Source: a virus
Taxonomy: Duplodnaviria > Heunggongvirae > Uroviricota > Caudoviricetes
IMG/VR virus record: IMGVR_UViG_2724679074_000004
Coordinates: 1 to 33,787 of that record
Length of the DNA stretch: 33,787 nt
Reading direction: 5' to 3' (one strand)
Shown: positions 1 through 33,787 of the stretch, piece by piece
How the letters are laid out: each line of letters starts with the position of its first letter
Position numbering within the stretch: position 1 is the first letter of the stretch
Program-made: the position numbers and the translations under genes
The notes under the pieces: model-generated
Seen by the model: only the letters and a program-made list of their open reading frames with translations
Told to the model about the DNA's origin: nothing
The model's database searches: none

Positions 1-8
1 ATATATAT

Positions 9-28
9 GAGGGTGTTAATGCACCCTC
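9..28. terminator. Hairpin (7-bp stem gagggtg/caccctc, 6-nt loop) followed by a T-run on the + strand, immediately beyond the tailspike stop; probable (bidirectional) terminator at the prophage edge
   Basis: Perfect inverted repeat read directly; atttttatta follows on + strand; on the minus strand it lies just 3' of the tailspike stop (36-38) but is followed by AT-rich rather than pure T sequence. Confidence 0.4.
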
Positions 29-35
29 ATTTTTA

Positions 36-2318
36 TTACGGACCGATTATAATCTGGTCAGATGGGCTATCACTGTCTGGCTTTGAAGTTCTCATCTTTA
101 ATTTGTTATCTGCACTAACCCACAAATATCTCCCATTGATTACTAGGTACCCATCAGAGTAGTTACCGTCGAAATTTATTCCTCCCTTAACCCTAGCTCC
201 GTTCCATCCAGACCCTGAAGCAAAGGATCCTTTTAGTTTGTTAGGTTCCATTTGCGGGTTGGTTATTGATCCAGCAAGAATAATACTTGATGATACAGAA
301 GATTTATCCCTACATCCCGCACCAATTATTAAACCATCCTGCGATTGCGCTTGAATAGTAATTGCCGATGTTGATTCGGATAAACTGTTTACTTCAACCT
401 TGTTGTTGCTTCCAATGGTGTAATCTACGCCTGTGACTGGATTTCTTACGCCAGCTCCGAATCTGCACGCTATGTTTATATTTGTACCTGTCCCAAGCCC
501 AGTGGTTTTCATCTTGAAATCACTGTCAATGGATCCAAGTACGCTGAATGACTTGCACATCCCCCTAACATCTGAGCCTACCAAATCTCTTATTTCCATA
601 GGTTCTTCCGGTGTATTTATATCTGTAAAAACACTATACGCACATCCCTGAAGAAATACCTGACCACCGCTTATGTTTGTTACAACTGAATTTAGTAGGC
701 CGTAAAACCATACGCCTCTGTTTACGGTCGATCTTGGTTTTTCTACAATAACACCATCAATTGTCATCCCCTTGTTCCAACAATAGTATGGAGTATATAA
801 TGCGTCCACAAACACACCATAATCACCTTGATTGCCAGTAGCCGTTGTATTATCAACCGTTATTCCTGAAATCTGCATCTTGGGACAACTCATAAACTTG
901 CATGCAGCGTTATCAGTAACTGATGATGACCCACCCACCCTTAAATCTCTAGCTCTAGATCGACCAAAACAATAGGTGTGATTTATTGATGATGGCTCCC
1001 CGACCCCAATAGAGTTGATGCTTTCAACGGTCGAATCATAGTTATAGCCAACGATAAGCCTATCAATTTCTAAATTGCATATTTTTGGGGTATCACACTG
1101 TCTAATCTCAAGGCGCTTTATTCTCCCCCCGCCACAAATAACAACATTTGGCACGAGATCTGATTTTACAATCCATGGATTTATGTGCGTGTAGTTTAGT
1201 CTTGCCTTAAGAAATATTCCAGTGCTGTTAATGCTATGTATCTTTGCCAACTCAAAGTAATATGGCTTAGCCTCAACTGAATACGCCCCGCTAGTGTTCT
1301 CAATCCTTATAACATCACCAACTGAGAATAAAGAAGTGTAATCTCCAGGGATGATGTAGTCATCATTATTTAAAGTGCCATTGTATTTAATTGCAGCTTG
1401 TAGCTCAATGACATCAGGGTTTTGATATGGAAATCTAGTTGGAGTGCTTAGTGTTAGCGAAGTTCCGCTTTTACCTGAAATATTTGAAATATCAACCCCC
1501 GTCTCATTACCTTGTGACGCACTTCCGCCATCGCCATCCCTCAACTTCAATGCAGCAGCGCCTCCAATAGAGAATGATGAGAAATTACCAGCTATGTTTG
1601 TTGTGCCAGCCGGCACAGATGACCATGGCAATGTTGTGCTTACTTTGTTTTTCTCTTTGAAATATTTACCCTGAATGATAAGTGAGAAATTTAGAAATGA
1701 AGATGGACTTACCTCAATATTTGCCGGAATATCTATTATAACTGGATTGCTAGTATAGGTACCATTCATGAATTTACAAGAAACACCCTTCTCAAACGCT
1801 GAGGTTATAGCGTTCCTAATGCTAGTAGTGTTATCAGCTATAGGTTTACCATTTGCATATCCATGCGCCTCTGGAGTCTCCCAGCCAAGCAGTGGATACA
1901 CATAGTCTGCAAAATCCTGAACACTTCCTCCATCTTCCATTCCTATGAAAGATGCTCCAGAATCTGAAGATAGCAATATTAATAGATTCCCAGGGTCTAC
2001 TTTTGATAGGTCGCCCCAATAGTATTGTTGTGAACCATATGTATCATACACCGCCATGCTGAAGTTCTGTTTGGTGATGAACTTCATAATTTGGCCGTTA
2101 TAAACAGGGAAGCCTCCAGCGTTAATGATGATTGGCTGAGAAACCTGAACCTCGGATCCATTCTCATTAACGGCATATACCGGAATTTGGTTAGCAGGAT
2201 TTACCGGGTCAGTGTCAGGGTTTCCGATATAGATTTTCCCGTTCGCCACTGATTTAAATGCTCGTGGCGCCGAAAAAGGTGTAGACGGCATAGAGACAAG
2301 GTAATTGGTGTCAGTCAT
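36..2318 (-). CDS. Tailspike protein: P22 gp9-like N-terminal head-binding domain fused to a divergent receptor-binding domain
   Basis: 760 aa ORF; first ~110 aa (SAPRAFKSVANGKIYIGNPDTDPVNPANQIPVY..) closely match the remembered P22 tailspike head-binding domain; remainder does not resemble the P22 domain; last gene of the late operon. Confidence 0.85.
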   Translation of the reverse strand: MTDTNYLVSMPSTPFSAPRAFKSVANGKIYIGNPDTDPVNPANQIPVYAVNENGSEVQVSQPIIINAGGFPVYNGQIMKFITKQNFSMAVYDTYGSQQYYWGDLSKVDPGNLLILLSSDSGASFIGMEDGGSVQDFADYVYPLLGWETPEAHGYANGKPIADNTTSIRNAITSAFEKGVSCKFMNGTYTSNPVIIDIPANIEVSPSSFLNFSLIIQGKYFKEKNKVSTTLPWSSVPAGTTNIAGNFSSFSIGGAAALKLRDGDGGSASQGNETGVDISNISGKSGTSLTLSTPTRFPYQNPDVIELQAAIKYNGTLNNDDYIIPGDYTSLFSVGDVIRIENTSGAYSVEAKPYYFELAKIHSINSTGIFLKARLNYTHINPWIVKSDLVPNVVICGGGRIKRLEIRQCDTPKICNLEIDRLIVGYNYDSTVESINSIGVGEPSSINHTYCFGRSRARDLRVGGSSSVTDNAACKFMSCPKMQISGITVDNTTATGNQGDYGVFVDALYTPYYCWNKGMTIDGVIVEKPRSTVNRGVWFYGLLNSVVTNISGGQVFLQGCAYSVFTDINTPEEPMEIRDLVGSDVRGMCKSFSVLGSIDSDFKMKTTGLGTGTNINIACRFGAGVRNPVTGVDYTIGSNNKVEVNSLSESTSAITIQAQSQDGLIIGAGCRDKSSVSSSIILAGSITNPQMEPNKLKGSFASGSGWNGARVKGGINFDGNYSDGYLVINGRYLWVSADNKLKMRTSKPDSDSPSDQIIIGP

Positions 2319-2418
2319 TTGATGTGCTCCTGGCGCAATTAGTCCCCACAGCAGAGCTGCGGCAAGCTATAGTTACATACCGAAATGGTACGATTGTTGA
2401 TTTATCCAGTAGGTTACG

Positions 2419-2826
2419 ATGCCATTCCACCCAACTGGTGAGGCATCAAGGATGTACAGCAAATACGACGAGGCGAAGTTTCACTTGAGACTTCCGCATG
2501 AACTCCACGCGAAAATTAAACAGCGCGCGAAGATGAATAACAGGTCACTGAACTCAGAGATAATTGCAGCGATTGAAGAATCATTGGCTAAACAAAGCTC
2601 TGCATCAGTTTACATTGACGATGCAGAGCGTATGCAGAACAACAATCTGATATGGTTAAGAAAATTGTCTTTGATACGCTCAAAGAGCTATATAAAAAAG
2701 ACAGCAGTTAACCATCAGTTACGGAGGATTTATGCAAAGAGATACGCTGAATATTGCGTTCTACATATTTGGTTTTTGCACGTTCCTGGTGTTTGCGAAG
2801 CTATTCTGACAACGCATCAGACTTAG
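2419..2826 (+). CDS. mnt: Mnt-like ribbon-helix-helix repressor (immI remnant); true start possibly the internal ATG at ~2452; C-terminal ~40 aa extension overlaps gp16 3' end
   Basis: Segment FHLRLPHELHAKIKQRAKMNNRSLNSEIIAAIEESL resembles the RHH N-terminus of P22 Mnt/Arc; divergent orientation between gene 16 and gene 9 homologs matches P22 mnt. Confidence 0.55.
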   Translation: MPFHPTGEASRMYSKYDEAKFHLRLPHELHAKIKQRAKMNNRSLNSEIIAAIEESLAKQSSASVYIDDAERMQNNNLIWLRKLSLIRSKSYIKKTAVNHQLRRIYAKRYAEYCVLHIWFLHVPGVCEAILTTHQT

Positions 2827-4798
2827 CCCCCTGAGTCAGGGCGTTAATGGCCTTTTGTGCCTGCTGCATGGCTTTCTCAAACGCTGTTGATCCGCGTGGG
2901 GTGTTTGCCATTCGGAGCATTGCATTTCTGAATGCCTCGCTCTCATAGGCGCGAGTAAGAAGTCCGTAGCTTACTGCTGCGCCAGTTGTTGCAGGGTTCA
3001 TTGCCGTCCCATACCCAATAATGAACGGGATGGTTTGCTGACCTGTGGGCGTTGTTACTGCCGCTTTTGCAGCCTGCTGCGTGGATTGAAGGTAGTTTTT
3101 CAATCCTTTCAGATAAGCAGCATCCTGCCCCTTAAATGTTATTCCAGTCTGGTTTTGCAGGATGTTAAGCTGTCGAAGAAACTGGTCAGGGGAACCACCT
3201 GATTTCTCCATCGCCTTTCCAATGATGCCATTGCGCATTTGCGCCCTACCAACACGACCAACTGAGTTATACAGAGTCTTAATTTCAGATTTGTTCTTGC
3301 TGAATAGCATGTTGTTGACAACTTCCGGCGTCAGGTCGCCTTTCATGAGAACATTCTTCAGCCTGGTATTCTTTAGTTTCGCCGCTTCGTCAGCGTAGAC
3401 GGCATTGGCCTGCTGATATTTACGGAGAGTATCGTTGCCAAGATTCTGACCAATGGCACCATTGATATCGTCGGTCATTGCCTTGTAAACGCGCTGAATG
3501 GCAGCATCGGAACGGTTTGGTAACACTGGTCGCTCACCCTTCACATCCATTCTGAACTGGCTGCGCAGATCGCTTAATTGCTTCAAATCCAGATTTACCG
3601 GACCATCAGGACCAGCATTGCGAACAAGCTCATCACGATAGGACTGAAGTTTTGAAATAGTCTCGTTATCAGCAACCTTACCGAGCTTCTGAAGGTTAGA
3701 TATTTCTGTATCAATCTGCTGAACTGCTCGTGCAGGCTGAATGTTTACTCCTGCCATAGCATTCTGAACCTGCTCCAGTCGATTACCGGCAGCACGACGA
3801 ATTCCTGATGTTTTCGCTTTAAGGCTGTCAATAACAACCGCTGGGTCATACTCACCGAATTTATCGGCAAATCTCTGCACCAACTGGCTTCTCGCTTCCT
3901 GTTGCGTTGCTCTCATTCCGCTTGTTCCAGCCAGAGGGATATTTTCTGCTGTAGTCTGCGCCATTTTTCCGACGCGGGAAGTAGGCTGTAACAGGTCTGT
4001 GGTGTGCAGAGGAACGCCTTCACGCTCTGCAAACCTGATAGCCTGCTGCGCTTCAGGCGCAATAGCACCACGAACGCCACGATAAGCAGCACCTAATCCA
4101 CGTCCGGCAGCGTTAATAGCACCGCCAGCCAGCACACCAACGCCTAAATCGGTGGCGAGTGCTTCCGCATCATCTTTCGCACTATTTGCAGCAAGTGATC
4201 CAACTGCGTTTTCAGCGAGAAGGCGAGTTGCCCCCTGAGCAATTCGACCAGCAAGTGTTGGTGCCTGTGCTGCCGCTCTCTCAACGCCAGCAGGAGTGAG
4301 GTAAGGCAATGCTTCAGCAAATATCCTTCCCTCTGTCGTTTGTGGAGTCAGCGCGCCTTGCTGAAGGCCAAAGTCCTGCTCTAATCCCTGCGTTGTTACT
4401 CGTGGAGCTGGTTGATATGTACCATCGCCAATACCGAGTTTACCGCCAGCCCATGCCGCCGCGCTTGTTACAGCATCGGCAACTGATGCAGGTATGTTTG
4501 CCACATTCACGCCAGCCTGCACCAGTCCGCGACCAGTCTCTTTTACTGCTTCGCCAAGATCAGACATAAATCCACTTTGCTGTGGTTGTTGCTGTGCTAC
4601 TGGCTGTTGTGTCTCCACTGGCTGCACAGATGGCAATGGATAGGCAGCATAGAAAGCTTGCTTAGCCTGCTCTGCATTTTCTCCGGCTTGCGGGGCCACG
4701 ACTTCATTGAAGTATTGCTCCTGAGCCTGCGCTTTTTGTTCTGGTGCTAACGCCTGATACTGTGGAGAGGCGATAACATCTTTCCATGCTTTAGCCAT
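2801..4798 (-). CDS. Ejection (DNA-injection) protein, P22 gp16-like
   Basis: 665 aa ORF in the gp7-gp20-gp16 position and order; Gly/Ala/Gln-rich; size close to P22 gp16 (609 aa). Confidence 0.75.
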   Translation of the reverse strand: MAKAWKDVIASPQYQALAPEQKAQAQEQYFNEVVAPQAGENAEQAKQAFYAAYPLPSVQPVETQQPVAQQQPQQSGFMSDLGEAVKETGRGLVQAGVNVANIPASVADAVTSAAAWAGGKLGIGDGTYQPAPRVTTQGLEQDFGLQQGALTPQTTEGRIFAEALPYLTPAGVERAAAQAPTLAGRIAQGATRLLAENAVGSLAANSAKDDAEALATDLGVGVLAGGAINAAGRGLGAAYRGVRGAIAPEAQQAIRFAEREGVPLHTTDLLQPTSRVGKMAQTTAENIPLAGTSGMRATQQEARSQLVQRFADKFGEYDPAVVIDSLKAKTSGIRRAAGNRLEQVQNAMAGVNIQPARAVQQIDTEISNLQKLGKVADNETISKLQSYRDELVRNAGPDGPVNLDLKQLSDLRSQFRMDVKGERPVLPNRSDAAIQRVYKAMTDDINGAIGQNLGNDTLRKYQQANAVYADEAAKLKNTRLKNVLMKGDLTPEVVNNMLFSKNKSEIKTLYNSVGRVGRAQMRNGIIGKAMEKSGGSPDQFLRQLNILQNQTGITFKGQDAAYLKGLKNYLQSTQQAAKAAVTTPTGQQTIPFIIGYGTAMNPATTGAAVSYGLLTRAYESEAFRNAMLRMANTPRGSTAFEKAMQQAQKAINALTQGAKSDALSE

Positions 4799-6153
4799 TA
4801 ATCACCCCATAGTGAAGAAAAGTTACTGCCGGCTGCTGGCTGTGATACCTGTGTAGGTTGAGATTGCTGCCGCTGAGATTTACCAACATTAACGTTATAT
4901 TGTTGGTTGTAATTGTCGGTATATTGCTGAATGTCGCGCATTGATTGTTGCAGTGCTTCAGGGCTTGAGAAATCAACCTGTGGCATACCTTGAAAATACA
5001 TCTTTGCTTCTGCAACGGTGTTGATACCGGATGCCCCCATGTCTCTGGCTGCTGCAATGCCCTGATTCTGCATCTTTCCTTGGATTCGCTGTGCAGCGTT
5101 GTATAGTTTCCTCTGATCACCACCAGATGCACGGCTACGAATATCTGCACCAAGAGCAGGAGAACCTGAAGAGCCTGTAATGCCAGTCATGAAGCCAAGA
5201 TCGTCAATTGATGCACCAGAAATTGCATCAAGATCTTTCTTCATTGCGTAATTCTGCGCACTTGCTGCCGATGTAGCCGGAGCGGCAATAGAGCCAGCAG
5301 GAACGCGAACCATATTCCCCTCGTTGTCGATACCTTCGTAGAACGCATTAGCCCCAGCGCCGTGAAGCTTCCCGCCTACCGTTACAGTTCTGCCATCTGC
5401 TAACTGAACTGTACGCTCATTATTCCCAACCGACCCTTTCATTGATGCTCTCTGCATCGATAAATCCTGACCGCGCATCGTGATATTCTGACCACGTGCT
5501 GTTAGCGCCTCTCCAGCCTTATTGCTGCGGATTGTCTCTGCCAGCCTGCCTCGGTCAATCTCACGACCAGCCATCTTGTCCTGAACATTGAAGTAGTCAA
5601 TCGGGCCAAGAGCAGCCATCCCAAGGTGATCAACAAACTCACCAAATCCTGAAGGGTTCTGCCGATACATCTGAGCAACGCTGTTAGGGTCAACACCGAC
5701 GCGAGTAAGTTCCTTGGCGTTGTTTTGCAGCCATGATTGCATTGCTTCTGGAGAAGATGACGCAAGACGTGCGCCAGCCGCTAATGTACCGATAGAATTA
5801 CGCTGGTCTTCATCAATGAATCCCATGCCTTTACGAACGGATTCAATCTGGTCTGGATATTGAGTAGCTAACTGACGCAAAGCACCGCGATCACCAGACG
5901 CATAAGCATTAGCGTATGCCTGCTGAAATTCTTTCTTCCGCTGAGCCTGCTTTTCCTGCTGAAAAACACCCGCAATACCTGAAAGGCCTTGCAAAGCAGT
6001 CAGCCCAACATTGTTAGCGCCTGAACGCTCAATATCATTGTTCTGCCTGATAAGCTGAAGCGTATTGCCGATGTCATTTACGCTCGGAGCGTTTGAGTTG
6101 ACGCCGCCGATACCAGCCAACAATCCGCCGTTTGTTCCTTGCCAAGTAGCCAT
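4798..6153 (-). CDS. Ejection protein, P22 gp20-like
   Basis: 451 aa ORF (P22 gp20 is ~471 aa) between gp7- and gp16-like genes; start overlaps upstream stop. Confidence 0.75.
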
Positions 6154-6162
6154 GATTACCCC

Positions 6163-6855
6163 TTAAAACAACGAGCCAAGCAATCCGATACCAGCACCAA
6201 TGCCAGCGCCCCAAGGCGTTGATGTTCCCAAAAGGCTGGCAAGACCTGCACCGGCAATCGCACCAGACGTGCCGCCGCTAATTGCAGTCTGAAGACTTGA
6301 TGGTTTATTGGCATTAGCAGCGGCAAGTGCTGCGCTTTGCTGTGCAATGCTGCTCATGTTGTTGGCGTACGTCTGCCCGGCGTTTGCCTGACCTTGCAGC
6401 GCACCAAGCCCAACGTTTGCCAGATTGTTGTAGTTGCTCATCTGATTTGATAACCAAGACTGACCGAGTGTCGGCGCGATCGTAGCCAGTTGATTGCTTG
6501 TGGCTGTCGAACCAAGTCCACCCGTCGCCTCCGCAGCAGCAAGACTCTGGTAACGCGCCTGCCCTGCAAGGTCTTTATACTGCTGAGAGTTGTAATACTG
6601 ATTAAGTGCCTGCCCCTGACCTTCTAAACTGGAAAGGTTCTGAAGCTGGTTAACATACTGCTCCGCAAGCGGCGTGAACGGAGCAAGGTTTTTCATGATC
6701 GTCTGCCACTGCTGATTTTGCAGGTCTGCGGCATACTTCTGAGCTTCTGCTGCATACTTTGCGCTTTTATCAGAGCTACCACCTTTCCCGCCTTTTTCAG
6801 GGCACCAAGGTTCCTCGCCGCGCAGTTTTCTGCCCAGCTTAAATGCATATAACAT
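6163..6855 (-). CDS. Ejection protein, P22 gp7-like
   Basis: 230 aa (P22 gp7 229 aa); N-terminus MLYAFKLGRKLRGEE.. and conserved position. Confidence 0.75.
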   Translation of the reverse strand: MLYAFKLGRKLRGEEPWCPEKGGKGGSSDKSAKYAAEAQKYAADLQNQQWQTIMKNLAPFTPLAEQYVNQLQNLSSLEGQGQALNQYYNSQQYKDLAGQARYQSLAAAEATGGLGSTATSNQLATIAPTLGQSWLSNQMSNYNNLANVGLGALQGQANAGQTYANNMSSIAQQSAALAAANANKPSSLQTAISGGTSGAIAGAGLASLLGTSTPWGAGIGAGIGLLGSLF

Positions 6856-6857
6856 GG

Positions 6858-7313
6858 CTATCTCCCGTGATTCAGGAAGTCGATTAGTTCTTCGCGTGTG
6901 GCGCTATAAAAAGTCACGTCATCCACGCCTTTAAAGTATTTCTTGATGGTTCCGACACGCTTAAGGCCAATCATTGCGCAGTACATCTGACCGTGGCGGA
7001 ATTTGCGTGCAGCGAACGATGTGACGCACTGAACGGTGGTGTTAGTCAGAATGTATCGCCAGAACGCCAGCCCGATTTCCTTGCTGAAGCCACGAACCTC
7101 TGGCAGGTACATGGCGTGGCAATCGAATGTCAGCGGCTGAATCTCCTGATAGTAAACAATGCCGCCAAACTGACCGTGCACGTTAACCTCAAAGTAACGG
7201 CATTCAGGCTTGTAGTCGTATCCATCACCGTTGTTGCTTCCGGCAATAATGTCAGGGTGATTTCCGACTGCTTCGATCAGGTCGATATTTCGCGTTGGTT
7301 TGAACTGAATCAT
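6858..7313 (-). CDS. Head assembly/ejection-associated protein, P22 gp14-like
   Basis: 151 aa ORF located between tail needle and gp7 homologs exactly as gene 14 in P22-like genomes. Confidence 0.6.
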   Translation of the reverse strand: MIQFKPTRNIDLIEAVGNHPDIIAGSNNGDGYDYKPECRYFEVNVHGQFGGIVYYQEIQPLTFDCHAMYLPEVRGFSKEIGLAFWRYILTNTTVQCVTSFAARKFRHGQMYCAMIGLKRVGTIKKYFKGVDDVTFYSATREELIDFLNHGR

Positions 7314-8266
7314 TACTGCTCCGCGATTATCTTGATGGTTGTGGCAGTAAACGCCGCACCATTTGACTGAATGGTTAACGTACTGCCATTTGTGGCAAGA
7401 AAGCCGTCTTTATCCACACTGAAGAACGTAGCTAACAGGATGTTATCGGTTGTTGTCGCCGCATTGCGACTGCTGACCAACGTGTCAGGAACAGAGCCGG
7501 AAAAGGTTAGCTGCATTGACCTGTTTGCGGTTCCACTGGGCCACGTCCCGACAATCGACAACTTGAAGAACAAGGTTTTGTTCTCGTTGAACACAACCAT
7601 CTTGTTGTTAACGGTGTCGAAGAGTGGTGCCAGCGTGCCGGATGACGGCGTGAGCGTTTTCAGCAGGCTAACAAGGTTAGTCGGCGCTGTCGGGATGGTT
7701 ACAGATACTCCTGAGTAAACAACCTCTGATTTCTTGCGCGTGGTGGCATACTCAAGCGCAGATATTCTTGTTGAGTGATCACCAACTGTGCTTTGTAGCG
7801 TCGAAATACTTCCTTCTGCCGCTGTGAGCCTGGTATCAAGTGCGTCGATATCGGTTGTATTCTGAGTTATGCGCGCATCATGGTTTGCTAACTCAGATTC
7901 ATTGGCAGCAATTCGCGTCTCGTGATCAGCCAGCTCTGTTTCAGCAGCCGTAATCCTTGTTTCATGATCTGCAAGAGTGCTTTCCGCTGCTGCAATTCTA
8001 TTTTCATGATTGATGAGAGTTGCTTCAGCAGCTTCAATTCTGGATTCATGGTCTGCAAGGGTGACATCCTGCTCATCATTCTTCACCTGTGCATCATAAG
8101 CCCCCTTCCCTGCTTCGTTGGCCTTGTTAGCCACATTACCAACATCAGTACCCTGTGCAATAACGTAAAGCAGATACGACTGAGAGAAGATATTGCGTGG
8201 AAGGACTGATGTATCGAGCCGCGTAGCCTGGATGATTACTGGCTCATTGAGATTCGAATCAGCCAT
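7313..8266 (-). CDS. Tail needle (plug) protein, P22 gp26-like, with extended coiled-coil repeats and a C-terminal knob-like domain
   Basis: N-terminus [43 protein letters not shown] matches P22 gp26; repeated LADHE(T/S)RI..AAE heptad-like units; 317 aa vs 233 aa in P22, suggesting an Sf6-like knob. Confidence 0.85.
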
Positions 8267-9684
8267 TACTCAATCCTTATCTGGCAGCCAGACAGAGTTA
8301 CAGGTGACTTCGTGATAACGCGCAATTTGAAGCCAACATTTTTCCTGATGCGCCCGACTCGCTTCCACAAAACGCGCTTGTCGTAAACGAACGGTTCATT
8401 CTGCTCAATCATCTGCTCACGCCCGTAATTTATGCCGTCAGTGGTTGCAGAGAGGAACAGTCGGTCGGCGTACTGCGCAACGCCAGTTGACGATTCAACC
8501 TCAAGGTCGAAAACTCTGGCGTTATCTGCTTTGAACAACGGAGTAAACAGCAGGTGTTCCTGCTGCTTGTCGTACTGGCTGCTGATATCGAACTGCAATT
8601 TGCCGGTAACCGATTCCAGCTTATCGCCGCACGTTATCTGATTGCCTTCGTAAATGAAGTCGATAGCGCGGTACACATCGTCATACAGACCTGTTTTCAG
8701 CACACACCATTGCGGACCATTGGCGCTTGAAGATGCGTCGTACACGAGAACATGGCGCGGAAGGTGGATAATCAGCAACTCATGAGCATCAAATCGCAGC
8801 GATTCCATCACACCATCAGCCAGTTCATCAGTAGTGTAGGAGCGGAGGATTTTCTCAATGCTCGCGCTGGCGATTGGTGACACCTGACCGGAGCCGATGA
8901 TGTATACAGACGGCGCACCTGTTGCCGGATTGCTGATGAACGCATACGAATCAGCAAACGGCGTTTTGCAGTAAGTCCCGGCGATGCCTTTTTGCACCAT
9001 CAGTGATGGCTGTGCGACATACAAAGCAGCACCAACGGTGGTTGCACCAGTCAGGGAAAAATACTCAATCGTCGATGAACCAAAGCAGACGATGAAGTCT
9101 CGCCATGTCCCGATACCGATGATGCCGTCCGGCTGAGACTCGGCACGATATTGTGCGCTGTAACGGTCAGGATGCGATTCGTCTTCAAGGTCAGTGATAA
9201 ACCATGAATCAGTGCCGTCTTTTGACCACGCATAACGCCCACGTAAACGCGTAATGTCGCGGACTGAACCTAACTCATACTGAGTGAATCCGCTGTCTGT
9301 AGGCCAGTTTGAGACGGTTTTAACCGTGCCATCATAGCGATACTCTACCAGTTGACCATTAACGCCTACAGCCTGAGATGTCCTACCGTGCGCCATTGAT
9401 ACGCGACCACTTCCGGCAACATCACCGACTTCACTTTCTCCTTTGTAGAGCTTGCCACCACACACGCGATAAACAGCATTCTGCGCCATGTTGTACTCGA
9501 CGCCGCGAGATACGCCGTTCACATCAGAACGTTTGGCAATGCCCGGGAATGAGCGAAGATATCCGCTGCTGTTCAGGATTTCTTTGGGTGTAGCCAGCAT
9601 ATTCACTGGCAGATAGTCGATATAGTCGGCGTTTCGAAAGTCTTTTCCGACACCTTTCATAAGCGGAAGTTGCTGAATCGGCAT
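8266..9684 (-). CDS. Tail hub protein, P22 gp10-like
   Basis: 472 aa, identical in length to P22 gp10; position between gp4 and gp26 homologs. Confidence 0.8.
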
Positions 9685-10184
9685 TATTCGCTCCCGTTAT
9701 CGCAAGGTTCCTTCCGGTGGAAGTAATTCCAACCGTTCCACTTCGCCAACTGATTACCACTACCAACAGGCATACGGTTTGGATAACCTGACTTACATTT
9801 AGCGGCTTTTGCCCTGTCCATTGCAGACAGTTTGACGAGTCGCTCTTTCCCGTATCTGGCAGTGGTTATAAGTTTTGCAGACGCTTCCAGCGCATAATCC
9901 GGAGCAATGCAGCAGGCAAGGTTGAAAATGACAGCATTTATAGCGTTATTTGATAAGCCGTGCTCATCGCCAGGATCCGGAGCAACATCTGCATCAGCAA
10001 AAATGTAGCCAACGTTGATCCCAGGTGACGCATCACCGCCAAGCCATTCAGCCATCATCATTTCAAGGTCGTTGACGCCGTCTTCCATAGACTGCGGTTC
10101 GACATCGGTTAACGTGGCATTTGATGCCACACCGAGCTTACGTAATGCCGCAAGAACTAAATCACCCTTCGTTGTCAGGTTCAT
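9684..10184 (-). CDS. Tail accessory / portal-closure protein, P22 gp4-like (start chosen at internal Met giving 166 aa)
   Basis: Sequence [43 protein letters not shown] matches remembered P22 gp4; ORF track extends to 10259 but 166 aa equals the P22 gp4 length. Confidence 0.8.
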
Positions 10185-10398
10185 CTGCTGCCGCCTTAGG
10201 TTTTCGACCAGGCTTTTTACGCTGTTTTTCTTCTGGATCTGGCTCTGGATCTGCGACATCCTTCAAAAGGTCATCAGGATGTGAAAACCAACCAGCATCC
10301 AGATATTCCTGAAGCTCTTCGGCTTTCACGATTTCAAAGTCGTATCCAACGCCTTTCCATTTCTTCATGTCGCCATGACGAAAGATCATGTGTGTCAT
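10162..10398 (-). CDS. Small conserved hypothetical protein between coat and gp4 genes
   Basis: ORF with GGAG 6 nt upstream of ATG ([24 protein letters not shown]..); acidic C-terminus with lysine-rich tail; overlaps gp4 start. Confidence 0.5.
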
Positions 10399-10410
10399 GC
10401 TTGTCTCCAG

Positions 10411-10436
10411 ATAAAAAAGGGAGCCGAAGCTCCCTC
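10411..10436 (-). terminator. Intrinsic terminator/attenuator just downstream of the coat gene
   Basis: On the minus strand: GGGAGC-TTCG-GCTCCC hairpin followed by TTTTTTAT, located between coat stop (10443) and next start. Confidence 0.5.
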
Positions 10437-10442
10437 TGGTTA

Positions 10443-11738
10443 TCACGCGGTCTGGTTAGGCAGACCAACACCAATTGCCTCTGGTCGTACAGCACATGCT
10501 GAATACCACACAGCAATACGGCACTTACCAGACAGAGTGTTGATATCACCCTGCGTTGCGAAGATGCCGTTAACACCAATACCAGGAATGCTGAAGGAAG
10601 ACGTTTTCATACCAGCAAACAGTTCATGGGTTACCGGGATCGGCTGAGACAGTAGGCGGATTGAGTCATCAGCCCAGAACACGTTAGCGGTGGTTGTTGC
10701 CACGTTCAGAACGTTTACCGGAGTGGTATCAGCAAGAGAGGTGTTTACGTTAGCGTAAGCCTTCTCTTCTTTTGTCAGTGACGCATCATCCAGTGCAATC
10801 GGTTTCGGCGTGATTTCGATGTGAGTACCATCGATCACACGGGTGATTGAGAAAGTCGCATCATCAGTCAGCACGTTCTTCGCCATCTGAGACAGGAATT
10901 TCACACCAGTGAAGCTGATTTTGTCGCCGCGCTTAAATCCGGTGGTGGAGGATACGGTCACCGTTGCAACACGGTTGTCGACGTTCTCTTTGTTACCATC
11001 GGTATCAAGGGTGTATGCCTGCGGCTTAAACTTCTGCGCACCAGAAACAGTTACACCAGTAGCGGCTGACTTGGTAACTGCCGGAAGTTTCGGTGAGCGA
11101 AGAATTTCATCAAAGCCAGCAATCTGACGCTGAATAGTACCGTTGCGATACGCTTCTTCAGGAACGCGACCGAAGATGTCACCATCTACCAGGTTGCGGC
11201 CTGCTTTGCGGTAATCGTCAGGGTTCAGGAAGTAACTGATGCCCATATCGCGGTTTAGCTCACGGGAGAACATCAGGCGCTCTGCATCAGACACAAAATC
11301 CCAGCCAGACAGGCCAGTAGATGGACCAATTGCGCGGGTATCGTGAACAACAAGCGAGCCCATTTCAGTTGCCTGTTTGGCAATTGCTGACTCAATGTTA
11401 TTCGCCAGTTTTTTGGCGGATGCCTGGATGCGGCGACGGTAAGAACGCTCATCACGCAGGTCATCTGCACGAAGCTCGAAGAAATCGTTATCCGGATCGC
11501 CCATGTTGCATTTCACGGAGAGTTCCAGAATCCCGGTTGCGTTGCCAGTTAAATCCCAGCCAGTCTGGGTTGGCGCTTCCTGCTCAACAGGCATCCACAC
11601 GGTGTTGCTTGAACGCTGCATGGATTCTGCCGGAGGGGTGTATTTTGTCACTTTGGACGCCATTGGCGTCAGGTTCTGGACGGTTTCGATGATTTCATCC
11701 AGAGCATACGTGACCAGTTGACCTTCATTTAATGCCAT
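10443..11738 (-). CDS. Major capsid (coat) protein, P22 gp5-like
   Basis: 431 aa; near-colinear match to remembered P22 coat protein ([18 protein letters not shown].., ..[13 protein letters not shown]). Confidence 0.95.
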
Positions 11739-12649
11739 TATCGAATTCCTTTATTCAGTTGCGCCTTGAGCTTGCGGTACGTCTCTACATCCCCTTTGTT
11801 TGCTGCCGCCTCCATCTGCTTCTCAATCGCAGAGATATTTGCAGCAACAGCGTGTCCCTGAATGGGTTCATCAGGTAGCGGGGCTTCTGAAACAGGTTTG
11901 GCTCGAGGCTTGAGAGTTAAACGTTCTGACAGTCGAGTGAGTTCAATCAGCGCGGATTGCCCGTCCATCGCCAGCAACTGGCGTGTTTTTTCAGGATTAG
12001 CACCAAGGTGATACATGAGAGCAGCGGATTTCTCCGGGAAGAGGCGCATGATGTCGGCACCGACTGCTGGCGGCACCAGTTGCATGAATGCATCCTCTTT
12101 CTCCTGATAGTCAGGGATATTGAGCTTTTCCGCTGCGTCGTAGTGCTTACGGGCTGCCTCGACGTATTGCGCTGATTGCTGGGTGAACTCCTGAGTTTTG
12201 CGACCCTGCTCGGCGACAGCCTGGCTTCGTGCGTCCATAGCCTTGATCTGCCATTCACTGTTTGCCTGCTGGAAGGCCGCCAGTGCGCGGCTCTGGTCAT
12301 AGTCGTACTTAGCCAGTGCGTCTTCGGAAAGATAATCGTTAGGGTCTGGTTGTTTTGGTAACTCAGGGTTCACCCGCAGGTGCTCCGGCAACTCTCCACG
12401 CTTAACCGCTTCCATCTGCTGCTCAAGCTCACGCTGGCGTTTGCGTTCGATGCGGCGACGAGCAAATTCAGCATTAGTTGCCGGGTCTTGTTTTGGTTTC
12501 TCATCGTCTTTCAGGACAATCTCGAAGCCTTCTTCCTGACCTGCGTTGTCGTTGGCATTATCGACAACTAAGCCATCAGCAGATGCCGCTGCATGATTGC
12601 CGGGCAGGGTTAATTCTTCAGAAGCCTGAATGTCGGTGGTTTGGTCCAT
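11738..12649 (-). CDS. Scaffolding protein, P22 gp8-like
   Basis: 303 aa (same as P22 gp8); high similarity throughout (..[30 protein letters not shown].. ..[11 protein letters not shown]..). Confidence 0.95.
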
Positions 12650-12662
12650 GATTAACTCTCTC

Positions 12663-14828
12663 TTATTGAGGTGTCTCGGCTACTCCGCCGGAGGGGATTT
12701 GAACTTGACGCATAAGATTCGCGAAATCCATGCGTTGTGAATGAGTCTGGTCTGCATCTTTAAGAAGCAGCTCAGCGTTAGCGCGAGCGTCTTTGCTGCG
12801 CTGTTGCTGGAATTGACCTACGAGCTTGAGGTACTCACGCAGTTCTGCCTGCTTGTCGAGGTCCATATTGTTGAAGATTTCTGCAATCTTCGCGGCGTTG
12901 AGTTGGTTTTGGGCTTCAACCTTGGCAGCTTCAACCTGAATCTGCGCCTGTTGGTTCTCTGCCTTGAGCAATTCAGCCTGACCTTGCAGAAGGATGCCCT
13001 GCGCCTGAATTTGCTCTGCTGATGGCTGCTGCGGCTGTTGTTGTGCCTGCTGCACCATCTCCATCTCTTCAGGTGTTTCTGGTTTCTTCAGCCCCATCAT
13101 CACCAGTTGCTTGTTCGCGTACTCTCGCATCATCTCGACGCCTTTACCGTCAAGCAGCGTGAAGTATTGCAGCATCAGCATCTGGAACTCTGGAGTACCT
13201 TGCGGAACCTTGGTGAGTAACTCCTGAATCTCTGCGCGGTTCTGTTCCTTCATGCTCTGGAAGGATGGTCCAACTCCTATATAGCACTCGTAGCGACCGC
13301 GAATGTCGTTGAGTGTGACCACATTACCGGACTGGTAATCGACAACTTGCGCGTAGAGTTGAACGTCTTTCTCGCTTCCATCTTCAAGTGTCAGCGTTAC
13401 ATGACGAGGGATGTCATAAATATCATTGACCATTGAGGCATAAATCTCGCCATCACGCCGCATTGCGGTAGCCAGGTTATCCTGAAACACGTATGTCTCA
13501 AGGTCTGACCGCATGTTCAGTTGATTGACGGTATCGAAAGAGACCTGAGAGTTTGCTGCCTGTGCATCCACGCCAAGACTAGCCACCTCTTTCACTGCGT
13601 TGGTGGCAGCCTCAAGCATGTAAGCGTTGGCTTGCGGCACTTCAGGGTTTTCCATGTAGGAGATTGGACCAATCGGCAGGTCGTTACCGTTTTCATCAGT
13701 CCTGTTCTGGAGATAGTACGGATAGTCATCATTTCCACCGTACATGTATTCGTAGCCTTCGATTTGCTCAGGGAAGAAGGTCGGTTTCTTCTTCGGTGAA
13801 CGACCAACAATATCGGCGTTGAATGACATGATCATGTTACGAAGGCGTTGACCGTCTTTCGTCAGCCTTACCACTCCTTCGTAGCACTCCTTGTCACCAG
13901 CGAATGACCATTCGCCATACACTGGAACGATTGGAATATGCTCTCCTGCTATCTTCTCGCGGTCTTTCAGTATCTGCGTGCAGGTGATGATCGACTTATA
14001 CACACGCCGACGCTTCACCTTGCGCTCTGCTACCTTAATGAATCCACGATTAGCCAGGTCGTCGATGACGTCTTTAATATCCTGCTGGTAATAGCTGACC
14101 GGCTCACCTGTCAGCGGGTCGCGGTAGATGAAGACCTTCTCTTTCTTCTCTTCTATCTCGTAATACTCAGCGACGTAGACGACATCATTCGATACCCACG
14201 GAAACAGCCATGTGTCGTTCGGATTCTGGAAAGATGGCAAGGTGTCCGGATCAATACCGTAATCCTCTGCGAACTCTTTCCAGCCATTGCGTGACAAGGC
14301 GTTAATCACCGTGCAGTGCTTAGCGTCGCTCTTATCCATCTGCTTGCTGTTGGCGTCCCATATGACGTGTGAGCAGGCCTCATGGATTGGCAGGCGTCTG
14401 ATTACCTGATTGTTGCTTGTTGGATCGTTGTCTTCGTACTGTGTGACCAGACGCCATGCACCAACGCCGGACTCTATCTGCTCACGAACGCCAACGTTAA
14501 CGGCAATCTTTGCCGTGTTATGGCGCATATCAGTACGATACATCCCCATCAACACATCGGCTGCATCAGGATTAGCGCCGTCTTTGGGTCGGAAGAGAAC
14601 GTCGATAGGGTTCCGGCGCATCTCTGCGACCAGTTTCCTGACCACTGGGCGAACAACATCGAATTGTCCGCGATATTGCAGGGTGGTGTAGTTTGATAGC
14701 CAGTCATCCCATTGCGACACTCGGCTAAAAAACAGGTCATTTGTCGCCTCGGTTCTGGCTTCATCGCTCGCCATCCAGTCTGCGTCAAACTTACACAGAA
14801 TGGAATTGAGTCTGTTTTCGTCGGCCAT
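12663..14828 (-). CDS. Portal protein, P22 gp1-like
   Basis: 721 aa; strong match to remembered P22 portal (..[35 protein letters not shown]..). Confidence 0.95.
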
Positions 14829-16328
14829 TTAAGTTCTCCGTGCGATGGGCCTGATTGGGGCTGGTATCTTTTTCTCTTTTGGTTTTTTGATGTCGCGCAT
14901 CATTTTGGCGAAGCGGCGCATCATGTATGCATAGCGAACGGCGGAGAGAACGTCATCGTTAAGTTTGACGATTTTCCCGTTTTCATCACGGTGATAGAGG
15001 CGGAACTCCTCAAAGAATGGCTCACAGGTGTTGAATACTTTGAAGCGACCGTCGAGCATCATGTCTCGCAATTCAGTGATGCCAGGCTCAACAGCATTAC
15101 CGCCATCAGGCCATGTCGCATGCTCCTGCAACATCATAAATCCAGCGTCTGCATACTGTCCTTTGAGCTGCTCACCGCCGCCCTTCTCATGCTGGTTTCC
15201 GTCATGAGGCCATGCGGTTGGCACTTTATGCGCCCATGATTTAACGGCTCCCCATGCCTGAACGGCTGTTTTTTCTTTCGCCTTCCACACGCGTGAAACG
15301 TAGATTGTGTCTGCGTCCTTATCCCACCAAAGCTGAACCTGCGCCTGTGGGTGATCCCATCCGAAATCCATCCCGCCAATTACGTAGAAGTGATCAGGAC
15401 ACTCGAACGGCTGACACTTAATTGTCTCTTCCGGTATCTGGAAGATTCGACCGCTACCCATCGTAGGAATACCGCGAGCACGCGCCTCTCTCTCATGCTC
15501 AGGATAGGATGCGATGATTTGCTCTTTCTGCTCGTCGGTGTAGTGCTCTGCGTCATAGATGGTCATGTTGACCACTTTCTGCGACTTGCTGGGATTCTTC
15601 AGGAACTTGGTAACAACGTCAGACATCCCCATCAGCGGGGTAAACGTCAGAATTGAGAATTGCCCGTATTTGTTGGTACGGGTAAGACCTTCGCCATAAA
15701 TGCTGTATGGTGGCTCTTCGTCAAACCACACGCCGTGGATTGTGTCACCCTGCCAGCGAGCACGGCCTTGCGAGTATGGCTTGAAGTAGCAGATTGAAAT
15801 GCCATCTTCAACGCCATCAGCCGTGTGATGCTTAACCAGAAGATGATCAACAAGGTTCGGAAAGAAAGGAGACTTCTTCCAGCTAATGATGTCTTCTTTC
15901 GGTATGGAACCGTAGCCAGGCTCATCATTCTCTTCGATACGACCGCACAGGATGCGTTGAGTCGTTTTGGTTACAGTCTCGTTTGTCTCGCCGCCAATCC
16001 AGAAGACAACAGGCTCATAGAAACGCTTACCTTTCCACTCACCGCCATATTTACCATCAGCAGGATAGCCTTTTGTGCCCGGATAACGCCCTGTAAGGTG
16101 AAACGCGACTTCAGCAGCACCAGTAAATGACTTACCAAGCTGGTTACCAGCCATAAAACAGCGCTCTGGATAGTCATGCCCGGCGTCGATGAACTCACGC
16201 TGTTTGCTGTATGGCGTAAATTCATATAGCAGGTGTGTGTTCCGGTAGTTCTCTTCTTCTTCGAGTAGCTCGAGCAACTCGATTTGCTCTTCGTCGCTCA
16301 GGTTATCAAGAATCGCGTCCAGTTCCAC
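14829..16328 (-). CDS. Terminase large subunit, P22 gp2-like
   Basis: 499 aa (= P22 gp2); Walker A-like GNQLGKSF; immediately downstream of the small-subunit gene with overlap. Confidence 0.9.
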
Positions 16329-16800
16329 GGTTGAATAGCTCCTTGATACGAGAGCGTCGCTTATCGCGATCTCCCTTATCAGGTGTCACGTCTTCAACTT
16401 GCGACTGCTCTTTGAGGCCCAAATCACGGGCGATGATGTTAGCGTTGAGAAGGTCAGCGGCTGCGCCAGAGAATTTCTGATCGTAGATGACCTGCTCTGC
16501 TCGCGTAACGACTTCAGATAAATCTTCTCTCAGGCGATATGTGCGCCATGTTTCAAGCGTCACATCAATGAACAGAGTGAGACCGGTAATGGTCATCGCT
16601 CGCATCTTGGCGATAGGCTCTTGTATCACTTCCCCCTGATACGAGAACGCCTTCATCTCCCATAGCGGGTTAGCTTCCACCCACTCGAAGTATTCACAAC
16701 AAGCAGCCCACAGCGCCTCAGGCGATTCGAATTTAGGATTTCGCCCATGACTACTGCGGGCCTCCCAAAATCGGTTGCCCTTTGGTGCTGCCATATTCAT
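16306..16800 (-). CDS. Terminase small subunit, P22 gp3-like
   Basis: 164 aa; sequence essentially identical to remembered P22 gp3 ([44 protein letters not shown]..). Confidence 0.95.
16503..16527 (-). other. pac site (P22-type packaging initiation sequence) inside the terminase small-subunit gene
   Basis: Minus-strand sequence GAAGATTTATCTGAAGTCGTTACGCG encoding EDLSEVVT matches the remembered P22 pac consensus; location within gene 3 as in P22. Confidence 0.5.
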
Positions 16801-16817
16801 CTCACTTATTTGTTATT

Positions 16818-16994
16818 TCAGGCTGATGACTCTTTCGCGCTTTCAATCAGTGACTGCTTCAGCAATTCGAGTGTGCCAATCGCCTCGCATAAACTGATTT
16901 CGCCATCGTAATCATGGATGACGCTTTCCAGCCGCTCGTATAGCTCTTGAGTAATTGGGAATTTCTTCTCCTTACCCAAATTGATTACGCGGCT
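16818..16994 (-). CDS. Possible small protein (59 aa, GTG start) between orf80 and terminase
   Basis: Uninterrupted frame VSRVINLGKEKKFPITQELYERLESVIHDYDGEISLCEAIGTLELLKQ.. with GGAG 6 nt upstream of GTG; below the ORF-track size cutoff. Confidence 0.3.
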   Translation of the reverse strand, partial: SRVINLGKEKKFPITQELYERLESVIHDYDGEISLCEAIGTLELLKQSLIESAKESSA

Positions 16995-16998
16995 CACA

Positions 16999-17241
16999 TC
17001 ATGCTCCGGTAGTGAACAGGTCTAACGCTTCCTTCGATTTACGCACCGCTTCGATAGTGCGGGTCGTGATATCTGAATTAGCGCCACCTGACTGGAAGTG
17101 AATTTTGAATAGCTCAAGCTTCAACTCGTCAGTGCCGATGAATTGAAATGCTTCTTCTGCGGCTGCGTTCTGGTTCATGACCAGCTTGTAAATCTCTAAC
17201 TGGAATTTCTGTTCTTCAGTCATGGGAATAATCTCTGCCAT
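16999..17241 (-). CDS. Hypothetical small protein (80 aa) upstream of the terminase genes
   Basis: ORF co-oriented with late operon; no recognizable family. Confidence 0.45.
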   Translation of the reverse strand: MAEIIPMTEEQKFQLEIYKLVMNQNAAAEEAFQFIGTDELKLELFKIHFQSGGANSDITTRTIEAVRKSKEALDLFTTGA

Positions 17242-17344
17242 TGTTGGCTCCGTTTATCCGTTAAAAGGGATATCAGTTAAGTTATCCCGTGTAGGGTATA
17301 AGCCATTATCAAAGCCACTCTGTAGGGAATGGCTTTTGTAATAA

Positions 17345-17725
17345 CTACTGTTCGCTTAGCTTCTGCTTCAGCAAGTAACCTTCGAGCATCCAGATTTTGT
17401 TTACAGCATTTTGCCGGGCAATCTTCCGACCAATTTCTGCATCAAAGTTTTCCGGGCTTGCACAGGCACTCTCTCCGGTGACGGTGAAGCCATTCTTCAG
17501 CACCAGTACGCAGAAAGTGAGCAACTTCAATGGTGATAAATCACGATCGCCTTCTTCTGGTTTTTCCCTGCCACAATATTCGTTGCTGGAAATGGCACCA
17601 TTACGTCCATCATAAGCAGTAAAGTAATGCTCGCTTTTAATCACGTCTTCGATGTGCTGCGGAGTGATTCTCGGAGCGGTTTTGCCTTTCTCAACGATTT
17701 CTTTTTCGATTTGCTGGTCGTTCAT
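17345..17725 (-). CDS. Conserved phage protein, possibly N4 gp49 / Sf6 gp66-like family
   Basis: 126 aa ORF between lysis cassette and terminase, a position occupied by gp66-type genes in Sf6-like phages; family assignment from memory only. Confidence 0.5.
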   Translation of the reverse strand: MNDQQIEKEIVEKGKTAPRITPQHIEDVIKSEHYFTAYDGRNGAISSNEYCGREKPEEGDRDLSPLKLLTFCVLVLKNGFTVTGESACASPENFDAEIGRKIARQNAVNKIWMLEGYLLKQKLSEQ

Positions 17726-18103
17726 AATTATGACCCTGTAGAGTGGTTGCTTGATTAGGATGTCTTTCCATCAGTCCGCCACCACAAAGAATCTTTTTTG
17801 CCATAAGGCAGGAGGTTCATCTTTCAGTGGCTGCCAGTGTTATTTCCCCACTTACTGGCTTGGGTTGTTTTGCGGTACTGCCGTAACTGGTTGCCCAGAA
17901 TAAATTCCGGTTTCATTATCAAGCCCACCCGTAGACAGGCTTTGTAATGAACTGGCTCTTATCTCAACGCAGCCCCTTACCGCGCGCCAGATGCTCAACT
18001 TCAAGCATCAGCAATGAGATGTTTAATCTGGATTCACTCCAGAAGTGATCACCACCCTGTCTACAGAGCCAGATGTGAAGGATGATGAGTAAAATTATCG
18101 CTA

Positions 18104-18571
18104 TCATCGAAGGCATTGCGTCCTGATGTATTCCTGAAGCGTTCTCAGTGCTGTTTGGTCGCGGATAATTCCGTCCCGGACACCGAGAACGTTTCGTCCA
18201 GCAACTGGAGAGAGTTCGACGGTGGCATCATTGCCCATGCCGGAGGCGCCGGAGGTTTCGTCTGAGGATGGCACAGGGCATTTTCCTTTGACGAGCACCC
18301 TGCCACCATTATCAAGCTTGCGACGAAGAGCATCATTTTCAGCTTTCGCATCAGCTAACTCCTTCGTGTATTTAGCATCGAGTACATCAGCAGCACGCTG
18401 GCGTTGCTGCATGTCAGTAATGGTGGCGGTCGCCTGCTTCAGCTCACTGACTTTTTTATCTCGCTGTTCTTTGTAGGCGATGGCGTTATCACGGTAGTGA
18501 TTAACAGCCCATGACAGGCAAACGATGATGCAGATAACCAGAGCGGAGATAATCGCGGTGACTCTGCTCAT
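18104..18571 (-). CDS. Rz: Rz-like i-spanin
   Basis: Start ATG overlaps endolysin stop (ATGA); N-terminal TM segment ([20 protein letters not shown]), coiled-coil periplasmic domain; Rz1 embedded in +1 frame. Confidence 0.85.
18145..18351 (-). CDS. Rz1: Rz1-like o-spanin lipoprotein embedded within Rz
   Basis: [19 protein letters not shown] lipobox, proline-rich (PPAPPAW) as in lambda Rz1; fully inside Rz in another frame. Confidence 0.8.
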
Positions 18572-19071
18572 TGCTGCCCCCACAAACAGACTTCACGCTC
18601 AATCTCACGGCGAGTCATCAGCCCTTTCCATTGCTTACCGCCAGCGTATGTCCAGCGACGTAGCTGGTCACATGCGCCATTGATATCGCCCTGGTTGATT
18701 TTGCGAAGAAGCGTCGATGTTCTGAAATTGCCTGCGCCCACGTTATAGACGAACGAATAAAGAGCGCCGCGCGTTGTTTCCGGTATATCGACTTTGATGT
18801 ACGGGTTAATTTGTCTGGCGACCGTGGCAAGGTCTTTATTCAGGAGGGCTTTGCATTCTGCTTCGGTATACGTTTTACCGAGCACGATGTCTTTTCCGGT
18901 ATGTCCGTGACATACAGTCCATACACCAACAATATCTTTGTATGGTATGTAGCTGACACCTTCCAGACCATCGTTACCACTTGGCCCAGTGATTAACACA
19001 GATGCTATAGCAATAGCCCCGCCACTTATCGCCGCTATTACGCTATTTCGTAGTGCCGGTGACATTGCCAT
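18568..19071 (-). CDS. SAR endolysin (phage 21 R21-like lysozyme with N-terminal signal-anchor-release domain)
   Basis: Near-identity to remembered R21 (..[48 protein letters not shown]..); Gly/Ala-rich weak TM at N-terminus. Confidence 0.9.
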
Positions 19072-19246
19072 TCAATCTGTCCTCGCGCTCTTTGCGCTTG
19101 TAGTACCAGTTGATGCCAAATGTGCCGACAGTACAAAGAATACCAATGATGACAGCCCAGTCATTCAGGGAGAGAATGCCACCCATCGCAGTCAGTCCTC
19201 CGAAGCTGTAACTGAACCATTCTCTGATTTTGTCCATACGGTACAT
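19043..19246 (-). CDS. Pinholin (class II holin, S21-like) with dual-start motif
   Basis: 67 aa, two TM segments, charged C-terminus; MYRMDK.. resembles the S21 MKSMDK dual start (antiholin/holin); immediately upstream of a SAR endolysin. Confidence 0.75.
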
Positions 19247-19378
19247 GCTCTACCCCTTCATTGAGGGGATTTGCTCTATTTAATTAGGAATAAGGTCGAT
19301 TACTGATAGAACAAATCCAGGCTACTGTGTTTAGTAATCAGATTTGTTCGTGACCGATATGCACGGGCAAAACGGCAT

Positions 19379-19398
19379 GAGGTTGTTAGCGCAACCTC
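19379..19398 (-). terminator. Candidate tR'-like hairpin in the late leader, upstream of the holin
   Basis: Minus strand GAGGTTG-CGCTAA-CAACCTC (7-bp stem) followed by ATGCCGTTTTGCC; placement analogous to lambda tR'. Confidence 0.3.
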
Positions 19399-19490
19399 CT
19401 GCCACCCGCTTTCACGAAGATCATGTGTAGAAGGCCGCAGCGTAACTATCACTGATGAATTCAGGATAGCCAGTGGCTACGGCTCAGTTT

Positions 19491-19518
19491 GGGTTGTGGC
19501 GGCCGGAATCGAACCGGC
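19491..19518 (-). other. tRNA-like T-arm plus acceptor 3' strand motif (not a complete canonical tRNA as far as I can fold by eye)
   Basis: Minus strand GCCGG-TTCGATT-CCGGC (perfect T-stem/loop consensus) followed by CGCCACA A CCC; a complementary TGTGGTG lies ~120 nt upstream (too far for a standard cloverleaf). Confidence 0.3.
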
Positions 19519-19757
19519 TTCCATCGGTGCGCTGCCGATTGCAGTACGCGCGGCGGTCAGCTACATGACTAGTATTTTCACTGTCGCCTATCTGCTAGCT
19601 CGCCATTGAGCTTCACCACAACGATAAGAGCACTGCGCGGCACCTTTCACCAATTCCGCGAGGTCTGCGGGTTCAATGCTCTTACCTGTTGTGCAAACAA
19701 AAAAAGCCACCATTGCAACTTAAGAGTCACTAACGGCAGCTTATCTTCTAATTATGG

Positions 19758-20279
19758 CTAAATGGATAATTGCATGTCAAGGCTTTTAACAGCAACATGC
19801 TTAACTTTCTCAACACGTTTACGCATTTTGAAAGCATTTTGCATTGGCTGGTACAAAACAAATAACGACGCTTTCAGGATGTCGTCAATTTCGTTTCTAC
19901 AGGTTGCCAGTGAAGGTTTTCTCCATCCCTCGCCACCACGTCCACACATCTTGCGTGGCTTTGCAGTCGCGTGATAGTAGGATGCAATTGCTCGCTTAGA
20001 TGAACCATGAGCGTAGTAGCTGAGGAGGATGCCAAAGGCTTTCTTGTCAATGTACATGACGGAATCGACGACCTGAGAAATCAACATTCCATCATCATCA
20101 TTGCACATTGGCCTTGTCATAACTCTTCCCGGCTCTACGCTCTCCATGAACTTCGCTATTACGCTGCTCATGCGCTTTTCCAGACGACCTGAATAAACCC
20201 ATGCGCCCCACAGTTCAAGCCAGCAATTCAGCCAATCGTGCTGTTCTTTGGTGAGGTTTAGTTCTCTTATGCTCATCAT
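19758..20279 (-). CDS. Late-gene antiterminator Q (phage 82 / Phage_antitermQ-type, gene 23 position)
   Basis: 173 aa ORF directly downstream of the nin genes and upstream of the late leader/lysis genes; resemblance to 82-type Q proteins is from memory. Confidence 0.55.
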   Translation of the reverse strand: MMSIRELNLTKEQHDWLNCWLELWGAWVYSGRLEKRMSSVIAKFMESVEPGRVMTRPMCNDDDGMLISQVVDSVMYIDKKAFGILLSYYAHGSSKRAIASYYHATAKPRKMCGRGGEGWRKPSLATCRNEIDDILKASLFVLYQPMQNAFKMRKRVEKVKHVAVKSLDMQLSI

Positions 20280-20461
20280 CTTCCCTTTTTGCCTGGCGTT
20301 ACCATCAGGACGCCGTTAACTATTACGTGACGCTCACCTTTGCTGTCTCGGTTGTACTTGAGCACTGTTCCTCTTGCACAGGAAAGCATCCTCGCCACTT
20401 CGGTCTGATTGCCTCGTGTCTGGATAAGAAGCTCTGGTATCGTTTGAATTGTGGCGTTCAT
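20276..20461 (-). CDS. ninH: NinH
   Basis: 61 aa; ..GNQTEVARML.C.RGTV.KY....G..H.IVN.VLMV.. matches lambda/P22 NinH. Confidence 0.85.
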   Translation of the reverse strand: MNATIQTIPELLIQTRGNQTEVARMLSCARGTVLKYNRDSKGERHVIVNGVLMVTPGKKGR

Positions 20462-20820
20462 GCGTTCTCCAGTTCGGTGATTTTTATTCCAAGTCTTCCA
20501 CCTGGTACTTTCACACCACGAATTACGCGAATGTCATCGAATTGCTCGTCGTCTTCCGCAAATCCGGCGTGGATAAGGGAGTCGAGTAAACCTTTCAGGA
20601 TGTTGTCGAGGTCGCGGCGGCGGGAGTCTGGAACGTCTGCGATGACTTTGATACGGAGTCGTGATTTGGTGAAAATGTCTAACTTGAGTTGGCGGATGAT
20701 TTGCTGAACGTCTTTTCGGTATTTCTGGCCTTTATCGCTGATGTAGTATTGGCTTCCCCGTCTTCGCCAGTAGGTATTCACCGATGGCGGGTATGGAAGC
20801 ACAAACTGATATTCGTTCAT
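20458..20820 (-). CDS. rusA: RusA-family Holliday junction resolvase
   Basis: 120 aa; LPYPPSVN.YW....., DVPDSRRRDLDNILKGLLDSL matches the RusA catalytic motif region. Confidence 0.9.
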   Translation of the reverse strand: MNEYQFVLPYPPSVNTYWRRRGSQYYISDKGQKYRKDVQQIIRQLKLDIFTKSRLRIKVIADVPDSRRRDLDNILKGLLDSLIHAGFAEDDEQFDDIRVIRGVKVPGGRLGIKITELENA

Positions 20821-21107
20821 GACTTAATCTTCCCCTCCTTCAGCAGTATCGCCTGCGTCCTGATCACGCCTTCGAGGTGGTAAAGTCTGGCGTCTTTGTT
20901 GTCGAGATTATGGGTGCGTCGGTCGATTTCATCGTGACACGCGCTACAAGCCCATGCGCCGATCAGGTCGTCAGGCTTCATTCCCGTTCCGCAAATTCCA
21001 GCCATCCGGTAATGTGCCAGAACTGTAGTTTCAGGATTGCCATTGCATACGCCGTAAATACGTACCTGGCATTCTCTGCCGCGTGCTTCTTTGCGTAGGT
21101 TAGCCAT
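20817..21107 (-). CDS. YbcO-like (DUF1364) putative nuclease
   Basis: 96 aa; RGRECQVRI.GVCNGNPETTVLAH.R..G.CGTG.KP.DL....ACSACHDEIDRRTH matches remembered DLP12 YbcO. Confidence 0.7.
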   Translation of the reverse strand: MANLRKEARGRECQVRIYGVCNGNPETTVLAHYRMAGICGTGMKPDDLIGAWACSACHDEIDRRTHNLDNKDARLYHLEGVIRTQAILLKEGKIKS

Positions 21108-21829
21108 TAAGCAGCCTCCCCTGTTACTTTCAGCATTCCGTTATCGAGCAGCTTTCTGGTCAGCCACTGTTGACCGCGCCCGGTGATTTTTGTGGTGAAC
21201 GATATCTGTATTCCGTGATTTGTGTTGACCGCTGTTTCTTTCACTGTGAAATAGCCGCGCTCCATATATTCCTGCATTGGCACATTTCGCCGGGAACCTG
21301 AAGCAATAAGGATTTTGTGATCGCGCATCCATGCAAACAGTTTGTTTTGACCAATACCGACAACCTTTGCAAAGTTTCCAATCAAAATTCCGCTGGCCTC
21401 GCCAACGCGATCGGCAAACTCAACTTTAGGTGCGGCAATTGCGAGCTGGTTTTCCAGTTGCATTTTCTGCTCAGCAAGATCAGCAGCAAGGCGCAACGCT
21501 TCCGGTAGCGTTTTGGGGATATTAACCGCAGCTTCTTCAAGCTCTCGCCAGCGGTCAACAAGGCGAGCGGTGAATTCCGGCGACAACTGGGCTACAACGA
21601 CAATACTGTCTCGCTTTCCTTGTTCGCCCTCGAAGACGTAATGCTCGTACTGAACATTGAACCCTAAGTTATTGATTCTTTCGGAAACCTCAATTTGAGG
21701 AAGCCGGATAACACCATTTTTAGCCAGCGTTTCGATGGTACGTTTCACATTGTCATGACGCTTACCCACCAACTCAGCGATTTCAATGCTTGTCATTTTG
21801 ATGGCATTGCCATTCATTAACTCACTCAT
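21107..21829 (-). CDS. Rha-family phage regulatory protein / antirepressor-like (N-terminal Rha domain, C-terminal antirepressor-type domain)
   Basis: 240 aa; family assignment from overall resemblance to Rha/KilAC antirepressors recalled from memory; located in nin region. Confidence 0.55.
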   Translation of the reverse strand: MSELMNGNAIKMTSIEIAELVGKRHDNVKRTIETLAKNGVIRLPQIEVSERINNLGFNVQYEHYVFEGEQGKRDSIVVVAQLSPEFTARLVDRWRELEEAAVNIPKTLPEALRLAADLAEQKMQLENQLAIAAPKVEFADRVGEASGILIGNFAKVVGIGQNKLFAWMRDHKILIASGSRRNVPMQEYMERGYFTVKETAVNTNHGIQISFTTKITGRGQQWLTRKLLDNGMLKVTGEAA

Positions 21830-21995
21830 CGTCTTCTTCCTCGTACATTGAGCTATTCGGATCGCTCATCAGTTCTGCGCAGCACGCTTCACATACATGA
21901 ACTTCCAGCACATGCAGCTTCTGACCGCAGTTAGCGCACGTTAAAGCCCGCTCGACGCTTTCTTGTTCGTAACTTCGATTTGGGTCAATCACCTT
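21822..21995 (-). CDS. Possible small zinc-ribbon protein (57 codons, GTG start), translationally coupled to the Rha-like gene
   Basis: Frame contains C-x2-C ... C-x2-CC (CANCGQ..CEACC); stop overlaps downstream ATG (ATGAGTGA); GAGGAA 7 nt upstream of GTG. Confidence 0.35.
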
Positions 21996-22171
21996 GTATT
22001 CCTCGCACGTTCTCTAAGCCACCGGATATCCCACAGGTGAGCCGTGTAGTTGAAGGTTTTTACGTCAGATTCTTTTGGGATTGGCTTGCGTTTATTTCTG
22101 GAGCGTTTGGTTGGAAGGTATTTGCAGTTTTCGCAGATGATGTCGGTGATGCTTCGTCGCTGTCGTCTCAT
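21989..22171 (-). CDS. ninE: NinE
   Basis: [52 protein letters not shown] matches lambda NinE; ATG overlaps NinB stop (ATGA). Confidence 0.85.
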
Positions 22172-22608
22172 GCCGCCCTGTCTCCCCATCTCGCTTTCCA
22201 CTCCAGAGCCAGTCGCGCTTCGTCTGACCACTTAACGCCACGCTCTGTACCGAATGCCTGTATAAGCTCTAATAGCTCCGCAAATTCGCTTACACGCATC
22301 CTGCTGGTTGACTGGCCTATTACCACAAAGCCATTCCCGGCAAGGTTAGGAACAACGTCCTGCTGCTTTAATGCAGCTGTAAAAACGCACTTCCAGCTTT
22401 CTGCATCCAGCCAGCGACCATGCCATTCAACCTGACGAGAGACGTCACCAAGGCAAGCCCAAAGCTTTCGATTCTGGTCTAAGCTGCGGTTGCGTTCCTG
22501 AATGGTTACTACGATTGGTTTGGTTGGGTCTGGAAGGATTTGCTGTACTGCGTGAATAGCATTTTGCTGAAGTGCTGGAGATCGAATTTCAAAGGTCAGT
22601 TTTTTCAT
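22168..22608 (-). CDS. ninB: NinB (Orf-family recombination mediator)
   Basis: 146 aa from [67 protein letters not shown].. near-identical to lambda NinB. Confidence 0.9.
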
Positions 22609-22685
22609 GACTTCCCTCTCCCCCAAATAAAAAGACCTGCGATTACCAGCAGGCCTGTTATTAGCTCAGTGATGTAGATGGTCAT
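22605..22685 (-). CDS. Possible 26-aa hydrophobic peptide gene bridging ren and ninB
   Basis: ATG overlaps ren stop (ATGA) and its TGA overlaps ninB ATG (ATGA): [26 protein letters not shown]; too short for the ORF track. Confidence 0.3.
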   Translation of the reverse strand: MTIYITELITGLLVIAGLFIWGRGKS

Positions 22686-22972
22686 TGCCTTACCTCCATA
22701 AGCGCCCTATTAATAAACGCCGTCATTGGATTTGCACATCCCCACCCCGTACCATCTGGATTTCTTTTAATTGGCTCCTTCTTCACTTTGCGTTTTGCAT
22801 AAATAACCGTCTTCCACTTACGCTCAACAACACTCAAATGTCCTTGTTTCACCATATGCCTTGCTGCTTGAGCGATTCTGTTATTTGGTATTCCGGTGAT
22901 CAGTGCTAATTCATGTGGGGAGAATTGTTCATGAGTTTTCAGATATTCCAGGATGATTTCTTTTCCAGTCAC
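22682..22972 (-). CDS. ren: Ren (Rex-exclusion protection) protein
   Basis: 96 aa, N-terminus MTGKEIILEYLKTHEQFSPHELALITG resembles lambda Ren (MTGKEAIIHYLGTH..); position directly after the helicase-loader gene. Confidence 0.7.
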   Translation of the reverse strand: MTGKEIILEYLKTHEQFSPHELALITGIPNNRIAQAARHMVKQGHLSVVERKWKTVIYAKRKVKKEPIKRNPDGTGWGCANPMTAFINRALMEVRQ

Positions 22973-23862
22973 GATCTGCTCCTGTAACTATCCCATGTAA
23001 ACGCAAGAGTGCACCCGCCGCCATCATTCATCCTGTCAATAACACGCTCACCAATGAATGCCGAAAGTTCATCTTTGCTCTGATTACTAATCAGGATTGT
23101 TGGCTTCATGTATTCATATCTGGTGTTGATAATTTCGAACATGATTAGCTTTTCAGCATCACTGCCGAACTGCACGCCAACCTCATCGATTATTAACAAG
23201 TCAGGATGCGTAAATTGCCTAATGACTTCTTCTTCAGTTCTGGTTGCGGCCTTAGACCATGTTGATTTGTACTCTCTGGCAATTTTCAACGCAGTGGTAA
23301 ATATCACAGAGCTTTGATGCTCGATAATGGCGTGCCTAGCAATAGCCAGTGCAAGGTGGTTCTTTCCAGTTCCAGGCTTACCACACATGACCAGTCCGCC
23401 ACCTTTTTGAAGGCGTTCAGGCCACTTACTGGCATATGCCTGGCAAACCTTAAGAACTCGCTTTGCATCATCGTTAACAGGCTCATAATTCTGAAGAGTG
23501 CAATTTTTGAACCTCTCTGGAATATTGAGAGAATTCAACAAATATTCAATTTTTGATTGTCTTGCTCTTTGTTCTGCCTGCTCACGTTCAATCTCTTTCT
23601 TACGAATTTTCTCCTCAAGGCACTGTTGGCACTCAGATTTACTTGAAGTAATTCTTTTTCCTGAGATGGTCAGATATTTCTCATAGGAAGTATATTTACC
23701 GTGTTTCTCGCACTCTTCCACTGTGCTGGCAACTGACATTCCATCTGATGCTGATCCAATTTTGCTAAACTCAAGTTTCTGTTTCAGATCAGAAATGTCA
23801 TTGATTTTTGAGTCTACAAGTTGCCTTTGCAGTGCCAGATTGTAACCATTTGTCGTATTCAT
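22969..23862 (-). CDS. DnaC-family replicative helicase loader (AAA+ ATPase) in the lambda P position
   Basis: Walker A CGKPGTGKNHLALA, Walker B LLIIDEVG; start taken at MNTTNGY.. just after O stop. Confidence 0.85.
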   Translation of the reverse strand: MNTTNGYNLALQRQLVDSKINDISDLKQKLEFSKIGSASDGMSVASTVEECEKHGKYTSYEKYLTISGKRITSSKSECQQCLEEKIRKKEIEREQAEQRARQSKIEYLLNSLNIPERFKNCTLQNYEPVNDDAKRVLKVCQAYASKWPERLQKGGGLVMCGKPGTGKNHLALAIARHAIIEHQSSVIFTTALKIAREYKSTWSKAATRTEEEVIRQFTHPDLLIIDEVGVQFGSDAEKLIMFEIINTRYEYMKPTILISNQSKDELSAFIGERVIDRMNDGGGCTLAFTWDSYRSRS

Positions 23863-23864
23863 AT

Positions 23865-24710
23865 TCACTCCTGCGCCCATGAAGGCATTTCAGTTTGCCC
23901 GTAATCTTTGGCGGCAAAGTTTTCCTGCATAGCTCGCTGCTGCGGCCTCGGTTGAGATTTCCCCTTTGGAGTCTTGGGTTCAAAAATCCCCTGCCAACCA
24001 CTGGCGATGCTCTGGTTTATAATTTCTTCAGGTGTATATCCCTTCTCCAGACTTCTGCTTAGAACGTTGATAGCCTGAGTGACACTTTGCTTAGACTTGA
24101 TCGACTTACCTATCTCCTTGCGATAGGTAACCCACGACAACCATGTTTCTGCTGATAACCAATCAGGCAACTCTGTTTCTAGCGGGTCGAACTTCTGAGA
24201 AACTTTTTTGGGGGATATAGGGGGTTTATTAATATTTTCTTTTGTCTTTAAAGAATGTCTTTTGTGTGTCTCTAACTTCGAGACATTGAGTGTCTCTAAT
24301 TTGGAGACATTTTTTGTCTCTAACTTCGAGACAAAGTTGCTAACTTGGAGACACTTGCTGAATTGCCACGCAGATACCTCCCTGTTTACACCGATTTTAT
24401 TTCCATCCATAAACAGGCAATTCATTGAAATCAGTTCTTTTTTAGCCTTGTTAACATTCTGCCTTGACAGTCCTGTTAACTGAGCAATTTGCTCATCGGC
24501 TATTCGATCTGTTTTCTTATTGAAGCCATATGTTTTCCGGACGTAGGCCAGCATAACTTTCAACTGGCGAGCGGTTAAATCGGCACTTGCGATAGCTTCC
24601 AGCAGCTCGTTAGCGAATCTGGTGTAACCATCATCGATATCAGCCACTCTTAGCTCCTGTTCGGCAAAGTTACCTCTGCCGAAGTTGAGTATTTTTGCTG
24701 TATTTGTCAT
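23865..24710 (-). CDS. O: Replication initiator, lambda O-like N-terminal domain; contains ori iterons
   Basis: N-terminus MTNTAKILNFGRGNFAEQELRVADIDDGYTRF.. matches lambda O; encoded repeats VSKLETKNVSKLETLNVSKLET reflect DNA iterons. Confidence 0.9.
   Translation of the reverse strand: MTNTAKILNFGRGNFAEQELRVADIDDGYTRFANELLEAIASADLTARQLKVMLAYVRKTYGFNKKTDRIADEQIAQLTGLSRQNVNKAKKELISMNCLFMDGNKIGVNREVSAWQFSKCLQVSNFVSKLETKNVSKLETLNVSKLETHKRHSLKTKENINKPPISPKKVSQKFDPLETELPDWLSAETWLSWVTYRKEIGKSIKSKQSVTQAINVLSRSLEKGYTPEEIINQSIASGWQGIFEPKTPKGKSQPRPQQRAMQENFAAKDYGQTEMPSWAQE
24263..24345. repeat. Replication origin iterons: four ~20-bp tandem units (tgtctctaacttcgagaca-like, each internally palindromic), flanked on the O-downstream side by an AT-rich tract (~24190-24260)
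   Basis: Read directly: tgtctctaacttcgagaca / gtgtctctaatttggagaca / ttgtctctaacttcgagaca / aagttgctaacttggagaca inside the O-like gene, as for lambda ori. Confidence 0.75.
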
Positions 24711-24742
24711 AATGACTCCTGTGGATTGATCCAGTAATGACC

Positions 24743-25033
24743 TCAGAATTCCATCTGGATTTGTTCAGAACGCTCGGTTGCCGCCGGGCGTTTTTTATTG
24801 GTGAGAATCGAAGCAACTTGTCGTGCCAATCGAGCCATATCGTCGTCGACGACGCCCCATTCAAGAACAGCAAGCAGCATTGAGAACTTTGGAATCCAAT
24901 CCCTCTTCCACCTGCTGATCTGCGACTTATCAACTCCCACAGCTTCCGCTGTCTTCTCAGTTCCAAGCATTGCGATTTTGTTAAGCAACGCACTCTCGAT
25001 TCGTAGAGCCTCGTTGCGTTTGTTTGCACGAAC
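24743..25033 (-). CDS. cII: CII transcriptional activator (lambda-type)
   Basis: MVRANKRNEALRIESALLNKIAMLGTEKTAEAVGVDKSQISRWKRDWIPKFSMLLAVLEWGVVDDDMARLARQVA.ILTNKKRPAATERSEQIQMEF is essentially lambda CII; ORF track extends upstream over nutR, but true start is MVRANK. Confidence 0.9.
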   Translation of the reverse strand, partial: VRANKRNEALRIESALLNKIAMLGTEKTAEAVGVDKSQISRWKRDWIPKFSMLLAVLEWGVVDDDMARLARQVASILTNKKRPAATERSEQIQMEF

Positions 25034-25094
25034 CATATGTAAGTATTTCCTTAACAAATAAGAAGTTATGCGCATCAACTTATGCGCGTTGTAT

Positions 25095-25138
25095 TCCCGC
25101 ATTTCGGCGGGAATGAGGACCATGACTGTTAAAGAGCG
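25095..25138 (-). promoter_or_regulatory. nutR: boxA (CGCTCTTTAA) and boxB hairpin (TCCCGC-CGAAAT-GCGGGA) between cro and cII
   Basis: Minus-strand sequence CGCTCTTTAACAGTCATGGTCCTCATTCCCGCCGAAATGCGGGAA; same boxB as the nutL copy upstream of N. Confidence 0.55.
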
Positions 25139-25145
25139 GTGTTAC

Positions 25146-25370
25146 TTATGCTGCCTGATTCGGTTTTGGAAACAGGTGTGGCAAATCGGGGCGAATTTCG
25201 TAAGCCTTGATCTGCCCTCCAGTGGCGTTAACGATGGCGGTAACTTTCTCTGGAGAGACCAACCCGCCTTTCAGCCATTTGTGTACTGCTGGCTGCGTTA
25301 CACCACACTTGTCGGCAAGGCGCTTTTGGCTACCGACAATTTTCAAGGCTCGTTGAATTACTAAATTCAT
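25146..25370 (-). CDS. cro: Cro-like HTH repressor (start probably at MNLVIQ..)
   Basis: Small HTH protein (..QKRLADKCGVTQPAVHKWLKG..) divergent from cI across an operator region; AGAGG 7 nt upstream of second ATG. Confidence 0.7.
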   Translation of the reverse strand: MNLVIQRALKIVGSQKRLADKCGVTQPAVHKWLKGGLVSPEKVTAIVNATGGQIKAYEIRPDLPHLFPKPNQAA

Positions 25371-25406
25371 GAGCATACCTCTTGTGGTCATTACTTATAA
25401 CCAAAG

Positions 25407-25469
25407 ATAACTCAAGTTATAAAAAATAGCAATAACCTTTGTTATTTTACTTTGGATAACCGTAGTTAT
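25407..25469. promoter_or_regulatory. OR operator region: three 14-bp palindromes with ATAAC/GTTAT half-sites, centre spacing 24-25 bp, between cro and cI (PR/PRM region)
   Basis: ATAACTCAAGTTAT (25407-25420), ATAACCTTTGTTAT (25432-25445), ATAACCGTAGTTAT (25456-25469) read directly. Confidence 0.6.
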
Positions 25470-25481
25470 AGATTTGTGGGT

Positions 25482-26189
25482 ATGAAAACATTCGCAGAAA
25501 GACTAAATGCAGCCATGAGCTCAGCAGGGGTATCACAATCACAGCTTGCTGACATGGTTGGAATATCTCAGCCAGCCATACAGAAGATGTCGTCCGGTAA
25601 AACAAACGGATCTCGCAAGATGGTTGAATTAGCCAATGCTTTAAAAGTGCGCCCTGAATGGCTTAGTTCTGGTATTGGTGAAATGAGGGATGGTGCACAT
25701 GAAGAACCATCCAATTTCCGTGAGTCATCTTTAAAAGCTGTGGTATGGGAAGACATTAAAAGAAACGATGACGAGTTTGTTGCGTTGCCTCTTCTTAACG
25801 TTTCGCTTTCAGCTGGAAGCGGTAGCTGCGAGCTAGAGGAATCATCGGAGTTCTCTTTGGTTTTCAGAAAGCACTATCTGAAAAAGATGGGAGTATCTGA
25901 AAGATCAGCCAAGCTAGTTAGGGTTGTAGGGCAAAGCATGGAACCAACGCTTCACGATGGCGATGTTGTTGGTGTTAACACGCAAGATACCACCATCAGA
26001 GATGGTAAAACCTACGCTATTTGCCAGTCTGATTTGTTACGAGTAAAAACATTAATCGCCACCCCTACATCGGTGATAATCAGATCAATAAATCGCGAAG
26101 AGTACCCGGATGAAGTAATGGATAGAGATGAATTTCATGAAACCGTAAGGATTATTGGCAGAGTATTCTGGTCGTCTCATAGTTGGTAA
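25482..26189 (+). CDS. cI: CI-type prophage repressor (XRE HTH + S24 LexA-like autopeptidase domain)
   Basis: N-terminal HTH (SQSQLADMVGISQPAIQKMSSG), Ala-Gly cleavage motif (SLSAGSG), catalytic Ser in GQSMEPT and Lys in RVKTL; start taken at MKTFAERL (track uses an upstream TTG). Confidence 0.9.
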   Translation: MKTFAERLNAAMSSAGVSQSQLADMVGISQPAIQKMSSGKTNGSRKMVELANALKVRPEWLSSGIGEMRDGAHEEPSNFRESSLKAVVWEDIKRNDDEFVALPLLNVSLSAGSGSCELEESSEFSLVFRKHYLKKMGVSERSAKLVRVVGQSMEPTLHDGDVVGVNTQDTTIRDGKTYAICQSDLLRVKTLIATPTSVIIRSINREEYPDEVMDRDEFHETVRIIGRVFWSSHSW

Positions 26190-26229
26190 CCGATAATCAG
26201 AAGAAGACTTACGGAAGTGCGGAGGGATA

Positions 26230-26526
26230 ATGGAATTTCTGATAGTTTTTGTTGTTGTTTTGGTCATCATTCTTTTTGTTTTGCTAAGCATTAGTAAAAA
26301 GCTATCTCAAGTGATTGAACATAGCTCTAATCGCGCAAAAGAAGAAGAGCATCTAATTGATATAAAAGAGATTCTCTCTGATATAAAAATCACATTAGAT
26401 GAAATAAAATACACAACAGATCTAATTGAACAGTATAAAATACCAACCCCAAACGAGAGAAAAGCAATAGATCAATATCGTATTGACTTAGAAATCGACG
26501 AAATGCTAAGCAAAAGAAAAGACTAA
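26230..26526 (+). CDS. Hypothetical single-pass membrane protein encoded by an AT-rich moron in the rex/sieB position downstream of cI
   Basis: 98 aa: N-terminal TM helix (EFLIVFVVVLVIILFVLLSI) then charged helical region; GGAGGG RBS; visibly AT-rich codon usage; followed by intrinsic terminator. Confidence 0.6.
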   Translation: MEFLIVFVVVLVIILFVLLSISKKLSQVIEHSSNRAKEEEHLIDIKEILSDIKITLDEIKYTTDLIEQYKIPTPNERKAIDQYRIDLEIDEMLSKRKD

Positions 26527-26532
26527 AAACAC

Positions 26533-26560
26533 CCGGCCTCAGCGCCGGGTTTTCTTTTCC
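26533..26560 (+). terminator. Intrinsic terminator ending the cI-orf98 transcription unit
   Basis: CCCGGC-CTCAGC-GCCGGG hairpin followed by TTTTCTTTT. Confidence 0.6.
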
Positions 26561-26680
26561 TGCCGTTCACCACCCAATCACCCATCATCATCATAGACAA
26601 GCATCAAGCCAAAGGTAACACCTTCACCCCGCACGCAAGCCCTCAAACACCAATCAATCAGCAACATTTACAAAAATAAA

Positions 26681-26764
26681 ATACCTTTGTTATCCATCAC
26701 TTATAACTTATTTACCACAAAATATAAATTAGGTTATTGACCACACCTATAACCTAAGTTATCT
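26681..26764 (+). promoter_or_regulatory. OL/PL region: operator-like ATAAC/GTTAT palindromes and a candidate PL promoter (-35 TTGACC, -10 TATCTT) directed toward N
   Basis: ATACCTTTGTTAT, ATAAATTAGGTTAT and ATAACCTAAGTTAT share half-sites with the OR operators; TTGACC-17bp-TATCTT read directly. Confidence 0.5.
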
Positions 26765-26810
26765 TTAAGCCATCAGCAGGACGCTGGTAGCCAAACGGAA
26801 CAGATTGGCA

Positions 26811-26851
26811 GGCTCTTTAGCATTGATGGGATTGTCCCGCCGAAATGCGGG
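26811..26851 (+). promoter_or_regulatory. nutL: boxA-like GGCTCTTTAG and boxB hairpin CCCGC-CGAAAT-GCGGG upstream of N
   Basis: Same boxB sequence as nutR; located between PL and the N start. Confidence 0.5.
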
Positions 26852-26959
26852 AACCAAAGAGTAGTTGGCTTTGGGGTGACGTGAAGTGCAGCTGCACGAC
26901 GGCAACCGGAAGATAAGCACCCGGCGCGTCACCGCCAAAGTCAATCATCGGAGGTCAAC

Positions 26960-27232
26960 ATGACAGTAGTCATTACATATCTGGCTGACGATAACGCCAG
27001 AAATCGCCGCAGAGCACGCAGACAGGCTCAACGTGAGCAGGCAATGCAAGAACAGCGACTGGCGCGAAAAATTGCGCTAAAGCTCTCTAGTTGCGTCAGA
27101 GCAGACAAAGCAGCATCACTCGGAAGCCTTCGCTGCAAGAAGGCAGAAGAATGCAGTGGAAGTATTTGCCTGCCAAACGTAGCTCTTTACGCGGCAGGCT
27201 ACCGGAAATCAAAACAACTGACAGCCAGGTAA
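26960..27232 (+). CDS. N: N-type transcription antiterminator (P22 gene 24-like)
   Basis: Arginine-rich motif NARNRRRARRQAQREQ at N-terminus; C-terminus LPNVALYAAGYRKSKQLTAR matches remembered P22 gp24; preceded by nutL. Confidence 0.8.
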   Translation: MTVVITYLADDNARNRRRARRQAQREQAMQEQRLARKIALKLSSCVRADKAASLGSLRCKKAEECSGSICLPNVALYAAGYRKSKQLTAR

Positions 27233-27235
27233 GTG

Positions 27236-27460
27236 ATGAATCAGACATACATTCCATCATGCTTGAGAAATCTGCCAAAGCAGAAAGCAAAGCCCCGCAA
27301 GCAAGCCATAAAGGACGCTAAGGCAGAGGTTATTGATCAAGCAATACAATTGCTCAGGGAGGAGTTAAGAAGTGGCAAGCTCGAAGGAATGATGATGCCC
27401 TATCAGCGCGGATATCTATCGGCGATTAGTAAGTTGGAAGTATTGAAGAGTGAATTATGA
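27236..27460 (+). CDS. Hypothetical small basic protein (74 aa) immediately downstream of N
   Basis: ORF starting 1 codon after N stop; no recognizable family. Confidence 0.45.
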   Translation: MNQTYIPSCLRNLPKQKAKPRKQAIKDAKAEVIDQAIQLLREELRSGKLEGMMMPYQRGYLSAISKLEVLKSEL

Positions 27461-27493
27461 ACTATCTGGAATTTCCGGATGGTTCATTGTTTT

Positions 27494-27515
27494 GGCAGCA
27501 AACCACTTATTTGAG
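27494..27515 (+). repeat. 22-bp direct repeat copy 1 (GGCAGCAAACCACTTATTTGAG)
   Basis: Identical copy at 27617-27638; each sits ~10 nt upstream of an ATG. Confidence 0.75.
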
Positions 27516-27616
27516 GTGATATATGGAAGAACAAGCAAACAAGATTCTCGTAGAGCTACCGCAAGCCACGCAGTGAAATGGGTGTTACTTGTGTTGGTCG
27601 CCAGAAAATGAAATTA

Positions 27617-27638
27617 GGCAGCAAACCACTTATTTGAG
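27617..27638 (+). repeat. 22-bp direct repeat copy 2 (GGCAGCAAACCACTTATTTGAG), immediately upstream of the RBS/start of the 207-aa gene
   Basis: Identical to 27494-27515. Confidence 0.75.
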
Positions 27639-27648
27639 AGGAATTAAT

Positions 27649-28272
27649 ATGTCATCAATCCGCTTAACTACGAGAATGAAAGAGGAAATCGCTCGTAACG
27701 CTTTAATTAAGTCTGGGGTTTTCACTGAACTTGAAGAAGTAACAAAGTTAAAGAACCAGCTTGCACTTGACGCCAGAGTTATTGCGTTTGGCGGTAAAAA
27801 GAAAACTGAGGAAGTGGATCGGTTATCATCCAAGTTAGCAGCTATAAGTGAAGAACTTGAGAAGATGGGATGTTCATTTTACTCATGCGATGTTCGTTCT
27901 ACTTCGATTTATCTGACTGTATCTGGAAGAAGGGTTGGCTGGCATTCATATGGGAAAGACGGCAACGGCGAAGATATATTGCTCCCTACTCCGACAAAAG
28001 ATAAATGCATGTTTGACGCAGAGCACGAAATAACAAAAAGGTTTGATGAAATCTGCTCATTACAACAAAAACTTGAAGCAAAGAAAAAGGATATCGAATC
28101 AAATGTATGGGCTGCTTTAAACTCAGTCACAACAGTTAAGCGACTTATTGAGGTTTGGCCTGAAAGCAAAGAGTTGCTACCAAAAGAAGCAGATAAAGCA
28201 AGTACAGCACTTCCTGCTTTACGGGTAGAAGATTTGAATAAGATGATTGGACTTCCTTCCGAGGCCGCATAG
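27649..28272 (+). CDS. Hypothetical protein (207 aa), unknown function, early-left accessory region
   Basis: Start at MSSIRLTTRMKEEIARN with GAGGAA RBS; soluble, coiled-coil-rich; no family recognized. Confidence 0.55.
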   Translation: MSSIRLTTRMKEEIARNALIKSGVFTELEEVTKLKNQLALDARVIAFGGKKKTEEVDRLSSKLAAISEELEKMGCSFYSCDVRSTSIYLTVSGRRVGWHSYGKDGNGEDILLPTPTKDKCMFDAEHEITKRFDEICSLQQKLEAKKKDIESNVWAALNSVTTVKRLIEVWPESKELLPKEADKASTALPALRVEDLNKMIGLPSEAA

Positions 28273-28309
28273 TCGGCCTTTATTTTTGGCATAAACAACA
28301 GAGGCTAAC

Positions 28310-28606
28310 ATGGAATTTAAAGGTACTGAAGGTAAGTGGGAAATAATGATGGATGGCGATGAGATTAAAATCATCCAGGCAGACTCACTTGAAAATGGCA
28401 CAGGCTGGCGTTCGTATATTGCAATCTGTGAGGAAGTTCAATGCATTGAAGATGCCAATCTAATAGCGGCAGCACCTGACCTTCTCGAAGCACTTCAGTT
28501 ATTACTTAAGCAAACCAAAAATAGAACAACGACAACATATCCAGAATGGTATGGAGCTGTTAATAAAGGTCTTGCAGCAATCAGAAAAGCTCTTGGGGAA
28601 GAATGA
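28310..28606 (+). CDS. Hypothetical protein (98 aa), unknown function
   Basis: ORF 38 bp downstream of the 207-aa gene; AT-rich; no family recognized. Confidence 0.5.
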   Translation: MEFKGTEGKWEIMMDGDEIKIIQADSLENGTGWRSYIAICEEVQCIEDANLIAAAPDLLEALQLLLKQTKNRTTTTYPEWYGAVNKGLAAIRKALGEE

Positions 28607-28762
28607 TGAATAAGAAATACATTGTTGAAGTTATAGAGCGAGAAACAAAAGAAGTAATTAAACATTTCGAATTTGATAATTATAGAAAAGCTGACCGCGT
28701 AGAAGAAGGATTGTTGCGACAAAGTAATCTCGAAAAATTTGATGTTGTCATGCGATGCGAAT
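28604..28762 (+). CDS. Possible small protein (52 aa) overlapping the stop of the 98-aa gene
   Basis: ATG in ATGA-type overlap with upstream stop: MMNKKYIVEVIERETKEVIKHFEFDNYRKADRVEEGLLRQSNLEKFDVVMRCE; below track cutoff. Confidence 0.35.
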
Positions 28763-28896
28763 AAGCGCCTATAGCAGATTTACGAGTCTGCTATGTGAGC
28801 AATGTCGCTCGTAACTAAACAGGAGCCGACTTGTTCTGATTATTGGAAATCTTCTTTGCCCTCCGATGTGAGGGCAATTTTTTTGATGGAGGATAT

Positions 28897-29865
28897 ATGA
28901 GTGAAGTAACAGATTTAGTTGTTATTGAAAAAGCAAATGCAATGACTGTATTTCAGTCTGCCGACCAGATTGAAGAAATCCTTCAAAAGGTTGAACGTGA
29001 AGTTATGTCCTTTGTGCCTGATATCACAACGGCAAAGGGCAGAAAGGAGATCGCTTCTCTGGCGTATAAAGTTGCGCAGACGAAAACATATCTCGATGGT
29101 CTTGGCAAAGACCTTGTTGCTGAACTGAAGGAAATTCCAAAGCTAATTGATGCCAACCGCAAGACAGTGCGTGATCGCCTTGATGAGCTGAAAGCCAAGG
29201 CGCGCCAGCCTCTTACTGATTATGAGGAAGAACAGGCGCGGATTAAAGCCGAAGAAGAAGCTAAGGCAGCAGCTGAAGCTCTCGCAAAGCAAATTGAGTC
29301 TGACCATGAAATAGCGATTTTGATGGATCGCGAATTTGACCGCCAAAGAGAAGAGGCAAGACTCAAAGCGGAGCAGGAAAAGCGAGAGCATGAAGAACGC
29401 TTAAAAAGAGAAGCTGAAGAGAAAGCCAGAGCAGAAGCCGAAGCAAAGGCAAAAGCCGAAATTGAAGCAGCAGCAAGGCGAGAAGCAGAAGCTAAGGCCG
29501 CAGCGGAACGTGCAGAGCGTGAACGCATTGAAGCCGAGCAACGAGCACAGCGCAAAGCAAAAGAGGCAGCAGAACGAGCTGAAAGAGAAAAGCAGGCGGC
29601 AATTGAAGCAGAACGCCGAAAAGCACAGGAGGAGGCTGAACGAATCCGGCGCGAAGCTGAAGCAAAAGAGCAAGCCAGAATAGCAGAAGAAAAAAGAATC
29701 AAGGACGAAGAAGAGCGTAGAGCAAAGGATAAAGCTCACCGGAAAGAAGTAAATAACAAAATACTTGCTGACCTTATCAAGGTTGGTGCATCAGAAGATG
29801 TTGCTAAAAATATCATAACAGCCATCGTAAAAGGCGAAGTATTCGCAACAAAAATAACCTACTAA
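28897..29865 (+). CDS. Hypothetical protein with N-terminal globular domain and long E/A/K/R-rich low-complexity helical (TolA domain II-like) region
   Basis: 322 aa from MSEVTDLVVIEK (GGAGGA RBS); ~170 aa of AEAKAKAE/REAEAK repeats; C-terminal ~50 aa non-repetitive. Confidence 0.6.
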   Translation: MSEVTDLVVIEKANAMTVFQSADQIEEILQKVEREVMSFVPDITTAKGRKEIASLAYKVAQTKTYLDGLGKDLVAELKEIPKLIDANRKTVRDRLDELKAKARQPLTDYEEEQARIKAEEEAKAAAEALAKQIESDHEIAILMDREFDRQREEARLKAEQEKREHEERLKREAEEKARAEAEAKAKAEIEAAARREAEAKAAAERAERERIEAEQRAQRKAKEAAERAEREKQAAIEAERRKAQEEAERIRREAEAKEQARIAEEKRIKDEEERRAKDKAHRKEVNNKILADLIKVGASEDVAKNIITAIVKGEVFATKITY

Positions 29866-29889
29866 TAAAACCAACATAAGGAACCACCC

Positions 29890-30021
29890 ATGATTTACGC
29901 AATCGCGGGAGGCGCTCGCATGGGTGCCTTCCAATTAAATGAATCTTTACTTGAACGAATCACCCGTAAATTACGTGACGGATGGAAAAGAGTTGAGGTC
30001 TTATTATGCGCAATGAAATAG
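29890..30021 (+). CDS. cIII: CIII-like FtsH inhibitor (43 aa)
   Basis: MIYAIAGG...ESLLERITRKLRDGWKR matches the conserved amphipathic core of lambda CIII; below track cutoff. Confidence 0.6.
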   Translation: MIYAIAGGARMGAFQLNESLLERITRKLRDGWKRVEVLLCAMK

Positions 30022-30158
30022 CCATCAATCACCAGATGCTTCGTGCAGCACAGAACAAAGCAGTAATAGCCAGATTTATTGGTGATTCAAAAATGTGGAT
30101 TGAAGCAAATAAAGCGATGAAATCAGCTATCAACCTTCCGTGGTATCGCAGGAAATGA
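30006..30158 (+). CDS. kil: Kil-like small protein (50 aa)
   Basis: ..AVIARFIGDSKMW.. resembles the lambda Kil FIGDEKM core (from memory); overlaps cIII end in another frame. Confidence 0.4.
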   Translation: MRNEIAINHQMLRAAQNKAVIARFIGDSKMWIEANKAMKSAINLPWYRRK

Positions 30159-30233
30159 GTTTTACAGATAACTGGTCAGACGAAGAATTCATTCGTCAGA
30201 TGAAAGATTTAATCGGTAACGAAGGAGATATTC

Positions 30234-30404
30234 ATGTCACTTGCAACCACAGTGAAGGAGAGCAAGTTACAGAGACGCATGTACACGCAGAAAGCTCTCT
30301 GGTATCGCCATAATGGTGACCGCGAAGGAATGCGGGTATGCCTTAATTTGTCCCGAGTCGAAGTATTAAATCAGCGTTATTTCCTTGGGCCGTGTCCATT
30401 CTGA
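30234..30404 (+). CDS. Possible small protein (56 aa) just upstream of erf
   Basis: Strong RBS GAAGGAG 6 nt upstream of ATG; MSLATTVKESKLQRRMYTQKALWYRHNGDREGMRVCLNLSRVEVLNQRYFLGPCPF; overlaps an alternative 57-codon frame starting at 30155. Confidence 0.3.
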   Translation: MSLATTVKESKLQRRMYTQKALWYRHNGDREGMRVCLNLSRVEVLNQRYFLGPCPF

Positions 30405-30414
30405 GAACAAACAT

Positions 30415-31020
30415 ATGAGCAAAGAATTTTACGCAAGACTGGCAGCCATTCAGGAGAATCTGAACGCGCCAAAGAATCAGTACAACTCATTCGGTAAATA
30501 TAAATACAGAAGCTGCGAAGACATTCTTGAAGGCGTTAAGCCGTTACTGAATGGCCTGTTTTTATCAATCAGCGATGAAGTTGTGTTGATTGGTGATCGG
30601 TATTACGTGAAAGCAACAGCAACTATTACTGATGGCGAAAACAGTCATACAGCAACCGCCCTTGCACGAGAGGAAGAAAGCAAGAAAGGAATGGATTCTG
30701 CACAAGTTACTGGAGCTACAAGCTCTTATGCACGCAAGTATTGCCTCAATGGTTTGTTCGGCATTGATGATGCGAAAGATGCAGATACCGACGAGCATAA
30801 ACATCAGCAGAACGCAGCAGCAAAGCAATCAAAACCATCACCTACATCTGAACAGGTTCTAAAAGCATTCACTGACGCAGCATTGCAGAAAAACACCGTA
30901 GAAGAGCTTAAACAGGCGTTCGCCAAAGCGTGGAAGATGCTCGAAGGCACACCGGAGCAGCACAAAGCGCAGGACGTTTACAACATCAGACGAGACGAAT
31001 TAGAAGGAGCGGCTGCTTAA
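30415..31020 (+). CDS. erf: Erf-family single-strand annealing recombinase
   Basis: MSKEFYARLA.IQE.LNAPKNQYNSFGKYKYRSCEDILEGVKPLL.GLFLSISDE.VLIGDRYYVKATATITDGENSH.. matches remembered P22 Erf. Confidence 0.9.
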   Translation: MSKEFYARLAAIQENLNAPKNQYNSFGKYKYRSCEDILEGVKPLLNGLFLSISDEVVLIGDRYYVKATATITDGENSHTATALAREEESKKGMDSAQVTGATSSYARKYCLNGLFGIDDAKDADTDEHKHQQNAAAKQSKPSPTSEQVLKAFTDAALQKNTVEELKQAFAKAWKMLEGTPEQHKAQDVYNIRRDELEGAAA

Positions 31021-31403
31021 TGGCACATTCGATTACTGTAAGACTAAACAAGCCCGCAAGAGAGTTTCAGGCCGGGGAAAATATCGGATTCAACATCCGT
31101 GCTGGCGTTCAGTATTACGATCGCCAGACAAAAAAGAAAGAATGGACAAACTACAGCGCCGTTGTATTTGCCAAGCCGGGAGCGCAAGCGGATTACTACC
31201 GTAGTGTTCTTGTTGAAGGTGGCATTGTAGAAATTACCGGAGAAAACATCAGGGTTGATGTTTATCAGGGGCAAAATGGTCAATCAATCACTCTTGAATT
31301 ACTGAATGCAAAGATTGGATTTGCAACTTCAGGAAACAGCCAACAGCAACAAAGTAGCAATCATCAAAATCATCCTGAATACGACGATTCAATTCCCTTC
31401 TAA
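31020..31403 (+). CDS. ssb: Phage single-stranded DNA-binding protein (OB-fold, acidic C-terminal tail)
   Basis: 127 aa from MAHSITVRLNK; C-terminus ..EYDDSIPF resembles the SSB DDDIPF tail; ATG overlaps erf stop. Confidence 0.7.
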   Translation: MAHSITVRLNKPAREFQAGENIGFNIRAGVQYYDRQTKKKEWTNYSAVVFAKPGAQADYYRSVLVEGGIVEITGENIRVDVYQGQNGQSITLELLNAKIGFATSGNSQQQQSSNHQNHPEYDDSIPF

Positions 31404-31426
31404 ATTAGCAACATAAGGATTCCATT

Positions 31427-31723
31427 ATGCCAGCGCCTCTGTATGGTGCGGATGACCCGCGCCGCTGTTCCGGCAATTCCGTATCGGAGGTGCTGGATAA
31501 ATTCAGAAAAAACTACGATCGGATAATGTCGCTACCGCAGGAAACGAAAGAGGAAAAGGAATTTCGCCACTGTATATGGCTTGCAGAGAAAGAAGAACGC
31601 GAGCGAATTTACCAGACATCAATCCGACCATTCCGCAAAGCCACATATACCCACTTCCCTGAATATATCGACCCGCGCCTGCGTAATTACCGCTCACGCT
31701 ATGGCGCTATCAGTAATGACTGA
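31427..31723 (+). CDS. Hypothetical protein (98 aa) in the position of P22 anti-RecBCD (abc) genes
   Basis: ORF directly after erf-ssb; assignment to Abc is positional only. Confidence 0.45.
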
Positions 31724-31733
31724 GGAATTTACC

Positions 31734-31901
31734 ATGAGAGGACTTGCATACAATCCCGGCATTCTTCCGGCAGAAATGATTATTCGCCAACGAGTAAAGC
31801 CAATGCCATCGAGAGAGGAATTGCTTAAGAGAAATTCTTTTCCGTCAGTGAATCAAAACAAATATCTGAATGCGATGTGGCGCAAAGGAGGCAACCAGTG
31901 A
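31734..31901 (+). CDS. Possible small protein (55 aa)
   Basis: GAGGAA RBS then ATG ([20 protein letters not shown]..); track ORF 31581-31901 is the same frame extended upstream across the previous gene. Confidence 0.3.
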
Positions 31902-32590
31902 GCGAAATTAATTACCAGGCACTGCGTGAGGCGGCAGTGAAAGCAACGTGGGGAGACTGGGACTCATATAAACCACACCGTGGCGCACGTGGTTATGAGG
32001 TCCGACTAAGTAGTCAGGCCATTGCGCAACACGTTCTGAAAAACAACGCTGAATTTATTGCTGCCTTTAATCCAAAGGTTGCTTTGGCACTACTGGATGA
32101 ACGGGAAAGAAACCAGCAATACATCAAATCACGCGACCAGGAGAACGAGGATATTGCGCTTACGGTTGGGAGGCTGCGCGTTGAGCTGGAAGGCAAAGAC
32201 AGCAAAATAGCCAATCTTACCGCCGAACGCGATGCTCTTCGTGAAGGTGAGATGGGCGACGCTAGGCATAGCAACACACGGGCCGCAGCTGATATCTACT
32301 TCCAACTGGTCGAGGAGTGCGAAATTCCTGCTGGCGGATCTCTGGTCGAGTACGTTGACGATATGCGCGAGAAGCTGGAAGCCGCAGAGAAGCGCATTGC
32401 AGAGTTAGAAAGTGGTTCTCAGGCACAAAAGTTAGTTGAAGCAATCATTGTTGCGATAGAAAACGAACAGGAAAGGCTTTTTGATGAAGATTACCTAATG
32501 GATTCGAAAGAATGCATTGACGTAATTCGTGAAGAAGTAAAGCGATGGAATGATTCCCGTGCCGCTGGCATTCGCATCAAAGGAGAGTGA
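31898..32590 (+). CDS. Ea22-like coiled-coil early protein (GTG start)
   Basis: AAGGAGG 7 nt upstream of GTG; N-terminus [20 protein letters not shown] and coiled-coil body resemble ead/Ea22-like family (from memory). Confidence 0.5.
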
Positions 32591-32591
32591 T

Positions 32592-33215
32592 ATGAGCGCT
32601 ATAACCAAAGAACGTATCAAATTATTCATTAAAAATCCGCTTGATAACGGACTTACTCGTGGCGAACAAATGGAAGTGGCACGAATTGCACTGGCATCGC
32701 TGGAACGCGAACAGATTCGCCACGAGCATGCCAAATGGTCTGACTCCACATTTGGCTGCGTTGGCCCCATTGGTCCACTGAAACACCTCTCAAAAGAGGC
32801 TCTGGAAGCCGCAGCCGAACCTGACGATCTCAGCGAGTGGGCTGATATGCAGTTCCTGTTGTGGGATGCACAGCGCCGTGCCGGTATCAGTGATGCTGAA
32901 ATTACCGCTGCTATGGAAGATAAATTGAAGATCAACATGGAGCGTCAGTGGCCTGAACCAAAAGATGGTGAGCCTCGTTTGCACATTAAAGAACCCGGCA
33001 ACTCTCCGGCAACTCCGGATGGTTGGATAAGCTGTAGTGAGCTAATGCCAGATGATGGTCAGCACGTAATTATTTTATGTGATGGCGCATTCGTTCTTTA
33101 TGCGCAATATCGAGACGGAGAGTTTTTCGATATTGTCCGCAATGGTGATGAATTTTTCGAAACACAGAGTCGCAATGTAACCGACTGGATGCAACTACCA
33201 GAACCTCCTCTTTGA
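32592..33215 (+). CDS. Hypothetical protein with N-terminal DUF550-like (dATP/dGTP pyrophosphohydrolase-type) and C-terminal DUF551-like domains
   Basis: 207 aa from MSAITKERIKL (GGAGAG RBS); domain assignment from remembered motifs (..WISCSELMPDDGQHVIIL..DWMQLPEPP). Confidence 0.5.
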   Translation: MSAITKERIKLFIKNPLDNGLTRGEQMEVARIALASLEREQIRHEHAKWSDSTFGCVGPIGPLKHLSKEALEAAAEPDDLSEWADMQFLLWDAQRRAGISDAEITAAMEDKLKINMERQWPEPKDGEPRLHIKEPGNSPATPDGWISCSELMPDDGQHVIILCDGAFVLYAQYRDGEFFDIVRNGDEFFETQSRNVTDWMQLPEPPL

Positions 33216-33311
33216 TAGCTAAGCTTATACATATCTTTTACATCAGCAATCTATTGTTAATCTCCAATCAATGTTACGTTGTCATCTCACTCATGCTTTG
33301 GAGGTAGTGAT

Positions 33312-33491
33312 ATGTCTTGTCCAAAATGCGGTTCTGGAAATATTGCAAAAGAAAAAACAATGCGTGGATGGTCTGGTGATTATGTGTGCTGCGATTGCGG
33401 ATACAACGACTCTAAAGACGCATTTGGAGAGCGTGGTAAAAACGAGTTTGTTAAAATTAATAAAGAACGCGAAGGCAACGAAAAAAGCTAA
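33312..33491 (+). CDS. Small zinc-ribbon protein (59 aa)
   Basis: GGAGG RBS; MSCPKCGSGN...CCDCGYN two CxxC pairs. Confidence 0.5.
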   Translation: MSCPKCGSGNIAKEKTMRGWSGDYVCCDCGYNDSKDAFGERGKNEFVKINKEREGNEKS

Positions 33492-33554
33492 TTTATTTAT
33501 TCATATATTAAAACAATGTAACCAATATTCGAATTGAAGAACTGAAAGAACACC

Positions 33555-33580
33555 AAGCCGCCTGATGGCGGTTTATTTTT
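33555..33580 (+). terminator. Intrinsic terminator upstream of the xis-like gene
   Basis: AAGCCGCC-TGAT-GGCGGTTT hairpin followed by ATTTTT. Confidence 0.5.
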
Positions 33581-33595
33581 GCCTGGAGAATTAAG

Positions 33596-33787
33596 ATGAC
33601 CGATACCAGCCTGATTCCTGAGAAAGAAGTGATGAACAAGCTCGGTGTTTCATCACGTCAGACAATCTGGAACTATACCAAACGACACGGATTTCCGAAG
33701 CCAGTCAGAACCCACCCCAAATCATACCTTCGTGAAGCTGTTGAAGGGTGGATTCTTAACGGTGGCGTTAATCAGAAATGCTCCTGA
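33596..33787 (+). CDS. AlpA-family DNA-binding protein / putative excisionase (Xis)
   Basis: 63 aa; ..KEVMNKLGVSSRQTIWNYTKRHGFPKPV.. is the AlpA-type winged-HTH signature; last gene before the presumed int beyond the window. Confidence 0.65.
   Translation: MTDTSLIPEKEVMNKLGVSSRQTIWNYTKRHGFPKPVRTHPKSYLREAVEGWILNGGVNQKCS

Follow-up and report, generated by a model that had tools for sequence, protein, structure and literature searches.

In P22, the spike trimer attaches to the gp4/gp10 tail hub. A P22 head-binding domain may also be joined to a capsule depolymerase in place of an O-antigen glycosidase, as in CUS-3 and other P22-like phages (K1 endosialidase). The catalytic module of CUS-3 is a sialidase beta-propeller and its target a group 2 capsule; the substrate of P22 gp9 is Salmonella O-antigen. 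In Przondovirus (T7-like) phages, P560dep/Dpo43 is the second receptor-binding protein, which docks on the first fibre by means of a short N-terminal peptide. Both Dpo43 (IME205) and P560dep, once expressed, were reported to strip K47 capsule in vitro, with turbidity, Alcian blue and sensitisation to serum as read-outs (PMC7034173; PMC9437526). The general principle of such module swaps is textbook knowledge, and P22-like phages of K47 E. coli with Klebsiella-phage depolymerase modules have already been described, for sibling phages, in a preprint of May 2026 (Shenfeld et al., bioRxiv 10.64898/2026.05.19.726188). The spike of the P22-like phage phiHS3 (CDS_0017) clusters with Przondovirus proteins; downstream of its gene lie one for an O-antigen-ligase-like protein and one for a second spike. 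A capsule-locus mutant of E. coli HS, whose locus was typed as K47 by Kaptive, was fully resistant to phiHS3, which also plaques on one K47 strain of K. pneumoniae (bioRxiv 10.64898/2026.05.19.726188).

The window analysed here, i.e. the whole stretch of viral DNA (33,787 nucleotides), carries the complete tailspike gene of a sibling phage (Table 1). The protein is identical to RefSeq entry WP_062810277.1, which is uncharacterised and annotated as 'phage tailspike protein' only. It is probably a P22-like tailspike with a module of the Dpo43/P560dep family that cuts K47-type capsule and was gained via a cassette.

Table 1. Coordinates of the features of the tailspike locus (positions in the window; aa, residues of the spike).
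Feature	Position	Strand	Basis or remark
Tailspike gene, complete, 760 aa	36..2318	minus	ORF list; stop codon 36-38
P22-type head-binding domain, aa 1-110	1989..2318	minus	Pfam, BLASTP, solved structures
Linker and helical neck/cap, aa 111-179	1782..1988	minus	AlphaFold pLDDT, secondary structure
Receptor-binding/depolymerase module, aa 165-760	39..1826	minus	Homology to 7VUL (Dpo43 type); right-handed parallel beta-helix
Insertion domain 1, aa 234-305	1404..1619	minus	Profile-profile alignment to aa 315-385
Insertion domain 2, aa 315-385, paralogue of domain 1	1164..1376	minus	Profile-profile alignment
Stretch 98-99% DNA-identical to phiHS4 tailspike (E. coli HS)	2035..2400	minus	Megablast, BLASTP, blastn of L001 against L005
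G+C-rich hairpin, terminator-like	7..30		Between tailspike gene and convergent Wzy_C-like gene ending just before the window
Arc-family ribbon-helix-helix gene	2419..2826	plus	Pfam Arc, E 2e-14; directly upstream of tailspike gene
Needle with Sf6-type knob	7313-8266	minus	Pfam Phage_tail_NK, E 3e-107
gp10-like hub protein	8266-9684	minus	Pfam Phage_stabilise, E 7e-301
gp4-like hub protein	9684-10259	minus	Pfam P22_Tail-4, E 4e-57

Judged by sequence, the protein belongs to the gp9 family through its N-terminal head-binding domain. The Pfam family Head_binding (PF09008) matched aa 4-110 with 150.7 bits (cutoff 24; E 2e-44), BLASTP aligned aa 1-109 to residues 1-111 of P22 gp9 (667 aa, NC_002371) at 60% identity (E 5e-36), and the solved domains 7sg7, 2xc1, 1lkt and 8tvr were matched with E-values of 1e-33 to 2e-40. 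Past aa 109, BLASTP against P22 gp9 gave no significant alignment (best other match 88 aa, E 0.048), and the C-terminal ~550 aa showed no sequence homology to the gp9 endorhamnosidase domain. The region after the head-binding domain comprises ~650 aa, as compared with ~557 aa in gp9. The earlier note, made from the DNA alone, had claimed both that only the first ~110 aa match gp9 and that the remainder is longer than in P22, and the alignments bear it out on both counts; the strand of the gene, minus, was absent from the note. PHROG matches, including one labelled 'colanic acid degradation', were confined to the N-terminal ~110-200 aa and were set aside as uninformative on the enzyme module.

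The identity of that module was established by comparison with depolymerases of Klebsiella phages. A phmmer search of PDB sequences aligned aa 165-760 to residues 64-661 of 7VUL chain A (E 7e-181), the solved, unpublished structure of the depolymerase P560dep of Klebsiella phage P560. Searched with tblastn, phage genomes showed the module in Klebsiella Przondovirus phages (IME205, SH-KP152226, P560, Oda and others), whose gene for the second tail fibre encodes it at 43-49% identity. Further matches lay in Escherichia phage Mimir124 and in RCIP0012, a Klebsiella phage with a genome of 160 kb (49% over 81%, comparable to the ~50% over 81% between phiHS3 CDS_0017 and an Ackermannviridae spike). 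Identity to the characterised Dpo43/P560dep is ~45-49%, a level at which depolymerase specificity can change, so that the K47 reading calls for caution. Dpo43 ends in GVVIGP (as given by its cloning primer), which is also the end of 7VUL, and the protein studied here ends in IIIGP. Whereas Dpo43 and P560dep carry a short docking peptide, the P22 head-binding domain takes its place here; the G+C content is 41%, as against ~52-53% in Przondovirus phages, and the carrier is a temperate phage of E. coli/Klebsiella, while P560 and IME205 are lytic Klebsiella phages.

A Pfam search of aa 111-760 returned no domain. An AlphaFold model of this region, built with a 32-sequence alignment (a single-sequence run with pLDDT 33 was discarded), showed a beta-helix with a pLDDT of 88 and a pTM of 0.83, so that the fold for which structure prediction had been proposed as a check was recovered. 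The spike was modelled as a monomer; the 7VUL entry contains three chains. After P560dep, the best neighbours found by Foldseek were depolymerases and lyases of phage tailspikes (LKA1 gp49, phi297, AP22 gp54, K64-1 S2-4 and the K1 and K5 lyases), with the P22 tailspike at rank 42 (TM 0.22). Homology to Dpo43/P560dep (7VUL), with which the module also shares the fold, spans its whole length, and its structural likeness to gp9 is one of fold class. The description of the C-terminal part as unrelated to the P22 endorhamnosidase is accurate for sequence and close structure but not for the general fold class, both being right-handed beta-helices. The head-binding domain is followed by a segment predicted to be disordered (aa 111-132, low pLDDT), and residues 112-260 of the model include beta elements outside the helix. 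The two insertion domains, ~72-aa segments, were aligned by hhalign with a probability of 96% (E 4e-9); BLASTP of one against the other gave no match, their relation being visible at the profile level only. Such a pair fits class 2D ('double insertion domain'), in which DepoCatalog places Dpo43 (PMC13385381). A full-length alignment to P22 and a lack of any beta-helix or glycanase features, named beforehand as outcomes contrary to the proposed modular swap, were both absent, and the combination of a P22-type N-terminal domain with a different beta-helix depolymerase module (Pfam, phmmer, BLASTP and model) is a swap of the well understood, classical kind.

The same module occurs behind several other N-termini. 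A profile search of 5.8 billion proteins yielded a family of 33 clusters at 90% identity, with no remote relatives past these clusters. The P22 head-binding domain is found on the spike studied here and on P0013, the TSP1/Gp66 tail-spike N-terminal domain (Pfam Tail_spike_N) on P0003, P0005 and P0012, a tail-collar fibre N-terminus on P0014, the short peptide of a Przondovirus second fibre on P0020, and other, unrecognised N-termini on further relatives. By BLASTP start points, the module begins in most of the 33 relatives between about aa 104 and 154 of the spike; with the closest relatives, which are 61-63% identical and stem from E. coli and K. pneumoniae prophages, the shared part starts at aa 131. 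Across 32 family sequences, ~60 positions are invariant; in the beta-helix core, acidic residues as well as Tyr, Arg and Lys are among them. The invariant set contains D276, R295, D335, R338, E340, Y354, E356, R420, D469, K474, Y500, D505, Y511, R534, E575, D578 and D671 (alignment numbering +110). By their conservation, the invariant polar residues are candidate substrate-site residues. A literature search found neither catalytic residues nor cleavage chemistry for the Dpo43/P560dep family; one review enters P560dep as 'lyase, to be published', without data.

The surroundings of the spike gene are those of a P22-like phage. With IME10, a P22-like phage of E. coli, positions 2376-22620 share 96% DNA identity; they contain the portal, terminase, coat and ejection genes. 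By ORF order and Pfam matches, the window has a complete virion module of the P22 type with gp4, gp10 and the needle, in which the spike gene lies downstream of those for the ejection proteins. Besides the head-binding domain, the spike thus has in common with gp9 its gene position, its hub partners (gp4, gp10 and gp26) and the general beta-helix spike architecture. The Arc-family gene is a remnant of the immI region and is annotated as frameshifted in strains EC3 and 8GC. In P22, a terminator lies between gene 9 and gtrC, and the hairpin at the end of the spike gene holds the same position; since a terminator scan gave no more such hairpin sites than shuffles did, it is position alone that argues for a terminator here. 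The G+C content of the spike gene is 0.40-0.41, compared with ~0.50 in the virion genes.

The extent of the exchange was delimited by comparison with two phages. Relative to IME10, similarity ends at nt 2376, upstream of the spike start codon. The nearest relative, the tailspike of phiHS4 (E. coli HS; WP_000132706.1, 636 aa), comes from the same K47 E. coli lineage and is ~99% identical over aa 1-94 and unrelated afterwards, which sets the junction at nt 2035 (codon ~94). The boundary of ~aa 110 drawn in the earlier note is therefore correct with respect to P22 gp9, but with respect to phiHS4 the DNA junction lies inside the head-binding domain. Downstream, similarity to HS returns only ~4.7 kb on (position ~5342 of locus L001; blastn). 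The replaced block consists of the spike gene from codon ~95, a 421-aa gene on the opposite strand and a 436-aa gene, and extends beyond window position 1. The 421-aa product is a membrane protein with a weak match to Wzy_C/O-antigen ligase (E 5e-5, below the cutoff). The 436-aa product, encoded outside the window two genes downstream of the spike, matched Pfam Beta_helix (E 3e-11), and its aa 84-324 are 34-35% identical to Dpo42/Dep42, which is the first fibre, and the other K47 depolymerase, of the Klebsiella phages with Dpo43. The G+C content of all three genes is 0.39-0.41. Recombination brought in a low-GC cassette of three genes (tailspike, Wzy_C-like and Dpo42-like) as one unit, and its gene order is that of phiHS3. 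The phiHS4 tailspike shares with the spike studied here a small downstream gene (WP_000555017.1), but its beta-helix module is unrelated (Pfam Beta_helix/NosD) and is accompanied by neither a Wzy_C-like nor a second spike gene.

The hosts of the cassette were identified by searching 5,426 complete E. coli genomes, three of which (8GC, EC3 and AR Bank #0346) contain the spike gene at 99.9-100% identity. EC3 has a Klebsiella-type group 1 capsule locus flanked by IS1, with galF, wzi-wza-wzb-wzc, wbaP, glycosyltransferases, wzy, a flippase-type gene, gnd, rmlBADC and ugd; its Wzy is identical or at least 90% identical to proteins named from K. pneumoniae. The K47 capsule is reported to contain glucuronic acid, which is consistent with the ugd and rml genes in the EC3 locus. 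The serotype-specific 9 kb of this locus are present in 14 of the 5,426 genomes, among them all three lysogens and, at 99.9% identity, E. coli HS. All 14 K47 genomes may belong to a single clone; this association therefore does not amount to three independent events, and its use as strong statistical evidence was rejected. The O8/O9-type O-antigen locus that adjoins the capsule locus in EC3 is truncated by IS1.

The earlier note had left the target as a different O-antigen or capsule. The homology of the module to K47 depolymerases, together with the presence of the K47 locus in each complete E. coli lysogen, makes a group 1 capsule of the Klebsiella K47 type the most likely target and the O-antigen half of the proposal very unlikely. 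A same-fold capsule or exopolysaccharide depolymerase with a non-canonical specificity, directed at one K47 sub-type, at KL169 or at another acidic polysaccharide, is an unlikely alternative, although the identity to Dpo43/P560dep of ~45-49% would leave room for it and the second depolymerase-like protein of the cassette could be the one acting on K47. Moreover, K47 strains form two subsets, sensitive to Dpo42 and to Dpo43, respectively (PMC7034173), and in the DepoCatalog panel P560dep was re-assigned, being active on a KL169 strain rather than on K47 (PMC13385381). Against such a specificity stand the K47 locus in every complete E. coli lysogen and the fact that phiHS3, a sibling with this gene order, depends on K47 capsule. 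Far less probable is an O-antigen endoglycosidase like the classical P22-family tailspikes, acting for instance on the O9/OL3 polymannose of the HS lineage. The gene does occupy the gp9 position in a P22-like phage, for which O-antigen is the usual receptor, and the HS lineage is O9 (bioRxiv 10.64898/2026.05.19.726188); yet the module is homologous to capsule depolymerases and to no O-antigen tailspike, and a further point against a receptor of the O-antigen type is the IS1-disrupted O-antigen cluster of EC3, a strain that the same preprint counts among the K47 E. coli with a deleted O locus.

The distribution of the spike was followed beyond complete genomes. Its exact 760-aa sequence occurs in 174 blocks of the assembly collection, where E. 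coli, Shigella flexneri and K. pneumoniae are given as its sources; a phiHS3-related 'Shigella flexneri' prophage may be the source of the Shigella flexneri protein in the spike's 90% cluster. Ten loci were read; between them, only 1-2 nt of the 2,283 in the spike gene vary. All ten contain the complete set of three cassette genes, although the Wzy_C-like gene is truncated in two and the second depolymerase-like (beta-helix) gene split in one. The P22-like backbones around the cassette vary in ejection-protein lengths, needle type and immI content. Prophages were found at three chromosomal sites, namely argW/yfdC, dacD and ybhB-bioA; the last, occupied in locus L019, is the reported phiHS3 site beside ybhC. 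The dacD location in EC3 was considered as a rearrangement, which was rejected, as dacD is a recurrent integration site. A spike ORF that is intact and near-invariant in ten loci, with different backbones and at three sites, points to recent active spread. It would hardly be expected of a non-functional relic, i.e. the spike of a defective prophage, useless for infection, or a module that binds without cleaving, for which the frameshifted Arc gene of EC3 and 8GC and the truncated or split cassette genes could be cited, and against which the ~60 invariant positions across 32 family members and the complete virion module also speak.

Two of the loci have non-E. coli flanks, which are 73-84% identical to the E. 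coli argW flank and, at dacD, 72.6% identical, with a G+C content of 0.55-0.56. These non-E. coli hosts of the cassette are probably Klebsiella; the assemblies GCA_034082005.1 and GCA_024159945.1, which carry the exact spike protein, are probable Klebsiella lysogens. In L021, one of the two loci and probably a K. pneumoniae prophage, the virion genes match their EC3 counterparts at 97-98% identity. Since the spike genes are 1-2 nt apart across flank types and the virion genes of L021 are this similar, one P22-like lineage with the two-depolymerase cassette may now lysogenise both E. coli and K. pneumoniae, a reading that we advance tentatively and hold at a little below even chances.

By analogy with P22, the spike, presumed to be trimeric, would dock via aa 1-110 on the gp4/gp10 hub, with the flexible linker (aa 111-132) and the helical cap leading into the beta-helix. 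The latter is predicted to bind and cleave group 1 capsule of the K47 type, allowing the virion to tunnel to the outer membrane, where the needle and the ejection proteins would take over. In this way, the cassette would retarget P22-like phages to K47-capsulated E. coli and Klebsiella.

The locus illustrates that, in Enterobacteriaceae, phage host range tracks surface glycans and not genera: P22-like phages that acquired a Klebsiella-phage depolymerase module parasitise an E. coli lineage whose K47 capsule, likewise acquired from Klebsiella, matches the module. The spike protein is a candidate depolymerase for K47, the capsule of the epidemic carbapenem-resistant ST11 clone of K. pneumoniae, and as a divergent counterpart (~45-49%) to 7VUL it helps to define conserved and possibly catalytic residues. 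Of the possible readings, natural traffic of these phages between E. coli and Klebsiella would be the most interesting. If it occurs, their host range would be set by the common K47 capsule instead of the genus, and, since lateral transduction is carried out by these phages, the spike would offer chromosomal genes a direct path from one genus to the other.

In the prophage of E. coli EC3 (L001), the low-GC cassette of the tailspike gene includes two further genes. The first, on the opposite strand, encodes a membrane protein of 421 aa that matches Wzy_C/O-antigen ligase weakly, and the product of the second is a 436-aa beta-helix protein with 34-35% identity to the K47 depolymerase Dpo42/Dep42. 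Each of the two K47 depolymerases of Klebsiella phage IME205 therefore has a homologue in the prophage. Within the beta-helix of the tailspike itself, the two insertion domains are paralogous to each other (hhalign probability 96%) and may act in glycan binding.

Features located in the window and in related loci
Feature	Location	Strand	Details
Tandem insertion domains of the spike (n=2)	window 1164-1619	 	aa 234-385; ~72 aa each, in the beta-helix
Arc-family ribbon-helix-helix gene	window 2419-2826	+	
Needle protein	window 7313-8266		317 aa, Sf6-type knob
Two further cassette genes	L001:5287-8000		E. coli EC3; outside the window, immediately preceding its position 1
Klebsiella-type K locus and adjoining O-antigen cluster	L004:9769-41498		E. 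coli EC3 chromosome
phiHS4 spike	L005:5374-7284		the second type of spike within the same K47 lineage, from an E. coli HS prophage
Two divergently oriented spikes	L006:5622-10355		768 and 784 aa; metagenome contig SRR21633404_3931, different phage
Two reverse-transcriptase genes	L021:15484-16971 and 19932-21419		PF00078; 495 aa, same length

The phiHS4 spike shares aa 1-94 with the tailspike, but the 540 aa that follow form a beta-helix module of another, unrelated kind (Pfam Beta_helix/NosD); cured HS is reported not to be infected by phiHS4 (bioRxiv 10.64898/2026.05.19.726188). Both spikes of the metagenome contig carry P22 head-binding domains, and one of them, which adjoins a DHFR gene, also contains the depolymerase module (48-54% identity).

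The K locus of EC3 is flanked by IS1 copies and contains, between galF and wzi, a PAP2 phosphatase-family gene that is a pseudogene. Next to it, IS1 has also cut short the O-antigen cluster, which is of O8/O9 type.

The backbone of the prophage is variable. The P22 immI region of the window is reduced to the single Arc-family gene, with ant, mnt and sieA absent from it; the annotations of EC3 and 8GC mark this gene as frameshifted, whereas intact Arc, Bro-N/antirepressor and SieA genes are found at the same position in other loci. At the needle position, EC3 and 8GC encode a protein of 233 aa, as opposed to 317 aa in the window, which indicates that the window derives from a backbone variant like that of L015, L017 or L020 (three loci with the exact tailspike protein) rather than from EC3 or 8GC.

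Among the prophages of the ten assemblies carrying the exact protein (L012-L021), no more than 1-2 nt separate the copies of the spike gene. Their backbones differ, three integration sites are used (argW, dacD and ybhB-bioA), and the flanks are both E. coli and non-E. coli, the latter probably Klebsiella. On the 5.5-Mb contig of L021, probably K. pneumoniae, one reverse-transcriptase insertion adjoins the cassette and the other dacD; these genes may represent group II introns. The scarcity of nucleotide differences across such varied backbones, sites and flanks argues that the cross-genus spread of the spike gene was very recent.

Follow-up and report, generated by a model that had tools for sequence, protein, structure and literature searches.

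In lysogens of phage P22, the repressor Mnt provides immI immunity, silencing the ant gene of superinfecting relatives. Regions in which mnt is the only such gene left, the Mnt-only "ant morons," have been described in phages ST64T, ST104, Para1, and L together with frame-broken genes of the region, and the same report raised the possibility that Mnt and Arc affect late transcripts running into the P22 tailspike gene (Villafane et al. 2008, PMC2629481). The mnt gene of phage L, it was suggested, "could have acquired another function or be a remnant" (Zaworski 2020, PMC8022706). The Mnt tetramer is stabilized by the C-terminal domain of the protein, according to Waldburger and Sauer (1995) as cited in PMC3325190.

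The DNA analyzed here (the window, all 33,787 nucleotides of IMG/VR virus record IMGVR_UViG_2724679074_000004) has an mnt-type gene at the same locus as P22, between genes 16 and 9, in the same relative orientation and with a promoter/operator layout homologous by position, but it lacks arc, ant, and sar. Phages ST64T, ST104, and L likewise have nothing but mnt and a short ORF between gene 16 and the tailspike gene, with mnt divergent from the tailspike gene; their mnt copies are intact, unlike that of the window, and the ST64T N-terminal allele (QFNLR) differs, with about 53% identity. The same gene as in the window, at 96-97% DNA identity and in the same order of tailspike gene, mnt, and gene 16, is found in phages IME10 and Sf101 and as WP_047083750.1. 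These three copies are intact and encode 86 aa (97 aa if called from an upstream ATG), unlike the copies of the window and of strains EC3 and 8GC, which carry a 1-bp deletion.

An mnt gene without arc or ant

The tailspike gene (36-2318, minus strand) encodes a P22-type head-binding domain (PF09008 Head_binding; E = 2.2e-44), and the P22-type gene 16 homolog, which encodes a DNA ejection protein (2801-4798, minus strand), was recognized from the RefSeq and PF26808 annotation of identical neighbors. The interval between them (2319-2800) is that of a Mnt-only ant moron, holding mnt, on the strand opposite the late operon as in P22, a 25-codon ORF, and nothing else. The ORF as first read (135 aa; 2419-2826, plus strand) opens at an ATG upstream of, and in frame with, the Mnt N-terminal domain, which is followed by 63 codons in the wrong frame. 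It matched the Arc family of Pfam (PF03869; E = 2.4e-14, residues 18 to 60) and, as encoded, PDB entry 1mnt (E = 5e-10), which is far above chance, and the beta-strand and two helices of the RHH fold are recognizable by sequence. The RHH DNA-binding domain spans 2470-2598 (plus strand; PF03869, 1mnt, and protein alignment).

This ORF and the gene 16 homolog are convergent and overlap by 26 nt, and the 63-codon tail covers both the 25-codon ORF and the end of gene 16. A tblastn search of the entire window for homologs of P22 Arc and Ant found none (best E = 0.79). The first-pass annotation had described a Mnt-like RHH gene that is divergent from the tailspike gene and has neither arc nor ant beside it, with an ORF that overlaps the end of the gp16 gene, and on these points it was correct.

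A one-base deletion places the tetramerization helix out of frame

The mnt-type gene of the window (2452-2711, plus strand) was aligned at the DNA level with the intact references E. coli LR-50 (WP_047083750.1, 86 aa), phage IME10, and phage Sf101. A single G is absent at 2634, changing ATGGCA to ATGCA; the frameshift site (2633-2635, plus strand) follows codon 61, where one G of the GG in CGT ATG GCA GAA is gone. Among the aligned sequences, the one-column gap was confined to the window and the prophage of E. coli EC3. In intact relatives, the equivalent of 2452-2711 plus one base codes for 86 aa. Downstream of 2634, the Mnt tetramerization helix, QSDMVKKIVFDTLKELYKKDSS followed by the stop, lies in another frame; its coding remnant occupies 2617-2702 (plus strand), is split by the frameshift, and is out of frame after 2634. 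The rest of Mnt, AEQQSDMVKKIVFDTLKELYKKDSS in other-frame translation, ends at a stop at 2709-2711. Because the helix is encoded in the other frame, the C-terminal extension of about 40 aa that the first-pass annotation had assigned to Mnt is frameshift read-through, and the true continuation of the protein is the one that ends at 2709-2711.

With the G restored, the gene encodes an 86-aa protein that shares 48% identity with P22 Mnt across the full length and has both the RHH domain and the tetramerization helix. The repaired protein matched 1mnt at E = 4.7e-19 (residues 6 to 79), and its residues 56 to 84 matched the tetramerization domain of Mnt (1qey; E = 1.6e-8). The unrepaired ORF lost the 1qey match, and its similarity ended at the junction; the domain corresponding to the C-terminal coiled coil of P22 Mnt is out of frame from codon 62. 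Alignment with P22 Mnt, which the first-pass annotation had proposed, supported the RHH domain, and translation of the other frame placed the real stop at 2709-2711. A start at 2419 seems doubtful: the ATG at 2452 is where P22 Mnt and the RefSeq models begin in alignment, it is preceded by GAGG at a distance of 8 nt, and 2419 itself falls within the -10-like hexamer (TACGAT, 2415-2420) of the putative promoter of mnt.

RefSeq annotates the near-identical prophage copy of EC3 as "Arc family DNA-binding protein, frameshifted," over a span equal to 2452-2711 of the window. A frameshift, which the first-pass annotation had named as the mark of a pseudogene, is present in the window and in this annotation alike; the frame is broken relative to orthologs under selection, and independent sequences agree on the break. 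We conclude that the feature is a P22-type mnt gene (2452-2711) lacking one G at codon 62 and that it is probably a pseudogene or truncation allele, the long ORF being a by-product of the frameshift. Because the RHH domain is kept, almost all of the tetramerization helix is lost, and 63 unrelated residues are added, the allele should be null or strongly weakened.

The deletion is a rare allele present in several phage backgrounds

The exact 135-aa product was present in the protein collection, in a cluster of 13 variants on about 46 contigs. All variants in this cluster had the junction ...DDAERMQNNNLIW... and K9, yet they had three different out-of-frame tails, which varied by genetic background. 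At least 10 contigs, assembled from independent runs, encode exactly this product, and they carried two tailspike types (760 aa and 636 aa, the latter with a beta-helix domain) and two gene 16 types (665 aa and 797 aa, the latter with an SLT domain). Of 5426 complete E. coli genomes, two (EC3 and 8GC) gave a megablast match to a 51-mer centered on the deletion, which cannot seed such a match on intact copies; the equivalent intact 52-mer was present in 185 complete E. coli genomes. Intact proteins formed two clusters, with 681 and 529 members, and the 15 members listed for the first cluster spanned >900 contigs. With at least 10 independent assemblies carrying it, the deletion is real. The allele is genuine, heritable, and rare, makes up about 1% of this mnt type among complete genomes, and has reached several phage backgrounds through recombination.

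The position of the deletion within a GG dinucleotide might suggest an error of sequencing or assembly, or correction of the frameshift by programmed ribosomal frameshifting, but such an explanation is extremely improbable. Sequencing error is ruled out by the identical deletion in the two complete genomes, both of which differ from the window by SNPs, and in at least 10 independent read-set assemblies. Programmed frameshifting is rejected because there is no slippery site, CGU AUG CAG AAC being neither a slippery heptamer nor a homopolymer.

Codon 9 (2476-2478) encodes Lys in place of Gln in all frameshifted copies seen, and K9 is very rare among intact copies, being present in one Logan contig and in IMG/VR locus L054. 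In the alignment, this codon corresponds to Gln9 of Arc and His6 of Mnt, within the strand that contacts DNA, a position that is specificity determining according to Knight and Sauer (1989), a study listed in PMC3325190.

The truncated protein might still be a working repressor, with the RHH dimer binding the operator, perhaps with a specificity altered by Q9K. Its RHH domain is intact, K9 lies at the beta-strand position given as specificity determining in PMC3325190, and the allele, on about 46 contigs, is present in several mosaic backgrounds, which implies that it is not strongly counterselected. Moreover, the C-terminal codons show no further decay in their original frame, which counts against a pseudogene, and the product could retain some activity as a dimer. 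However, the truncated protein has no tetramerization domain, the out-of-frame tail is not conserved and differs between backgrounds, the allele is rare in complete genomes, and the operator sequence of K9 copies is the same as that in Q9 relatives. On this evidence, a functional truncated repressor is unlikely, and a pseudogene or truncation allele is the reading that we prefer.

Intact orphan mnt genes are widespread and under purifying selection

Two sets of related loci were taken from IMG/VR: at least 80 loci gathered with the N-terminal 61 residues of the window protein and at least 120 loci selected by an upstream DNA motif. An intact ORF of 86 or 88 aa was present in 79 of 80 loci among the matches listed, the remaining one being a fusion, and the operator-selected set contained several further in-frame variants of the C-terminal helix, with proteins of 84 to 88 aa. 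In all loci with enough flanking sequence among the set of at least 80, the mnt ATG was preceded, at a distance of 121-141 bp, by a divergent coding sequence for a tailspike head-binding domain. Neither Arc nor Ant was found beside mnt in the protein-selected loci (at least 80) or the operator-selected loci (at least 120), the "Arc" matches in the latter being the RHH domain of Mnt itself. The comparison of immI organization in related prophages that the first-pass annotation had called for therefore gave a uniform picture over at least 200 loci, in which the tailspike gene was always the neighbor and ant never was; the immI arrangement, with Arc and an antirepressor under Mnt, was found neither in the window nor at the mnt loci of these relatives.

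Several variants of the locus were seen. In five of 80 relatives among the matches listed, an inserted HNH/AP2-type homing endonuclease-like ORF, about 600 bp long, separates the tailspike gene from mnt (for example, L054 3331-3819 and L068 3327-3869). One relative among L008-L087 encodes a 203-aa fusion, in which the first 67 Mnt residues are in frame with unrelated sequence, a different route to losing the tetramerization helix, and in another relative Mnt is cut short by a stop codon after residue 31.

Within the first 66 codons of 44 distinct alleles among the matches listed, there were 28 synonymous variants per 39 sites and 13 nonsynonymous variants per 159 sites, giving a pN/pS of about 0.11. 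The intact orphan mnt gene is under purifying selection. Intact copies of 84 to 88 aa are common in E. coli P22-like prophages, and the intact E. coli gene is routinely annotated. Since the gene is widespread and under purifying selection, it is, at the family level, a maintained gene and not a decaying remnant. The latter possibility, raised in the first-pass annotation, is the closer one for the frameshifted copy of the window and is wrong for the family.

Selection in the absence of a target in cis would be explained if orphan Mnt acted in trans, silencing the ant genes of superinfecting relatives that have the same operator, as Mnt is known to do in P22 lysogens. Against this, no Ant homolog was found beside the operator in any of the at least 80 protein-selected and at least 120 operator-selected IMG/VR loci, and protection in trans is quite improbable.

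Candidate operator and promoter upstream of mnt

The upstream regions of the window, LR-50, VSe13, JEP4, Gally, ST64T, epsilon34, and P22 were aligned, with the P22 annotation as the reference. By positional alignment with P22 Omnt, a 17-bp sequence at 2376-2392, CATACCGAAATGGTACG, to which no strand was assigned, is a candidate Mnt operator; its position relative to the -35 hexamer of the mnt promoter matches that of Omnt. At this position, P22 and epsilon34 have AGGTCCACCGTGGACCT (P22 Omnt, directly upstream of the Pmnt -35 hexamer), and ST64T and Gally have the perfect palindrome AGACCAC-N-GTGGTCT (N being G/T). The window type, CATACCGAAATGGTAC(G/T), differs from both, and the symmetry of the window sequence is weak (5 of 8 pairs; core TACC-N5-GGTA). 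The residues of the beta-strand also differ: they are H-N-R in P22, Q-N-R in ST64T and Gally, and Q/K-H-R in the window type (K9-F-H11-L-R13 in the window and Q9 in intact relatives). These differences in the recognition strand would fit a diverged specificity.

Among the matches listed, the candidate operator always co-occurred with the QFHLRL N-terminal domain, and mosaic breakpoints with other prophages fell exactly at its left edge (2373-2376). The Omnt position, the co-inheritance with QFHLRL, and the breakpoints at the left edge speak for 2376-2392 as the putative cognate Mnt site. The breakpoints also suggest that 2373-2376 is a recurrent mosaic junction between tailspike and mnt modules. 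Many further P22-like prophages of E. coli are homologous to the window from exactly 2373-2376 onward.

A putative Pmnt-like promoter (2394-2420, plus strand) was called by its position, homologous to that of the annotated P22 Pmnt, and has a -35 hexamer TTGTTG (2394-2399; TTGAGT in most relatives), a 15-nt spacer, and a -10 hexamer TACGAT (2415-2420). P22 Pmnt is TTGAGA-17-TATCAT, and the -35 hexamers of ST64T and Gally are TTGTGG and TTGAGG, with a 17-nt spacer. The spacer is 15 nt in most E. coli copies, as in the window, and 17 nt in the VSe13/JEP4 type; at 2400-2414 (plus strand), copies with the 17-nt spacer (Salmonella VSe13, phage JEP4, and some E. coli) have GGTTTTACGAT instead of GGTTACGAT. 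The Pmnt-like hexamers were below the threshold of a consensus promoter and terminator scan of 2200-2900, which returned a single site, within the coding region, and no terminator. A repeat finder detected no inverted or direct repeats of >=8 bp in 2300-2470.

Neither the candidate operator nor the 92-bp upstream region recurred elsewhere in the window, where only chance-level 7- to 10-mers matched them. A 15-mer operator scan also gave 49 unrelated chance matches. A post hoc motif, YACC-N5-GGTR, occurs at 2378 and 2428 upstream of mnt and at 10716 and 13325 in coding DNA; it was given no weight because about 2 occurrences are expected by chance in the window. No targets beyond the upstream region of mnt itself were identified in the window.

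On the opposite strand, the equivalent of the strong P22 promoter Pant has decayed (ATGGCA-15-TAAATC vs TTGACA-17-TATATT in P22), and for this reason the tailspike gene would be expressed mainly by late-operon read-through across the antisense mnt gene. The tailspike leader has a predicted 7-bp hairpin (2346-2362, minus strand; CCGCAGC-UCU-GCUGUGG). P22 gene 9 has the same hairpin (L005 6161-6177; CCGUAGC-CAU-GCUGCGG), with differences that keep the pairing via G-U wobbles. The hairpin is predicted in the window, P22, and LR-50, with unremarkable folding z-scores of -0.5 to -1.6.

Small ORFs downstream of mnt

Downstream of mnt and in the same orientation lies an unannotated hydrophobic ORF of 25 codons, MQRDTLNIAFYIFGFCTFLVFAKLF (2732-2809, plus strand), which is preceded by the Shine-Dalgarno sequence GGAGG (2723-2727) and overlaps the gene 16 stop by 9 nt. 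A length of exactly 25 codons is kept in 61 of 62 related loci among the matches listed. The homology of phage Sf6 to the window begins at 2731, and the ORF is kept there even though Sf6 has no mnt gene. The product had no match in Pfam or PHROG and is possibly a small membrane protein that the prophage expresses.

Co-oriented ORFs follow mnt in 70 of 80 relatives among the matches listed. In 33 of the 80, again among the matches listed, a gene for a 161-aa lipoprotein (lipobox LLVGC; phrog_6067) lies between mnt and the 25-codon ORF in the mnt orientation (for example, 4338-4823 in both L009 and L012); this gene is absent from the window. Six relatives among the matches listed have no downstream cargo, which indicates that control of cargo is not the whole story.

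The roi homolog of the nin region

The first-pass annotation had proposed that an orphan Mnt could have been rewired to repress a Rha-like antirepressor gene of the nin region. An antirepressor-family gene is indeed present at 21107-21829 (minus strand) and is a Roi homolog (phrog_63; E = 7e-99). Its start is overlapped by 8 nt by ninF (21822-21992), and ninE and ninB lie further upstream in the ORF map. The stretch suggested for a Mnt operator, 21830-21990, is ninF coding sequence, so there is neither intergenic space nor a separate promoter region upstream of the roi homolog; no Mnt-operator-like sequence was found in this stretch, and nothing like the mnt upstream region or the candidate operator was found near the gene. 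The order roi-HNH-rus-ninH-Q is that of HK620, a standard block of the PR operon. With the window copy of mnt frameshifted as well, and with no second copy of the mnt upstream region in the window, the rewiring proposal is unsupported and very unlikely. The nin region as a whole (19758-22626, minus strand) reads ninB-ninE-ninF-roi-HNH endonuclease-rus-(ninH)-Q, in the HK620 order, and ends with a Q-like antiterminator gene (19758-20279, minus strand).

Possible role of the intact gene and implications

In intact relatives, an 84- to 88-aa Mnt tetramer would be made in the lysogen from the weak Pmnt-like promoter and would bind the 17-bp site just upstream of the -35 hexamer of its own promoter, which would provide autoregulation. 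Late transcripts heading for the tailspike gene would also cross this site, and the mnt transcript would run on into the co-oriented small membrane protein and lipoprotein ORFs. We tentatively propose, as a possibility, that the intact E. coli orphan Mnt is a selected regulator unrelated to antirepressor control, with a Q9/H11/R13 strand and the cognate site CATACCGAAATGGTAC, and that it either gates late read-through into the tailspike gene or drives a small membrane protein/lipoprotein operon that includes the 25-aa peptide. Our confidence in any mechanism at the family level is much lower than that in the pseudogene or truncation allele of the window. That allele may persist because the prophage has no antirepressor at the locus that needs silencing.

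One frameshifted allele of a repressor gene that is common in phages matters little in itself and is already known, since the allele is flagged in RefSeq and Mnt-only regions have been described since 2008. The results go slightly beyond the published accounts consulted in the purifying selection on intact copies, the strict separation from ant among at least 200 loci, the positional homology of the putative operator, and the 25-codon ORF. If the intact gene is a selected regulator, then the frameshift lineage would be a natural knockout that has spread into several phage backgrounds, and the natural frameshift strains EC3 and 8GC are ready-made controls for mnt function. Because purifying selection acts on mnt without an adjacent antirepressor, the question posed for phage L, function or remnant, leans toward function for the E. 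coli type.

Follow-up and report, generated by a model that had tools for sequence, protein, structure and literature searches.

The gap behind the coat gene

Judged from its sequence, the window (the whole stretch of DNA analysed, 33,787 nt) is a P22-like (Lederbergvirus) phage or prophage of E. coli with the late operon on the minus strand, and the DNA around the site considered here has been found to be 95–98% identical to that of the E. coli Lederbergvirus phages APC_JM3.2, IME10, Louie, Dewey and HZ41. Along the minus strand the late region follows the order Q, late promoter, lysis, terminase, portal, scaffold, coat, small ORF, gp4, gp10, needle, gp14, ejection proteins and tailspike, and a hairpin is located between coat and the small ORF. 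This hairpin fills the only sizeable intergenic gap of the structural block, the 44 nt from the coat stop to the next ATG; the other late head and tail genes abut or overlap. Read from 10445 to 10396 on the minus strand, the region is TGA TAA CC AGAGGGAGC TTCG GCTCCCTTT TTTATCT GGAG ACAAGC ATG, and the following features have been assigned to it and to its neighbours:

10443–11738, minus strand: coat (major capsid) gene, homologue of P22 gp5, 431 aa (Pfam PF11651 P22_CoatProtein, E = 1e-165)
10429–10437, minus strand: 5' arm of the hairpin, AGAGGGAGC, with the G-C-rich core GGGAGC at 10434–10429 (sequence, scan, folds)
10425–10428, minus strand: UUCG tetraloop closed by C-G, of the extra-stable cUUCGg type (sequence, fold)
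10416–10424, minus strand: 3' arm of the hairpin, GCUCCCUUU, with the core GCUCCC at 10424–10419; its last three U's are shared with the U-tract
10411–10418, minus strand: U-tract UUUUUUAU (U6AU), directly 3' of the G-C stem (sequence)
10405–10408, minus strand: Shine-Dalgarno sequence GGAG of the small ORF, 6 nt before its ATG at 10398–10396; GGAG or GAGG and an ATG stand at the equivalent site in relatives
10162–10398, minus strand: small ORF of 78 aa, P22 orf69-like family (ORF list; N-terminal motif common to P22 orf69 and to homologues that follow the hairpin elsewhere)
9684–10184, minus strand: gp4 homologue (tail accessory factor or head-tail adaptor), 166 aa (PF11650 P22_Tail-4, E = 2e-57)

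The first-pass annotation had described a stable hairpin with a T-run at 10411–10436, immediately behind the coat gene and within the late operon. The structure has been confirmed by the sequence, the terminator scan and the folds, which fit these coordinates almost exactly, and the placement is borne out by the ORF list, the Pfam matches and the sequence, which put it on the coding (minus) strand. The gene next downstream is not a tail gene, as had been supposed, since the small orf69-like ORF comes first and is followed by gp4, gp10 and gp26, the head-completion or tail-accessory genes. The gp4 homologue is the first recognisable low-copy gene 3' of the hairpin; the block further contains a gp10-type stabilisation protein of 472 aa (PF11134, E = 7e-301) and an Sf6-type tail needle of 317 aa (PF16532, E = 3e-107).

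As RNA the element reads AGAGGGAGC-UUCG-GCUCCCUUU (10437–10416, minus strand) and starts 5 nt past the coat stop codon. The terminator scan of the minus strand gives a stem of nine pairs, five of them G-C, around the 4-nt loop; six pairs (GGGAGC/GCUCCC, 10434–10429 with 10424–10419) form the core, and in the remaining three, outer A-U or G-U pairs, the first three U's of the tract take part; the tract itself ends 2 nt before the Shine-Dalgarno sequence of the small ORF. Folding energies of −10.8 kcal/mol for the 16-nt core, −14.4 kcal/mol (z = −3.5) for the 25-nt hairpin and −20.9 kcal/mol (z = −2.9) for its 76-nt context have been obtained. Both hallmarks of an intrinsic terminator are thus present, namely a G-C-rich stem-loop on the transcribed strand and, directly 3' of the stem, a U-tract. 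On the plus strand CUCUGGUUAUC comes after the hairpin and there is no U-tract; the element is unidirectional, and the bidirectional terminator that phage L annotates on both strands has been rejected for this site. Rfam covariance models run over the whole window at gathering thresholds have matched no family, and a family match is not to be expected for generic terminators.

Several observations concern the adjoining reading frames. The coat gene ends with TGA (10445–10443) and a subsequent in-frame TAA (10442–10440), and P22 and phage L have a single TAA. The 78-aa ORF, for which the Pfam search has returned no match, overlaps the start of gp4 by 23 nt at its end. Its orf69-like family is marked by an N-terminal M..M[VIL][FY][RK].G...K.WG pattern, a DGW..HP motif, a C-terminal Glu-Pro repeat of variable length and a basic, KKPGRKPKA-like tail; some near-identical relatives (L019 type) carry a long orf186-like form in its place, with homology interrupted between about 10404 and about 10254 of the window. 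An ORF of 94 aa that would start at the GTG at 10446 and run through the hairpin has been rejected, having no Shine-Dalgarno sequence, and its homologues start at the Met that corresponds to ATG 10398, with GGAG upstream; from the sequence it is almost certainly an artefact. Read-through calls of the same kind in the records of phage Louie (L002, 3530–3667) and phage Brookers (L005, 1998–2252) probably have wrong starts as well.

Chance expectation and conservation among P22-like phages

The loose built-in criteria for terminator-like structures have proved non-discriminating, with 18 sites in the window against 18.7 expected. The fold-based permissive scan is likewise too noisy to serve as evidence, so that only the strict scan discriminates, in which at least four G-C pairs and at least six T's within 8 nt past the last G-C pair are demanded; it is blind to bulged stems such as the tR'-like hairpin discussed below. 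Six distinct sites on both strands of the window fulfil the strict definition, whereas dinucleotide shuffles yield a mean of 0.76 matches per shuffle and 0.09 at ΔG ≤ −12; terminator-like sites as good as the post-coat hairpin therefore occur about 0.09 times per shuffled window, and the share of 130-nt stretches expected to hold one of such quality is well below 1%. Within the structural-gene block of about 17 kb, the post-coat site is the only compact perfect-stem site that the strict scan finds on the coding strand. On the same strand, the fold-based scan has offered only two other clean intergenic candidates with hairpin and U-run, a promoter-proximal one at 19742–19704 and one at 2629–2597. 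The other strict sites are:

22633–22656, minus strand: terminator-like site
24767–24794, plus strand: terminator-like site
26531–26550, both strands: terminator-like site
28261–28280, plus strand: terminator-like site
33555–33574, plus strand: terminator-like site

These five are all located in the early or regulatory half of the genome and together lie far above the shuffle expectation; the site at 26531–26550, with U-rich tails on both strands, may be a bidirectional terminator. A second terminator-like hairpin of the late unit, at 2597–2629 on the minus strand, has the arms GCUCUGCAUC...GAUGCAGAGC followed by UUUGUUU (−16.6 kcal/mol) and is situated past the last ejection-protein gene, which ends at 2801, and ahead of the tailspike start at 2318, in a region where a plus-strand ORF (2419–2826) is found too.

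The homologous site has been annotated in several P22-like phages. In P22 (BK000583) it carries a stem_loop at 6102–6119, noted there as located like the stem-loops of HK97 and lambda, in Sf6 it is labelled "t coat" as a likely transcription terminator, in HK620 "tGP5", the termination sequence after the major capsid transcript, and in phage L, g341c, Emek and MG40 a "terminator" feature; the records of the closest database phages, APC_JM3.2, IME10 and Louie, leave the element unannotated. In the window the coat (PF11651), gp4 (PF11650) and gp10 (PF11134) genes stand in P22 order with the hairpin between the coat stop and the small ORF, and P22, Sf6 and HK620 share with it the layout, the orientation, the homologous flanking genes and the anatomy of short G-C stem, tetraloop and U-tract. 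The stem GGGAGC/GCUCCC exceeds the GGGGC/GCCCC stem of P22, phage L and Sf6 by one A-U pair, and the GGGAGC form is shared by the Proteus and Providencia relatives.

A G-C hairpin with a U-tract has been found after the coat stop in 13 of 13 GTDB prophages (from Escherichia, Shigella, Citrobacter, Buttiauxella, Kluyvera, Tatumella, Pantoea and Providencia; 66–99% coat identity), in all 80 viral contigs compared with them and in Proteus phage Brookers, at a distance of 3–23 nt from the stop and with differing downstream genes. Further viral contigs have added hairpins with T-tracts in 12 of 14 of the Vibrio type, 80 of 80 of the CUS-3 type and 79 of 79 of the Sf6 type (171/173), along with more stem variants; the two Vibrio-type exceptions are identical marine contigs in which the hairpin is kept and only UU follows. 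Apart from the U-tract of these two, hairpin and U-tract are present in every relative examined, a set that spans phages of enterobacteria, Vibrio, Pseudomonas, Sodalis and Hamiltonella. The sequence of the stem changes widely within this set:

Sf101 and CUS-3: GGGGC-UUCG-GCCCC
Sodalis phiSG1: GGGGC-GUAA-GCCCC
APSE-1: GGGCGC-UUUA-GUGCCC
Kosakonia Kc166B: GGGGCC-GUCU-GGCCCC
Pseudomonas AH02: GGGGCC-GAAA-GGCCCC
Vibrio 1.003.O: GGGCGGC-UUCG-GUCGCCC
Klebsiella IME279: GGGGGCC-UUUGU-GGCCCC

At the near end of the range, an exact match to the window over the hairpin and the first 10 nt past the stem is seen in 53 of the database loci examined. A UUCG loop is used by 17 of 25 representative relatives, and when 24 representatives have been aligned on the loop, 90.5% of the cells are paired and five of the seven pairs have changed on both sides. 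None of 500 shuffles reaches the observed pair counts and slid registers pair far less, with the restriction that these counts are biased and partly circular, the hairpins having been located by their pairing ability before alignment. The positional evidence is stronger, because such sites are rare by chance and yet stand after the coat gene almost always. The tract is equally well kept, the 8 nt past the core stem consisting of 79% T, 10% A, 7% C and 3% G in 34 distinct relatives, and in Kc166B and IME279, where the next start codon lies 40–50 nt further on, it stays attached to the hairpin. Near-universal conservation of position with changing stem sequence argues for a function, and we regard it as very probable that the element belongs to the conserved class of post-coat hairpins of intrinsic-terminator type in P22-like phages. 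Neither this kind of element nor, in practice, this instance of it is new: it was first noticed about 20 years ago and bears annotations in P22, Sf6, HK620, phage L, HK97 and lambda, and it carries little weight as a discovery. It does mark the true 3' end of the coat cistron, and exposes ORF calls that run through it, such as the 94-aa GTG ORF and its counterparts in the Louie and Brookers records, as artefacts.

Possible roles of the hairpin in a presumably Q-dependent operon

Any role has to be considered in the context of late antitermination, for which the following features have been found at the head of the operon:

19758–20279, minus strand: Q-type late antiterminator gene, 173 aa (Pfam PF06530 Phage_antitermQ, E = 1e-25)
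19751–19780, minus strand: candidate late promoter (PR'-like), TTGACA-18-CATAAT, 11/12 matches, the best sigma-70 match in the window
19699–19742, minus strand: tR'-like candidate for a promoter-proximal terminator, with a U run behind a hairpin of 39 nt (−18.4 kcal/mol, z = −2.7)

The layout corresponds to the lambdoid arrangement of Q, PR' and tR' upstream of lysis and structural genes, and the elements would be expected to work as they do there. Some P22-like phages have tRNA genes between late promoter and lysis genes, and at about 19500–19580 (minus strand) of this interval a T-arm-like sequence, GGTTCGATTCCGGCC, has been noticed; ARAGORN finds no tRNA at about 19500–19580, a permissive Rfam search of 19250–19800 gives only a weak match to a tmRNA 3' end (E = 0.055), and the region may be a decayed tRNA gene. 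Q is a processive antiterminator, and Q-modified polymerase is in general highly resistant to intrinsic terminators. Given the Q gene, the strong promoter and the promoter-proximal terminator, the polymerase that arrives at the coat hairpin should consequently be largely termination-resistant. Downstream of the hairpin, the promoter scan has shown nothing better than chance (18 promoter-like sites against 23 expected), and the late operon of P22 has one promoter (PMC8022706). The essential downstream genes hence need read-through, and the element can be at most leaky.

On this basis, the reading that we think somewhat probable is that of a leaky intrinsic terminator which at the same time protects 3' ends and thereby enriches the scaffold and coat message over that of the low-copy downstream genes. 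Late transcription would start from the promoter that directly follows the Q gene, and the promoter-proximal terminator would be passed only by polymerase that Q has modified to termination resistance, which would go on to transcribe the genes for lysis, terminase, portal, scaffold and coat. A minority of polymerases, imperfectly modified or started without Q, would stop at the cUUCGg hairpin and its U-tract, and the remainder would read into the small ORF, gp4, gp10, needle, ejection-protein and tailspike genes. The 3' ends arising at the site, whether from termination or from a cut within the U-rich single strand, would be capped by the stable hairpin, which would block 3' exonucleases, so that the scaffold and coat message would be both more abundant and longer-lived than the low-copy message downstream. 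Partial termination, stabilisation of the upstream RNA by the hairpin and the size of either effect are what we infer here; the structure, its strand and position, the conservation with changing stems, the conserved U-tract and the context of Q, promoter and terminator are observed.

A P22 virion holds hundreds of copies of coat and scaffold and about 3–20 copies of each downstream product, and in view of this contrast a step in polarity after coat is sensible. Transcript polarity cannot be the main determinant of stoichiometry, since terminase and portal, which are low-copy too, are encoded upstream of the hairpin, and as Q-modified polymerase is resistant, termination of the main late transcript could even be negligible, in which case RNA decay, or transcripts that are not antiterminated, might be all that the element affects. 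Ribosome-controlled attenuation by means of a fixed distance from stop codon to hairpin has been rejected, as this distance varies from 3 to 34 nt among relatives.

The alternative closest to the preferred reading is a pure stability or processing element, in which Q read-through is complete, an RNase E-type cut falls in the U-rich strand, and the cUUCGg hairpin protects the scaffold-coat segment as the downstream part decays faster. The hairpin is very stable for its size, bears an extra-stable tetraloop and sits at a segment boundary, Q antitermination is in place, a poor U-tract accompanies the retained hairpin of the two marine relatives, and in HK97 the hairpin past the major tail gene lacks one altogether, all of which would agree with such an element. 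A U-tract is needed for intrinsic termination and not for the block of 3' exonucleases, however, and a bare exonuclease barrier would have no need of the tract that nearly all relatives have retained. That tract and hairpin remain together even when the next gene follows 40–50 nt on leads us to favour a terminator over a bare stability hairpin, and its persistence in Kc166B and IME279 indicates that it is not due to the ribosome-binding site downstream, with which it does not travel. We therefore hold the pure stability element to be rather unlikely and favour, from the sequence, a terminator-competent element that would also protect any 3' end formed there. The same U-tract bears on the proposal of a translation element for the small ORF, in which the U-rich leader acts as an S1-binding enhancer and the hairpin insulates the start from ribosomes terminating on coat. 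In the window the tract leads straight to the GGAG and ATG of this ORF, and in the minimum-energy fold of the 76-nt context the Shine-Dalgarno sequence has its first G's weakly paired; yet in Kc166B and IME279 the next start is 40–50 nt away from hairpin and U-tract, the tract is almost pure U and not A/U, and the downstream gene varies among relatives, which makes the proposal very improbable.

A safety terminator would leave Q-modified transcription unaffected and only stop Q-less transcripts that arise, for instance in a lysogen, at spurious or internal promoters within the head genes, so as to silence the downstream genes. This is one of the two possibilities put forward for phage L (PMC8022706), and the P22-like prophage BTP1 has four transcription start sites on the coding strand inside its capsid gene cluster (PMC7067206). 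It offers no explanation, though, for a site that is always right after coat and not at other gene ends; lambda and HK97 have similar hairpins specifically after abundant structural genes, and the promoter scan upstream within the head genes of the window has given no above-chance signal. We judge it improbable. At the level of DNA, the palindrome could be a linker, i.e. a recombination junction of mosaic modules, or be devoid of function and due to chance. Near-identical relatives do swap the orf69-like for the orf186-like gene, with the break in homology just past the hairpin and the Shine-Dalgarno sequence at about 10404, and the same GGGGC-TTCG-GCCCC follows coat genes of both the P22 and the CUS-3 type. 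Distant relatives, on the other hand, retain pairing and U-tract and change the stem, which speaks for selection on RNA structure and not on DNA sequence, and the shuffles together with the positional conservation exclude a chance palindrome, so that little credence is left for this explanation.

A bolder proposal attributes to the element not minor tuning but an indispensable part in the RNA architecture of the late operon, either as a site that even Q-modified polymerase cannot ignore or as a processing site that yields a discrete, long-lived scaffold-coat mRNA or a small RNA derived from the 3' end. It is prompted by the near-universal retention from enterobacteria to Vibrio and Pseudomonas and by the analogues in lambda and HK97, and we give it a slim chance. 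If it were true, the long-standing question of intra-operon terminators in antiterminated phage operons would become directly testable. In any case the locus is a clean, conserved site for testing intrinsic terminators inside Q-antiterminated operons, a role described as "not known" (PMC8022706).

Comparison with phage L, lambda, HK97 and T7

The only explicit published discussion that we have found concerns the homologue of phage L, where the role of the intra-operon terminator has been called "not known" and either partial termination or the stopping of spurious, non-antiterminated transcripts has been suggested (PMC8022706). The transcriptome paper on BTP1 does not discuss the post-coat site (PMC7067206), and a full-text search of the literature has found no direct measurement by RNA-seq, Term-seq or termination assay for this site in P22-like phages or in lambda. 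The roles named in the first-pass annotation, an attenuator that raises coat over downstream transcripts or an RNA stability element, are the same as those offered by the annotators of the relatives and match the published conjecture; they are reasonable and, through the conservation of the sequence element, partly supported.

Outside the P22-like phages, lambda carries AUGGCCC-UUCG-GGGCCAU followed by UUGUUUCU between E and FI, and for HK97 putative terminators have been annotated after the major head gene gp5 and after the major tail gene. In the HK97 record (L111) the putative terminators lie at 1693–1714 after the major head gene, at 3193–3220 before the major tail gene and at 3944–3963 after it, the last being a G-C hairpin without U-tract. 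In both phages a G-C hairpin, whose stable tetraloop is UUCG for lambda and GAAA for HK97, is followed by a U-rich stretch and the Shine-Dalgarno sequence of the next gene, and as in the window their hairpins reside in a Q-dependent late operon directly after the most abundant structural gene. They differ in that the capsid genes are unrelated in sequence, the virions are those of siphoviruses and the U-tracts are poorer (UUGUUUCU in lambda, UUUU in HK97); the likeness is accordingly one of analogy, homology not being demonstrated. The three HK97 sites suggest a general pattern in which hairpins bracket the most abundant structural genes.

A counterpart that has been characterised experimentally is T-phi of T7, a leaky terminator directly after the major capsid gene 10. 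Like the element proposed here, it is a partly efficient terminator past the major capsid gene, and it lowers the transcription of the downstream structural genes; unlike it, T-phi acts on T7 RNA polymerase and not on Q-modified host polymerase. The use of inefficient terminators to balance expression has been described for T7 (PMC9163698).

Follow-up and report, generated by a model that had tools for sequence, protein, structure and literature searches.

A putative accessory-cassette array with a P22G-homologous core and a boundary-hairpin family between the lysis and terminase genes of an Sf6/P22-like Escherichia coli prophage

The interval between the lysis genes and the terminase genes of this phage raises two questions: what its small genes encode, and whether the stretch downstream of Rz that carries no long reading frame has a function. 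The window analyzed here is the whole 33,787-nt stretch of viral DNA in which this interval lies. A first-pass annotation had placed a 126-aa protein, an 80-aa ORF and a 59-aa ORF between Rz and the small terminase gene, and all its ORF and gene coordinates, on the minus strand, were confirmed by the ORF listing of the window. The same listing contained zero ORFs of 60 aa or more on either strand in 17726-18103, as had been stated. The shorter ORFs in this gap were two of 50 aa (17964-18116 and 17852-18004) and others of 34 and 37 aa, all on the minus strand, together with a 50-aa ORF with a TTG start on the plus strand. No tRNA was found in the window by a tRNA scan. Transcription of the late operon would run along the minus strand, lysis genes before terminase, and the features are listed below in this direction.

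18104-18583, minus strand: Rz
17964-18116, minus strand: gp65-like ORF of 50 codons, overlapping the end of Rz (phrog_11822, E 9e-38; Sf6 and PGAP annotations)
17909-17952, minus strand: hairpin HP1 (CAUUA-CA-AAGCCUGUC-UACG-GGUGGGCUU-GA-UAAUG), bordering the conserved block on its 5' side; inverted repeat I8
17759-17884, minus strand: conserved non-coding core ('B core'), P22G homologue; 17759-17866 almost invariant
17726-17758, minus strand: 5' leader of the gp66 cassette, from junction mapping against HK620, epsilon34, P22, and HK97
17345-17725, minus strand: gp66-like protein of 126 aa, a PF13876/Acb4-family candidate cyclic-dinucleotide sponge (anti-CBASS)
17299-17346, minus strand: hairpin HP2 (AUUA-CA-AAAGCCAUUC-loop-GAGUGGCUUU-GA-UAAU), starting at the gp66 stop codon; inverted repeat I4
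16999-17241, minus strand: DUF2560 protein of 80 aa (HK620 hkbM, P22 orf80, Sf6 gp67)
16818-16997, minus strand: 59-aa ORF with a GTG start (HK620 hkbN, P22 orf59c, Sf6 gp68)
16306-16800, minus strand: small terminase, P22 gp3-type

With a confidence slightly above even, we read the region as an array of accessory cassettes within the late operon of an Sf6/P22-like E. coli prophage, with five components. The first would be a conserved stretch after Rz that ends in HP1 and whose 50-codon ORF probably yields no protein under selection; the others include a P22G-homologous core, an Acb4-family cassette and a hairpin family. The earlier interpretation was partly right. Its moron site and its candidate sRNA stood, while its description of the three proteins as all of unknown function did not.

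The gp66 cassette was a clean insertion, missing as a precise unit from HK620, epsilon34, P22, and HK97. In these phages the core and the C leader, which precedes DUF2560, were contiguous, with 1 bp between the two matches. The left end of the insertion was located at the junction between GACATC and CTAATC, and the leader segment CCACUCUACAGGG was complementary to HP2 (inverted repeat I11). As in a moron, gp66 is inserted between sequences that are adjacent in related phages. Moreover, the same two junctions elsewhere carried Tad2-like, Rha, KilA-N, GIY-YIG, DUF551 or uncharacterised small genes, and the anti-defence neighbours among them were a Tad2-like gene in phage Huey and in locus L088 and a gene with an Acb2/Tad1 domain in Serratia. 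These results agreed with the proposal of an accessory insertion point at the lysis-to-terminase junction. The insertion would be a single cassette, in which a short leader precedes the Acb4-family gene and HP2 serves as the cassette's own 3' hairpin.

For lambdoid phages, Juhala and co-workers in 2000 and Clark and co-workers in 2001 reportedly described morons and 'boundary sequences'. The arrangement found here resembles them in that an extra gene lies between genes that are adjacent in relatives, and the modules are bordered by short conserved sequences. It differs from lambdoid morons in that the gp66 cassette has no predicted promoter or U-tract terminator of its own: consensus scans of the late strand gave no promoter-like site upstream of gp66 and no terminator-like site from gp66 to the small-terminase gene, and HP2 has no U-tract. 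It also differs from lambdoid boundary sequences, since the boundary element here is a defined covarying hairpin family and not an arbitrary conserved patch. The Sf6 'bsq' boundary sequences were considered as the same element and rejected; they are heterogeneous patches, and the annotated bsq features exclude this hairpin.

For the 126-aa protein, the label of unknown function was outdated. The protein matched PF13876 over profile positions 1-82 of 82 (E 3.4e-35, 120.8 bits against a cut-off of 27), and this domain was present in all 120 homologues among the matches listed. PF13876 (N4 Gp49 / Sf6 gene 66 family) has been equated in the literature with the Acb4 family, whose members are published as cyclic-dinucleotide sponges against CBASS. 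In the Acb4 paper, 3'3'-cGAMP is reported to have been bound by each of the eight homologues tested. The AF2 monomer model of the 126-aa protein (pLDDT 78) showed the Acb4 protomer fold, a three-stranded sheet with flanking helices and a long C-terminal helix. The top 13 Foldseek PDB matches were all chains of 9e4w, the structure of SPO1 Acb4, with probabilities of 0.99-1.0 and a target-normalised TM of about 0.5, compared to a probability of only 0.72 for the next PDB match. The sequence match to 9e4w had an E of 0.007. In gp66, the synonymous fraction of variable sites was 0.87.

The protein was then compared with Acb4 of the Bacillus phage SPO1. Both are phage-encoded members of the same Pfam family, and the predicted fold matches 9e4w and nothing else. 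The core motif ENFxxEIGR was kept. Of the eight alignable residues that contact 3'3'-cGAMP in SPO1 Acb4, the three stacking and hydrophobic contacts F48, F62, and I66 have identical equivalents, while the equivalents of E49, V56, Y57, N63, and T70 differ; thus the base-specific and phosphate contacts E49, Y57, N63, and T70 are not kept, and K36 and K81 lie outside the stretch aligned by phmmer. The protein is also longer (126 aa vs 96 aa, with about 30 extra N-terminal residues), and the identity is about 24%. In addition, close homologues of the 126-aa protein are fused to Tad2 or Sequestin domains, that is, to other sponge domains. Family membership and the model point to the protein being a probable anti-CBASS sponge. 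By its family, it would form a tetramer in this phage that soaks up 3'3'-cGAMP-type signals of the host CBASS.

Downstream of HP2, a leader followed by the DUF2560 and hkbN-like genes would make up the fourth component of the array. The 80-aa protein matched PF10834 (E 1e-43), and its homologues formed only 93 protein clusters, from E. coli, Salmonella, Shimwellia, and Serratia, a distribution restricted to Enterobacterales phages. Its synonymous fraction was 0.58, vs 0.21 at random. The AF2 model (pLDDT 85) consisted of four helices, and the searches gave no PDB sequence relative, no PADLOC or NCBIfam match and no PDB fold match better than E 1.9. The 59-aa ORF matched phrog_3546 (E 1e-42), has annotated homologues, and showed a synonymous fraction of 0.47, vs 0.22 expected at random. 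Searches of Pfam, NCBIfam and PADLOC, and of the PDB by sequence and by fold, found no relative. Coding-type substitution and conservation indicated, at the level of sequence comparison, that both ORFs are real genes, and both are present in related phages. A literature search on DUF2560/hkbM or on sRNAs at the lysis-terminase junction returned nothing useful except the P22 OMV paper.

For annotation, three 'hypothetical' labels would give way to a probable anti-CBASS sponge and two real genes, and one ORF would probably not be annotated. The lysis-to-terminase junction of P22-like and HK97-like phages carries known counter-defence genes (Acb4-like, Tad2-like, and Acb2/Tad1-like) in several phages, which makes the uncharacterised small genes at these positions candidate counter-defence genes as well, among them the 62-aa and 80-aa proteins, DUF551, and perhaps also DUF2560 and hkbN.

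Two features of the interval, its pair of boundary hairpins and the higher conservation of the gap relative to the surrounding genes, had been overlooked in the first-pass annotation. The core within the gap was 108–126 nt long and resembled P22G, a small RNA in P22-infected Salmonella (Naaz et al., 2026; PMC13397905). Positions 17884-17759 of the window were identical to P22G nt 59-186 at 121 of 128 positions (95%) on the same strand. Both are encoded on the late strand, after the lysis genes and ahead of the DUF2560 gene. The idea that the gap holds an sRNA has thus yielded a candidate, by homology to an RNA found by small-RNA sequencing (PMC13397905). In that study, ten loci, among them the four known P22 sRNAs, accounted for 99.8% of the P22-specific small-RNA reads, and the abundance of P22G reached 374/488 RPM (PMC13397905). 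P22G rests on this one small-RNA-seq study, in which two RNAs were checked by RT-PCR and P22G was not among them (PMC13397905). It could be an intermediate of RNA decay. In P22, its 5' end lies inside the 3' part of rha and its 3' end at the top of HP2, which there has the cassette-less form. In contrast, the upstream partner here is HP1 and the downstream one is the gp66 cassette, so that both RNA ends would differ from those of P22G.

The nucleotide diversity (pi) of the core was 0.014, 3-4 times lower than the 0.040-0.057 of the neighbouring genes and the C leader, a value that may be biased as the loci were gathered via an exact 16-mer inside the core. The low diversity could instead result from recent spread or gene conversion. 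The core was present in 1120 of 5426 complete E. coli genomes (21%), where it was never annotated, and 99.7% of these 1120 copies had at least 95% identity. Its folding z-scores were modest (-1.8 to -2.2), and no covariation was detected inside it among 59 unique copies, the variation being too low. Beside gp66/DUF2560 homologues in Proteus, Yersinia, Pantoea, Serratia, and Shimwellia, nhmmer found no diverged copies of the core, and only the hairpin recurs at these loci. The promoter and terminator check suggested earlier predicted neither a promoter nor an intrinsic terminator on the late strand within the gap. We inferred that the core would not be made from its own promoter but would be excised from the long late transcript and accumulate as a stable structured RNA; a regulatory role would be conceivable.

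The core and the gp66 cassette lie between HP1 and HP2, both of which have the frame CAUUA-CA ... GA-UAAUG around a covarying 9-10 bp stem. HP1 had an MFE of -16.4 kcal/mol (z = -3.4) and scored 50.6 bits with the model R1, and HP2, the cassette-terminal hairpin, scored 55.4 bits. In 28 copies of HP1, 99.5% of the cells were paired and all changes were wobble-compatible. HP2 was of the type ATTACAAAAGCC where the cassette is present and ATTGCAGAGRCC in cassette-less phages. Directly 5' of HP1, other phages carried inserted Tad2-like, KilA-N, and Rha genes. Across five genera, the hairpin was located -2 to 63 nt past the stop codons of accessory genes, which include Acb4-like, Tad2-like, Rha, KilA-N, and HNH genes. 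Strong copies were confined to this region, with two of them in the window and two in the Sf6 genome as a whole. A weak third match at 23299-23333 on the plus strand, antisense inside a replication gene, was rejected as chance. The family was absent from Rfam. The hairpins were also rejected as terminators, as they have no U-tract.

The hairpin family showed strong covariation across the five genera. In alignment A4, which was built by looking for hairpins, 97% of the cells were paired and 9 of 14 pairs changed on both sides; the covariation score was 0.525, whereas shuffled alignments gave 0.257, with none of 500 reaching the observed value, and slid controls gave 0.07-0.16. A DNA palindrome or a single-stranded-DNA site would also give such a signal. 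G.U pairs occupied 31 of the 209 hairpin cells and would be A.C on the other strand, which indicates a strand preference. The hairpins may act in the RNA, where they would define the ends of transcript segments through processing or stabilisation, and as a by-product they would give short homology patches for cassette exchange between phages. RNase III processing hairpins between phage T7 genes and integron attC sites serve as comparison systems. The T7 sites share the stem of about 14-15 bp (15-16 bp in HP2), the small internal loop and the position between cistrons of a long operon.

A wider proposal can be put forward only tentatively: in enterobacterial lambdoid phages the hairpin may mark cassette boundaries as a dedicated element not described before, which a nuclease or a recombinase would read and which would organise a swappable anti-defence island in the late operon (Acb4, Tad2, Acb2, and others). 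The core, lying between two such hairpins, may then be a functional late small RNA in about one-fifth of E. coli genomes, where it is unannotated. Two non-coding elements now have defined coordinates, the small-RNA core and the covarying hairpin, and the latter is a possible search handle for accessory cassettes.

It is rather unlikely, in our judgement, that the gap is passive 'linker' DNA, its conserved block and hairpins being boundary sequences that survive through repeated use and homogenisation by recombination between mosaic phages, and that the P22G reads are functionless breakdown products of late mRNA. Both edges of the block are sharp mosaic junctions with at least five alternative downstream sequences, and the identity is uniform at 95-99% across P22-like, HK97-like, and lambda-like phages, as in recently exchanged DNA. 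A core without covariation and a P22G without independent validation are also in agreement with passive DNA. However, the C leader and DUF2560 travel with the core, and in the same 51-54 loci the core was the less variable by the factor of 3-4 given above. Furthermore, the stems covary within the fixed frame CAUUA-CA / GA-UAAUG across genera that are otherwise unalignable, and therefore indicate selection on structure, not merely shared ancestry. The G.U pairs, in addition, make the hairpin strand-specific.

We consider it improbable that the hairpins act on DNA, as recombination or homing targets in the form of attC-like single-stranded folds or HNH/GIY-YIG nuclease sites. If the hairpins were DNA targets, this would explain why each accessory gene moves with a 3' hairpin. 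Each unit combines a gene with an imperfect palindrome 3' of it, whose ends are conserved and whose centre varies, as in attC cassettes, and the hairpin type follows the cassette. HNH (L041) and GIY-YIG (epsilon34) endonuclease genes occur at the same sites, and part of a hairpin arm recurs in inverted orientation at the left end of the gp66 cassette (I11, I15). However, the hairpins lack the R-box GTTRRRY of the attC consensus and are shorter than a typical attC, no integrase gene was found between the lysis and terminase genes of the loci examined, and no integrase or recombinase was associated with the sites. The junction positions vary between cassette types, and the G.U pairs, which make the pairing strand-specific, suit RNA and a single DNA strand equally well. 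Moreover, the operon is very highly transcribed, and its sense strand carries all the copies. Whether the hairpin serves RNA processing, as we prefer, or cassette exchange bears on why lambdoid mosaic boundaries coincide with gene boundaries.

That the gap encodes small proteins appears very improbable; the candidates were the 50-aa gp65-like membrane peptide, an antisense 47-aa ORF (17760-17903, plus strand) and the forward ORFs MNLLPYGKK... and MAKKILCGGG... The ORF at 17964-18116 is an annotated gene in relatives (gene 65 in Sf6, also annotated in epsilon34, and a PGAP 'hypothetical protein' in E. coli), and the gap is therefore not annotation-free everywhere. Its N-terminus is hydrophobic and its frame was open in 33 of 35 copies. 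The antisense ORF was open in 57 of 59 variants, with its ATG coinciding with the block edge, and ST64T annotates orf-118 with its start at the MAKKIL ATG. However, the 25 variable sites of the gp65-like ORF fell on the three codon positions in a ratio of 9:8:8; 6 of the changes were synonymous and 19 non-synonymous, and one copy contained a premature stop. The synonymous fractions of the gp65-like and antisense ORFs were 0.24 and 0.19, neutral-like values close to the 0.22 expected at random, compared to 0.47-0.87 in the real genes nearby. The antisense ATG had no ribosome-binding site, and the sequence upstream of it varied between phages. Both forward ORFs were broken by the natural variants TAT>TAA, ATG>AAG, and A6>A7, and the small-protein candidates of the gap gave no family matches. 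A programmed -1 frameshift at A_AAA_AAG inside the core was dropped because both frames are dispensable. As the gp65-like ORF is conserved as DNA but has no coding signature, it probably belongs to non-coding sequence that follows Rz in the late transcript.

Membership of the core in Rfam family RF03044, Proteo-phage-1, is scarcely credible and was rejected, as the partial cmscan match at 17829-17864 was at chance level, with 16.8 bits (E 7.5) against a gathering threshold of 42 and 65-87 bits in true members. In this match only the unpaired ends of the model were covered, and both model hairpins were deleted. The Rfam scans comprised a permissive one of 16500-18700, one of the whole window at gathering threshold and one of seven related loci; nothing reached the gathering threshold in the window, the gap included, and the seven loci gave no match to this family. 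True members come from GC-rich phage contigs, where they follow NinG and a Q-position gene and precede the holin; the genomic position and the host group thus differ, and the core has no first hairpin. The proposed pseudoknot had an A.C mismatch in 5 of 59 variants. The resemblance consists of the shared 16-mer tail AAWAACACYGGCAGCC, which retrieves both element types, the late-transcribed location in phages of Proteobacteria, and a hairpin loop AGCCRGU able to pair with the tail ACYGGC, in which a G-C pair of the true members is replaced by A-U here and the pair is kept.

The region between Rz and the terminase was compared with related phages and prophages. Shigella phage Sf6 shared 96% identity with a 1.6-kb stretch around the lysis-terminase region, and parts of that stretch matched more than 230 phage records, from P22-like podoviruses and also from HK97-like and lambda-like siphoviruses. 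About 107 complete E. coli genomes had the same arrangement at an identity of at least 98.6%, which by sequence similarity identifies the window as an E. coli Sf6/P22-like prophage. Every gene discussed was on the minus strand, read from Rz to the terminase. Modules were defined by comparison with Sf6, Huey, HK620, epsilon34, P22, HK97, and ST64T:

18104-18583, minus strand: Rz, coordinates checked
about 18139 to 17941, minus strand: segment A, found after Rz in many phages
17964-18116: 50-codon ORF overlapping the end of Rz, annotated in Sf6, epsilon34, and PGAP as gene 65 or hypothetical protein
17952 to 17909, minus strand: inverted repeat, boundary hairpin HP1
about 17941-17949, minus strand: first variable point, empty in the window
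17949 to 17759, minus strand: block B, in about 200 phage records, unannotated
17760-17903, plus strand: 47-codon antisense ORF, open in most copies
right after ...GACATC at 17759, minus strand: second variable point, holding the gp66 cassette (leader, gene, and 3' hairpin)
17346 to 17299, minus strand: inverted repeat, boundary hairpin HP2
16306-16800, minus strand: P22 gp3-type small terminase, coordinates checked

The coordinates of the first-pass annotation for Rz, the small terminase, and the ORFs of 126, 80, and 59 aa were all borne out, and 17726-18103 contained no ORF of 60 aa or more, as it had stated. Its observations stood, while its interpretation was supported only in part. For a phage of this group the genes present are nothing unusual and can now largely be accounted for; the non-coding content is more interesting than had been supposed, though a small RNA was described very recently from P22. 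Rz1, the outer-membrane spanin, was found as a 68-aa ORF embedded in Rz in another frame (18145-18351, minus), with a lipoprotein signal (…MVAGCSS…); it is annotated as Rz1 in Sf6 and P22.

We favor, with moderate confidence, a late-operon cassette array in which an Acb4-family sponge gene would have been inserted beside a conserved small-RNA core. The hairpins would act in RNA as processing or stabilising elements and would double as homology patches for cassette exchange.

The 126-aa protein, previously listed as of unknown function, matched Pfam PF13876 (N4 Gp49 / Sf6 gene 66) with an E value of 3e-35. PF13876 is equated in two papers with the Acb4 family, whose phage proteins are described there as tetramers sequestering CBASS cyclic-dinucleotide signals; 3'3'-cGAMP was bound by SPO1 Acb4 and all eight homologues assayed, and 3'3'-cAA also by homologues from phages of Gram-negative hosts. 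SPO1 Acb4 (9e4w) was the sole meaningful PDB sequence match (E 0.007), and the 13 best Foldseek PDB matches of the AlphaFold model (pLDDT 78) were all 9e4w, with a probability of 0.99-1.0. Only three of the eight alignable ligand-contact residues of SPO1 Acb4 were identical. Homologues number more than 8000, some of which, at 71-73% identity, also carry a fused sponge domain of the Tad2 or Sequestin type. Profile and predicted fold thus make this gene a candidate Acb4-family sponge gene. Its leader (17734-17746, CCACUCUACAGGG) has its complement in the loop and 3' arm of HP2, 406 nt downstream (17315-17327, CCCUACAGAGUGG); this may be a long-range pairing that could hide the ribosome-binding site of gp66, or a trace left by cassette capture.

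The proposal that this junction is a moron insertion point proved right, since the cassette is inserted where block B of HK620, epsilon34, P22, and HK97 runs straight on into the DUF2560 leader. At this second variable point, other phages have a DUF551 gene or a gene for a 62-aa or an 80-aa protein. The first holds a Tad2-like gene in Huey (locus L002, 1758-2258) and an IMG/VR locus (L088), which places Tad2-like proteins in the Rz-to-DUF2560 slot; KilA-N and hkbL in HK620; a GIY-YIG/T5orf172 nuclease in epsilon34; and rha in P22. A Serratia P22-like prophage has an Acb2/Tad1 hairpin-domain gene between Rz and DUF2560 (L133, 1871-2152), and Acb4-like genes lie between lysis genes and terminase in Proteus and Yersinia, and between Q and the holin in Pantoea. 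Judged by these homologies, the slot is a recurrent site of counter-defence genes. The 62-aa, 80-aa, and DUF551 genes become candidate counter-defence genes, because known sponge families sit in the same Rz-to-DUF2560 slot.

Within block B, 17866 to 17759 was almost invariant. Nucleotide diversity (pi) was 0.014 in the core, compared with 0.050 in DUF2560, 0.057 in its leader, 0.040 in the 3' part of Rz, and 0.154 in gp66, at loci gathered by exact match to a 16-mer that lies within the core, a caveat on the low core value. The contrast between the adjoining gp66 (17345-17725) and core (17759-17866) is extreme, and gp66 changes among close variants were mostly synonymous. Of 5426 complete E. 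coli genomes, 1120 contained the core, nearly all with an identity of at least 95%, and none had it annotated.

In small-RNA-seq of P22-infected Salmonella published in 2026, 99.8% of the P22-specific reads fell on ten loci, including the four known P22 sRNAs (PMC13397905). The new locus P22G, 204 nt on the late strand, was described as "downstream of ORF201, no known function"; it was defined by small-RNA-seq, and the RT-PCR check covered other RNAs (PMC13397905). P22G nucleotides 59-186 were identical to window 17884-17759 at 121 of 128 positions, and the P22G 3' end falls at the top of HP2. The suggestion that the gap could hold an sRNA was therefore upheld as far as homology goes, the RNA having been seen in another phage, and this homology is the best available evidence that a core RNA may accumulate. 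No promoter or terminator was predicted on the late strand of the gap, so we infer that the RNA would be processed from the late transcript. ACCUCCU in the core (17810-17816, minus), a 7-nt sequence shared with the anti-Shine-Dalgarno end of 16S rRNA, is unpaired in the predicted minimum-energy fold and could pair with ribosome-binding sites. Partial matches to two other P22 small RNAs were found at 12666-12700 (P22H, upstream of the portal gene; 86% identity) and 11764-11815 (P22I, upstream of the coat gene; 79%).

A passive recombination linker, with meaningless RNA fragments, is a less probable reading that we nevertheless take seriously. The folding of the core surpassed that of shuffled sequence by a moderate margin only (z -1.8 to -2.2), and no covariation was found inside it.

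HP1 and HP2 are similar inverted repeats 610 nt apart, with the core and the gp66 cassette between them, and share the form CAUUA-CA-(9-10 bp stem)-loop-(stem)-GA-UAAUG. Among 28 HP1 copies, 99.5% of cells were paired and all changes were wobble-compatible. In an alignment of 15 distinct hairpins from Escherichia, Salmonella, Serratia, Yersinia, and Pantoea, a set assembled by seeking hairpins, 97% of cells were paired, 9 of 14 pairs changed on both sides, and the covariation score was 0.525, against 0.257 for shuffles (none of 500 reached the observed score) and 0.07-0.16 for slid partners.

The covariance model from this alignment recovered only HP1 and HP2 in the window, two copies in the whole Sf6 genome, and about 100 matches in the loci searched, with none in the GC-rich Proteo-phage-1 contigs among them. 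A third, weak match (23299-23333, plus; 15 bits, E 0.14), antisense inside a DnaC-like replication gene, was judged to be chance. Relative to the stop codons of accessory genes (Acb4-like, Tad2-like, Rha, KilA-N, HNH endonuclease, DUF551, and small genes of no known family), matches were placed -2 to 63 nt downstream. Phages with and without a cassette differ in HP2 sequence type, so each cassette seems to bring its own hairpin at the 3' end. The hairpin lacks a U-tract, has no Rfam entry, and is absent from the boundary sequences annotated in Sf6. That the hairpins are DNA recombination or homing sites seems unlikely to us; a DNA-level role would equally be expected to give this covariation. 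Of the 209 cells, 31 were G.U pairs, so that the late-sense strand gives the better fold.

It is quite improbable that the gap encodes small proteins. Substitution patterns in natural variants were of coding type in all three longer ORFs, with synonymous fractions of 0.87 (126 aa), 0.58 (80 aa), and 0.47 (59 aa) against a random expectation of 0.21, and no coding signature was found in the gap from substitution patterns and variants of its candidate ORFs. The 50-codon gene 65 had 25 variable sites, 9:8:8 over codon positions, and with 19 non-synonymous against 6 synonymous changes it matched the random expectation and was rejected. The 47-codon antisense ORF was rejected for neutral substitutions, lack of a ribosome-binding site, and upstream sequence varying between phages, and two short forward ORFs in the core were broken in natural variants (TAT>TAA, ATG>AAG, A6>A7). 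A dnaX-like slippery heptamer, A_AAA_AAG (17793-17799, minus), directly follows the ATG of the MAKKIL frame, and a -1 shift would lead into the MNLLPYGKK frame; it is probably a coincidence, because both frames are broken in natural variants.

The 80-aa protein is DUF2560, a narrow enterobacterial phage family (93 clusters); its predicted model has four helices, and a PDB fold search with it found no relative. The 59-aa GTG ORF corresponds to HK620 hkbN, P22 orf59c, and Sf6 gp68. In HK97 (L006, 1694-1876) the conserved block and DUF2560 leader are followed by only the first ~80 nt of DUF2560, an apparent remnant, and then by the HNH gene gp74.

Least probable of all is membership of the core in Rfam Proteo-phage-1, which it resembles in a common 16-nt tail and in a hairpin loop complementary to that tail, one difference between the two being compensatory; we rejected it, since the partial match (16.8 bits) was far below the threshold of 42 and true members lie elsewhere, in GC-rich contigs, with NinG and a Q-position gene ahead of them and the holin behind. 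These true members scored 65-87 bits in IMG/VR loci of GC about 0.6 (L014-L124; for example L117, 7658-7736), and, lying between the Q-position gene and holin-like and endolysin genes, occupy the place of the late-operon leader. The conserved 3' tail (CCGGC) complements the loop of their second hairpin (GCCGG), pointing to a possible pseudoknot.

Follow-up and report, generated by a model that had tools for sequence, protein, structure and literature searches.

The species 1 and 2 RNAs of phage T4 are stable, tRNA-like small RNAs encoded in the phage tRNA cluster, and their function was long unknown. The C4 RNA of phages P1 and P7 is processed by RNase P. In the N leader of lambda, cleavage at an RNase III site detaches NutL from the N ribosome-binding site, and a stable 96-nt RNA has been reported from the leader of the N homologue of P22. 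Outside phages, the DIS of HIV-1 is a palindromic kissing-loop dimerization site; we know of no bacterial or phage tRNA-like RNA that dimerizes by a palindromic kissing loop. According to PMC5725501 (citing Wilson et al. 1997 and 2002), N and the Nus factors bound at NutL repress the translation of N, and RNase III modulates this repression. In the late region, the moron site 3' of PR' encodes AgvB, which works through CACAACA, the consensus target of the GcvB R1 seed (PMC4104026). LPR2 is an Hfq-bound sRNA of the lytic cycle of lambda that gives a northern band of ~63 nt, as reported in the available sections of a recent preprint (bioRxiv 10.1101/2024.10.31.621285); neither a cassette architecture nor a tRNA-like payload is described in those sections.

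The window analyzed here is a stretch of 33,787 nucleotides from a Caudoviricetes phage, and all features described below lie on its minus strand. Between the Q gene (PF06530; 20279-19758) and the holin gene (19246-19043), we identified a tRNA-shaped RNA at 19622-19493. A pR'-type late promoter (19751-19780; TTGACA, an 18-nt spacer, and CATAAT) overlaps the end of Q. It has 11 of 12 matches in a promoter scan and is identical to the sequence annotated as pR' in HK75. The hairpin and U-run at 19699-19740 constitute a Q-dependent terminator tR' of the P22/HK75 type, immediately upstream of the cassette that holds the RNA. A simple terminator scan gave no call at this position; the feature was read directly from the letters and aligns with the one annotated as 'terminator Tr'' in HK75. 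Since the cassette stands directly after this Q-controlled tR', it is expected to be transcribed only when Q permits read-through into the late genes. The initial annotation had located its motif correctly between Q and the lysis genes, but had taken a hairpin further downstream for tR'. That structure (19369-19403, with a short U-run and likewise without a call in the terminator scan) is a lambda-type leader hairpin of the common downstream leader, outside the cassette. It is near-identical in lambda, BTP1, HK75, and CUS-3 irrespective of the payload, and its lambda counterpart sits downstream of lambda's true tR'. In current records, spurious protein genes are annotated across the tRNA-shaped RNA.

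The RNA (19493-19622, 130 nt) is a cloverleaf with a 9-bp acceptor-like stem and an extra arm at the D/anticodon junction. The stem is formed by GTTGTGGTG (19622-19614) and CGCCACAAC (19501-19493). The initial annotation had recognized the T arm, GCCGG-UUCGAUU-CCGGC (19502-19518), followed on its 3' side by CGCCACA(AC) at 19501-19493, and had suggested that an upstream TGTGGTG could pair with the latter strand. Both observations are confirmed, with TGTGGTG at 19620-19614 and the pairing extended to 9 bp. The intervening ~105 nt consist of the D arm, the long extra arm, and an arm with a 5-bp stem and a 7-nt loop. The D arm (19597-19612) pairs AGCUC with GAGCU around the loop AAUGGC, in which the GG is invariant. 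The extra arm spans 55 nt (19541-19595) and is composed of a basal helix (GCAG/CUGC), a conserved internal loop (AUAG/GCGCGUA), a second helix, and a large apical loop with the self-complementary hexamer ACUAGU (19568-19573). The anticodon-like, or variable-arm-like, hairpin AUCGG-CAGCGCA-CCGAU (19523-19539) is joined to the T arm by four nucleotides, GGAA (19522-19519). In nearly all copies, its loop reads C-A-GCG-C-A, which places an A at position 33 instead of U33 and a C at position 37 instead of a purine.

The initial annotation had seen no canonical tRNA here, and the searches it proposed did not assign the RNA to a known class. With default settings, ARAGORN reported 0 tRNA genes in the whole window and 0 in the region, intron options included. 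With its intron, low-threshold, tmRNA, and mitochondrial options, all calls for the native sequence fell below threshold and disagreed with one another. When the extra arm was deleted in silico, default ARAGORN called a cloverleaf, tRNA-Arg(GCG). At the gathering score, Rfam 15 produced 0 matches over the whole window, and between 19250 and 19900 nothing relevant appeared at E values up to 10. The sole match in E-value mode was tmRNA (RF00023), which at 20.2 bits is below the gathering score of 47 and covers only the T arm and the 3' strand; there was also no default ARAGORN tmRNA, and position 3 of the acceptor is not a G-U pair. The T-loop motif GGTTCRANYC C occurs once in the window versus 0.21 expected, and 20 of 100 shuffles hold at least one. 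The motif alone is within chance, and it is the whole structure that exceeds chance. The elbow is that of a canonical tRNA, with a T loop of the UUCRANY type and a D-loop GG that are invariant in 32 distinct copies. The remaining hallmarks differ. Canonical tRNAs stack a 7-bp acceptor on a 5-bp T stem, have U33 and purine 37, measure 73-95 nt, and end in an encoded or added CCA; here, the acceptor has 9 bp, neither loop base is present, the length is about 130 nt, and the window copy ends in ...CACAAC-CCAAA and encodes no CCA. A 9-bp acceptor recalls the acceptor geometries of tRNA-Sec and allo-tRNA, and to our knowledge the 9+5 bp acceptor/T stack lies beyond every known tRNA geometry.

About 127 copies of the RNA (65 unique) were found in Enterobacterales phages and prophages in IMG/VR and are never annotated. 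It is carried by 175 of 5,426 E. coli genomes (~3% of complete genomes) and also occurs in Klebsiella and Enterobacter prophages. The identity is 79-95% in these prophages and in the unrelated phages Skate, Akira, ST1UNAM, and Pantoea PdC23. A species-level genome scan yielded nine matches, among them six 22-mers that matched coding sequence from unrelated phyla by chance, and one mis-binned coliphage contig. A full-text literature search for conserved sequence strings returned unrelated eukaryotic papers only. The tRNA-shaped RNA is not described in the Pas sRNA preprint or in a 2025 phage sRNA review, and a search of the literature on nutL, RNase III, RNase P, and tRNA-like together found no prior description.

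Compensatory changes support every helix of the payload in an alignment of 32 distinct sequences (A4). As the copies were gathered by exact-word searches, their diversity is limited, and the effective sequence number in the model is 1.16. In A4, 92.7% of cells pair, a share that falls to 32-45% once the partners are slid, and 19 pairs show changes in both strands. None of 500 shuffles attained these values, a statistic that is inflated by kinship among the sequences. Each of the nine acceptor pairs has support, with covariation at pairs 8 and 9 (UA/GC/AU and GC/AU). The D arm is paired in 100% of cells, and the equivalents of G18 and G19 are invariant across the 32 sequences. Both-sided changes were observed at three of four and six of nine pairs in the two extra-arm helices and at three of five pairs in the T arm, the UUCGA loop of which is invariant. 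The anticodon-like arm at first looked invariant because of the way in which the copies had been ascertained. In a second test that used the D arm as bait, it was within two mismatches in 128 of the 131 copies fished independently, and three variant arms preserve the stem via compensatory or wobble changes. The covariance model R1 scores the window copy at 149.8 bits, as expected by construction. Across differing genomic contexts, the two ends of the 9-bp stem mark the limits of homology. A structure that is conserved and moves between contexts in this way indicates both selection and mobility as a unit. The suggestion that the late leader contains a structured RNA that mimics tRNA is thus supported by covariation, wide conservation, and context.

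The RNA is the payload of a conserved two-part cassette, composed of a leader hairpin and the payload, directly after tR'. The leader hairpin (19617-19693), recognized by its arms and by covariation, is a homologue of the lambda LPR2 region. It is an 18-bp stem with a bulged A and consists, from 5' to 3', of CACAAC (19693-19688), the bulged A (19687), GGUAAGAGCAUU (19686-19675), a variable interior (19674-19635), AGUGCUCUUAUC (19634-19623), and GUUGUG (19622-19617), which is common to the acceptor stem. The arms are identical or near-identical to lambda 44787-44862 and agree with the cassette pattern at 17 of 17 positions in the 5' arm and 15 of 17 in the 3' arm. As in the lambda-type cassette, they come right after tR', and the payload is closed by GUUGUGNUG / CANCACAAC. 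Among 46 distinct arm pairs, pre-filtered for at least 14 of 18 pairs, 11 of the 18 leader-hairpin pairs change on both sides, compared to 4.7 in shuffles. Variants replace CACAAC with ACUAUC, CGUAAC, or, in N leaders, CAAAGC, and their partners compensate; it is therefore the pairing that is kept and not the sequence. When the 3' partner of GUUGUGNNN was sought automatically, false partners rich in wobble pairs turned up within the payload and confounded the outcome, and the three-way relationship of these strands is therefore based on A4 together with the individual cases lambda, L133, and L062. GUUGUG takes part in two helices of almost equal energy (-79.5 and -80.1 kcal/mol), of which the leader helix is the first to form in simulated nascent transcripts.

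The slot behind the leader hairpin can be filled in different ways while its flanks remain the same. Unrelated payloads occupy it in lambda, CUS-3, and HK629, and true tRNAs occupy it in BTP1. The LPR2 probe corresponds to lambda 44816-44850, which lies within the homologous hairpin (44787-44862). Without its CACAACA and GUUGUG strands, this hairpin measures exactly 63 nt, in agreement with the northern band of LPR2. With LPR2 placed in the leader hairpin, processing at the hairpin/payload junction is demonstrated in lambda. The lambda payload is not tRNA-like, so cutting at the junction does not require a tRNA shape.

Relatives carry the payload in an N leader, next to true tRNAs, or as a stand-alone unit. 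In one type of N-leader relative (L010), it lies between boxB and the N start codon, inside the stalk GCUUUGGGGUGUGGUG / CACCACACC-A-CCAAAGC. The same stalk encloses the structured N leader of lambda, the interior of which is a different sequence. In these relatives, the enclosing stalk is of the RNase III type, with about 16-20 bp and a bulged A, and the payload stem in the window has 9 bp. Some relatives have A-CCA after the stem. We considered this encoded CCA as a tRNA-type 3' end and downgraded it, as the A-CCA is also one strand of the longer double-stranded stalk in common with lambda. In Skate and Akira, true tRNAs follow the payload on its own strand at a distance of ~100 nt, and in L149 it directly precedes tRNA-Arg and tRNA-Met(CAT). 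In Skate-like phages, the payload beside the tRNAs is antisense to tail genes. In a further type (L017), it stands alone and has a terminator of its own. A true tRNA-Arg follows the same leader hairpin in L134, and in BTP1, Oslo, and SPN9CC the late-leader slot is filled by tRNA-Asn and tRNA-Thr. The initial annotation had pointed to tRNA genes of related phages at this place, and those of BTP1 and its kin lie in the exact slot.

The apical hexamer of the extra arm is self-complementary in all 65 unique copies and occurs in seven versions, including CGCG and CCGG versions and one, UCUGGA, that pairs through G-U only. Many copies have CUA in the apical loop. No second copy of the hexamer or alternative partner was found nearby. 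This pattern suggests that the hexamer is a candidate kissing-loop dimerization site.

The observed structure, its conservation, the modular cassette, and the homology to the lambda LPR2 region and the N-leader stalk together lead us to favor, with some confidence, an excised and stable tRNA-like RNA that is produced from a Q-controlled cassette and acts in trans. The involvement of RNase III and RNase P, the accumulation of the payload, its dimerization, and its role in trans are parts of this scheme that we infer. The leader hairpin would fold first and take in the strand GUUGUG. A host endonuclease, possibly RNase III-like, would then cut the base of the hairpin and release an RNA of ~64 nt, to be compared with the homologous 63-nt LPR2 of lambda that is seen on northern blots. 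The freed GUUGUGGUG could pair with CGCCACAAC and close the tRNA-like fold, after which tRNA-type trimming (putatively by RNase P at the 5' end and other nucleases at the 3' end) would give the stable tRNA-shaped RNA. Its palindromic loop may pair with that of a second copy, and the RNA would act in trans on a putative host factor that recognizes the tRNA shape. The same cuts would part the 5' leader from the lysis and structural mRNA.

A simpler possibility is that the element works purely in cis, as a processing site or insulator whose tRNA shape and hairpin only recruit host RNases and whose excised RNA has no function. In the late operon, it would set the 5' end of the lysis mRNA, and in the N leader, it would separate NutL from the N ribosome-binding site. 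This would agree with a slot that takes the unrelated payloads of lambda, CUS-3, and HK629 as well as the tRNAs of BTP1 between unchanged flanks, with the replacement of the interior of lambda's N-leader stalk by the payload in relatives, and with the RNase III-modulated repression of N translation by NutL-bound N and Nus factors (PMC5725501). However, a cleavage site needs no near-invariant anticodon-like arm, conserved internal loop, or palindromic hexamer in seven versions, and the stand-alone L017 type and the Skate-like copies beside tRNAs have no leader to process. We therefore regard a purely cis-acting element as possible, though unlikely. The occurrence of tRNA-Asn and tRNA-Thr in the same slot of BTP1, Oslo, and SPN9CC could also point to a decaying or interrupted tRNA gene, a pseudogene of the tRNA genes of the slot, as could the tRNA-Arg(GCG) that ARAGORN calls without the extra arm and the low-threshold matches on the native sequence. 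The initial annotation had raised this explanation, and the RNA is indeed structurally interrupted. It is not degenerate, because the inserted arm is conserved and covaries, every helix is kept by compensatory changes, and the whole RNA persists at 79-100% identity across unrelated phage families and in several contexts; the 9-bp acceptor and the missing U33 point the same way, and a pseudogene is very improbable. Only slightly less improbable is a functional decoding or chargeable tRNA of odd shape, such as a suppressor, or a tRNA akin to class II in which one arm is enlarged. The complete cloverleaf with its canonical elbow, the 9-bp acceptor reminiscent of tRNA-Sec and allo-tRNA, the apical CUA of many copies, and the A-CCA of some relatives would fit such a tRNA. 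Against it stand a loop without U33 or purine 37 and a 9+5 bp stack beyond known tRNAs; moreover, the apical CUA belongs to a hexamer that varies as a palindrome and not as an anticodon, the window copy has no CCA, and the A-CCA of relatives is paired within the stalk.

Many integrases target the 3' ends of tRNA genes, and a T arm followed by an acceptor strand is typical of attP cores. The initial annotation had proposed a relic attachment-site core, in which a phage carries the 3' portion of a host tRNA. Among 5,426 E. coli genomes, however, the 58-nt 3' half of the RNA has matches in no core tRNA gene and only in the 175 genomes with the complete element. The 5' strand is present as well, together with the D arm and all remaining arms, and the position between Q and the holin is not a prophage end; the chance of such a relic is negligible. 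The RNA is thus neither a decaying tRNA nor an att relic. Sites that act at the DNA level, either 'boundary sequences' or cassette-exchange sites like integron attC with RNA structure as a secondary trait, would account for the CACAAC direct repeats that flank GTTGTG and the payload, for tandem units, and for the presence of the module in either slot. The authors of CUS-3 annotated 'boundary sequences' at this place, and integron core sites loosely resemble CACAAC and GTTGTGG. Such sites would not explain why the transcribed strand has G-U pairs (the U-G of the acceptor, UGCAAC/GUUGUG, and the hexamer UCUGGA), the covariation of internal helices throughout, the T and D loops, or the excised RNA that lambda yields, and no associated recombinase was seen at the cassette. 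A DNA-level function is therefore quite doubtful; recombination at the conserved stems can explain the shuffling without displacing an RNA explanation. Equally doubtful is a sponge that would capture GcvB by its CACAACA motifs in the manner of the prophage anti-sRNA AgvB. GCACAACAGG stands at the beginning of the cassette, and this 5' copy is single-stranded once the acceptor stem forms. Unlike AgvB, the cassette has no promoter or terminator of its own, and its CACAAC lies within a covarying helix, where variants with compensating partners preserve pairing and not sequence. The RIL-seq chimeras of LPR2 in the available sections of the lambda preprint are with PreS and fliC only, and GcvB is unmentioned there (bioRxiv 10.1101/2024.10.31.621285).

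Taking the preferred trans-acting RNA further, one may speculate on a natural family of 'tRNA-scaffolded' RNAs in lambdoid and other enterobacterial phages, in which interchangeable cargo would be held between an acceptor-like stem and D- and T-like hairpins in heavily transcribed leaders and freed by a processing-coupled refolding switch. The window member would homodimerize by the palindromic loop of its extra arm and serve as a trans-acting decoy or inhibitor of a host factor that recognizes the tRNA shape, for example a tRNA-targeting defense nuclease or toxin, or a tRNA-processing or translation factor. As a whole, this extended proposal is tentative and rather unlikely.

If the preferred reading is correct, the late and N leaders of lambda-like phages, which rank among the most thoroughly studied regulatory regions in biology, hold an unannotated modular system of excised structured RNAs. 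One of its modules would be a covariation-supported tRNA mimic that is present in more than 100 deposited phage genomes and in about 3% of complete E. coli genomes. The cassette gives structural context to LPR2, the newly reported sRNA of lambda, and connects the classic RNase III stalk in the N leader with a larger family of cassettes. Beyond this, it bears on the benefit of tRNA-shaped RNAs to phages, a timely question given the wide interest in tRNA-targeting defenses and phage counter-measures, and on genome annotation, as spurious protein genes now overlie the RNA.

With canonical and class II tRNAs, the payload shares the order of the arms, a UUCGAUU T loop with a G-C closing pair, the D-loop GG, and, separated from the T arm by 4 nt, an arm with a 5-bp stem and a 7-nt loop. 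Its own traits are the 9-bp acceptor on a 5-bp T stem, the 55-nt extra arm, A33 and C37, and the length of ~130 nt. The tRNA-like domain of tmRNA is similar in that the acceptor strands are distant in sequence and the T arm is at the 3' end; in contrast, the payload has no tag reading frame or G3-U70, and it has a D arm and an anticodon-like arm. The T4 species 1 and 2 RNAs and the C4 RNA of P1 and P7 are stable phage RNAs, co-transcribed with tRNAs or leaders and freed by host tRNA-processing enzymes, as is proposed for the payload, whereas the payload family is set apart by its own architecture and its position in leader cassettes of temperate lambdoid phages. Similar to the HIV-1 DIS, the apical loop is A-rich and holds a six-base self-complement that varies yet stays self-complementary, although dimerization of the payload is a prediction from sequence. 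AgvB and AsxR share the moron site 3' of PR' and the CACAACA motif with the cassette, while AgvB is an RNA of 51-60 nt with a promoter and a terminator of its own and an unpaired CACAACA at the 5' end, convergent with another sRNA and not tRNA-shaped (PMC4104026). The lambda N-leader stalk and the window cassette are both of the three-part design X / X' / X, and the window copy differs in its location in the late leader, its stem of only 9 bp, and the separate hairpin beside it. The late-leader cassette of lambda agrees with that of the window in its position right after tR', the arms CACAACAGGUAAGAGCAUU ... AGUGCUCUUnnCGUUGUG, the payload closure, and a near-identical downstream leader. Lambda's own are the hairpin interior and the 85-nt payload (44857-44941), both unrelated in sequence, and this payload is without a T loop and is not tRNA-like.

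The T stem and loop described in the initial annotation, the acceptor strand after it, and the distant TGTGGTG are all present on the minus strand. The T arm (GCCGG-TTCGATT-CCGGC, 19518-19502(-)) is followed directly by the 3′ acceptor strand CGCCACAAC (19501-19493(-)), whose 5′ partner TGTGGTG lies at 19620-19614(-). The acceptor-like complementarity reaches nine pairs, with GTTGTGGTG (19622-19614(-)) as the 5′ strand. A tRNA/tmRNA search of the whole window by ARAGORN found none, and relaxed settings gave only sub-threshold, mutually inconsistent calls. Rfam 15 returned zero matches at the gathering score; at E up to 10 the sole match was tmRNA, at 20.2 bits (gathering score 47), covering the T arm and the 3′ strand. 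The T-loop motif by itself is within chance (0.21 expected, one found in the window). Its meaning had to be judged by comparison with other sequences.

On an alignment of 32 distinct copies, an explicit model was tested in which a 9-bp acceptor encloses a 5-bp D arm, an extra arm of two helices, a 5-bp stem capped by a 7-nt loop, and the T arm. Pairing cells reached 92.7%, against 32-45% when partners were slid by 1-3 columns, and 19 pairs changed on both sides, against 4-9 when slid. None of 500 shuffles attained the observed pairing and covariation values, a statistic that is inflated by kinship among the copies. Since the copies were collected by exact-word searches, their diversity is modest (effective sequence number, 1.16). 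Acceptor pair 8 occurs as UA, GC, and AU and pair 9 as GC and AU, the T stem changes on both sides at three of five positions, and each of the two extra-arm helices covaries. GG in the D loop and UUCGA in the T loop never vary. The first search used the anticodon-like arm as bait, which made the apparent invariance of that arm an artefact. With the D arm as bait instead, 128 of 131 real copies have an anticodon-like arm within two mismatches, and the three variants keep the stem via compensatory or wobble changes. After in silico removal of the extra arm, ARAGORN calls a cloverleaf tRNA-Arg(GCG), in two of four constructs at default and in all four at a slightly relaxed threshold. The ARAGORN and Rfam check proposed in the initial annotation is thus negative for the native sequence at default and gathering settings, and a cloverleaf emerges once the arm is taken out. 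On the basis of this call and the covariation-tested structure, the sequence is read as a cloverleaf whose acceptor is two pairs longer than usual and whose D/anticodon junction bears a 55-nt arm. Its anticodon-like loop of 7 nt, C-A-GCG-C-A, lacks U33, so decoding is unlikely.

The apical hexamer of the extra arm is self-complementary in all 65 unique copies and occurs in seven versions (ACUAGU, UCUAGA, GCUAGC, UCGCGA, ACCGGU, UCCGGA, and UCUGGA). The last self-pairs through G-U only, which argues for RNA over DNA. Neighbouring bases of a single hairpin cannot pair with each other, and the surrounding several hundred bases hold no second hexamer copy, so the simplest reading is that the hexamer would pair two RNA molecules. 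Predicted duplex energies range from -3.6 to -8.7 kcal/mol.

The placing of this RNA between Q and the lysis genes holds. NinH lies upstream of Q (PF06530, 20279-19758(-)), which is followed by a pR′-type promoter (19780-19751(-), 11/12 matches) and a tR′ hairpin with U-run of the P22/HK75 type (19740-19699(-)). Downstream of the tRNA-like region, a leader almost identical to that of lambda precedes an HP1-type holin (PF16080, 19246-19043(-)) and then lysozyme. The hairpin at 19403-19369, previously taken as tR′-like, belongs to this common leader, and its lambda counterpart follows the true tR′. At 19253-19268, just before the holin start, the hairpin CCCCTTCATTGAGGGG occupies the place of the equivalent hairpin upstream of lambda S, whereas the holin here is HP1-type and not lambda S.

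Directly after tR′, the window carries a cassette, which consists of a leader hairpin and a payload closed by the acceptor-like stem (here the tRNA-like RNA, 19622-19493(-)). In the minimum-free-energy fold, the entire cassette is enclosed by pairing of GUUUG upstream (19694-19698) with CAAAC downstream (19487-19491); lambda does not conserve this pairing. Among deposited phages, BLAST found the same sequence in HK75 and a few others. As the initial annotation had anticipated for related phages, tRNA genes also fill this slot: tRNA-Asn(GTT) and tRNA-Thr(TGT) lie between the same flanks in BTP1, Oslo, SPN9CC, and many P22-like phages. In CUS-3 and HK629, the flanks and the GTTGTGGTG...CGCCACAA pair are retained but enclose another interior, with D-like and T-like hairpins of its own, which covary. 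Lambda has the same arrangement directly after its tR′, with hairpin arms CACAACAGGTAAGAGCATT ... AGTGCTCTTTCCGTTGTG; the stem that closes its payload, GTTGTGCTG / CAGCACAAC, differs from the window stem by compensated changes. IMG/VR scans with the hairpin arm yielded >119 loci. Among these are 93 distinct hairpin interiors and some 45 classes of payload; GTTGTGGTG...CACCACAAC closes almost every payload, and many payloads contain D-like and T-like hairpins. The alignment-derived covariance model assigns 149.8 bits to the window copy, a score expected from the way it was built, finds no second copy in the window, and gives weaker full-length matches to other payload classes and to a payload that is a true tRNA-Arg(TCT) (locus L134).

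The commonest other payload class starts with GGUGAAUGCGCAGGCUGAUGCGC and ends with GCCGGAGAUCAGCRCCGGC-CACCAC (CUS-3, L004 780-990; HK629, L003 1480-1600; L137, L139, L186). The D-like and T-like hairpins of this class covary from phage to phage around a centre that is hypervariable in sequence and length, and it may represent a second tRNA-scaffold family. Tandem cassette units occur in L007, L139, and L175. In ST1UNAM (L007 2211-2640), the interior of the second of two leader hairpins is homologous to the lambda late-leader payload, which indicates that modules move between the hairpin and payload slots. At L134 7031-7187, the tRNA-Arg(TCT) stands immediately behind the leader hairpin and its acceptor strand overlaps GTTGTG; at L149 (about 795-1080), tRNA-Arg(TCT) and tRNA-Met/Ile(CAT) come after the tRNA-like RNA, an arrangement resembling Stx-phage tRNA clusters. 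In HK629 (L003 693-1400), Q and the cassette are separated by an inserted HNH endonuclease gene and a duplicate of the P22-type tR′ sequence, and homing endonuclease genes also lie near the tRNA-like RNA in Akira and PdC23.

The leader hairpin (18 bp with a bulged A) was compared across 46 distinct arm pairs, pre-filtered for at least 14/18 pairs; double-sided changes were counted at 11 pairs, whereas shuffles gave 4.7 ± 1.4 and sliding gave no more than 5. LPR2 is reported to be an Hfq-bound lambda RNA, about 63 nt long, that derives from the late operon, adjoins 6S RNA, and is detected by northern blots in the lytic cycle (10.1101/2024.10.31.621285). The published probe maps to lambda 44816-44850, within the homologous hairpin (44787-44862), which minus its outer CACAACA and GUUGUG strands measures exactly 63 nt. 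Lambda LPR2, as there described, is therefore the hairpin part of the cassette, cut out where the closing stem of the payload begins. GUUGUG (19622-19617) has two possible partners, CACAAC upstream or CACAAC downstream. These states are near-isoenergetic, at -79.5 kcal/mol (pair probability 0.28) and -80.1 kcal/mol (pair probability 0.72), and in simulated nascent transcripts the upstream (leader) helix is the first to form.

Unrelated phages share the payload core at 79-95% identity (Skate, Akira, INT55, the seszw series, ST1UNAM, and Pantoea PdC23). In both Skate and Akira, the core is antisense to tail genes, with a true tRNA ~100 nt downstream on the same strand. The RNA has about 127 copies in IMG/VR, of which 65 are unique. 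The RNA is present in 175 of 5,426 complete E. coli genomes and annotated in none, and a species-level scan added Klebsiella and Enterobacter; its other hits were chance words or one mis-binned contig. A contig labelled as a Cellvibrionaceae MAG (L239, JAUVQU010000080.1) has a Q / pR′ / cassette region of enterobacterial lambdoid type that is near-identical to the window; the contig is probably mis-binned or a contaminant. Protein genes annotated over the RNA or leader (ON470589.1 and ON470594.1, hits H1, H2, and H31; L005 2563-2724) look like annotation artefacts, namely a "polyubiquitin-A" CDS in vB_EcoP-611R6 and 683R2 and an opposite-strand "hypothetical protein" in the Skate and INT55 records.

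Of the copies, 26 lie between PL/NutL (boxA and lambda boxB GCCCTGAAGAAGGGC) and the N start codon, where the 9-bp stem extends into a longer stalk, GCUUUGGGGUGUGGUG / CACCACACC-A-CCAAAGC. In the lambda N leader, the same stalk, GCUUUGGGGUGUGUG / CACACACC-A-CCAAAGC, encloses another interior. The apparent "A-CCA" of these copies is thus also one strand of a double helix and was not counted as a tRNA-type 3′ end. PMC5725501, citing Wilson et al. 1997 and 2002, calls the lambda NutL-to-N leader "highly structured" and states that RNase III processing modulates N autoregulation. N leaders share the three-part design (CAAAGC / GCUUUG / CAAAGC), and in locus L062 all three parts changed together. 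A P22 small-RNA study described a stable RNA of 96 nt whose 3′ end is 16 nt short of the N homologue and which contains ACCAAAGC close to that end. Stand-alone units (L017 type) consist of a terminator, a hairpin of the same design with a different arm sequence, the RNA, and a terminator. In E. coli Ecol_545 (L235 6001-6138), the RNA lies in the immunity region, with the IS21-family ISEc12 between it and the N gene. In the window, a boxB-like GCCCTGAAAAAGGCG (6789-6803(-)) that departs from the lambda boxB consensus by 2 mismatches is a possible nut site.

We suggest that, upon Q-dependent read-through, the leader hairpin would form and be cut at its base, probably by RNase III. The freed GUUGUGGUG could then close the tRNA-like fold, which RNase P and 3′ nucleases would trim, and the stable product may dimerise and act on a host factor recognising the tRNA shape. 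The same cuts would also detach the lysis mRNA from its 5′ leader. The main rival is a purely cis role, which fits the interchangeable payloads but leaves unexplained the conserved loop, the internal loop, the palindromic hexamer, and the stand-alone and tRNA-cluster copies. Other explanations fare worse. Of the three readings in the initial annotation, a tRNA-mimic structured RNA is retained, whereas a degenerate tRNA or pseudogene origin is contradicted by covariation and an att relic by the lack of a host match, since the 58-nt 3′ half hit only the 175 of 5,426 E. coli genomes that contain the whole RNA. The 7-nt loop and the 9+5 geometry speak against a decoding tRNA. Sponging of GcvB via CACAACA is weakened by compensated sequence variants of that motif and by the lambda LPR2 partners reported in 10.1101/2024.10.31.621285.

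No description of the tRNA-like RNA or of the cassette architecture was found in Rfam, annotations, or the searched literature, whereas the hairpin half is already known, in lambda, as LPR2. The tRNA-like RNA is classed with phage-encoded tRNA-like stable RNAs and with leader-embedded processed RNAs.

Follow-up and report, generated by a model that had tools for sequence, protein, structure and literature searches.

The window analysed here, a 33,787-nucleotide stretch of viral DNA (IMG/VR record IMGVR_UViG_2724679074_000004), contains two overlapping open reading frames in its nin region, and the rest of it corresponds to an E. coli phage of the P22-like type (Lederbergvirus), whose late genes are read from the minus strand. 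Besides cro, cII, O, N and a DnaC-like P gene, the window encodes a repressor of the cI type that has an S24 peptidase domain, and no tRNA genes were found within it. Both ORFs lie where the initial annotation had placed them, on the minus strand, which that annotation had left unstated. The features needed to describe the locus and its expression are the following.

21107-21829, minus strand: roi coding sequence, 240 aa, ATG start (ORF list, Pfam, PHROG 63)
21822-21992, minus strand: ninF, 56 aa plus stop (57 codons), GTG start (Pfam NinF PF05810, PHROG 672)
21822-21829, minus strand: overlap of the ninF stop and the roi start, 8 nt, ATGAGTGA, with bases read from 21829 to 21822
22633-22656, minus strand: terminator-like hairpin and T-run 5' of ninB, found by consensus scan only, at a position like that of lambda tR2
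25452-26189: cI, with the S24 peptidase domain
26960-27232: N gene

Judged from its protein sequence and setting, the large ORF is roi, an already-described gene of lambdoid phages, in its usual slot behind ninF. The encoded protein shares 99% identity with CUS-3 roi and, over 240 aa, 87% with HK022 Roi, and it appears to be a Rha-family DNA-binding protein of the HK022 type. Two papers that both cite Clerget and Boccard 1996 (PMC3430580, PMC4587872) describe the roi product of Stx phages and HK022 as a DNA-binding protein that influences lytic growth. The gene order in the window is ninB-ninE-ninF-roi-ybcO-rusA-ninH-Q with zero intergenic bases, and Pfam recognises the flanking ORFs as NinB, NinE, NinF, YbcO/DUF1364, RusA, NinH and the Q antiterminator. 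Phages HK140, HK97, HK022, mEpX1/2 and CUS-3 have a matching gene order and nearly identical DNA, and in these the gene is annotated roi. The gene had initially been viewed as inserted among nin genes. Its location in the nin region is indeed as described, but the insertion is not an unusual one, given that roi occupies the same slot in HK022, HK97 and CUS-3.

The pair is widespread. Both ninF and roi (at least 80% coverage) are present in 958 of 5,426 complete E. coli genomes, and more than 7,000 Roi homologues were found in the protein database. Among 80 IMG/VR loci carrying this roi allele, the downstream gene is ybcO in 71 and ninG in 8, joined to roi by a TAATG overlap. A scan of genome contigs returned 10 loci only.

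The small ORF matches the NinF profile (PF05810) with 50.5 bits against a cutoff of 27.5, occupies the nin-region position after ninE, and encodes five Cys residues arranged as CxxC...CxxCC. By this profile match and position it is the known gene ninF, with a predicted zinc-ribbon-like product. The overlap reported by the initial annotation, in which the roi ATG lies across the stop of a 57-codon Cys-rich ORF, is present: within the 8-nt ATGAGTGA the roi ATG is followed 2 nt on by the ninF TGA. The small ORF also proved to be conserved in this position, with ninF directly 5' of roi and an 8-nt overlap in 79 of the 80 IMG/VR loci. Among those loci the overlap reads ATGAATGA 67 times and ATGAGTGA 12 times, and in Stx phages roi retains ATGAATGA although the upstream sequence differs. 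However, an overlap of like geometry (8 nt, ATGGCTAA) joins ninF and ninG in P22, and therefore the arrangement is not specific to roi. All junctions from ninB to Q in the window overlap as well, by 1-8 nt. As far as these sequence comparisons go, the ninF/roi overlap is ordinary start/stop coupling of the nin operon and does not indicate a partnership between ninF and roi.

The coding strand from Q to cro yielded no promoter-like site. Roi would then have no promoter of its own and would be expressed as one cistron of the gap-free ninB-Q stretch. The tR2-like hairpin 5' of ninB would put the nin genes, roi among them, under N antitermination, and roi is predicted to be read from PR once N has acted. 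With such PR- and N-dependent reading, Roi would be made only after the cI-type repressor is off, or during infection.

Domains of Roi and the mnt question

Additional features are needed to evaluate the function assigned to roi and its supposed link to a distant mnt gene.

21533-21796, minus strand: Rha-type winged helix-turn-helix, codons 12-99 (Pfam and AlphaFold2 model)
21146-21454, minus strand: KilAC/ANT domain, codons 126-228 (Pfam)
2452-2711, plus strand: mnt-type pseudogene of the Arc/Mnt family, beside the tailspike gene

The initial description of a Rha/antirepressor-type protein was borne out by a Pfam profile search, in which both domains scored above cutoff. Phage_pRha (PF09669) covers aa 12-99 with 36.8 bits (cutoff 29.9), and ANT/KilAC (PF03374) covers aa 126-228 with 114.6 bits (cutoff 25.3). 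An AlphaFold2 model of Roi, built from an alignment of 97 sequences, has pLDDT values of 83-93 over residues 11-100. This region is modelled as a strand (11-13), a helix (14-21), a recognition helix (25-37), two wing strands (45-52 and 58-67) and helices spanning 68-101, and together these elements make up a winged helix. The N-terminal domain is followed by a long helix (108-144), which probably dimerises, and then by the KilAC domain at a confidence too low to interpret. The best Foldseek matches of the model in the PDB are winged helices of the MarR/TFIIE/PadR type and are not significant (E 0.047 or higher). Sequence and profile searches of the PDB returned no solved relative of Roi, and NCBIfam holds a model for neither NinF nor Roi.

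The C-terminal part of Roi has relatives in other protein contexts. Residues 104-233 are 67.7% identical to an ORF in the P1 lytic-replicon record X15638, which we take to be P1 kilA. KilAC domains are shuffled among different DNA-binding N-terminal domains, e.g. BRO-N, to which they are fused in Acinetobacter. As applied to roi, the term 'antirepressor' is a domain label and not a demonstrated function.

According to the initial annotation, roi and an orphan mnt at the other end of the genome might make up a split immI-like anti-immunity circuit that has been relocated; in such a circuit Mnt would repress roi. Two observations are in its favour: an Arc/Mnt-family gene at 2452-2711 does adjoin the tailspike gene, and roi bears an 'antirepressor' domain name. 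Nevertheless, we consider this reading extremely improbable. The orphan mnt exists as an mnt-type gene near the tailspike end, but not as a source of functional Mnt. Relative to IME10 and Sf101, one G is missing after position 2634, and this 1-bp deletion shifts the frame before the tetramerisation helix, so that the Repressor_Mnt Pfam domain is lost. The same allele is labelled 'frameshifted' in E. coli EC3 by RefSeq, and most relatives are intact. Roi gives no meaningful alignment with P22 Ant, which consists of two different Pfam families (P22_AR_N and P22_AR_C).

The distribution of these genes likewise argues against a split circuit. Whole-genome tblastn searches revealed that in CUS-3 roi is accompanied by two mnt genes and an ant of the P22 type (56% to P22 Ant), and that HK022 carries roi with mnt, arc and ant all absent. 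Because roi coexists with ant in the former and lacks immI genes in the latter, it is independent of immI and is no substitute for ant. In Stx phages, an ant gene of the P22_AR_C type lies directly 5' of roi. The window itself contains no arc, ant or sar, and P22-type Ant is absent throughout. The Mnt-type operator that the initial annotation had proposed to look for upstream of roi was not found: P22 Omnt and the two dyad-like sequences proximal to the local mnt have no copy elsewhere in the window, and upstream of ninF or roi there is neither intergenic space nor a promoter-like site. Thus, with no homology, no co-occurrence, no operator and a broken mnt, the proposed circuit fails. What remains at the locus is a pair of genes, ninF and roi, with annotations in numerous phage genomes. 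The proposed connection to mnt falls away, and the mnt of the window is to be read as a pseudogene.

A palindrome and an IHF core inside roi

Comparison of roi alleles drew attention to a short region of the gene that encodes the DNA-contacting part of the predicted winged helix.

21635-21766, minus strand: hypervariable cassette, codons 22-65, comprising the recognition helix and the wing (allele comparison)
21688-21700, no strand: 13-bp perfect palindrome CCTCAA-A-TTGAGG, roi nt 130-142, codons 44-48
21665-21677, minus strand: IHF core consensus AATCAATAACTTA, roi nt 153-165, codons I-N-N-L

Codons 22-65 exist as at least nine alleles among close relatives, and the C-terminal half of the gene is nearly invariant. 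Within roi there are several perfect palindromes whose arms are 5-6 bases long, and for this reason a palindrome in a single sequence is no evidence; only covariation across alleles counts. Such covariation is seen at 21688-21700. Eight of nine E. coli alleles retain a palindrome with at least five of six pairs and the same central nucleotide, in differing sequence, with CCTGCA, CCCCCA, CCGCCA and ACTCCG as further half-sites.

A diverse IMG/VR set of 56 distinct loci, whose proteins share 34-75% identity with an Acinetobacter homologue, yielded the same pattern. At least five of six pairs are formed at the exact offset in 55% of the 56 loci, compared with 0-14% at 24 neighbouring offsets. In the 56-sequence alignment, 90.8% of cells are paired versus 69.7% in shuffles, a value that none of 500 shuffles reached, and slid controls for the dyad pairing gave 32-45%. 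All six dyad pairs have changed on both sides across these homologues, and compensatory cells number 55 where 15.3 are expected. An RNA hairpin was considered and rejected: it would have a loop of 1 nt, and just 7 of the 305 paired cells are of G.U type. These findings point to a DNA dyad rather than an RNA stem. In codon 47 the second base covaries with the third, synonymous, base of the Pro44 codon, and constraint on the protein cannot account for this.

Variation in the dyad sequence goes with that of the recognition helix and not with that of the wing. Where dyad positions +/-2 are C:G, residue 34 is always Arg (36 of 36 cases). It is non-Arg in the 20 A:T cases once a one-residue register shift in a single Symbiopectobacterium row is corrected, a row that scores as Arg in the raw table. 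Roi of the window has Thr at this position. Residues 30-31 give a similar correspondence, with RT, QS and RS paired with T:A, C:G and G:C, respectively, at dyad position 3. The recognition-helix codons lie only about 20-60 nt from the dyad, and physical linkage alone could yield part of the association between helix and dyad. In some alleles the dyad is degenerate and the IHF core missing (Stx2-type QLPSMQKVENKQ and similar). A synonymous change that breaks the dyad, CAA to CAG at Gln45, occurs naturally in 2 of 79 loci. No further good copies of the palindrome are present in the window or in the CUS-3 or HK022 genome, and matches with two mismatches are no more frequent than chance predicts; one of these falls at 21418-21430, within the part of roi that is constant. 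Taken together, the covariation suggests that the palindrome at 21688-21700 is probably Roi's own operator, and we treat it as a candidate operator below.

The only exact match to WATCAANNNNTTR in the 33.8-kb window, and hence a predicted IHF site on the strength of a sequence match, is located at 21665-21677, 10 bp downstream of the palindrome. The core is kept in three of the four alleles first compared, with that of the HK022 allele at equal codons, and by all nine sequences with an IN-x-LG wing among 14 compared later. In these nine sequences the codons ATC, AAT and TTA show no synonymous change (ATC AAT xxx TTA). The four N positions of the core, by contrast, differ between sequences, even with changes of amino acid, and the Gly codon that follows is free at its third base. 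Fixed synonymous sites beside free neighbours indicate that selection acts on the DNA. In alleles with other wing types the dyad is present without the IHF core, and therefore the two elements are separable. The P22 rha gene contains the identical 13-mer, AATCAATAACTTA, and Rha proteins are known to block phage growth in IHF-defective hosts (PMC4936722).

Outside the Roi paper of 1996 and the rha paper of 1995, full-text literature searches returned no description of the palindrome or of its covariation. The covarying intragenic palindrome is a modest detail that is, as far as we found, undescribed. In 1996, Clerget and Boccard reportedly observed that Roi binds a site within its own gene beside an IHF site, and that IHF stabilises this binding. 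The palindrome and IHF core would fit that description and may extend it to the whole family.

Candidate autoregulation by Roi and the alternatives

We consider it likely that the locus is the ninF-roi segment of a P22-like phage in which Roi autoregulates at its own palindrome with the help of IHF, and that it is not one half of an immI region. On this proposal, a Roi dimer would bind the 13-bp palindrome in its own coding sequence (21688-21700) and IHF would bend the DNA at the adjacent consensus (21665-21677). The resulting complex would feed back on transcription through roi and, although for this step we infer purely, might extend its effect into Q. [quoted passage not shown] The recognition helix and the operator would travel together as a specificity cassette.

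A broader proposal, on which we are evenly divided, concerns the Roi/Rha-KilAC family as a whole, from enterobacterial to Acinetobacter-like phages. Its members would carry a cognate 13-bp palindromic operator embedded in their own coding sequence, six codons after the recognition helix, coevolving with that helix in a readable code, such that each gene holds a portable self-targeting cassette. In alleles with the INNLG wing this cassette would be coupled to IHF and would gate nin transcription towards Q.

Two other explanations deserve consideration. Roi might be a true antirepressor whose KilAC domain binds and inactivates a CI/C2-type repressor, either that of its own phage, in a feed-forward manner once induction has occurred, or that of a heteroimmune prophage, with DNA binding being secondary. 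The C-terminal domain of Roi matches the Pfam ANT and PHROG 'anti-repressor Ant' families, homologues are named 'phage antirepressor KilAC domain-containing protein' in RefSeq, and the P1 proteins Ant1/Ant2, which inactivate the C1 repressor, carry a KilAC domain. However, the labels attached to Roi are names and not tests, and the shuffling of KilAC among different DNA-binding N-terminal domains such as BRO-N weighs against reading a function from them. In many records, moreover, roi homologues sit beside separate P22-type ant genes. From its position deep in the PR operon, roi could not start induction of its own prophage, and the repressor of the window, having an S24 self-cleavage domain, needs no antirepressor. 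HK022 Roi (87%), the only close homologue to have been characterised, is given as a DNA-binding protein in its annotation and in PMC4587872. We therefore judge an antirepressor function of Roi to be unlikely.

The palindrome and IHF site might instead constitute a cis element unrelated to autoregulation, such as the site of another protein, a recombination boundary by which the mosaic is shaped, or a replication or packaging element. The dyad does fall exactly at the junction of the helix module and the freely exchanging wing modules. IHF sites beside initiator sites are typical of origins, and in lambda O/ori a site used in replication is indeed located within a gene. Yet the dyad tracks the recognition helix of the very protein that is encoded (residue 34 and residues 30-31), which points to Roi as the partner. 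Only a single site is present, with no iterons and no AT-rich unwinding region, and a second copy of the dyad is absent from the HK022 and CUS-3 genomes. For these reasons, an unrelated cis element seems very unlikely to us, and binding of Roi to its own gene remains our preferred reading.

Autoregulation by Roi together with IHF would have several consequences. The dyad and the IHF core offer a testable model for how Roi and Rha make phage growth dependent on IHF. The allelic pairs of dyad and helix may supply a small natural set of matched partners for a family of winged-helix proteins without a solved structure. If it is true that the complex modulates read-through to Q, this would bear on the timing of late gene expression and of Shiga toxin production in roi-carrying Stx phages.

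Comparison with known systems

The O/ori types of lambda provide a precedent for a DNA-binding protein encoded by the very sequence that contains its target, such that specificity and site are inherited as one block. This likeness is an analogy only; O has no homology to Roi, the roi gene has one dyad where ori has four iterons, and an origin function is not indicated. The P1 proteins KilA and Ant1 resemble Roi in their C-terminal KilAC domain, but they differ in genomic setting and regulation, and their N-terminal domains are KilA-N or Bro-N, unlike that of Roi. The immI region of P22 (mnt - Pant/Omnt/Oarc - arc - ant - sar) and the window both have a Mnt-family gene beside the tailspike gene. 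In contrast to P22, the window is without arc, ant and sar, its mnt is frameshifted, and its roi is unlinked to a Mnt operator.

The Rha proteins of phi80 and P22 (orf201) share with Roi the N-terminal domain family (PF09669) and a published phenotype, harm to growth in IHF-defective hosts (PMC4936722), and the IHF core of P22 rha (AATCAATAACTTA) is located within an ..EKINNLG.. coding stretch. Nevertheless, P22 rha differs from roi in that it belongs to the late operon, encodes no KilAC domain and has no convincing dyad at the equivalent position.

The most similar systems are the roi genes of HK022, HK97, CUS-3 and Stx phages, which have in common with the window gene the Rha and KilAC architecture, the length, and the slot after ninF and before ybcO or ninG. 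The 8-nt overlap and, in HK022, the IHF core at equal codons are shared as well. In the HK022 genome, the dyad and the core correspond to 34784-34796 and 34807-34819, respectively. Within this common framework, the recognition helix and wing (aa 22-65) of HK022 Roi differ from those of the window protein, and the palindrome reads CCTCAAaTTGAGG in the window versus CCTGCAtTGCAGC in HK022.

The Mnt/Arc-family gene beside the tailspike gene

2376-2392, dyad-like sequence CATACC-GAAAT-GGTACG upstream of mnt
2425-2443, dyad-like sequence TTCCACC-CAACT-GGTGAGG upstream of mnt
2452-2711, plus strand, Mnt/Arc-family gene (mnt) adjoining the tailspike gene, with a 1-bp deletion after 2634

Compared with IME10 and Sf101, the deletion in the window's mnt gene changes cgtatGGcag to cgtatGcag, which shifts the Mnt tetramerisation domain out of frame and leaves the ribbon-helix-helix part in frame. 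The same 1-bp-deleted allele is carried by E. coli EC3, where it is annotated as frameshifted, and probably also by 8GC, as judged by equal match length. The gene is intact in most relatives. Similarity to IME10 and Sf101 begins at the dyad at 2376-2392. Either this dyad or the one at 2425-2443 could serve as an operator for the window's Mnt type, facing the tailspike start at 2318. Neither arc nor ant is present between mnt and the tailspike gene in the window.

Promoter and open reading frames elsewhere in the window

19751-19780, minus strand, near-consensus promoter (TTGACA, 18 nt, CATAAT; 11 of 12 consensus bases)
21989-22231, minus strand, mechanical ninE ORF with a GTG start and a 64-nt overlap with ninB
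27589-28272, plus strand, 227-aa ORF in the early-left operon
32550-33215, plus strand, ORF fusing a dATP/dGTP pyrophosphohydrolase domain to DUF551

The near-consensus promoter extends across the end of the Q coding sequence at 19758 and is likely the late promoter PR'. For ninE, the Pfam match in the mechanical ORF starts only at residue 21, and HK022 ninE has 60 aa; translation probably begins instead at the ATG at 22171, giving a 4-nt overlap with the stop of ninB. The 227-aa ORF strongly matches nucleotide modification associated domain 5 (Nmad5; 238 bits) and may act in DNA modification or anti-restriction.

The roi gene and its counterparts in other phages

21391-21407, minus strand, terminator-like hairpin, then a T-rich run (CGTTGGCGAGGCCAGCG GAATTTTGAT), within the invariant part of roi

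Terminator-like matches of this kind occur across that region at approximately the frequency expected by chance. In Stx-type phages, the gene immediately upstream of roi (which encodes a Rha and KilAC/ANT protein) is a P22_AR_C-type antirepressor gene rather than ninF (L008, 27-626; L093, 1-526, where it additionally carries ORF6N), so that a true ant adjoins roi in these phages. For roi allele P0086, ninF is replaced by a separate 142-aa Rha-domain ORF (L095, 176-604), which lies directly upstream and overlaps roi by 4 nt.

In P22 rha (L190, 4076-4681), the ..EKINNLG.. codons contain the identical 13-mer IHF core, AATCAATAACTTA, that is present in roi. The position equivalent to the roi palindrome is without a clear palindrome in the P22 gene.

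Follow-up and report, generated by a model that had tools for sequence, protein, structure and literature searches.

Ever since lambdoid genomes were first compared, these phages have been known to exchange modules at nut sites, at gene ends and where cII meets O. Highly mosaic early operons, with exchanges that range across the lambdoid phages, are described for P22-like phages (PMC2629481; PMC8022706). The DNA analyzed here, a stretch of 33,787 nucleotides that we call the window, is a P22-like temperate phage of the Sf6/HK620 type that reads from right to left, and different described phages come closest to different parts of its early region. The phage mEpX1, a siphovirus of the Hendrixvirinae in contrast to the P22-like window, shares ren, the helicase loader gene, O, its iterons and the 3' end of cII (proteins 98.6-100% identical), but its own cII is HK97-like (35% identical), its cI and cro are VT1-Sakai-like, and its N is different. 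In lambda, as in 434, SfI, HK633 and Louie, codons 1-16 of O, the spacer between O and cII, the promoter and terminator of oop, and the pRE box are the same as in the window. On both flanks, however, lambda differs: its own cro, cI, rex and N are absent from the window, the iterons are not the same, the O proteins have unrelated C-terminal domains, and in place of P the window encodes a DnaC-like loader. HK620 has the same nutR (100%), nutL and N (98%) and boxB hairpin, yet its cI, cro and operators are different, its cII is P22-c1-like (53% identical) and its replicon is made of O and a DnaB-like helicase. The Stx1a-converting phage Stx1a_10051 matches at 98.9-100% from the start of cII to the stop of N, including cro, OR, cI, orf98 and OL; past the cII start codon (about 25033) only a weak match is left (66-71% over 24500-24650), so that this phage must have cII and replication genes of other kinds. 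More distant are the PA28-type Stx1 phages; PA28 shares the ATAAC-N4-GTTAT operators and has cI and Cro proteins 85% and 86% identical to those of the window, but differs in having a lambda-type O and a "replication protein 14".

In the window, the region for early control and replication is a mosaic of such lambdoid modules, a chimera that is real but routine. In BLAST blocks and in a table of identity by 50 nt, the segment 22616-24804 (ren, loader, O and the 3' end of cII) goes with mEpX1, at 98.5% identity over 2189 bp and 98-100% along the block; 24618-25053 (the 5' end of O, oop, cII and pRE) goes with lambda, at 96.1% DNA identity over 436 bp and 92-100% across 24650-25053; 25034-25146 (nutR) is 100% identical to HK620; 25147-26765 (cro, OR, cI, orf98 and OL) is found, at 99-100%, only in Stx1a_10051-type prophages; and 26766-27232 (nutL and N) returns to HK620, at 98% overall and 96-100% in the 50-nt table. 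Stx1a_10051 itself is 96-100% identical over 25033-27232. Thus, the recombinational mosaicism proposed in the initial annotation is borne out by blocks with different nearest relatives, and the uniform similarity to a single known phage that would speak against it was not found, no phage record covering at least 80% of the region 22900-27500. The interval to which the chimera had been assigned (24743-26189) takes in the genes from cII to cI but leaves O, the loader and N outside. Every gene of the region falls into its expected family in Pfam, PHROG and NCBIfam; a 126-aa extended frame at 24743-25123 and other overlapping open reading frames were regarded as non-genes. The arrangement of the modules, the motifs in the sequence and the family assignments are directly established. 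We regard it as very probable that a temperate coliphage or prophage of the P22-like (Lederbergvirus) type has its early region here, and that pre-existing modules were joined in it by homologous and short-homology recombination among lambdoid phages; no datum is at odds with this reading.

All three genes of the replication block lie on the minus strand. The initiator, an O-type protein of 281 aa (23865-24710), matches Phage_rep_O (PF04492; 123.7 bits, cut-off 28.7) and TIGR01610 (108.8 bits, cut-off 45.5) and is 98.6% identical to the O of mEpX1. Within its gene lie the iterons of the origin (24267-24353), comprising three perfect copies of TGTCTC-N7-GAGACA (24267, 24291 and 24315), each a 19-bp palindrome, and one degenerate copy, with a period of 24 bp and an adjoining A+T-rich stretch at about 24200-24262. 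A Phage_rep_O domain combined with iterons and an A+T-rich origin in its own coding sequence makes this a lambda O-type initiator. The iterons had been called lambda-like, which holds for their architecture but not for their sequence: in the alignment with the lambda origin the layout is shared and the repeats differ, and neither the TCCCTC...GAGGGA iterons of lambda origin specificity nor the P-binding C-terminal domain was found in this O, whose C-terminal 165 aa gave no alignment to lambda O. Similarly, the lambda-like N-terminus is identical to that of lambda O in residues 1-16 and 58% identical over residues 1-115, but the similarity, 94% at 24650-24750, 74% at 24600-24650 and 64-67% from there on, fades at about codon 25-30. 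The same decay within the N-terminal domain is seen in mEpX1, which makes it a long-standing property of this allele of O. The DnaC-type loader recognized earlier is confirmed as an AAA+ ATPase of the DnaC/IstB clade. This protein of 303 aa (22969-23880), with Walker A (GKPGTGKN) and Walker B (LLIIDEVG) motifs, matches Pfam IstB_IS21 (68.3 bits, cut-off 24.1) and PHROG 50 (E 1.2e-84), aligns through residues 100-302 with the E. coli DnaC structure 6QEL (E 1.5e-33), and is 99.3% identical to the mEpX1 loader; BLASTP gave no match to lambda P at E < 0.01. Against the NCBIfam equivalog of host DnaC (NF005931) it scores 165 bits, below the cut-off of 357; it is a phage paralogue resembling DnaC, extended N-terminally by about 95 aa. 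A small ren-like or MarR-like gene (22682-22972; PHROG 1687, PHROG 142) completes the block, its 96-aa product being 100% identical to the Ren-like protein of mEpX1 and 41% identical to lambda Ren.

The cII gene (24743-25036, minus strand; Phage_CII, PF05269, 163 bits, cut-off 21.3) had been described as identical to that of lambda. The protein very nearly is, with 96 of its 97 residues the same and a single A-to-S change, but the DNA patch is 96% identical and lies closer to those of other lambdoid phages, namely Louie (99.3%), HK633 (98.9%) and 434 (97.0%). In the 5' end of cII, on the plus strand and directed at cro and cI, is the CII box of pRE, TTGCGTTTGTTTGC (25014-25027), which is the same as in lambda in the alignment; the family profile and this TTGC-N6-TTGC target in the gene's own 5' end place the protein among the phage CII activators. 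The window has 7 sites of the form TTGC-N6-TTGY where 5.3 are expected, which is no enrichment, and those in meaningful places are only pRE and one antisense in Q (19951-19964), in a paQ-like position. On the plus strand, antisense to the 3' end of cII, an oop-like RNA unit spans 24685-24797, with a promoter (TTGAGT-17-CATAAT, 24685-24713) and a terminator hairpin (24767-24794) from the promoter and terminator scans, an RNA fold z-score of -3.25 and 94-100% identity to lambda. Scanned over its whole length against Rfam with gathering thresholds, the window had no match, and no curated RNA family therefore covers oop or nut here.

Upstream of cII, the segment identical to HK620 corresponds to what is annotated there as nutR and tR1. 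On the minus strand, nutR (25070-25138) consists of boxA CGCTCTTTAAC (25128-25138), a boxB hairpin TTCCCGCCGAAATGCGGGAA (25094-25113) and a second hairpin (25070-25087). Its counterpart nutL (26812-26852, plus strand) has boxA GCTCTTTAGC (26812-26821) and boxB TCCCGCCGAAATGCGGGA (26835-26852), and RNA folding gives the two boxB elements a common hairpin, CCCGCCGAAATGCGGG. Beyond nutL is the N gene (26960-27232, plus strand), whose 90-aa product matches N_peptide (PF25694; 60.8 bits, cut-off 27.9) and contains the arginine-rich motif NARNRRRARRQAQ. These features, with boxA and an identical boxB after both pL and pR, are those of an N-type antiterminator. The earlier description of N as P22-like does not stand: it is of the HK620 type, 96.7% identical to HK620 N against 38% to P22 gp24. 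In the alignment N is itself a three-part mosaic that resembles P22 only in the last 20 or so residues and the first few, and the RNA-binding N-terminus is not of the gp24 type, the arginine-rich motif being different.

Between the nut sites lies the immunity cassette, whose layout is that of a lambdoid immC switch: cro (start 25370, minus strand) and cI (start 25482, plus strand) diverge from three 14-bp palindromes with overlapping promoter hexamers. The perfect palindrome ATAAC-N4-GTTAT, whose half-sites were reported earlier for the operators, occurs 4 times in the window against 0.03 expected, and all copies fall in OR or OL, 3 between cro and cI (starting at 25407, 25432 and 25456) and 1 at pL (26749). 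In OR (25404-25474), OR1 (25407-25420), OR2 (25432-25445) and OR3 (25456-25469) are spaced by 25 and 24 bp; the operator coordinates of lambda give 24 and 23 bp. By eye, we selected hexamers for a candidate pR (TTGCTA-17-TATCTT, 25404-25432, minus strand) and a candidate pRM (TTTACT-17-TAGATT, 25446-25474, plus strand), the latter ending 7 nt before the cI ATG; the consensus promoter scan reported pL and the oop promoter only, and neither of these candidates. A second operator set with OR-type sequence is present at pL (TTGACC-17-TATCTT, 26737-26765, consensus scan). On this plus-strand segment (26680-26765), OL1 (26749-26762) is perfect, and two imperfect copies, OL2 (26724-26737) and OL3 (26680-26693), have 1 and 2 mismatches; as OL2 and OL3 are imperfect and lie 44 bp apart, the left operator may have only two functional sites. 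HK620, which had appeared as a 92% match at OL, was rejected, since the alignment puts the high identity after pL only; at OL and pL it is about 70% identical and has other half-sites.

The two regulators are likewise distinct, as had been stated: beyond the helix-turn-helix they are unrelated to their counterparts in lambda, P22, HK620 and Sf6. Cro (74 aa, 25146-25370) is of the all-helical YdaS/P22_Cro type (Pfam YdaS_toxin 64 bits, P22_Cro 25.6 bits), is 100% identical to the Cro of the E. coli 222 prophage, and gave no match to lambda Cro. The cI repressor (235 aa, 25482-26189) combines an N-terminal helix-turn-helix (HTH_3, 29.5 bits, cut-off 23) with a self-cleaving S24 domain (Peptidase_S24, 63.9 bits, cut-off 23.3), and the Ala111-Gly112 site and the Ser152 and Lys189 dyad are unchanged throughout an alignment with the repressors of lambda, P22, HK620 and mEpX1, as in self-cleaving repressors of the LexA/lambda cI kind. 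It is 99% identical to the cI of Stx1a_10051; its helix-turn-helix is closest to that of the 434 repressor. With lambda cI it shares 23% identity (E 0.009), and the operator region is without lambda similarity. Since the operators differ and cI is only this similar, the immunity specificity almost certainly differs from that of lambda, as predicted earlier; with cI, Cro and the OR/OL sequence all non-lambda, the cassette is not imm-lambda. Because the Cro of PA28 bears a 933W note, 933W was considered as the source of the immunity type and rejected: its cI gave no match, identity between the Cro proteins is only 32%, and the stretch of 933W examined lacks ATAAC-N4-GTTAT. Downstream of cI, in the position of rexAB before the terminator, is orf98 (26230-26526, plus strand; PHROG 18389), which encodes a small membrane and coiled-coil protein with no match in Pfam, NCBIfam or PADLOC and occurs, among phage records, only in Stx1a_10051. 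Co-transcribed with cI in the rex position, orf98 could conceivably be an exclusion gene. PADLOC applied to orf98, orf75, the Nmad5 protein and their neighbors returned no defense system, only generic AAA+ matches of the loader. A bidirectional intrinsic terminator, tIMM (26531-26550), identified by the terminator scan, ends the cI-orf98 transcript.

The transitions between blocks are abrupt, with similarity undetectable beyond them in the alignments. At the nutR/cII junction, which had been proposed, the lambda-like block and the HK620/Stx1a-like one meet in a 20-bp sequence common to lambda, HK620 and Stx1a_10051, TAAGGAAATACTTACATATG (25034-25053), a candidate crossover point. Relative to mEpX1, the joint specific to the window phage is in the 3' end of cII, at about 24750-24804. 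Two features unremarked in the initial annotation are a second sharp edge of the immunity cassette at about 26765, directly after pL, and the matched HK620-type nut sites that bracket the cassette. The other proposed junction, between O and the loader, is absent, as both genes are collinear with mEpX1 at 98-100% within 22616-24804.

Vertical descent with uneven selection, in which strong purifying selection kept the cII patch and the nut/N blocks while their neighbors diverged beyond recognition, would fit the functional constraint on cII, the nut sites and oop, as well as the gradual rather than stepwise fall of lambda similarity in O (94%, 74%, 65%). We nevertheless hold it to be highly improbable. 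The identity of 96-100% extends to synonymous and intergenic positions and becomes undetectable within 1-20 bp at 25053/25054, about 26765 and 27232/27233; furthermore, the nearest relatives differ by block, being a siphovirus (mEpX1), podoviruses (HK620) or Stx phages, and one tree therefore cannot explain the region. It is also very unlikely that the odd combination arose by deletions in a decaying cryptic prophage: many lambdoid prophages of E. coli are indeed defective, but here the switch and replicon genes are all full length, the operators, nut sites and origin are intact, and the remaining window carries a full P22/Sf6-type set of virion, lysis and nin genes, collinear with the plaque-forming HZ41, Bas106 and IME10.

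A contig mis-joined between two co-resident lambdoid prophages across common cII/nut sequences would give a combination absent in nature. The joints do lie in widely common sequences, the cII patch being present in 1912 of 5426 E. coli genomes and in up to 6 places per genome, and repeats of this kind are typical points of assembler collapse. However, the order O-cII-nutR-cro-cI is present at 99% identity, with a GIY-YIG insertion as the difference, in E. coli 222, 103 and B1_2, whose genomes are complete; each joint is also found singly in further complete genomes, O-cII-nutR with another cro (H148-H150) and cII-nutR-cro with other replication genes (H157-H160); and reading frames and regulatory sites are intact across the joints. 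This makes a mis-join extremely improbable. At least 80% of 22900-27500 is covered in 2 of the 5426 E. coli genomes, and the arrangement as a whole is closely matched only by the prophage of E. coli 222 and 103 (NZ_CP020516, NZ_CP020495), which is about 99% identical over O, cII, nutR, cro, cI, orf98, OL and nutL. It differs in having a 670-bp segment with a GIY-YIG nuclease gene in place of 24663-24704 at the 5' end of O, a loader that is 73% identical with an unrelated N-terminal part, and a different C-terminus of N. Phage N7, which had appeared as a near-complete match, was rejected, as its similarity to the window is limited to the replication genes and the N region, and its c2 is of the P22 type.

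In close relatives from E. coli 222, 103, B1_2, JNE120393 and 2A, the GIY-YIG nuclease gene lies exactly at the first O codons, and Louie has an HNH nuclease gene between cII and the replication genes. It is conceivable, though doubtful, that free-standing homing endonucleases drive ongoing exchange at the cII/O joint and make it a hot spot, with the window carrying an endonuclease-free allele. Were this so, repair after cleavage could repeatedly re-join different cII/immunity blocks to different replicons.

To return to recombined pre-existing modules, the region appears to combine a standard lambda-type switch of non-lambda immunity with an O/DnaC-like replicon; DNA binding, immunity specificity and helicase loading we infer from homology. 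Four modules, each a functionally matched set, would be involved: an mEpX1-type replicon of O, DnaC-like loader and ren, with its own iterons within O; cII of the lambda/434 type, accompanied by its own pRE box and by the oop antisense RNA; a Stx1a_10051/PA28-type immunity cassette of cro, OR, cI, orf98, tIMM and OL; and N of the HK620 type, together with the matching boxB hairpins of the nutL and nutR that flank the cassette. Dimers of cI would bind ATAAC-N4-GTTAT cooperatively at OR1/OR2 and OL1/OL2, repressing pR and pL, and bound cI would activate pRM, whose transcript is probably leaderless; Cro would bind the same operator sites, and RecA-stimulated self-cleavage of cI at Ala111-Gly112 would induce the prophage. 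CII would activate pRE via TTGC-N6-TTGC, and N would antiterminate at the two identical boxB sites. O would bind its own iterons, and its non-lambda C-terminal domain would recruit the DnaC-like ATPase, which would load host DnaB.

Reshuffling of modules of the type observed here is already known and is part of ordinary lambdoid evolution; conceptually, these findings add nothing new on lambdoid mosaicism and have little importance past annotation. They identify the replicon as O with a DnaC-like loader rather than O/P, and they assign the phage to a non-lambda immunity group, with ATAAC-N4-GTTAT operators, that is common to some Stx1a-converting prophages. This immunity group predicts which co-resident prophages would be co-repressed and which would be heteroimmune.

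The window represents, by its ORF listing and BLAST comparison with reference genomes, a P22-like (Lederbergvirus-type) temperate phage, with a genetic map that reads from right to left along the plus strand. Its virion, lysis, and nin genes are matched by BLAST in Sf6, HK620, and P22, and with a 25-kb query (8800-33787) the closest whole-genome relatives are the coliphages HZ41, Bas106, APC_JM3.2, and IME10, each of which aligns over 51-56% of the query at ~97% identity. At issue is the early region for control and replication (~22600-27300), in which the expected family of every gene was confirmed above curated cut-offs (Pfam, PHROG, NCBIfam). The minus strand encodes a ren-like gene (22682-22972), a DnaC-like loader (22969-23880; IstB_IS21/DnaC-like), O (23865-24710; Phage_rep_O), cII (24743-25036; Phage_CII), and cro (25146-25370; YdaS/P22_Cro), and the plus strand encodes cI (25482-26189; Peptidase_S24 plus HTH_3) and N (26960-27232; N_peptide).

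This region is a real, ordinary lambdoid mosaic. Mapped by BLAST blocks together with a table of identity per 50 nt, it resolves into segments with different best matches. From ren through the loader and O to the 3' end of cII (22616-24804), identity to the siphovirus mEpX1 is 98-100%, dropping to 72% at 24750-24800 and vanishing thereafter. Lambda similarity is 64-74% at 24500-24650, reaches 92-100% over the O 5' end, oop, cII, and pRE (24650-25053), and is absent past 25053. HK620 matches nutR at 100% (25034-25146), lacks similarity across cro, OR, cI, and the membrane protein gene orf98 (25147-26650), returns at ~70% over OL (26650-26765), and matches nutL and N at 96-100% (26766-27232), ending exactly at the N stop codon. 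The entire interval from the cII start to the N stop (25033-27232) is 96-100% identical to the Stx1a-converting phage Stx1a_10051. The 20-bp sequence at 25034-25053 that is common to the lambda-like and HK620/Stx1a-like blocks is the joint between them. The mosaicism and the nutR/cII junction proposed by the initial annotation both hold. The Sf6 record has annotated "boundary sequences" of its own, one of them directly after cII.

Of 50,697 phage genomes, none covers at least 80% of 22900-27500; among 5,426 complete E. coli genomes, only the two of strains 222 and 103 reach this coverage, and both carry a 670-bp GIY-YIG nuclease segment in place of window positions 24663-24704. The combination might be read as an artefact of assembly; however, each joint also occurs singly in other genomes, some having the O-cII-nutR of the window followed by another cro, and others its cII-nutR-cro followed by other replication genes. 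This argues for free reassortment of common modules.

The segment earlier described as lambda-identical is a 436-bp patch (24618-25053) running from the pRE -10 region and the cII ribosome-binding site through cII and the oop promoter/terminator to about the first 30 codons of O. In protein sequence, 96 of 97 CII residues and residues 1-16 of O are the same as in lambda; the DNA is 96.1% identical. The core observation stands, but "identical" needs correcting; 434, HK633, and Louie are nearer to the patch than lambda is. The CII box TTGC-N6-TTGC is present at pRE, and a promoter/terminator scan and RNA folding show an intact oop unit. A second CII-type box, TTGCGTGGCTTTGC (19951-19964, plus strand), lies antisense within Q (19758-20279, minus strand) in a paQ-like position; such boxes show no statistical enrichment across the window.

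Beyond its first 16 residues, O retains 58% identity to lambda O across 115 aa, and the rest does not align. The origin inside O is built of 19-bp palindromes recurring every 24 bp, three of them perfect and a fourth degenerate, with an A+T-rich stretch beyond them. This is the layout of the lambda origin, but the repeat is TGTCTC-N7-GAGACA rather than lambda's, so that the iterons are lambda-like in arrangement alone. The DnaC-type loader matches the E. coli DnaC structure 6QEL (E 1.5e-33). The junction predicted between O and this gene is absent, because both are collinear with mEpX1; the fading of lambda similarity within O is shared by mEpX1 and is therefore a long-standing property of this allele. 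In lambda, the C-terminal domain of O contacts the loader; here, that domain travels together with the DnaC-like gene. A comparison of window 22969-23250 with the loader of the E. coli 222 relative indicates that the loader is itself modular, since its N-terminal ~95 residues give way to unrelated sequence there and its AAA+ part is only 66-90% identical at the DNA level. Cys and His residues in this N-terminal part are suggestive of a zinc-binding element. A 2002 review by Wrobel and Wegrzyn on lambdoid replication modules is cited in PMC5109545.

The immunity cassette is predicted to confer a non-lambda specificity, as had been proposed. Its operators have ATAAC/GTTAT half-sites: four perfect ATAAC-N4-GTTAT copies occur in 33.8 kb (0.03 expected), three within the 111 bp that separate cro from cI and a fourth at pL, where two imperfect copies complete OL. 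Nothing close to this cI or Cro is encoded by lambda, P22, HK620, or Sf6; the nearest match to the cI HTH is the 434 repressor, and Cro is nearest to all-helical Cro proteins. OR1-OR2-OR3 centers are spaced by 25 and 24 bp, versus 24 and 23 bp from lambda operator coordinates. O1 and O2 overlap candidate pR (TTGCTA-17-TATCTT) and pL (TTGACC-17-TATCTT) promoters. A candidate pRM (TTTACT-17-TAGATT) ends 7 nt ahead of the cI ATG, so that cI mRNA would be leaderless; OR2 abuts its -35 and OR3 lies over its spacer, which matches the arrangement at lambda pRM. Homology and geometry thus point to a switch that most likely operates in this manner, and the Ala-Gly site and Ser/Lys dyad retained in the cI alignment are features from which RecA-dependent induction would be expected. 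PA28-type Stx1 phages have the same half-sites, with cI 85% and Cro 86% identical; therefore, this immunity family is already represented among sequenced Stx phages.

Between cI and a bidirectional terminator (26531-26550), in the position of rexAB, orf98 (26230-26526, plus strand) encodes a 98-aa protein with a membrane helix at its N-terminus and a charged tail of coiled-coil type. It is a member of PHROG 18389 (function unknown), matches nothing in Pfam, NCBIfam, or PADLOC, is found among phage records only in Stx1a_10051, and is a candidate for an exclusion or conversion gene expressed in the lysogen. Elsewhere, a 135-aa Arc/Mnt-like ribbon-helix-helix protein (2419-2826, plus strand; Pfam Arc, E 2e-14) adjoins a large ORF (36-2318, presumed tailspike) and probably represents what remains of, or a variant form of, a second immunity region of the P22 immI type.

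N had been called P22-like; its identity is 96.7% with HK620 N but only 38% with P22 gp24. Alignment reveals a three-part protein, with an HK620-type arginine-rich N-terminus, ~30 central residues as in mEpX1 N, and a last ~20 nearly identical to P22 gp24. The same boxB hairpin adjoins boxA in nutL and nutR. Together with N, these sites come from an HK620-like source, a joint inheritance that is functionally sensible in that the pair lies on either side of the immunity cassette. Just 3' of N in the early-left operon, roughly at the sieB/ral place of lambda and P22, lies a gene (27649-28272, plus strand) for a 207-aa protein with the Pfam domain Nmad5 (nucleotide modification associated domain 5; E 7e-71) belonging to PHROG 1965 (function unknown). 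Across 27233-28756, the complete lambda, P22, HK620, and Sf6 genomes and the retrieved parts of mEpX1, Stx1a_10051, and the E. coli 222 prophage give no DNA match except 83 bp (27556-27638) shared with the latter two.

In published work on P22-like phages, the early operons are characterized by extensive mosaicism and by exchange throughout the lambdoid group (PMC2629481; PMC8022706). The chimera is thus a textbook phenomenon, correctly recognized by the initial annotation even though its O/loader joint and N assignment were wrong, and its modules are individually already in databases at 96-100% identity. At the cII/O joint, the window is the endonuclease-free form: a GIY-YIG nuclease gene sits exactly at the O 5' end, between cII and O, in the close relatives E. 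coli 222 (prophage L004, 4716-5385), 103, B1_2, JNE120393, and 2A, and in phage Louie a gene for an HNH endonuclease is listed between cII and the replication genes. The recurrence of such free-standing genes could point to endonuclease-driven exchange, an explanation we regard as improbable; the presence of nuclease genes at this joint in relatives is the sole mildly novel lead.

Follow-up and report, generated by a model that had tools for sequence, protein, structure and literature searches.

Layout of the repressor–N interval

The window, i.e., the whole 33,787-nt stretch of DNA analysed here (IMG/VR record IMGVR_UViG_2724679074_000004), comes from a P22-like prophage (IME10/HK620-type) with a lambdoid early region. 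Its immunity region contains a small gene, ORF98, between the genes for the CI repressor and the N antiterminator, and the interval is composed of the following features.

24743–25123, minus strand: cII, beyond the divergent cro-type gene
25146–25391, minus strand: cro-type gene, divergent from cI (Pfam YdaS_toxin, E 1.5e-17; P22_Cro, E 1.3e-5; phrog_35)
25392–25481, no strand assigned: OR/PRM region with operator-like ATAAC...GTTAT sites (repeats D5, D11, D12, I2 and I16 are common to this and the OL region)
25482–26189, plus strand: cI repressor with helix-turn-helix and S24 autopeptidase domains (Pfam Peptidase_S24, E 1.4e-17; HTH_3, E 7.9e-7; phrog_4, E 4.5e-53)
26192–26529, plus strand: exchangeable cassette of spacer, ribosome-binding site and ORF98, delimited by homology breakpoints against a related prophage (L007)
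26230–26526, plus strand: ORF98, a 98-aa bitopic membrane protein of PHROG 18389 (profile match, dN/dS)
26236–26292, plus strand: codons of the single membrane helix (residues 3–21; mean Kyte-Doolittle hydropathy 3.67)
26356–26508, plus strand: codons of the conserved C-terminal helix-loop-helix (residues 43–93; alignments, AlphaFold2)
26531–26556, plus strand: intrinsic terminator closing the cI-ORF98 unit (-17.3 kcal/mol, z -2.64)
26557–26671, plus strand: C-rich, G-poor, rut-like backbone tract (39% C, 9.6% G; identified by composition)
26675–26766, plus strand: OL/PL, with operator-like sites and a TTGACC-17-TATCTT promoter (26737–26765)
26960–27232, plus strand: N antiterminator gene (Pfam N_peptide, E 2e-16; phrog_271, E 1.1e-32)

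The original prediction placed a 98-aa ORF with its own ribosome-binding site directly behind cI on the same strand, closed by an intrinsic terminator ahead of OL/PL and arranged as in lambda cI-rexA-rexB, and all of these elements were recovered. The gap between cI and ORF98 is 40 nt, and the ribosome-binding site is GGAGGG at 26221–26226, 3 nt ahead of the ATG. The terminator begins five bases past the ORF98 stop and consists of a stem of 7 pairs (6 G-C) followed by a T tract. Operator-like ATAAC/GTTAT half-sites form two clusters, at 25390–25475 and 26675–26766, on either side of the cI-ORF98 unit. The order of genes, operators and promoters thus mirrors that of cro, OR, cI-rexA-rexB, OL and N in the annotated lambda record.

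The spacer between cI and ORF98 contains no hairpin or terminator (folding z +1.16), and the only promoter consensus match, inside cI, agrees at 9 of 12 positions, a level of agreement that occurs at chance frequency. ORF98 is probably co-transcribed with cI from PRM/PRE, and its product would therefore be made in the lysogen. Rfam returned no RNA family match in 25000–27600. An sRNA of the svsR type at the 3' end of cI was considered and rejected, as svsR belongs to another prophage and nothing comparable was detected in the same region.

By its composition, the C-rich tract behind the terminator looks like a Rho-utilisation site that would serve as a backup to the intrinsic terminator ahead of OL/PL. 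Its presence in L007 as well assigns the tract to the backbone instead of the cassette. The tract lies on the same strand as the PRM transcript, carries the repeats CCAATCACCCATCATCAT and CCAATCAATCAGCAACAT, and includes the 78-nt window with the strongest excess of C over G in the entire 33.8 kb. The terminator hairpin (26531–26550) scores as a terminator on the minus strand as well. On the other side of the repressor, the cII ORF is given as 126 aa and its Phage_CII domain begins only at residue 30; an internal Met is probably the true cII start.

An exchangeable cassette behind cI

Comparison with closely related repressor loci reveals that the slot behind cI can be filled in different ways. 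The CI protein of L007 (E. coli 98192) is 99% identical to that of the window and is followed by the same terminator/OL backbone, while homology between the two ends at 26191 and restarts at 26530. The slot of L007 (3891–4964) holds a gene for an SDH-type ClpP-like serine protease and a 56-aa ORF instead of ORF98, and the terminator is retained despite this different cassette. In L002 (phage SH2026Stx1), with a CI protein 94% identical, the slot holds a DUF3024 protein (3828–4169) and two further ORFs, and the DUF3024 protein matches the PADLOC defence candidate PDC-S43 (E 7e-42). ORF98 is dispensable and exchangeable, as the same cI occurs with other cargo.

Citrobacter prophages have only 26220–26553 in common with the window, comprising the ribosome-binding site, the ORF and the terminator. 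Because this common part begins just 10 nt ahead of the ATG, the cassette has no promoter of its own, and as a mobile unit without a promoter it depends on transcription of the repressor. In the same Citrobacter loci, a convergent ORF of 68–74 aa on the minus strand (L004, 6324–6530; L006, 6324–6548) ends right at the terminator; it has no Pfam or PADLOC match.

A moron, in the definition of Hendrix and Juhala, is an accessory gene inserted between conserved neighbours. The neighbours of ORF98 enclose different genes in related phages and its base composition is unlike that of its flanks; of the promoter and terminator belonging to such a unit, the terminator was found, and no promoter lies within the shared cassette. 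The interval between cI and N has been described as a mosaic hotspot, with rexAB in lambda and bstA in BTP1, the position of bstA is conserved across prophages, and RNA-seq places cI and bstA on one transcript (PMC8585504, PMC7067206).

Recurrence behind lysogeny repressors

All prophage-borne relatives that could be retrieved were taken into the comparison of lineages. In each of the eight lambdoid lineages (the window, L004, L006, L039, L040, L041/42, L048/49/52 and L051), the family gene starts 1–54 nt after an S24-type cI ends and precedes N. The eight CI proteins are 19–65% identical, with DNA-binding domains at most 54% identical, and the Cro proteins of the window, L004 and L006, which were the ones compared directly, are mutually unrelated. 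Divergent CI together with differing Cro indicates that these lineages belong to different immunity types. The family gene is usually better conserved than the adjacent cI, with 77% identity between the window and L004 compared to 22% for cI. A single base separates the cI stop from the start of the family gene in L041/42 (TAGTATG), a sequence arrangement that suggests translational coupling of the two genes. L051 encodes cIII as well.

A ninth lineage, represented by the P22-like contigs L055/L056, carries a family member 36 nt after a Mnt homolog (Pfam Arc, 1.7e-18; Repressor_Mnt, 5.7e-9). This Mnt-linked relative, which also matches PHROG 18389 (E 3.2e-7), is located between the tailspike and gp16-like DNA-transfer genes on the strand opposite to the late genes, at a site corresponding to mnt-orf59a-terminator and sieA in the annotated P22 record. 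Rather than being a one-off insertion, the family gene accompanies lysogeny repressors as a conserved neighbour in no fewer than nine phage lineages. It sits behind two unrelated repressors, CI and Mnt, whose counterparts in model phages carry exclusion genes nearby. The retention of the cI–N position across at least eight immunity types, plus the occurrence behind Mnt, makes ORF98 a better-supported candidate than a lone hypothetical ORF.

The window itself contains a Mnt/Arc-like ribbon-helix-helix ORF (FHLRLPHELHAKIKQRAKMNNRSLNSEI...) at 2419–2826 on the plus strand, in the position equivalent to immI, between a putative tailspike gene (36–2318, minus) and a gp16-like gene (2801–4798, minus). 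Neither a sieA-like gene nor a relative of ORF98 is present behind it.

Selection, family size and distribution

The ratio dN/dS is 0.15–0.18 when E. coli copies are compared with those of Citrobacter, and 0.07 for the more distant pair L041 and L042, and such values in the ORF98 frame indicate purifying selection on a real gene. The family is small. A word-indexed search returned 11 clusters from E. coli and Citrobacter, an exhaustive HMMER search of 1.84 billion representatives returned 14 representatives, all of 94–126 aa, and a profile search added a few further members, one of them from Pelagicoccus (a Verrucomicrobium). Full-length homologues reach down to 26% identity with the invariant residues kept.

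Among 5426 complete E. coli genomes, 102 (~2%) carry the ORF98 gene, and a tblastn search of 50,697 phage records found it in LC744178 only, a Stx1a-converting phage. Approximately 98 of the 106 E. coli genomes with a CI of at least 95% identity also carry ORF98. Within E. coli, the gene is mostly tied to one cI allele and is less patchy than many defence genes. Two variant alleles were observed in this species: P0010 (75 aa; 5 member sequences), in which the N-terminal membrane helix is replaced by unrelated sequence, and P0005, which lacks 5 residues at TDLIE. Both may be copies in decay, or they could be of use as natural controls. Literature queries by accession, PHROG id and slot found no publication on the protein, and the DefensePredictor supplementary tables do not contain its accession, which is weak evidence against a role in defence.

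Members at or below ~35% identity were found outside recognisable prophages. On two independent metagenome contigs, L046 (4854–5822) and L047, a relative lies 18 nt upstream of a gene for a PIN-domain protein (193 aa; Pfam PIN, E 3.7e-7), with an OsmC gene adjoining. This relative had been called as 73 aa, although the true ORF spans 122 aa with the membrane helix included. The relative and the PIN gene may form a two-gene module. Other settings of distant relatives are beside a SHOCT-domain gene, downstream of a sigma-54 activator, and in Pelagicoccus, and no partner gene is conserved across the non-prophage contexts examined. Given relatives in such contexts, the domain need not be phage-specific.

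Base composition

The ORF had been described as far more AT-rich than its flanks, which was taken as a sign of horizontal acquisition. The first half of this statement was confirmed by computation: the GC content of ORF98 is 30.3% (GC3 26.3%) compared to 47.2% for the window and 43.5% for cI, and no other 297-nt window across the 33.8 kb scores as low (mean 47.3%, sd 4.7). However, the family genes in lambdoid loci have 30–41% GC against 46–52% for the loci, which is true of every such locus, and the family genes in non-phage loci (46–62% GC) are also under the local mean. As AT-richness is family-wide, it does not prove a recent acquisition of the window copy, and this argument was dropped. 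The low GC results in part from the I/K/E/D/N-rich protein and is an old trait of the family. The recent arrival of the window copy is instead shown by the cassette breakpoints at 26191 and 26530, and it is on these that the designation as a moron stands.

Architecture of the protein

The predicted arrangement of one N-terminal membrane helix followed by a charged helical domain holds. Hydropathy analysis detected no second hydrophobic segment beyond residues 3–21, and the remainder of the protein is 42% charged (26–46% and net acidic across the family). In 18 family members, the N-terminal flank of the helix is never positive and the following 15 residues are mostly net positive, and these flank charges predict an N-terminus outside and a cytoplasmic C-terminus. 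AlphaFold2 yields an all-helical model (pLDDT 80–82) with helices at 45–68 and 74–97 and a break at 69–73. The C-terminal 50 residues are strongly conserved, with the motif I[KR]Y[TV]TD[LI]IE.YKLPxxxER.xID.IRID.EI, and Y69, P72, D81 and E88 are invariant in the family alignments, while the membrane helix and linker vary freely. This pattern would fit an anchor joined to a specific binding module.

Two other interpretations of the N-terminus were rejected. A lipoprotein exclusion factor of the Cor/Llp type is not compatible with the absence of Cys from ORF98, and hence of a lipobox. A Sec signal peptide is opposed by an N flank of ME (net -1), a hydrophobic run of 19 residues and the lack of a conserved cleavage site; the SIS motif of ORF98 becomes SIN in relatives.

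The expectation that the protein belongs to no recognised family was borne out, with one qualification. ORF98 matches PHROG 18389 over its full length (residues 1–98 versus profile 1–98 of 98; E 1.8e-61), and because this group has no functional annotation, membership names the family and explains nothing. Profile and structure searches were otherwise uninformative: no meaningful match was found among curated families (Pfam), PADLOC defence models, solved structures or predicted viral structures, and fold searches with the predicted structure gave no informative match. Sub-threshold Pfam matches were to DUF4446 and DUF948, which are families with a membrane helix plus coil. A PADLOC match to the Zorya component ZorB was dismissed, since it involved ZorB3 alone (E 0.01, 13 bits), covered residues 4–56 with the membrane helix, and had no ZorA-like neighbour.

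Relation to known exclusion and defence systems

The rexA-rexB genes of lambda occupy the same place in the immunity region as ORF98, behind cI and ahead of OL/PL and N. They are abortive infection genes co-transcribed with cI, and ORF98 is presumably expressed in the lysogen too. Both systems include a membrane component; however, rexA-rexB comprises two genes, for a sensor and a multi-pass channel, whereas ORF98 is one gene with one membrane helix. RexB is generally described with four membrane helices. Homology to either protein was rejected, with hhalign probabilities of 0.5% (RexA) and 0.8% (RexB) and no Pfam match.

The immI region of P22 (mnt-orf59a-sieA) resembles the L055/L056 locus, where the family member likewise directly follows a Mnt homolog on the strand opposite to the late genes, whereas ORF98 of the window is in the cI operon instead. 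SieA, which acts by injection block in P22, has three predicted membrane helices compared to one in ORF98. Homology was rejected here as well, at hhalign probabilities of 0.25% for SieA and 0.06% for Orf59a, and ORF98 has no Pfam or PHROG match to the SieA/SieB families.

BstA of the Salmonella prophage BTP1 is, like ORF98, encoded by a single gene immediately after cI in a P22-like prophage and followed by a Rho-independent terminator. BstA is a much larger soluble protein, and no homology of ORF98 to it was detected with Pfam or PADLOC. Published work describes BstA as localising to phage DNA replication sites. A different kind of likeness is offered by SNIPE, a membrane-bound nuclease active during genome injection and a single-pass protein with N-out/C-in topology (PMC13190303). 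SNIPE and, as predicted, ORF98 both have a short periplasmic N-terminus, one membrane helix and a cytoplasmic part at the inner membrane, and SNIPE provides a precedent for action at the injection site by a single-pass protein of this orientation. In contrast to SNIPE, which has DUF4041 and a GIY-YIG nuclease, ORF98 has only a helix-loop-helix of ~55 aa and no enzymatic domain. In classical injection blockers, the functional part usually faces the periplasm. The domain of ORF98 is predicted to lie in the cytoplasm, and a typical periplasmic block of injection seems less likely.

Possible functions of ORF98

An accessory gene in a repressor operon is of a well-known kind, while the ORF98 family itself is uncharacterised. 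ORF98 has no sequence homology to any defence or exclusion protein in PADLOC, Pfam, PHROG or hhalign comparisons, and its function is approached here by analogy of position. The most likely of the readings considered, to which we give about even odds, is that ORF98 is a lysogen-expressed gene that would protect against other phages from the cytoplasmic face of the inner membrane. This reading draws on where the gene lies, on the finding that a defence candidate can take its place, and on its repeated occurrence behind repressors of lysogeny. In such a mechanism, the promoter-less cassette of ribosome-binding site, ORF and terminator, which rides in the operon of a lysogeny repressor, would be transcribed from PRM/PRE and yield ORF98 in the lysogen. 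[quoted passage not shown] On the cytoplasmic side of the inner membrane, the tethered hairpin may then engage a conserved target, either part of the DNA-entry or early machinery of an incoming phage or an inner-membrane protein of the host on which such phages depend. A broader proposal, to which we lean somewhat less than to its opposite, is that this "YKLP-hairpin" constitutes a single-gene anti-phage system of Enterobacterales prophages, repeatedly wired to cI/Mnt operons and intercepting, from its membrane tether, a conserved step of superinfecting phages at the inner membrane, with older chromosomal relatives that pair the module with effectors, e.g., a PIN nuclease. If ORF98 excludes phages, it bears on the host range of therapeutic and Stx-converting phages.

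The strict adjacency to two unrelated repressor classes could also be explained if ORF98 tuned the phage's own lysis-lysogeny circuit through a membrane host factor (e.g., FtsH/HflKC or the SOS pathway) and did not act on other phages. The possible translational coupling to cI in L041/42 and the tight linkage to one cI allele in E. coli agree with such a role, and conservation of the cytoplasmic domain points to a host target that is itself conserved. In this role, ORF98 would be a new membrane-linked input to the switch. We nonetheless regard this tuning as unlikely, because the same cI works without ORF98 and with other cargo in L007 and L002, the eight unrelated cI types make a direct interaction with CI unlikely, and the carrier L051 also encodes cIII. 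Slightly less probable again is a lysogenic-conversion factor that alters host envelope physiology (stress tolerance, transport, homeostasis) with no role between phages. Its appeal lies in an architecture like that of PspB/YhcB, with an N-terminal membrane helix and then a charged cytoplasmic helix, in the sub-threshold matches to DUF4446 and DUF948, and in the relatives found in ordinary chromosomal contexts of distant bacteria. However, no family membership is reached at threshold, all Enterobacterales members examined are in prophage repressor operons, and the characterised occupants of the slot are anti-phage.

The small size and hydrophobic character of the protein, the relative 18 nt upstream of a PIN-domain gene in L046/L047 and the convergent 68–74-aa ORF after the terminator in the Citrobacter loci could be read as signs of a membrane toxin or an addiction (toxin-antitoxin-like) component that stabilises the prophage. 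We judge this improbable: the prophage loci share no conserved partner gene, a toxin in this position would be expressed constitutively along with cI, polar and charged residues are missing from the membrane helix, and the toxins Hok, TisB and Ldr differ from ORF98 with its 98 aa and large conserved soluble domain. We assign almost no probability to ORF98 being a remnant in decay or an ORF that arose by chance in an AT-rich spacer. It is short and of low complexity, several phage records leave it without annotation, and truncated alleles (P0010, P0005) exist; against this, dN/dS is 0.07–0.18, full-length homologues extend to 26% identity with invariant residues, and the ribosome-binding site and terminator are conserved. 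The conservation data rule out a chance ORF.

Other genes in the window

Two further genes were noted on the plus strand downstream of N. The gene at 27649–28272, in the PL operon, encodes an Nmad5 protein (nucleotide modification associated domain 5; Pfam E 7e-71) that also corresponds to phrog_1965, where its function is unassigned. At 28843–29865, a 340-aa ORF contains a long central low-complexity region rich in E, A, K and R (AEAKAKAE-type), and its local AT skew reaches up to 0.76.

Follow-up and report, generated by a model that had tools for sequence, protein, structure and literature searches.

A perfect 22-bp repeat in the early-left operon of a P22-like Escherichia coli phage or prophage: probable relics of an N gene end at a mosaic joint

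Introduction

The DNA studied here, a stretch of 33,787 nucleotides referred to in its full length as the window, belongs to a P22-like E. coli phage or prophage whose structural genes are approximately 96% identical to those of IME10 and APC_JM3.2. Its early-left (pL-type) operon, which is located on the plus strand, contains a perfect 22-bp direct repeat placed in front of two consecutive start codons. The locus raises the question of whether a sequence duplicated so close to translation starts serves the expression of the genes behind it or was left there by recombination. Both answers had been considered in the original prediction, which proposed either a shared regulatory site, e.g., a target of a protein or sRNA or a translational operator, or a recombination scar at the boundary of a moron insertion.

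Mosaic "novel joints" are reported for the lambdoid phages HK97 and HK022 (Juhala et al. 2000, as cited in PMC2327257), and short conserved flanking sequences have been proposed for the exchange of lambdoid modules (Clark et al. 2001, on HK620, as cited in PMC2327257). Phage single-strand-annealing recombinases have been experimentally linked to lambdoid mosaicism and are efficient on short or diverged homologies, while traces of flanking homology were found in about half of the lambdoid mosaics (PMC2327257, PMC3945230). For Red-beta, a homology of about 30 bp is sufficient (PMC3945230).

Results

Position of the repeat and its neighborhood

The 22-mer GGCAGCAAACCACTTATTTGAG occurs exactly twice in the window, both times on the plus strand, at positions 27494-27515 (copy 1) and 27617-27638 (copy 2). 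The predicted perfect direct repeat with a start-to-start distance of 123 bp was thus confirmed. No further copies with up to three mismatches were detected in the window, and 100 dinucleotide-preserving shuffles did not yield any match (chance expectation 0). A repeat search of the window extended the identity to 25 nt, of which 24 are shared by the copies (TT[T/A]GGCAGC…). The two reading frames said to follow the copies were also found, a mini-ORF of 17 codons at 27523-27576 (plus strand; MEEQANKILVELPQATQ and a stop codon) and a gene for 207 amino acids at 27649-28272. The reported distance of about 10 nt to the ATG holds for copy 2, which ends 10 nt before ATG 27649, and not for copy 1, which ends 7 nt before ATG 27523. 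Copy 1 is now out of any N frame and provides the 5′ part of the Shine-Dalgarno region GAGGTGA; copy 2 resides directly upstream of the Shine-Dalgarno sequence GAGAGGA of the 207-aa gene.

Along the early-left region, a gene for an HTH and S24 repressor (25452-26189) comes first. It is followed by a 98-aa ORF with a terminator, which lies between the repressor gene and a boxB-like 19-mer at 26835-26853, and by a complete N antiterminator gene of a type here called N′ (26960-27232, plus strand), whose product matched the Pfam family PF25694 (N_peptide, E=2e-16) up to the end of the profile. It contains the arginine-rich motif NARNRRRARRQAQ and ends with …YRKSKQLTAR; its equivalent in E. coli PD7 (L001) is annotated as "transcriptional antitermination N peptide". 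In the lineage of the window, N′ is followed by a 74-aa gene (27236-27460, plus strand), the product of which is listed in L001 and L002 as the hypothetical protein WP_001077327 and gave no Pfam or NCBIfam match. The stop codon of this gene is overlapped by a terminator-like hairpin (27457-27493, plus strand) that was detected by a terminator scan and forms the left boundary of copy 1. The hairpin consists of a 14-bp stem (27457-27487) and a subsequent UUGUUUU, and its RNA fold of -21 kcal/mol (z=-5.45) was not equaled by any of 200 shuffles. This terminator-like structure sits inside an N-antiterminated operon and is conserved in 79 IMG/VR contigs.

The 207-aa gene behind copy 2 (plus strand) belongs to the Nmad5 family (Pfam PF18757, E=7e-71). 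Further along the same operon, and mentioned here as context only, Abc2 and the single-strand-annealing recombinase Erf are encoded (erf at 30385-31020, plus strand; Pfam PF04404 ERF, E=1.9e-44); Erf is a plausible enzyme for exchanges at short homologies. Ten flanking and alternative proteins gave no NCBIfam match, and Pfam assignments among them were confined to N′, Nmad5, the N36 peptide of HK542 N and DUF7446. A promoter scan of the region 26766-28500 revealed no sigma-70-like promoter.

Several other repeated elements were noticed in the window. A perfect inverted pair of 19 nt (TCCCGCCGAAATGCGGGAA), each member with a GC-stem hairpin, flanks the repressor gene at 25094-25112 (minus strand) and 26835-26853 (plus strand), on the one side upstream of N; very likely, the two elements represent boxB of nutR and of nutL. 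The 22-mer itself was rejected as a nut site: it has no hairpin, and the boxB-like copies lie elsewhere. Related repeats of 22-27 nt and small palindromes (ATACCTYTKT…, TATAACCTAAGTTATCTTT) on either side of the repressor gene, at 25375-25445 and 26672-26766, probably represent the OR and OL operator sets. At 24262-24356, the gene of replication protein O (23865-24710, minus strand; PF04492) contains three to four 24-bp tandem iterons (TTGTGTGTCTCTAACTTCGAGACA), which by analogy to lambda probably constitute the replication origin. A 340-aa ORF at 28843-29865 harbors long internal repeats rich in Glu, Ala and Lys with a periodicity of 18-66 nt; its homologue in APC_JM3.2 is annotated as TolA-like, and no Pfam match was obtained.

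Relation of the 22-mer to N genes

In phage HK542, the annotated N coding sequence (L125, 1255-1581) has its end within the 22-mer and encodes what is essentially lambda N (89.8% identical), starting with MDAQTRRRERRAEKQAQW… and ending with …GVTCVGRQKMKLGSKPLI before the stop codon. Read in the N frame, the 22-mer is GGC AGC AAA CCA CTT ATT TGA G, i.e., Gly-Ser-Lys-Pro-Leu-Ile-stop and a final G, which is the first base of the Shine-Dalgarno sequence of the next gene. Besides HK542, the 22-mer has this role of an N 3′ end in about 68 IMG/VR loci.

To follow the sequence in relatives, 119 IMG/VR contigs containing the exact 22-mer were collected. In roughly one third of these loci, an open N frame of 96-163 codons ends in the 22-mer; the frames are of two types, a lambda-like one with …NLQRIERKNQRTWYSKPRSEM… and a second one with …GSLRCKKAEEVERKQNRIYYRKPRSEM…. 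The remaining loci contain nested, non-coding remnants of the N tail, comprising approximately 27-31, 16 or 6 codons. A relic of the longest class is found in mEp235, behind N, Nun and a terminator; PhiR12 has the 16-codon relic behind an N′ gene ending with …YRKSKQLTAR; and the relic of only 22 nt directly follows the hairpin of the 74-aa gene. In mEp235 (L004, 810-1582), N and Nun are thus succeeded by a terminator hairpin, a non-coding N-tail relic of 31 codons and Nmad5.

The window has remnants of two lengths. Copy 1 preserves no more than 22 nt of the N gene 3′ end (GSKPLI, stop and G); copy 2 comprises the last six codons, the stop codon and one additional nucleotide of a longer relic. 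This longer relic spans 84 nt (27554-27637, plus strand) and corresponds to the 3′ end of a lambda-like, so-called GSL-type N gene, encoding SYRKPRSEMGVTCVGRQKMKLGSKPLI and a stop, i.e., the 27 terminal codons of N. The fragment is preceded by a stop codon at 27551-27553, so that no intact N gene exists there; in many loci, an intact N frame (96-163 codons) closes with the same tail, as does the annotated N of HK542. The sole PDB match of the relic was to residues 86-110 of chain N in 6GOV (E=0.006), the C-terminal end of lambda N. Lambda and the HK542 type share this peptide tail (…GITCSGRQKIKGKSIPLI and …GVTCVGRQKMKLGSKPLI, respectively, each before a stop). Lambda N ends with GKSIPLI, but its DNA has diverged (GGAAAATCGATTCCTCTTATCTAG) and no gene start follows. 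As the window possesses a complete, functional N gene of another type, both of its 22-mer copies are non-coding relics, which is a further difference from lambda. Judged from these comparisons, the 22-mer represents the 3′ terminus of a lambda-type N antiterminator gene and not a dedicated element.

The N genes are themselves mosaic. Compared to L014, L026 and L027, the window N (26960-27232) shares …GSLRCKKAEE with the GSL type and differs in its C-terminal tail, which is …CSGSICLPNVALYAAGYRKSKQLTAR instead of …VERKQNRIYYRKPRSEMGVTCVGRQKMKLGSKPLI. The two alternative tails on the same antiterminator body may reflect two modes of contact to RNA polymerase.

The variation of the 22-mer was counted in loci ascertained by their left flank and not by the 22-mer itself. 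Behind the hairpin it was present in 73 of 83 IMG/VR loci (54 exact, 19 with one or two mismatches), and in 10 of the 83 a mosaic breakpoint lay inside it. In loci with an intact N frame, the sequence behind the N-tail 25-mer was exact in 56 cases, variant in eight and had another ending in four. Six of the eight variants in intact N are synonymous, while the variants in the hairpin relic include G20T, which destroys the former stop codon, and positions changing amino acids. This pattern is suggestive of a constraint on the protein in intact N and of relaxation in the stub; the comparison of relic and coding constraint gave p=0.055 (Fisher) for loci that are not phylogenetically independent. 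The exact 22-mer was found in 65-82% of the loci, whereas 41-64% would be expected from a per-base identity of 96-98%. Conservation is hence close to or somewhat above the naive expectation, and a modest constraint by ribosome binding is possible.

The segment between the copies

The DNA between the copies is composed of pieces of two genes. Positions 27516-27555 are identical to the start of intact membrane-protein-like genes of 121-149 aa (MEEQANKILVELLQKASNG…) in L032, L093, L100 and L101. In L032, the left context is identical to that of the window, and the hairpin and the 22-mer are followed by the intact 149-aa gene. The window retained a 5′ fragment of this gene (27516-27555, plus strand) consisting of the rest of the Shine-Dalgarno region, ATG 27523 and approximately 11 codons. 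Consequently the mini-ORF is chimeric: its codons 1-11 originate from the 149-aa gene, and codons 12-17 run through the N tail outside the N frame up to a stop.

The two pieces meet in a crossover zone at 27555-27564 (plus strand), where nucleotide comparison disclosed the microhomology ACTAC(T/C)GCAA, common in 10 of 11 nt to the 149-aa gene (…GAACTACTGCAAAAAGCC…) and the GSL-type N gene (…TTACTACCGCAAGCCACG…). The BLAST homology to mEp235, HK542 and others starts at the same place, at window positions 27556-27557 (query 327-328). Base 27555 is G in all four sequences bearing the joint and A in both presumed parents, which demands a later point change or a parent that was not sampled.

The segment of 123 bp contains neither an intact gene nor a promoter-like site. 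The predicted boundary of a moron insertion is therefore, strictly taken, not what is found here, as the segment is made up of two gene fragments. A moron with its own promoter was likewise rejected, there being no sigma-70-like site and no ORF other than the chimeric one of 17 codons. Morons are autonomous units of accessory genes that sit between phage genes, as a rule with a promoter and a terminator of their own. Similar to morons, the genes following the 22-mer are small, variable and accessory, they belong to the early operon, and some possess terminator-like hairpins.

The reading frames of the region 27236-27651 abut each other. A 20-codon ORF (27457-27519) begins with an ATG that overlaps the stop codon of the 74-aa gene; it is followed after 3 nt by the mini-ORF, after 1 nt by a 19-codon ORF in the N tail (27578-27637) and after 11 nt by Nmad5. 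This arrangement is probably incidental, though it would permit coupling by termination and reinitiation.

Occurrence in related phages and prophages

Roughly 1,430 E. coli genomes and 267 phages carry the element. Prophages in E. coli PD7 (L001) and about ten other complete E. coli genomes have only one 22-mer between the 74-aa gene with its hairpin and Nmad5, and the window exceeds them in length by exactly 123 bp. In other relatives, the hairpin and the 22-mer precede a different gene, e.g., an 83-aa gene in L003 and APC_JM3.2. The double arrangement of the window was recovered in one ETEC isolate (NZ_LR883012, 100% identity over 158 bp). Irrespective of its flanks, the joint was found in one piece in two of 5,426 complete E. 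coli genomes and in two IMG/VR contigs, and neither in deposited phages nor in GTDB species representatives.

These occurrences represent four flanking contexts (window/L002, L225, L127 and L128). It follows that the joint is older than the arrangement in the window and has itself been moved around. Such a distribution is compatible with a scar flanked by recombinogenic sequence and would equally be expected of a weakly useful element. In ABWA45 (L225, 1176-1518), the joint is followed by a variant N tail (…GRQKQRGKSIPAYYD and stop), a 45-aa Cys-rich gene, the 22-mer with one mismatch and a DUF7446 gene. L208 is a third, independent case of a double copy, in which a 64-aa gene lies between two 22-mers and an 83-aa gene follows. 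Altogether, two copies were present in 3 of 225 loci (ca. 1%).

Exchange of modules at the 22-mer

The suggested check of a link between the 22-mer and mosaic junctions in related genomes was positive: in 225 loci, which contain the sequence with up to two mismatches, it borders reassorted modules. On its left side, four main contexts (an intact N gene, a relic of approximately 27-31 codons with 23-63 open codons, the 16-codon relic and the hairpin stub) and a few rarer ones were found. On its right side, there are at least 12 unrelated gene families, among them a 28-aa acidic peptide, Nmad5, a 156-aa and an 83-aa protein, the 149-aa membrane protein, a 107-aa protein, DUF7446 (80 aa), a 62-aa and a 52-aa protein, and most combinations of left and right modules were seen. 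The commonest gene behind the 22-mer in the IMG/VR loci (e.g., L007) encodes the extremely acidic 28-aa peptide MEEEFEEFEEHPQDVMEQYQDYPYDYDY, to which no family is assigned.

Right-hand breakpoints lie 0, 10 or 13 nt past the 22-mer, and several unrelated downstream genes keep the shared sequence through ATGGAA. By spanning the N stop codon and the beginning of the next Shine-Dalgarno sequence, the 22-mer occupies a gene boundary at which recombinants keep intact genes. The reassorted combinations, from which the exchange itself is deduced, characterize the 22-mer as a heavily used mosaic junction, and the stretch of N stop codon and ribosome-binding region appears to be among the most heavily used exchange points of the early-left operon. 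In the searchable literature, we found no description of this N-tail junction and nothing specific on Nmad5 in prophages.

The locus resembles known lambdoid mosaic joints in its near-identical short boundary stretch between unrelated flanking genes, in the reassortment of left and right modules, in the gene fragments present at joints and in the single-strand-annealing recombinase encoded by the phage. It differs from them in that the shared stretch is specifically the coding end of N, that relics are graded (84, 52 and 22 nt) and that, in rare genomes, the stretch occurs twice in tandem.

Discussion

From the identity of the segments, the joint and the distribution in relatives, we infer a sequence of events and a recombination pathway according to which the repeat consists of two nested relics of one N gene end, left by the shuffling of modules between related phages. 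We are confident of this reading, which agrees with the predicted recombination scar: the 22-mer is an N 3′ end, both copies are relics situated at mosaic joints, and the close relatives with the same flanks have one copy and lack exactly 123 bp. In an ancestral phage, an N gene with the …GSKPLI tail would have resided directly before a variable accessory gene, the N tail and the ribosome-binding stretch forming the common border between the N module and the highly variable accessory gene in lambdoid phages. Replacement of this N module by N′ and the 74-aa gene with its hairpin may have left the 22-nt stub, i.e., copy 1, which would have kept serving as the upstream half of the ribosome-binding region of the next gene. 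Later, an unequal crossover at ACTAC(T/C)GCAA probably joined two collinear genomes, one with the stub followed by the 149-aa membrane gene, the other with an intact GSL-type N gene followed by Nmad5. The crossover point would correspond to codon 12 or so of the membrane gene and codon -27 of N, and in its product, the stub and 40 nt from the membrane gene would precede the terminal 84 nt of N, which include copy 2, and Nmad5. Recombination between copy 1 and copy 2 could delete the 123 bp and thereby give the common single-copy form. Any activity of the copies would be expected to be incidental, as the upstream half of a ribosome-binding region.

We consider it very unlikely that the 22-mer is a shared cis-regulatory site, an operator or a target of a protein or sRNA, by which the two starts are co-regulated. 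Both copies end at 7-10 nt from the following ATG and contain the first Shine-Dalgarno bases, and the sequence is well conserved across many phages, as such a site might be. However, it codes for the end of N in about one third of the relatives, it varies, and in the hairpin context ten breakpoints even fall within it. Close relatives with the same genes lack one of the copies, the double arrangement is restricted to the 1% of loci mentioned above, and the first "regulated gene" is a chimeric fragment of 17 codons. Folds around copy 1 and copy 2 were no better than those of shuffled sequences (z=-0.47 and +1.39). When the entire 231-nt region, or each copy together with its start codon, was folded, the upstream hairpin was the only significant structure, and a Rfam scan of the whole window at the gathering threshold gave no match. 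The absence or variation of the repeat in close relatives carrying the same genes speaks against the regulatory reading on the terms on which it had been put forward. It is extremely improbable, too, that a 19-aa peptide (MGVTCVGRQKMKLGSKPLI, 27578-27637) is made from the N-tail relic, imitates the N end contacting RNA polymerase and modulates antitermination, the small ORFs acting as a chain of translational coupling into Nmad5. Lambda N contacts RNA polymerase by its C-terminus, which is present in the 6GOV structure; the relic has kept an in-frame ATG, and the gaps between the abutting ORFs, counted from the 74-aa gene up to Nmad5, are -4, +3, +1 and +11 nt. Against this, there is no Shine-Dalgarno sequence before ATG 27578, the length of the relic varies among phages (those of 16 and 6 codons are devoid of Met), single-copy relatives lack the relic entirely, and the adjacency of the ORFs follows automatically from the parental sequences. 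Local duplication of a 123-bp unit, in tandem or by replication slippage, would account for the fixed period of 123 bp, but can practically be dismissed, because the 101 nt between the copies are not repeated: only 22-25 nt are duplicated, and the interval shows no similarity to the sequence after copy 2 and instead matches two different foreign genes.

According to a further explanation, selection maintains the stretch of N tail and Shine-Dalgarno sequence (22-mer alone, or 35 nt if GTGAKATATGGAA is included) as an integrase-free cassette junction of ca. 22-35 nt, by which accessory genes are exchanged and occasionally stacked immediately behind N by homologous recombination. Its users would be phage single-strand-annealing recombinases (Erf, Red-beta, Rad52-like), and the double copy would be a by-product. 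This is rather unlikely in our opinion, even though a number of observations fit it. The many gene families behind the same sequence are combined with four left contexts, three independent double-copy stackings with different genes in between exist (L002/window, L208 and L225), several unrelated genes share the sequence through ATGGAA, and a bare relic was retained after three or more different left modules. The short flanking sequences proposed by Clark et al. (2001, as cited in PMC2327257) and the small homology requirement of Red-beta (PMC3945230) are also in line with it. Yet the conservation is sufficiently explained by the function of N and recent common ancestry, as the modules are 95-99% identical, and the joint of the window was made elsewhere, by microhomology and not at the 22-mer. 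Moreover, selection for evolvability is hard to demonstrate, and sampling by the exact 22-mer is biased in its ascertainment. If true, the idea would explain why a bare 22-nt stub outlasts the N gene that was replaced.

Under the preferred reading, two nested N relics at a mosaic joint, neither the ORF of 17 codons nor that of 19 codons in the N tail should be annotated as a gene, and the repeat should not be taken for an operator. The repeat is an instance of the well-known mosaicism of lambdoid phages, resolved to the nucleotide, and provides a clean example of how such a joint originates, in which both parental sequences, the microhomology and graded relics of a gene end are visible. If the N stop codon and ribosome-binding stretch is preferentially recombined, it would offer a substrate for testing homologous against illegitimate models of mosaicism.
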